A DNA stretch of 11,703 bases from Candidatus Bipolaricaulia bacterium (GTDB taxonomy: Bacteria; Bipolaricaulota; Bipolaricaulia; JBHIAT01): the NCBI GenBank assembly GCA_046758705.1, contig JBHIAT010000121.1:1-11703 (forward strand). Reading direction: 5' to 3'. Positions 1 through 11,703 of the stretch are shown one piece after another. Below the pieces are notes generated by a model, which was given only the letters and a program-made list of their open reading frames with translations, did not search any database and was not told where the DNA came from. Numbering within the stretch: position 1 is the first letter of the stretch; each line of letters starts with the position of its first letter. The translations under genes were made by a program, and so were the position numbers.

Positions 1-111
1 TAAATCTTGATTTAATAGACAAAAATGTGAACCAAATGACCTGCCCACAAGAGAAACAATTCATTCTTCATCCGCAGACCCTTGCTCCTCTTCACCACAA
101 GTTTAGCTGGC

Positions 112-429
112 TTACGTGTAAACGATGCCGTCTCGGGCAGCCTCCTTCAAGAATGTCCACTCACCGAGCTCCCACTCCTCAGGGGTGACTCCAAAGGCTT
201 CGATGGGTTCCAGGATGCGGGCAGCGGCCACGCCAAGCAATTCCAGTCGCTCACGCAAGTCTTTACCCCTAAAGTCCTGAGAGATCACGACCAGATCGAT
301 ATCGCTCCAGGATTCCCCCCCACCATGCGCCCAAGAGCCGAACAAGATCAGCCGCTCAGGCCGCAGATCCATCGCCATCAGCTGCTGCTTGAACCGCTCG
401 ATCACCGCGGCAACTGCGCTTTCAGCCAC
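112..429 (-). CDS. Minimal nucleotidyltransferase (MNT) antitoxin-like protein
   Basis: 105 aa with pol-beta-like motif LFGSWAHG..SDIDLVV (GS-x10-DxD); GTG start overlaps the 3' end of the HEPN gene. Confidence 0.9.
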   Translation of the reverse strand: MAESAVAAVIERFKQQLMAMDLRPERLILFGSWAHGGGESWSDIDLVVISQDFRGKDLRERLELLGVAAARILEPIEAFGVTPEEWELGEWTFLKEAARDGIVYT

Positions 430-788
430 TGGAGTGCCTCCTCTGTCTGGTTTAAATACGCTTGCGTCACACGACGGGGATAGGCCTTCACCACTTTCTG
501 CAGATCTTCAGGATAGCGCGTCACCACGCTGGCATCGTTAAGCTTGCCGATAAAGTCTAATAGCTCCTGGGGTACGGGCAAAGCCAACTCTTTGACGAAG
601 AAGAGCAGATTATGTGTCTTGGGTGGAAACTGCTCCTTGACTTCCCAAAATACCCCCTTGAGTGCCTTCTCGATAGCGAGATGGCACATGAAGATACAGT
701 ACACATAGCGTCGAGAGCGAAACATAGCCTTGGCCGTCTCCCAGTCATAGTCAGACATCTCAAACCACTTTTGCGTCTGTTCCTTCAT
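402..788 (-). CDS. HEPN-domain protein (HEPN/MNT module)
   Basis: 128 aa helical protein with FMCHLAIEKALK, PPKTHNL and TRYP motifs; adjacent to MNT. Confidence 0.9.
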   Translation of the reverse strand: MKEQTQKWFEMSDYDWETAKAMFRSRRYVYCIFMCHLAIEKALKGVFWEVKEQFPPKTHNLLFFVKELALPVPQELLDFIGKLNDASVVTRYPEDLQKVVKAYPRRVTQAYLNQTEEALQWLKAQLPR

Positions 789-1072
789 TTGCGCTTGGCA
801 CGTCGCTTGGGCCGAAGTTTCTCGGTGACATCTTCGAGGTCGCGCTCGACTTGCTCGGCACTCACACCGCGGTTCTTCGCCCGGATCTCATCAAAGACTT
901 TGAAGTCTTCCTCCCGCTCGGCCTGCCAAGTTTCGTAGATGTCTACCGGGACCAAGACAGCCATCGCCTTGTCCCTTCGCTTGATGAGGAAGTGTTCGCT
1001 GTTGTAGTAGGTCCGTTCCAGCAGTTCCCCGAGGTTCTGCCGGGCCTTGAGAGCGCCAATCTCCTTGAGCAC
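785..1072 (-). CDS. Phd/YefM-family antitoxin
   Basis: LKEIGALKARQNLGELLERTYYNSEHFLIKRRDKAMAVLVPVDIYE matches the Phd DNA-binding N-terminus; start re-called to GTG 1072 after AGAAAGGGCGTGA; ATGA overlap with HEPN (785-788). Confidence 0.85.
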   Translation of the reverse strand: MLKEIGALKARQNLGELLERTYYNSEHFLIKRRDKAMAVLVPVDIYETWQAEREEDFKVFDEIRAKNRGVSAEQVERDLEDVTEKLRPKRRAKRK

Positions 1073-1285
1073 AGCAATCACGCCCTTTCTGATATAAATC
1101 ACAAAGATGATCAACTCTATTATTACAGAAGAGGAAGGGGGCTTCAAGATCGAGAAGACGGAGGATAATCGAGTTTATATGACATTCGCTCGCTTTCGAG
1201 TCTCTGAATTCTGACGATATATCATAACGATGGTATCTCGTCGGGAGAATGGAGACGAACAATGAACAGCTCAGGCCGTTGAGGC

Positions 1286-2263
1286 TCAGCTAGGCTTAGG
1301 CTGGCTGACTTCCCCCCTAATCCTCTTAAGTGCCTCAGTGATGGCCGCGCGCACATGTACGTGCTCATCCCCCCGCACTTGTAGCACTTCGACCAGCACG
1401 GGGACGGCATCTCGGGCGGCAGGACCGATCTGCCCCAATGCCTGGGCAGCTATCCAGCGCACCTTCCACTCCTCATCCACCAACGCGTCGACCAAGGCGG
1501 AGACGGCATCTTGAGCAGCAGGACCCATCTCTCCAAGTGCCTGAGCGGCTACATAGCGCACGTGCTTGTCAGCATCCCTCAGTGCTTCGACCAACGCGGG
1601 AACGGCGGCTACAGCGGCAGGCTCTATGTGCCCCAGCGCCGCGGCGGCTCTCCATCGCATAAAAGAGACCGTTCCCTGAAACATCTCGATCAAGGAGGCT
1701 GTATCCTGTAACACCTCGATCAAGGCGGGCACTGCATCAGGGCCGATTCTCTCAAGCGTATAAATGATTGTCCCGACTGTTGTGAACACGTACACATGCT
1801 CATCCTGCTCCTGCATCTGCACCTGCAACGCTTCGACCAGGGCAGGGATGGCGTCCCGAGCGGCAGAGCCCATCCTCCCCAGTGCCTCGGCGACTGCTAT
1901 GCGCACGCGCTCGTCCGTATCCTGTAATGCCTCGGTCAGGGTGGGGATCGCGTCTTGGGTGGCAGGACCGATCTGCCCCAGTGCCTTGACAGCTATCCAG
2001 CGTACCGTCCACTCCTCATCCACCAACGCATCGACCAAGGCGGAGACGGCATCTCGAGCAACAGGTCCCATCTCTCCAAGTTCCATGGCAGCTTGCAAAC
2101 GCACATCCATGTCCGCATCCTGAAGTGCATCGATGAGCTCATTGATACGTTGGATTTGAGCTGCGTGTGCAACGACCACCGTGTCTGCGGTCGAGGATGC
2201 GATCAAACCCCAGAACCCCAAGGCGATAACTAGCACCAATCCCCTTGTGATTTGCTTTCGCAT
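1286..2263 (-). CDS. Secreted HEAT (PBS-lyase-like) repeat protein, 325 aa
   Basis: Start re-called to ATG 2263 after AAAAGGAGGG; signal peptide MRKQITRGLVLVIALGFWGLIA...AHA; repeated VRxxAAxALGxIGPAAxxAVPALxxAL units. Confidence 0.88.
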   Translation of the reverse strand: MRKQITRGLVLVIALGFWGLIASSTADTVVVAHAAQIQRINELIDALQDADMDVRLQAAMELGEMGPVARDAVSALVDALVDEEWTVRWIAVKALGQIGPATQDAIPTLTEALQDTDERVRIAVAEALGRMGSAARDAIPALVEALQVQMQEQDEHVYVFTTVGTIIYTLERIGPDAVPALIEVLQDTASLIEMFQGTVSFMRWRAAAALGHIEPAAVAAVPALVEALRDADKHVRYVAAQALGEMGPAAQDAVSALVDALVDEEWKVRWIAAQALGQIGPAARDAVPVLVEVLQVRGDEHVHVRAAITEALKRIRGEVSQPKPS

Positions 2264-2324
2264 CTTTGATCCCTCCTTTTGTGGATTGATTGGCTGCATC
2301 TGAAAATGTTGTAACACGGGGACA

Positions 2325-2344
2325 TTCTGTTTTCGTTCTGTTTT
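2325..2344. promoter_or_regulatory. Direct repeat TTCTGTTTT x2, 11-bp period; candidate SARP/wHTH binding site
   Basis: Copies at 2325-2333 and 2336-2344, just upstream of a possible minus-strand -10 (TACAAC, 2313-2308) of the HEAT gene. Confidence 0.45.
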
Positions 2345-2509
2345 TGTACTAGAGATTGTTTCTGTCTCTCTAACACCTGGAGCGTGACACCTGTCTCTTT
2401 TGAATTGCTGGTTGTGCTTGATTGGCTCACAGACACTTGTGTGAGGACGTTCAGAAGGTGTATAAAAGTAGATAAGCGAAGGCGCTGATCTCATTGAGGA
2501 GGCCTTCTG

Positions 2510-5440
2510 ATGGGGCAGACTCAGATGGATGACTTCGGACTCAGAGTGAAACTCTTGGGGCACTTTGAGATCTGGCGTGGCCATGAACTCATCCCTCCTC
2601 AAGCCTGGCCCCAACGCAAGACCCAAACCCTCCTCAAAATCCTCCTCACCGAACGTGGCCGCGTCTTCACCCAAGACCAACTCATCGATGCCTTGTTCCC
2701 CGACCTCGATTTAGATAAGGCCGCTCGGAGCTTGCGCGGACGGATCAGCGAATTGCGCCGCACCTTGGAACCAGATCTCAAACGGGGTCCTGACTCTCAG
2801 TTTGTCCTGCGCGTCGGGGGAGGCTACTGCTTCAGCGAGAATGCCCCATGCTGGATTGACGTCGAAGAATTTCACCAGTCCATGGAGTCCGCACGGGAGT
2901 TGGAACAGGCGGAACTGTGGTCGCAAGCCCTGGAACAGTACCAACAGACCGTCGAGCTGTATCGCGGTGATTATCTGGCCGAAGATCTCTATGAGGAGTG
3001 GTCGATTCCTCCCCGAGAGCGCTGGCGTGAACTGTATCTGAACGCCCTGGGACGGTTGGCGGAGTGTTACGCACGCCTGAGAAACTATCCTCGGGCGATC
3101 GAGTATTGCCAACGAATGATCGAGTTGGATCCCTACCGCGAGGCAGGCTATCGCCAGCAGATGCTTTATCACTCCTATGCAGGCGAGCGGAGGAAAGCCC
3201 TACAGGTCTATGAAACGTGTGTCAAGGTCCTCAAAGACGAGCTGGATGCGAAGCCCGCGCCGGAGACCTATGAGCTTTATCAGCAGATACGCAACGGCGA
3301 AGTTCCTGAACTCCCCCGAGCCATTCCGAACAACCTGCCCATCCCGTTGACCCGTTTCATTGGACGCGAGAAGGAACTGAACGCTGTGCAGAAACACCTG
3401 TTGGACGAAGACGTGCGTCTGTTGACTCTTACAGGTGTGGGTGGCACAGGCAAGACCCGCTTGGGGCTCCAGGTGGCAGCGGACCTGATCGCTCACTTCG
3501 AGGATGGCGCTTACTTTATGAACCTGGCCCCCATCAGCGACCCTGGGCTGGTGGTCTCCACCATCGCCCAGACGTTGGGGATCAAGGAAACCGGAGGCCA
3601 ATCGCTGTTCGACAGCCTGAAGGAGTCCCTGCGCGACAGACAGATATTGCTATTGCTCGACAACTTCGAGCCAGTTGTGGCTGCGGCACCCCAAGTGGTA
3701 GGGTTGTTGGAAGCCTACCCTCGGTTGAAGCTGCTGGTGACCAGCCGGGAGCCCTGTCACGTGAGCGGGGAGCACGTGTTCCCAGTGCCGCCGCTGACGC
3801 TGCCTAAATCTGACCTCAAACCCCCGCCGCCTATCGAGCACCTGGTGCAGTATGAAGCGGTCCGCCTGTTCATCGAGCGGGCGCTGGCGGTGAAGCTCGA
3901 CTTTGCGGTCACCCGCGAGAGTGCCCCAGCGATCGCCGAAATCTGCATCCGCCTGGATGGATTGCCGCTGGCGATCGAGCTGGCTGCCGCCCGGATCACG
4001 TTGCTCTCACCACAGGCGATACTAGAGCGACTCGGGAGTCGTCTCGAGCTGCTAACGGGAGGGGCGCGGGACCTGCCAGCCCGCCAACAGACGCTGCGGG
4101 ACACGATCGACTGGAGCTACGATCTGCTGGATGCTGGTGAGAAGACGTTGTTTGAGCGGCTATCAGTATTTGTCGGAGGCTGCACATTAGAGGCGGCAGA
4201 GGCCGTGTGTAGCGGGGTAGACGACCTGGAACAGGAGATGGACATATTGGACGGGTTGGCCTCACTGGTGGATAAGAACCTTTTGCGCCAGGAGGAGCGG
4301 GCGGAGGGAGAACCTCGGTTTCTGATGCTGGAGACGATCCGGGAGTATGGGCTGGAGCGTCTGGAAGCGAGCGGGAAGACAGAAGCGGAGGCAATCCGAT
4401 GCACGCACGCCGACTACTACCTTGATCTGGCTGAAGCAGCGGAGCCGAGGATAGGTTGGTGGGGTGGTCCGGAGCAAGGGATATGGTTGAATTGGCTGGA
4501 GGTGGAGCACGACAACCTACGAGCGGCACTGGCGCACTTTGAGCAGATCGGAGAGGTGGAGGCAGGGTTGCGGTTGGGTGGAGCGCTGAGGTCGTTCTGG
4601 TTCTTGCGCGGTTCTCCGAGCGAGGGGCGAAGGTGGCTGGAAGGGGCGCTGAAACAGGGCGGCAGTGTGTCGGCACCCGTGCGGGCGAAGGCGCTCTTGG
4701 GGGCAGGCTGGCTGGCGTGGCGTCAGAGCGACTACGAGCAAGCAACCGCGCTGCTTGAGGAGAGCCTGGCCTTATTCCAGGAACTGGGGGACAAGGAGGG
4801 CATCGCGGGCTCGCTCAACAGATTGGGATTAGTAGCGTGCTCTGAGGGCGACTTGGGGCGAGCAGCAGCACTCTGCGAGGAGGCGCTGACCCTGTACCGG
4901 GAACTGGGAGACAAGCTGGGCATCGCAGACTCGATCCTCTACCTGGGGCATGTAGCGCAATATCAGGACGACTTGGGGCGAGCGACAGCACTCTATGAGG
5001 AGAGCCTGGTCCTGTGTCGGGGGCTGGAGAACAAGCAGGGCATCGCGCTCTCGCTCTTTCACCTGGGGAATGTGGCAGTTGGGCAGGGCGACTTGGGACG
5101 AGCGGTGGCACTCTACGAGGAGAGCCTGATCCTGCGGCAGGAAATAGGGGACAAGGGGGGTATTGCCTTATGTCTGGAGGGCTTGGCGGGGGTAGCCTGT
5201 GCAAACGGGCAACCCGAGCAGGCAGCGCGGCTATTTGGAGCGGCGGAGGCCCTGCGCGAAGCCATCGGCTTTCCCTTGATGCCTCCCGACCGCACCCTGC
5301 TGGACTATGATCGCAACGTGGCCGCCGTTCGTGCTGAACTGAGCGAAGACGCGTTTGAAGCGGCGTGGACCGAGGGACGAGCGATGACGCTGGAGCAGGC
5401 CATCGCATACGCGTTAGAGGAGGCCGCGCAGAAGCGTTGA
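2510..5440 (+). CDS. AfsR/SARP-type STAND transcriptional regulator (wHTH + BTAD + NB-ARC-like ATPase + TPR)
   Basis: RBS GAGGAGG; N-terminal LLGHFEI..LLKILL wHTH; BTAD (IDVEEF, LYRGDYL, DPYRE); FIGREKEL; Walker A GVGGTGKT; Walker B LLLLDNFE; GLPLAIELAAAR; C-terminal TPRs. Confidence 0.95.
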   Translation: MGQTQMDDFGLRVKLLGHFEIWRGHELIPPQAWPQRKTQTLLKILLTERGRVFTQDQLIDALFPDLDLDKAARSLRGRISELRRTLEPDLKRGPDSQFVLRVGGGYCFSENAPCWIDVEEFHQSMESARELEQAELWSQALEQYQQTVELYRGDYLAEDLYEEWSIPPRERWRELYLNALGRLAECYARLRNYPRAIEYCQRMIELDPYREAGYRQQMLYHSYAGERRKALQVYETCVKVLKDELDAKPAPETYELYQQIRNGEVPELPRAIPNNLPIPLTRFIGREKELNAVQKHLLDEDVRLLTLTGVGGTGKTRLGLQVAADLIAHFEDGAYFMNLAPISDPGLVVSTIAQTLGIKETGGQSLFDSLKESLRDRQILLLLDNFEPVVAAAPQVVGLLEAYPRLKLLVTSREPCHVSGEHVFPVPPLTLPKSDLKPPPPIEHLVQYEAVRLFIERALAVKLDFAVTRESAPAIAEICIRLDGLPLAIELAAARITLLSPQAILERLGSRLELLTGGARDLPARQQTLRDTIDWSYDLLDAGEKTLFERLSVFVGGCTLEAAEAVCSGVDDLEQEMDILDGLASLVDKNLLRQEERAEGEPRFLMLETIREYGLERLEASGKTEAEAIRCTHADYYLDLAEAAEPRIGWWGGPEQGIWLNWLEVEHDNLRAALAHFEQIGEVEAGLRLGGALRSFWFLRGSPSEGRRWLEGALKQGGSVSAPVRAKALLGAGWLAWRQSDYEQATALLEESLALFQELGDKEGIAGSLNRLGLVACSEGDLGRAAALCEEALTLYRELGDKLGIADSILYLGHVAQYQDDLGRATALYEESLVLCRGLENKQGIALSLFHLGNVAVGQGDLGRAVALYEESLILRQEIGDKGGIALCLEGLAGVACANGQPEQAARLFGAAEALREAIGFPLMPPDRTLLDYDRNVAAVRAELSEDAFEAAWTEGRAMTLEQAIAYALEEAAQKR
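4730..5170 (+). repeat. 120-bp (40-aa) tandem TPR-coding repeats
   Basis: GACTTGGG[G/A]CGAGC at 4850, 4970 and 5090; GACAAG/AACAAG..GGCATCGC recurs with a 120-bp period. Confidence 0.85.
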
Positions 5441-5677
5441 CAAATCTGGCGCGGCCGAACGTCAAATAATCGGAGATCTTTGACATTCACTCCTTGAATC
5501 TACCAACCCATCTTGTCTTTTCTCTGGATTGCTTGTCCGTGCTATCTATTCCATCATCCCAAGTCTCTGCCCTCTAAAGCAGAGACCCCTCCTTGTCCTG
5601 AGAGGCTAAGCACTCGGTTTGAGCCGTTTTAGCTGTCTCTAGAACGAGATTGTCCAGAATACTGAATTCGAAGCGTG

Positions 5678-6145
5678 CTACCTTAATAACTCCTGTAGGG
5701 ACTGAACTGGAGAACGATAGCCGTGACTGATCATAACGGCTAAAAACCGGTCGGCTTCCTCCAGGGTTAGATGCTCCTCATCAACAAGAGCCAGTAAGAC
5801 ACCCAGCGTTCCGGAAACGGTGATCTTGCGCTGACGGGCCAAACGTCGGGCAGCGAAATCGTCGGAGAGAATCTTGCTCTGCCGCATCTGCGCCACAGCC
5901 AAGCACTCTGCTTCCCCAGGATCCAGCTGTTGCTTCAGCTCATCAGCCAGGCGCTGCTCTTCGTCAGTGAGCTCCAGGATCTGAAGCCAGCTCCAGTCAC
6001 AAGGGGGGACGAGCCCCAGATCCTCTCCTGTGCGTAACTCTTCCATGACGGTCGGGACCGTTGCCGCATTTTCTTCCAATGTCAGTTGTAAAAGATCCGG
6101 CCGCCGGATGTGAGCGAAGTTGCTCAGAAGTGTCGTATCCACCAA
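5678..6145 (-). CDS. DUF3368-like PIN-domain toxin
   Basis: VDTTLLSNF, VPTVMEEL, LDPGEAECLAVA, ILSDDFAARRLA, GTLGVL motifs; start uncertain (TTG 6145 or GTG 6142). Confidence 0.88.
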   Translation of the reverse strand: MVDTTLLSNFAHIRRPDLLQLTLEENAATVPTVMEELRTGEDLGLVPPCDWSWLQILELTDEEQRLADELKQQLDPGEAECLAVAQMRQSKILSDDFAARRLARQRKITVSGTLGVLLALVDEEHLTLEEADRFLAVMISHGYRSPVQSLQELLR

Positions 6146-6174
6146 AGCGAGAGGGGCTCACCAATCTCAGATCG

Positions 6175-6630
6175 TCACCGAAGTGCCTCAAATTCAGCTC
6201 TGGCTTCCTCAATACTGGTTGGACCGAGCTGGAGAGGGATGCCCAGGCGATTAAATCGCTCCACCAGCTCAAATCGGGACAGATCCAACAATTGTGCCGC
6301 CCTCCCCAAACTGATGTCTCCATCCAGATAGACGGCCATCACGCGGTTCCAGGCTGCCTGTTCATCGCCGCTGGCGTCCCTAATCGCCTGCTTCACTTCT
6401 TCCTCTTTCAGTCCTCGGGGCGAGATGGTTTCGTCGCGAATCGGAGCTGGCTGGGGGGGCGTGGCGCGATAGGTGGCCACGGCTCGCAGAAGCCGGTAGT
6501 CGAGGATATCCATGATGGCGACCTGCGCTTCTCCATAACTTTCCACAATGACGGTGTGGCCCCGTCGGACGAGGTCGACGATCTGACGCGTGCGGCGGGC
6601 GAGATCGGTCTTGTTGATGTTCGTGGCCAT
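6175..6630 (-). CDS. Antitoxin: Phd-like N-terminus fused to UPF0175-like C-terminus, 151 aa
   Basis: ATG 6630 after AGAGGAG; INKTDLARRTRQIVDLVRRGHTVIVESYGEAQVAIM (Phd-like) and YLDGDISLGRAAQLLDLSRFELVERFNRLGIP (UPF0175-like). Confidence 0.82.
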   Translation of the reverse strand: MATNINKTDLARRTRQIVDLVRRGHTVIVESYGEAQVAIMDILDYRLLRAVATYRATPPQPAPIRDETISPRGLKEEEVKQAIRDASGDEQAAWNRVMAVYLDGDISLGRAAQLLDLSRFELVERFNRLGIPLQLGPTSIEEARAEFEALR

Positions 6631-6665
6631 GGACTTACATCTCCTCTTCTTTAAGAATTGCACAC

Positions 6666-6701
6666 TCTATGTATTCTATGTATCATCGACCTAAGTGTCA
6701 A
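6666..6701 (-). promoter_or_regulatory. Sigma70 promoter of the TA operon with tandem operator repeat
   Basis: Minus strand TTGACA (6701-6696), 17 bp, TAGAAT (6678-6673); TCTATGTAT tandem at 6666-6674 and 6675-6683 overlaps the -10. Confidence 0.8.
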
Positions 6702-6770
6702 ACAAAGCAGAATGAGGGCATTCCGTTTGCACAGGCTGTCAGATAGCCCGATCGACTTGCCCTAAACCTC

Positions 6771-6813
6771 TTGACAAATACTCCTATTTATGATATACTA
6801 TTATTAATAGGAG
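6771..6813 (+). promoter_or_regulatory. Near-consensus sigma70 promoter with flanking inverted repeat
   Basis: TTGACA (6771-6776), 17 bp, extended TG-n-TATACT (6794-6799); CTCCTATT (6781-6788) / AATAGGAG (6806-6813) inverted repeat. Confidence 0.85.
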
Positions 6814-6822
6814 GTGATCGGG

Positions 6823-7347
6823 ATGAAAACATCCCCAAAAAGCAGAACCCCGGCGGGACGGCCGGCAAGCACAAATCCCACCGAGGCCAGCAGCCAACAA
6901 GTTGGCCAGGTCCAGTCTATCAGTGACGGCCGCGGCAGTCAAGTTGAGCTCGAGGAGCTGCAGCGCCAGCTCAAGGCAGCCGAGGAAGAAGCCGCCCATT
7001 ATAAGGCCGAGTGGAAGGCTACCCGGCTTGAGGCTGACGAGCTGCACGGTGACGTCCGGGAGTACCGCGACACGCTATTAGAGGCCCGGGAACGGATCAA
7101 GGAATTCAGACAACAGGTCCCCCAGCTGGAGGCGGAGCGTGACACACTGGCCGAAGCGATGGTCGGTGAGTGCAGTCGCTGTGGTGCAGAGATCGATCTA
7201 TCTGATGCTGTCCGTTGGGCTGATGGGACGATTGCAGTCGGGACGGACGGGGAGAGCCTGTCAAGGTCGGGGAGATTGAGTATGAGCGATTTGGACATTC
7301 TGTTGGATGAGATGGCGGGATGGTATCAAGCGCGGGAGGTAGCCTAA
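6823..7347 (+). CDS. Hypothetical coiled-coil protein with a single CxxC
   Basis: ATG 6823 after AGGAGGTGA; heptad-rich ELEELQRQLKAAEEE...QLEAERDTL; CSRC. Confidence 0.75.
   Translation: MKTSPKSRTPAGRPASTNPTEASSQQVGQVQSISDGRGSQVELEELQRQLKAAEEEAAHYKAEWKATRLEADELHGDVREYRDTLLEARERIKEFRQQVPQLEAERDTLAEAMVGECSRCGAEIDLSDAVRWADGTIAVGTDGESLSRSGRLSMSDLDILLDEMAGWYQAREVA
6837..6907 (-). ncRNA. Putative ~70-nt antisense RNA inside the 5' end of ORF 6823
   Basis: Minus-strand promoter just upstream; hairpin GGCCAAC-UU-GUUGGCU; 13-bp stem GCCUCGGUGGGAU/GUCCCGCCGGGGU whose G-U pairs form only on the minus strand; then UCUGCUUUUU. Confidence 0.65.
6914..6942 (-). promoter_or_regulatory. Antisense sigma70 promoter
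   Basis: TTGACT (6942-6937), 17 bp, extended TG-a-TAGACT (6919-6914). Confidence 0.7.
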
Positions 7348-7348
7348 G

Positions 7349-7740
7349 ATGGGGAGCGGCGATATTCGCGACGTGTTCGGTGACGTGATTTTCCGATACC
7401 CCCGCGCAGAGGCCATCAGGGACGGGGTCTTGATTGACGTGACAGAGACCGCCCAGGAGATGGGTATGCGCTATCCCGTGGCCTTGACTGCTGACGCTTG
7501 GACCCAGCGGTCAAGGTCGAACCCAAGGATGAAGGTTTGCAGGATGAAGCCGGGCGGTTGTGGGACGTGTTATGGATGTTTCGGGCATATGTTGGGCAGG
7601 TCAAGGATCAACCGGAAGTCCGGTTCCCTGTGCTCGTATGGTCGCAGGGACGGCAACGGGAAGTGACCTTGAAAGGGACCATAGGCTCCGGGGATGATGG
7701 GGAGCCTGTCATAACGATTATGCTCCCTTTTGAGGATTAA
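7349..7740 (+). pseudogene. DUF6573-like MGE protein, split by a 1-nt frameshift near 7500-7510
   Basis: First frame FGDVIFRYPRAEAIRDGVLIDVTETAQEMGMRYPVALTADAW continues in another frame as QDEAGRLWDVLWM...LKGTIGSGDDGEPVITIMLPFED; span is 392 nt (3n+2). Confidence 0.8.
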
Positions 7741-7809
7741 ATGAACCGGCTCGGAAGGGTCGCCGAGTCACCAGCTATAACAATCTTATTGAAGGGAGGA
7801 ACGGGACTG

Positions 7810-8070
7810 ATGGCTGGTAAGGTAAAAGCATATAGACCGGAAGGGCGGGAGCTCCATCCACTGCTCCGAAGCCTAGAGGACTTCAGAGCACGCCGGGGAA
7901 TCTCTCAAAAGCGGATGGCTAAAAAGATTGGGGTTGCCTATTCAACCTATCAGCGCTGGTTATACGTAGAAGATGCTCAGGCCTGGAACCCCGGCTTAAA
8001 AACGGTCGAACGAATTGAGGAGGTCCTGGAGACGGAGGGAGAGGGGGAGGCAGGCCAGGGGAGGGGATAA
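7810..8070 (+). CDS. XRE/Cro-family HTH regulator, 86 aa
   Basis: ATG 7810 after GGGAGGA; LEDFRARRGISQKRMAKKIGVAYSTYQRWL...P..KTVERIEEVL. Confidence 0.88.
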   Translation: MAGKVKAYRPEGRELHPLLRSLEDFRARRGISQKRMAKKIGVAYSTYQRWLYVEDAQAWNPGLKTVERIEEVLETEGEGEAGQGRG

Positions 8071-8108
8071 GCCAAAAAAGGCGAGGCCGACCGGGGCGGT
8101 GATCGGCA

Positions 8109-8557
8109 CTGCACACGATCGACGACCTGACCAAAAGATACGGGATGAGCGCTCGGTCTATCCGGCGGCGTGTGGACATGTTGGCACCGGAGATCGATCC
8201 CTATGTAGGGACCGGAAAGCCTAAGCTGTACACGGATAGAGCTATAAAGATGCTGGATCGCCTGGAGGAGCTGAATAGCGCCGGATTGAGCCTAATTGAC
8301 GCCGCTGAGAAGGTGAAAGACGAAGAGATAGACCAGAAGGCTGATCGGATGACTGAGTTCCTAACGGGCAGTCCTGCTATCTGGCCAGATAGCGCTGAGG
8401 TGCGTCCAAACCGCGCCGATCCGAGCACCGACACCGGTTGACCGAGCAGCGGCTCGCCCGGATCGAGGACAGGGATCGGGAGATCGAGCAGCTTCACGAC
8501 CTGCTCAACCGCCAGCTCCCGGGCCTGGTGGTCCTAATGGTGGTGACGGTTGTTTAA
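8109..8557 (+). pseudogene. MerR-like HTH + coiled-coil protein, apparently disrupted
   Basis: From CTG 8109 (after GGCGGTGA): LHTIDDLTKRYGMSARSIRRRV...KLYTDRAIKMLDRLEELNSAGLSL, stop at 8441; coiled coil RLTEQRLARIEDRDREIEQLHDLLNRQLPG in a second frame (8435-8557); WWS*WW*RLF remnant shifted back out of that frame. Confidence 0.6.
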
Positions 8558-8592
8558 GTACGAACAGGGGGGAAAGGGGGTAGATCCGCATC

Positions 8593-9459
8593 ATGGTCAT
8601 CCAGCTGATCCTCGGCTTCTTGCTCAGCCTCGTGGTGGCGGCAATCATTTTTATTGAGAGGATCCTCTACGCGACTTGGCTCCGATCGCGCCAAGGGAAA
8701 ACCAGCCTGTGTACGACCTGCGGCCATGTCGGCAAACCGAACCGCCAGTATAGGCTTTGGCGGCAGATGACAAAACAGGACGTTTGTCCCCACTGTCATA
8801 ACCCGACACTGACACTGATCCCGATCAATCGTTACCAGCACATCCTGCCCACGAGCGCAGATACATTCGTCCGGTGGTTAACGGATTACATCCAAAAGAT
8901 AGGCCCACACTTGCATCCAGGCGATGTGAGATTGGACGGCATCTGGGAGATACCGAACCCAGAGTGGGGACCTGATCTCGATCTGACTCAACCAGCTGAA
9001 CTCAACGTGATAGGTGCCTACGAAAAACGCATCAAGCGAATCCTTCGGTCATCCGAGCCTGTGCTCGTGAAGGAACCCGACAAGTTCATCACCTTCTGGC
9101 TACGGCCGCTTGACGCCGAGCGGGTTGAAGTGAACGCCTGGTGTAGGGAGCCTGCGGTCCTGCCTGTCTTCCAAGACCTGGTGGAAGAGATCGAGCAACG
9201 CTGGCCGGCTGAGGAGAAAGTGAGCCCATCAGAAGAGCAATCTACAGAGGATAAACCGTGGAAGAAGATACCCGATCTTCGTCAGGATCGCAAGCTGGTG
9301 AAACTTTGGCACGATGGTCTTCCGATGAAAAAGATAGGGAAAAAGCTGGGGATGAGCCCCAAGACCGTTCGAAATCGCCTGAGCGAGTTGCGCAAGATCT
9401 ACGGGGAGGAGATCGTCCCCTACCGGCAAGTGGAGCATGAGGATGAGGAGTCAGAATAA
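8593..9459 (+). CDS. Membrane-anchored Zn-ribbon protein with C-terminal HTH (LuxR/sigma-4-like)
   Basis: Hydrophobic N-terminus MVIQLILGFLLSLVVAAIIFI; CTTC...CPHC; DRKLVKLWHDGLPMKKIGKKLGMSPKTVRNRLSELR. Confidence 0.78.
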   Translation: MVIQLILGFLLSLVVAAIIFIERILYATWLRSRQGKTSLCTTCGHVGKPNRQYRLWRQMTKQDVCPHCHNPTLTLIPINRYQHILPTSADTFVRWLTDYIQKIGPHLHPGDVRLDGIWEIPNPEWGPDLDLTQPAELNVIGAYEKRIKRILRSSEPVLVKEPDKFITFWLRPLDAERVEVNAWCREPAVLPVFQDLVEEIEQRWPAEEKVSPSEEQSTEDKPWKKIPDLRQDRKLVKLWHDGLPMKKIGKKLGMSPKTVRNRLSELRKIYGEEIVPYRQVEHEDEESE

Positions 9460-9744
9460 CCGTGGGGACACTCTACCAACCGACAGCGCTCGAGTCGGGT
9501 TGGTCCCTGGCCCTGGTCGGGGAACTGTTCAGGTAGCAACCGATCGGCTCGGCTGGTTGCCGTGTCATGCGCGCCGCGATTTTAGGCGGATGATGACGCG
9601 AAAGAGGGGGTCTCCAAGGTAAAAATTTGGTAAAAATGGCGGAAATTGTTCCGGTCATCTGCGATAAACGGGCGATAAGCGGTTTTAGGGTTTTCTCAGC
9701 GTGTAAAAACGGGAGAACCCAGTCCTGATGGGGATTTCATGGAT

Positions 9745-9764
9745 GGCTTAAACCGGTTTAAGCC
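9745..9764. repeat. Perfect 20-bp palindrome GGCTTAAACCGGTTTAAGCC
   Basis: Exact self-reverse-complement read directly from the sequence. Confidence 0.9.
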
Positions 9765-9843
9765 CCAGCTTCCCCAAGGGCCGAAAAATCCCTTTGTAAG
9801 AATATGAAGGTAAGCCAAATGGGATGAGCGATCCAGCGATATT

Positions 9844-9896
9844 TTGGGACATCGTTTGGGACATTTTTTGGGACATCTTGGGACATCTTGGAGCAT
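9844..9896 (+). repeat. Iteron-like direct repeats TTGGGACAT x4 plus degenerate TTGGAGCAT
   Basis: Copies start at 9844, 9856, 9868, 9878 and 9888 (periods 12, 12, 10, 10). Confidence 0.9.
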
Positions 9897-9905
9897 GTCA
9901 AAGTA

Positions 9906-9934
9906 TAGACTTCAGGCAACTTCCATGCGATAAT
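9906..9934 (+). promoter_or_regulatory. Putative rep promoter
   Basis: TAGACT (9906-9911), 17 bp, extended TG-c-GATAAT (9929-9934); imperfect inverted repeat GACTTCAGGCAA (9908-9919) / TTGACCTGCAAGTC (9934-9947). Confidence 0.6.
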
Positions 9935-9954
9935 TGACCTGCAAGTCGGTCTGA

Positions 9955-10031
9955 TAAAAAGGACACAGGCCGGGACTCGGACACTTAGGGGGCGCCGAGA
10001 ACCGGCCCGGTCGTAAGTAGACTAACTAGCA
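9955..10031 (-). ncRNA. Putative counter-transcribed RNA (ctRNA) controlling rep
   Basis: Minus-strand promoter at 10038-10066; stem GGCCGG-UU-CUCGG [loop CGCCCCCUAAGUGU] CCGAG-UC-CCGGCC extended by GAC/GUC, then CUUUUUAU. Confidence 0.75.
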
Positions 10032-10037
10032 CCCTCA

Positions 10038-10066
10038 ATTTTAACCTACCTTGCGACCAAATGCAA
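10038..10066 (-). promoter_or_regulatory. ctRNA sigma70 promoter
   Basis: TTGCAT (10066-10061), 17 bp, TAAAAT (10043-10038). Confidence 0.75.
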
Positions 10067-10094
10067 CTATAACTCTAGGCCCCCTTGAGGGCGT

Positions 10095-10208
10095 ATGCTT
10101 GGTCCATATCTCCGGTATAGCGTAGCTTTAAGCTATTGGCCTGGCTGCGAAGCTGAGGTCGTCCTGACCCGGGAGATTGAGGTCCTGGAGACGGGGGTGG
10201 TCTCATGA
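10095..10208 (+). CDS. Putative 37-aa rep leader peptide
   Basis: GAGG then ATG 10095: MLGPYLRYSVALSYWPGCEAEVVLTREIEVLETGVVS*; its TGA overlaps the rep ATG (ATGA 10205-10208). Confidence 0.5.
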   Translation: MLGPYLRYSVALSYWPGCEAEVVLTREIEVLETGVVS

Positions 10209-11703
10209 TCCCCACCCAGGACTTCCTCGCCGATGTGCTCAACCTGTCCGATCCCAACGTGGACCCCTATTCCAAGCGCAACCCTCGACGGTTCGTCTTC
10301 TTCTACAAGTTGTCCACGCCGTATGAACACCGGGAGCTCCAGCGCAGCTACATCGACTACCAGGACCTCAACAGGGCCTTTGATCATCCTGAGATGGAAA
10401 TCTACTTCTGTCCCAACCTGTTCTGGAAACCCCGAACCCGACGAAAACAGGAACTATCCTACCTGAACGCTCTGGTCCTGGATTTGGATCTGGACCTGGA
10501 AGATCCCGACCACGAGTACTGGATCGAGACGATCATTGACCGGTGTCATGAGCTGGGGATCCCTGAACCCCACTACATTGTCTTCTCCGGCACAGGCTAC
10601 CACGTCTACTGGCTGATCGACCCGATCCGGGTGTTTCGAGATGACCTCAAGCCCGGCGGTCGGATCCCGTTCTATGAGGACGTGCTCAAAAAGCTGCAGC
10701 GGATGTTTGAGGACCTGGGGGCCGATCCAGGGTCAACCGATGCGGTTCATGTGTTCCGGGTACCGGGCACATTAAACCATGCTGAAGAGACAGGTGAGGG
10801 GATCTTTACCTTTGTCAATAACAGGGTTGAGATCGTCCACAGGCGGGATGGCGAACGGGTGTGGCTGTCAGGGATAGCTGAGCAGCTTGGAGGTCAACAG
10901 GGTCACCCTCAGAGCACAGTGAGGGTAAAAGTGGACCGCGAGGGGCGGGATGATCCGATCGATCAAACCGAGTTCATCCGGAACCTCGAGCCGAACACGG
11001 GCACGTCCGGCAACGACGGCATGCTGTCGGCGGCCATCATCGGGTACCGGATCCAGGGACTCGCTGGCGATGATCTTATCGCCTACCTGAACGCCCTGAA
11101 CCGGGCTGTCCCATCAGAGGCAAGGGTCAACCAATCGAGAATCGAACACGTCGCCCGGGCGGTTGAGTATTACGGCTACGGGTTCAGTCCCCAGCGGGCG
11201 CATGAGGTCACCGGGCTGCCCCTGGAGGCCTGTCGCGAAATCCTCCAGTTTGTCGAACGTCTGGAGGTGGAACGTGTTTGGAGCGAACCTAAATACATGG
11301 CACCGGAAGAGTTCAACCTGAGAGTGCTGCGAGCGCTGGTGAAGCTGGGGGGATATAAGCAACCGGTGGCGTTGCCGATGTCCGACCTGGCCGAGTCCGC
11401 CGGCGTGAGCTATTCGACCCTCAGAAAGCGTGTCGGCCGCGGAAATATCCCCTTCATCCACCGCGGCAAGCTGCACGCCACCGATCAGACCACCACCAAC
11501 AGAAACATTTCCCTATGGTGGACGTCTCTTTCCCTGTTCCTAAGCCAGCTGTCCAAATTCATTATAGGGAGCGTGTGGTTTTGGTGGGTGAATCGATTTG
11601 TGGGGGGTGAGGAGGTGGTGTTTGAGGAGTTGAGAGTAGATCCTTCCTCTCGATCACCGCCAGCGGTGTCTTCTGAGGGTGTTGAAGGGCGAGATCTGAG
11701 AAA
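10205..11703 (+). CDS. AEP-superfamily primase-type replication initiator (Rep), 3'-partial, >=499 aa
   Basis: Manually translated, open to the window end: motif I ALVLDLDLD, motif II VFSGTGYHVYW, motif III TDAVHVFRVPGTLN; helical PriCT-like region; HTH MSDLAESAGVSYSTLRKRV; RBS GGGGGTG. Confidence 0.9.
   Translation, partial: MIPTQDFLADVLNLSDPNVDPYSKRNPRRFVFFYKLSTPYEHRELQRSYIDYQDLNRAFDHPEMEIYFCPNLFWKPRTRRKQELSYLNALVLDLDLDLEDPDHEYWIETIIDRCHELGIPEPHYIVFSGTGYHVYWLIDPIRVFRDDLKPGGRIPFYEDVLKKLQRMFEDLGADPGSTDAVHVFRVPGTLNHAEETGEGIFTFVNNRVEIVHRRDGERVWLSGIAEQLGGQQGHPQSTVRVKVDREGRDDPIDQTEFIRNLEPNTGTSGNDGMLSAAIIGYRIQGLAGDDLIAYLNALNRAVPSEARVNQSRIEHVARAVEYYGYGFSPQRAHEVTGLPLEACREILQFVERLEVERVWSEPKYMAPEEFNLRVLRALVKLGGYKQPVALPMSDLAESAGVSYSTLRKRVGRGNIPFIHRGKLHATDQTTTNRNISLWWTSLSLFLSQLSKFIIGSVWFWWVNRFVGGEEVVFEELRVDPSSRSPPAVSSEGVEGRDLR

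Follow-up and report, generated by a model that had tools for sequence, protein, structure and literature searches.

The window, a contig (C121) analysed over its whole length of 11,703 nt, ends in a gene for a primase-type replication initiator, rep, whose ribosome-binding site (RBS) is predicted to lie within an exceptionally stable hairpin and whose start codon overlaps the stop codon of a short leader ORF (uORF). Both the ATGA-coupled leader ORF and the translational lock at the RBS of rep are well grounded. Here, we describe the sequence features of this region, their statistics and the AEP fold of Rep. Most of the features noted earlier are present, although their statistical backing is uneven. 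The contig's final 1.9 kb may well constitute a module for replication and copy control belonging to a plasmid-like element, and a mechanism that combines RBS lock, leader coupling and antisense control is plausible, with our confidence in the scheme as a whole standing at the midpoint between belief and doubt.

Rep carries an AEP-primase domain

Rep is almost certainly an AEP-type initiator. The protein (~505 aa) is laid out as an AEP-primase domain (~60-230), a PriCT-like helical region (~269-360) and an HTH (~385-420). The AEP catalytic motifs that we find in it are DxD (motif I), sGxGxH (motif II) and the acidic residue in GAD...R.PG. An alignment of 20 sequences (A1) leaves D93, D95, G131, W136, G172, D174 and R185 invariant, and an alignment of seven sequences (A2), used for locus finding as A1 is too diverse for that purpose, leaves D93, L94, D95, G129, G131, H133, G172, D174 and R185 invariant. 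In the AF2 model of Rep, the overall pLDDT is 68.6, with values in the N-terminal domain mostly between 76 and 97. All three Foldseek matches to this model at E<=0.001 are AEP primases (6zp9_A, 5.6e-7; RepB', 3h20 and 3h25), and 6zp9_A superposes with a target-normalised TM of 0.74.

Profile matches to the protein itself are few: the sole Pfam match to Rep at E<=0.1 is HTH_10 (E 0.076), with the RepB_primase, Prim-Pol and Replicase models absent, the NCBIfam scan of Rep returned no match, and PHROG primase matches are weak (E 3e-7 to 8e-4). PF08708 (PriCT_1) does not match Rep directly. It matches four of the ten relatives scanned at E<=0.01, two of them above the curated cut-off, and the middle region of Rep aligns with the PriCT region of these relatives, among which RepB_primase, PriCT_1 and HTH domains are found. 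The Atlas clusters nearest to Rep are 97-99% PriCT_1. The initiator proposed in the earlier note is supported to this extent: Rep is an AEP primase by motifs and by fold, its middle region is PriCT-like, and it has a C-terminal HTH.

The rep start site falls in an exceptionally stable predicted hairpin

The rep ORF (10205..11703, + strand) begins at ATG 10205, the first possible start in its frame, and is preceded by the Shine-Dalgarno (SD) sequence GGGGGTGGTC (10193..10202, + strand), with its core 7 nt before the ATG. All ten SD positions can pair with the 3' end of the genome's 16S (eight Watson-Crick, two G-U), in which the anti-SD CCUCC was confirmed. This strong site is predicted to be folded into a hairpin (10170..10232, + strand) in which GGUCCUGG pairs with CCAGGACU and GGGGGUGG with CCCCACC, placing the AUG in the apical loop region and leaving the SD with an unpaired probability of only 0.16. 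The hairpin has a folding energy of -34.3 kcal/mol (z -2.8), equalled by one of 200 shuffles. Compared with 500 SD-bearing starts of the same genome (mean -13.4 kcal/mol, sd 4.9, minimum -33.7), the rep start is more stable than every one, and it exceeds 99.8% of random 66-nt windows. A regulatory role of this hairpin is highly probable, and a lock that lies beyond all sampled gene starts offers a clean test case for translational coupling.

We note that a smaller structure had been proposed, with the rep SD held in the loop of a GAGAC/GTCTC stem. These arms do flank GGGGGTG at 10188-10204, but the small hairpin is weak (-6.9 kcal/mol, z -1.44, with 20 of 200 shuffles as good) and is not the favoured fold: the longer 10170-10232 hairpin displaces the stem, and the SD is paired instead of looped.

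A leader ORF overlaps the rep start codon

The 37-aa ORF reported with an ATGA overlap onto rep is present exactly as described, occupying 10095..10208 on the + strand (37 codons, 114 nt), with its stop TGA sharing ATGA with the rep ATG. When the leader was shuffled 5000 times with the ATGA retained, an ATG-initiated ORF of at least 37 codons ending there arose in 2.4% of cases, and in 5.9% when any start codon was allowed. The codon-usage score of the ORF (0.209) lies within that of real genes (mean 0.236), as compared with -0.10 for off-frame stretches, 8.4% of which reach this score when open. Its own SD is a weak GAGG (10087..10090, + strand), a 4-nt core separated by a 4-nt spacer from the ATG, and in the predicted fold it is largely paired (0.19). 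Taken on its own, coupling of the leader ORF to rep translation appears somewhat favoured.

A short ORF overlaps the first candidate start in two of 16 size-matched distant relatives of Rep, and in six of the 16 with alternative starts allowed; across these 16, uORF architecture follows no common pattern.

A strand-specific terminator points to a candidate antisense RNA

Further upstream, the 5' leader contains a second strong hairpin (9962..10012, folded as 9960-10015; core arms 9968-9980 and 9995-10007), with UUAGGGG as the apical loop in the sense RNA. We propose that this hairpin serves both as the antisense target on the rep mRNA and as the terminator stem of a countertranscript. It folds with -28.3 kcal/mol (z -3.48; none of 200 shuffles is as stable), and the minus-strand fold of the region (91 nt) likewise reaches a z of -3.12. 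On the minus strand, the 45 nt preceding the T-run at ~9965-9953 fold with a dG of -28, while on the plus strand no T-run follows the hairpin, which is therefore terminator-like on the minus strand only. The predicted countertranscript of ~79 nt (9953..10031, - strand) would run from ~10031 to this T-run, TGTCCTTTTTA.

Across the genome, the frequency of terminator-like sites of dG <= -24 is 0.015 per kb per strand; 20 of 1014 stretches that follow long ORFs contain one, versus one of 1014 inside genes. No gene on the minus strand is placed to use the site. A simple terminator scan did not call it; the earlier claim of an antisense terminator nevertheless holds in the dedicated scan with its genome background. 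Its companion, a convergent antisense promoter, fares less well: the sequence TTGCAT-17-TAAAAT is there (10066..10038, - strand), yet with an 8/12 consensus match it falls under the scan threshold and belongs to a class found at 2.9 per kb in the genome, and is hence not above chance. The proposed antisense RNA, ~75 nt in the earlier note and ~79 nt here, is a reasonable reading of the strand-specific terminator; its promoter stays at chance level. Judged from the sequence, the arguments for and against the existence of the RNA are evenly balanced.

The antisense-driven structural switch that had been envisaged was not reproduced by thermodynamic modelling. With the antisense target constrained as bound, the uORF RBS was neither opened nor closed (0.19 vs 0.26). 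Transcription attenuation of the pT181/pIP501 type was considered and rejected: the sole plus-strand terminator-like site in 9900-10260 is loose (-14.2 kcal/mol at 10035), and its class is not enriched after genes.

The loop sequence of the 5' hairpin also permits an activator pseudoknot in the style of IncI/IncB replicons, in which AGGGGGC (9987-9993) would pair with GCCCCCU (10079-10085) and open the leader ORF RBS; the antisense RNA, whose loop carries the same GCCCCCU, would compete for the hairpin loop and block translation of both leader and rep. The complement is a perfect 7 nt and lies 2 nt before the uORF SD, the G-run and C-run do pair in the MFE of the full leader (unpaired probability of GCCCCCU, 0.03), and the sense (UUAG) and antisense (CUAA) loops both fit YUNR, a loop motif. 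However, 20% of shuffled leaders contain a loop complement of at least 7 nt, and the site was chosen post hoc. Moreover, cmscan of 9400-10500 against Rfam gave just two matches at E<=10, BcKCsr2 (E 1.7) and Magnesium-II (E 9.6), both at chance level and far under their gathering scores. We thus regard the pseudoknot as improbable, and the preferred reading continues to be antisense pairing with the 5' leader combined with coupling at the locked RBS.

Iteron-like repeats and a candidate promoter precede the leader

A candidate sense promoter, TAGACT-17-GATAAT with an extended TG (9906..9934, + strand; 9/12), predicts a transcription start near 9941. It is present as previously proposed and is the only site called in 9600-10500; since shuffles yield 0.8 such sites, it is not above chance by itself, and what speaks for it is its position. 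Immediately upstream lie four direct repeats, TTGGGACAT(C/T) (9844..9887, + strand), spaced 12, 12 and 10 nt; a fifth, degenerate copy reaches ~9899. At <=1 mismatch, the window contains four TTGGGACAT repeats, all at 9844..9887, and four anywhere were seen in one of 200 shuffles; the exact core does not recur elsewhere in C121 or in the contigs C209 and C172. The repeats appear iteron-like, abut the promoter and are candidate binding sites for Rep or an HTH protein.

These repeats lend themselves to another reading, in which the RBS hairpin simply limits Rep synthesis, and Rep acting on the TTGGGACAT repeats through handcuffing or autorepression determines copy number. The uORF would then be a fortuitous open frame, no antisense RNA would be made, and the 9968-10007 hairpin would either stabilise the rep mRNA at its 5' end or be an origin element at the DNA level, for instance one of the ssiA/ssiB kind. 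The hairpins ssiA and ssiB are the primase-loading sites used by RepB' of RSF1010, and the AEP domain of Rep is nearest in structure to RepB' and a PrimPol. The layout is compatible with this, as the repeats abut the -35 hexamer and follow an origin-like order of repeats, an AT-richer segment at 9900-9960 (GC 0.40-0.45) and a GC-rich hairpin. The chance-level promoters, the modelling that shows no antisense-dependent switch and a Clostridiaceae plasmid relative with its SD in a hairpin and no uORF fit as well. In contrast, the T-run turns the 5' hairpin into a minus-strand-only terminator of a strength that is rare and gene-end-enriched in the genome, the uORF ends exactly in ATGA, has the codon usage of a gene and seldom arises in shuffles, and no DnaA box with <=2 mismatches is present in 9460-10204. 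Together, we consider this reading rather unlikely.

Rep has no near relatives, and its element is plasmid-like

Neither Rep nor its leader has near relatives in the collections searched, and the replicon therefore appears undescribed at the sequence level. No full-length relative of Rep was found among 1.84 billion representative proteins, and the 704 matches of an exhaustive search at E<=1e-3 are all partial; a word-indexed search of 5.8 billion clusters returned Rep itself, one 28% match and nothing else. None of the 183 other genomes of the phylum encodes a relative, and none was found in the scan of viral_contigs. Contig scans located 28 loci in genomes and 80 in metagenomes, in which the AEP core alone aligns. 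Distant relatives are annotated rep genes of complete plasmids, and many AEP relatives sit in large chromosomal contigs (e.g., 0.77, 9.9 and 5.6 Mb). For the leader, blastn searches with 9600-10300 in 72,556 plasmid records and with 9830-10215 in phages gave no match, and a search across the phylum gave just 20-30-nt chance matches (E 0.003-0.008 per genome).

The rep ORF runs off the contig end, which joins C209, where six further codons are predicted. The far end of C209 and the end of C172 share a 55-mer, marking a branch of the assembly graph, and the contig start overlaps no other contig end. The stretch 9460-11703, together with the few C209 codons, is a candidate minimal replicon from a poorly studied lineage. 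Partition, relaxase and integrase genes were not seen on C121 or C209, so that the element is a putative plasmid. The sequence over 5388-11703 recurs identically in contigs of three metagenome runs of one study, with one letter differing in one record; this identity means that natural variation provides no covariation signal. No RNA run was listed among the carriers of 9500-11703.

The chromosomal setting of many AEP relatives would also suit a primase or initiator of an integrated or satellite-type element, whose structured leader would serve induction-dependent expression, for instance under the XRE-type and HTH proteins encoded upstream (7741-8070 and 8593-9459), instead of copy-number sensing. 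An even read depth along the contig (~12) and the lack of partition or relaxase genes agree with such an element, but C121 and C209 showed neither an integrase nor an att site, a plasmid would account for the iteron-like repeats and the toxin-antitoxin genes, and the layout agrees with plasmid control regions. We find this explanation quite doubtful and retain a copy-control function for the leader.

Proposed mechanism

We infer a scheme involving two transcripts, translation of the uORF, its coupling to rep and a route by which antisense binding reaches the uORF RBS ~55 nt downstream. Transcription of rep would start at ~9941, downstream of the four iteron-like repeats. The very strong rep SD and the AUG, buried in the -34 kcal/mol hairpin, would not allow initiation by free ribosomes. 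A ribosome translating the 37-codon leader ORF, however, would traverse the 5' arm of this hairpin and terminate at the UGA overlapping the start codon of rep; leader translation may thereby open the rep site, so that rep is translated by coupling or re-initiation. Rep output would thus follow leader-ORF translation because the passing ribosome opens the rep start.

Control would be exerted by the ~79-nt countertranscript, transcribed from the strand opposite the 5' leader and terminating at the 9968-10007 hairpin and its U-run. Pairing with the leader may lower expression of both the leader ORF and rep, scaled to copy number, as in CopA/tap/repA of R1 and in the REx-C module of Pseudomonas plasmids.

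Comparison with known control systems

RepB' of RSF1010 is a dedicated primase that has RepA and RepC as separate partner proteins, unlike a single HTH-bearing initiator. Rep shares the AEP catalytic fold with RepB' (3h20, 3h25) and with the PrimPol of cyanophage S-2L (6zp9), although its identity to them is just 12-16%.

Among antisense-controlled replicons, the CopA target of R1 adjoins the tap RBS, whereas the predicted target here ends ~55 nt before the uORF RBS. IncFII R1 combines the CopA antisense RNA, the tap leader peptide and repA (Blomberg et al. 1992, cited through PMC5304414 and PMC8053102). Similar to R1 and to the IncI2 repR/repA system as outlined in PMC8053102, our model sets an antisense RNA against the rep leader and makes rep dependent on translation of a short overlapping ORF. 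The Reps of these systems are not primases, and the region studied here matches no Rfam family. The IncI1/IncB replicons (repY-repZ, repB-repA) are described in PMC8053102 as using an activator pseudoknot. They share with our locus a leader ORF coupled to rep, and the loop here could likewise pair with the antisense RNA and a distal near-RBS site, but the complement is only 7 nt long (20% by chance), would act on the RBS of the leader ORF rather than that of rep, and is accompanied by no Rfam match. That the locus represents an independently evolved copy-control module from an unseen AEP-initiator branch of a small vent-associated phylum, in which the loop AGGGGGC is shared by the ~79-nt antisense RNA and the GCCCCCU contact, and which reinvented the IncI/IncB pseudoknot logic one step upstream, at the leader peptide, with iterons added, is a long shot.

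A primase-type Rep with a small ORF ahead of it and a cis-antisense RNA of high abundance is also known from pSYSA of Synechocystis 6803 (ssr7036, asRNA1 and CyRepA1/Slr7037), where, according to the account in PMC9978351, an effect on copy number is experimentally supported. As described there, however, CyRepA1 is a protein of 958 aa with a helicase domain, asRNA1 (~150 nt) covers the coding sequence of the small ORF, and the sense RNA is a proposed replication primer, which amounts to a ColE1-like logic and no translational coupling.

The closest parallel is REx-C of the Pseudomonas PFP plasmids, for which our comparison rests on the main text of Bardaji et al. 2017 (PMC5304414) and our own reading of NC_007275 (p1448A-B). 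That text describes REx-C as a set of stem-loops and an antisense RNA together with a leader gene of 123 nt, whose translation is coupled to that of rep; the module precedes genes for RepA-PFP proteins, which contain primase, PriCT and HTH domains. The authors call both the antisense RNA and the leader peptide 'putative'. This contradicts the premise of the earlier note that leader-peptide coupling is confined to Reps that are not primases. The novelty claimed for IncF/IncI-style control on a primase Rep does not hold, since the combination already exists in REx-C; the replicon is undescribed at the level of sequence.

Similar to the REx-C/RepA-PFP/RepJ control regions of the pPT23A family, as far as the main text of PMC5304414 presents them, the region studied here has a 5' stem-loop that could act as terminator for a putative antisense RNA, a candidate antisense promoter further in, a leader ORF of ~40 codons (123 nt there, 114 nt here) that reaches rep by ATGA, and a rep SD in a hairpin, followed by a Rep with primase, PriCT and HTH regions. 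In NC_007275, a 40-codon ORF (185-307) overlaps the rep ATG at 304 by ATGA, and the order of stem-loops, putative antisense RNA and coupled leader ORF agrees with that of our locus. The sequences themselves, however, are unrelated. Rep matches RepA-PFP with a BLASTP E of only 0.1, and no more than 24 columns, in the HTH, are aligned by hhalign; the N-terminal domain of RepA-PFP belongs to Pfam Replicase PF03090 (1e-51 for the protein of NC_007275), which Rep does not match, its own domain being RepB_primase/PrimPol-like. The conserved REx-C core (175-194 nt common to its members) is absent, blastn having paired the leader with no plasmid or phage DNA. The four direct repeats are a further difference from PFP and ColE2 replicons, described as lacking iterons.

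In sum, the locus probably pairs a sequence-orphan Rep and leader with a control layout already described for primase-type plasmid initiators. The finding opens no new question in plasmid biology. If the model is true, it would add a further, sequence-unrelated case of antisense RNA and leader-peptide control on a primase-type initiator, and would support the view emerging from the Pseudomonas REx-C that this control logic is portable and has been reached repeatedly by different Rep families.

Rep is a divergent primase-type initiator

The Rep ORF (10205..11701, plus strand) is open at the contig end, and its ATG is the earliest start codon available in that frame. Pfam and NCBIfam scans of Rep returned nothing besides a sub-threshold HTH, and a PHROGs scan gave weak primase matches. 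A search of 5.8 billion protein clusters retrieved Rep itself and one protein at 28% identity, while an exhaustive search of 1.84 billion representatives yielded 704 matches at E<=1e-3, of which 23 reach <=1e-10 and Rep alone reaches <=1e-30. Among 150 listed matches of the 704, six align over the C-terminal half (residues ~256-438) and the rest over ~20-245. Ten of these relatives were scanned against Pfam, revealing RepB_primase in six at E<=0.01 (one above the curated cut-off), PriCT_1 in four (two above cut-off), Prim-Pol in two and C-terminal HTH domains in several. In alignments with relatives, the DxD, GxGxH and GAD...R.PG motifs are invariant. At E<=0.001 the AlphaFold model, which has an overall pLDDT of 68.6 and high values in the N-terminal domain, matches AEP primases and nothing else (S-2L PrimPol 6zp9_A; RepB' 3h20/3h25). 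The closest Atlas clusters consist of ~500-aa proteins assigned to PriCT_1 or RepB-primase. In complete plasmids of Acidithiobacillus and Clostridiaceae, distant relatives are annotated as the replication gene and lie near position 1. Together, the motifs, structural matches, domains of relatives and plasmid replication genes support the AEP/PriCT/HTH initiator proposed in an earlier note, the PriCT part by alignment only.

We also observe a Trp-rich hydrophobic helix, WWTSLSLFLSQLSKFIIGSVWFWWVNRF, after the HTH (Rep ~433-465, window ~11500-11600), where confidence in the model is low; the full-length-alignable relatives P0002, P0005, P0009 and P0014 carry a comparable W/R-rich segment at the same place. 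Such a helix could serve in oligomerisation or contact the membrane.

Rep was found in 0 of 183 other genomes of the phylum, where a search with the leader gave chance-level matches only (20-30 nt), and the plasmid, phage and viral-contig collections searched held no relatives of leader or Rep. The region is present in three DNA runs of one study, identical save one letter in one record. From 108 retrieved loci with distant Rep relatives, the 16 similar in size align solely over the AEP core.

Genomic context

The window is one complete contig (11,703 bp) out of 319 in a 3.7 Mb metagenome-assembled genome, and its GC content (0.567 vs 0.571 for the bin) and tetranucleotide profile are consistent with that bin. 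Its last 55 nt overlap the end of another contig, C209; if this join is real, Rep ends 6 codons past the window and totals ~505 aa. Comparison of contig ends within the assembly revealed no overlap of the window's start with any other contig. The far end of C209 has its terminal 55-mer in common with the end of a third contig, C172, a branch in the assembly graph. The 55-nt overlap and this branch leave an element of at least 16 kb with ambiguous topology.

Neighbours of Rep include a toxin-antitoxin pair (402-1147, minus strand; a HEPN-domain protein, E 5e-19, adjoining a Phd/YefM-type antitoxin, E 1e-8), a 976-aa BTAD/NB-ARC/TPR regulator (2510-5440), a DUF3368 protein (5678-6145), a HEAT-repeat protein and small XRE and HTH proteins, with a PIN protein and more HTH or unknown proteins on C209. 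No integrase, partition or relaxase genes were seen among the neighbouring genes on these two contigs. Many diverged contigs of the same metagenomes match the 976-aa regulator, with summed depth up to ~100 vs ~12 elsewhere, pointing to a large family of paralogues or of members from several organisms, which accounts for the assembly break at 5388.

The rep ribosome-binding site is locked in a predicted hairpin

The 16S rRNA of this genome has the 3' end GGATCACCTCCTTTCT, so that all ten positions of the rep SD, GGGGGTGGTC (10193-10202), can pair with its tail, at ideal spacing. Folding of 10170-10235 favours a long hairpin (-34.3 kcal/mol, z -2.8, 1/200 shuffles as stable, 40% of the ensemble) in which the SD is paired and not displayed. 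In this predicted fold, GGGGGUGG pairs with CCCCACC (rep codons 2-4) and GGUCCUGG with CCAGGACU, placing the AUG near the tip. The SD had been described as held in the loop of a GAGAC/GTCTC stem; this small hairpin is present but weak (-6.9 kcal/mol, z -1.44, 20/200 shuffles as good), and the favoured fold pairs the SD instead. For the same 66-nt window, 500 sampled SD-bearing starts of long ORFs in this genome average -13.4 (sd 4.9, minimum -33.7). None of them equals the stability at rep, and among 500 random windows only 0.2% do. The rep ribosome-binding site is thus locked beyond any ordinary gene sampled in this organism, a statistically outstanding result and our strongest single one.

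In a Clostridiaceae plasmid carrying a distant relative (CP026603.1, ~470-507), a 17-bp hairpin immediately 5' of the rep start takes up the SD AGGAGGG in its stem, and that start is without an overlapping uORF. SD sequestration may be common across the wider Rep group, even without coupling.

A leader ORF overlaps the rep start

The leader ORF reported previously is confirmed: it spans 37 codons (10095..10208) and its TGA overlaps the rep ATG. Its SD is GAGG only, 4 nt 5' of the uORF ATG. When the leader is dinucleotide-shuffled 5000 times with ATGA fixed, 2.4% of the trials contain an ATG ORF of at least 37 codons ending there, and 5.9% do when any start codon is accepted. The codon-usage log-odds of the uORF, 0.209, compares with a mean of 0.236 for real gene segments of 37 codons, among which it ranks at the 38th percentile, and 8.4% of off-frame open segments reach it; for other small ORFs nearby the scores run from -0.12 to -0.36, and a GC3 comparison of frames gave no discrimination. 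Among the 16 size-matched distant relatives, a short ORF overlaps the first candidate start in two, or in six once alternative starts are admitted, and the relatives share no pattern. The ATGA-coupled uORF is moderately supported as a real feature.

The uORF contains the 5' arm of the hairpin at the rep ribosome-binding site, and its stop codon shares nucleotides with the rep AUG; consequently, a terminating ribosome would melt the lock where re-initiation is needed. This putative arrangement fits classical translational coupling.

A candidate antisense RNA upstream

The proposed sense promoter (9906-9934) was called by a consensus scan (9/12 with TG), although chance alone would give 0.8 such sites there. 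Its proposed antisense counterpart, TTGCAT-17-TAAAAT (10066..10038, minus strand), was missed by the scan and scores 8/12 under a relaxed rule, a class occurring at 2.9 per kb in this genome. Neither promoter is evidence by itself, and the promoters are not supported.

The 5' hairpin (9960-10015; -28.3 kcal/mol, z -3.48, 0/200 shuffles as stable) is followed on the minus strand by UGUCCUUUUUA, and on the plus strand by no U-run. The antisense terminator claimed here was not called by the consensus scan; our own test, which asks for at least 5 T among 8 nt immediately 3' of a hairpin lying in the 45 nt before them, scores it -28 on the minus strand. At dG <= -24 this test hits 20/1014 stretches downstream of long ORFs, 9/1014 on their antisense strand and 1/1014 inside genes (genome rate 0.015 per kb per strand), whereas at a loose threshold of -12 there is nearly no enrichment (10.3% vs 7.8%). 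With Rep on the plus strand, this terminator has no minus-strand gene upstream of it, and its simplest use would be to end a short putative countertranscript of ~79 nt (9953-10031). The strand-specific terminator is moderately supported.

We computed unpaired probabilities for the leader (9941-10260), free or with 9953-10031 held as antisense-bound. The modelling does not bear out the structural switch suggested earlier: the rep SD is paired in both states (unpaired probability 0.16) and the uORF SD shifts little (0.19 to 0.26). Given this small change, and with the bound region ending ~55 nt before the uORF ribosome-binding site, the model shows no route from antisense binding to that site. 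The loop of the 5' hairpin, AGGGGGC (9987-9993), has a perfect complement in GCCCCCU (10079-10085), 2 nt 5' of the uORF SD, and the two are paired in the full-leader MFE. An IncI/IncB-like competition between this long-range contact and the antisense RNA is a lead only, because 20% of shuffles hold a 7-nt complement to the loop somewhere in the leader.

Repeats upstream of rep and alternative control

Four, perhaps five, iteron-like direct repeats TTGGGACAT (9839-9899, spaced 12, 12 and 10 nt) end 19 nt 5' of the -35 hexamer of the candidate rep promoter, with no further copy in the window, C209 or C172. They may be an origin, a Rep operator, or both. The main rival explanation draws on such elements: plain hairpin throttling would combine with iteron or Rep autoregulation, and the 5' hairpin would serve the mRNA or origin. 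The hairpin lock would suit this account, as would the unchanged SD pairing in the modelled states; the strand-specific terminator and the ATGA-coupled uORF point to antisense control through the leader ORF. We consider most likely an R1/REx-C-like mechanism (REx-C being a control module of Pseudomonas plasmids), in which antisense RNA would lower leader-ORF translation and that translation would be needed to open the rep ribosome-binding site; the full model we give an even chance. The sequence features are real.

The spacer at 9460-9900 is repeat-dense, as would be an origin or partition site. It holds a perfect 20-nt palindrome, GGCTTAAACCGGTTTAAGCC (9745-9764), and tandem GGTAAAAAT repeats (9618-9637). 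Of five GCGATAA copies in the whole window, three fall within the 745-nt intergenic region: two in tandem at 9661-9682 (GCGATAAACGG, GCGATAAGCGG) and one at 9927-9933 that overlaps the -10 hexamer of the candidate sense promoter. This motif could be an operator for an upstream HTH protein.

Comparison with known systems

According to Bardaji et al. (2017, PMC5304414), REx-C of pPT23A-family plasmids comprises three stem-loops, the first serving as terminator and the third holding the promoter of a putative antisense RNA, together with a leader gene of 123 nt that "appears to be translationally coupled" to rep. On p1448A-B (NC_007275) we find a terminator-like hairpin at ~21-50, a 40-codon ORF (185-307) whose TGA overlaps the rep ATG at 304, and the rep SD within a hairpin; its Rep carries Pfam Replicase and PriCT_1. 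REx-C and this ATGA-coupled ORF contradict the view that leader-peptide coupling is restricted to non-primase Reps. The layout of parts is the same as in the window, yet the two are not related in sequence (BLASTP E 0.1; hhalign alignment limited to the HTH; blastn no match). An experimentally supported case is pSYSA of Synechocystis (PMC9978351), which joins a primase-type Rep to a small upstream ORF and an abundant antisense RNA, with control logic unlike that proposed here; R1, IncI1, IncB and IncI2 serve as mechanistic models (PMC8053102). Of the suggested undescribed family, the novelty of Rep and leader in sequence stands, whereas the combination is already known from REx-C; the replication module in the window would thus be one more example of a known control type.
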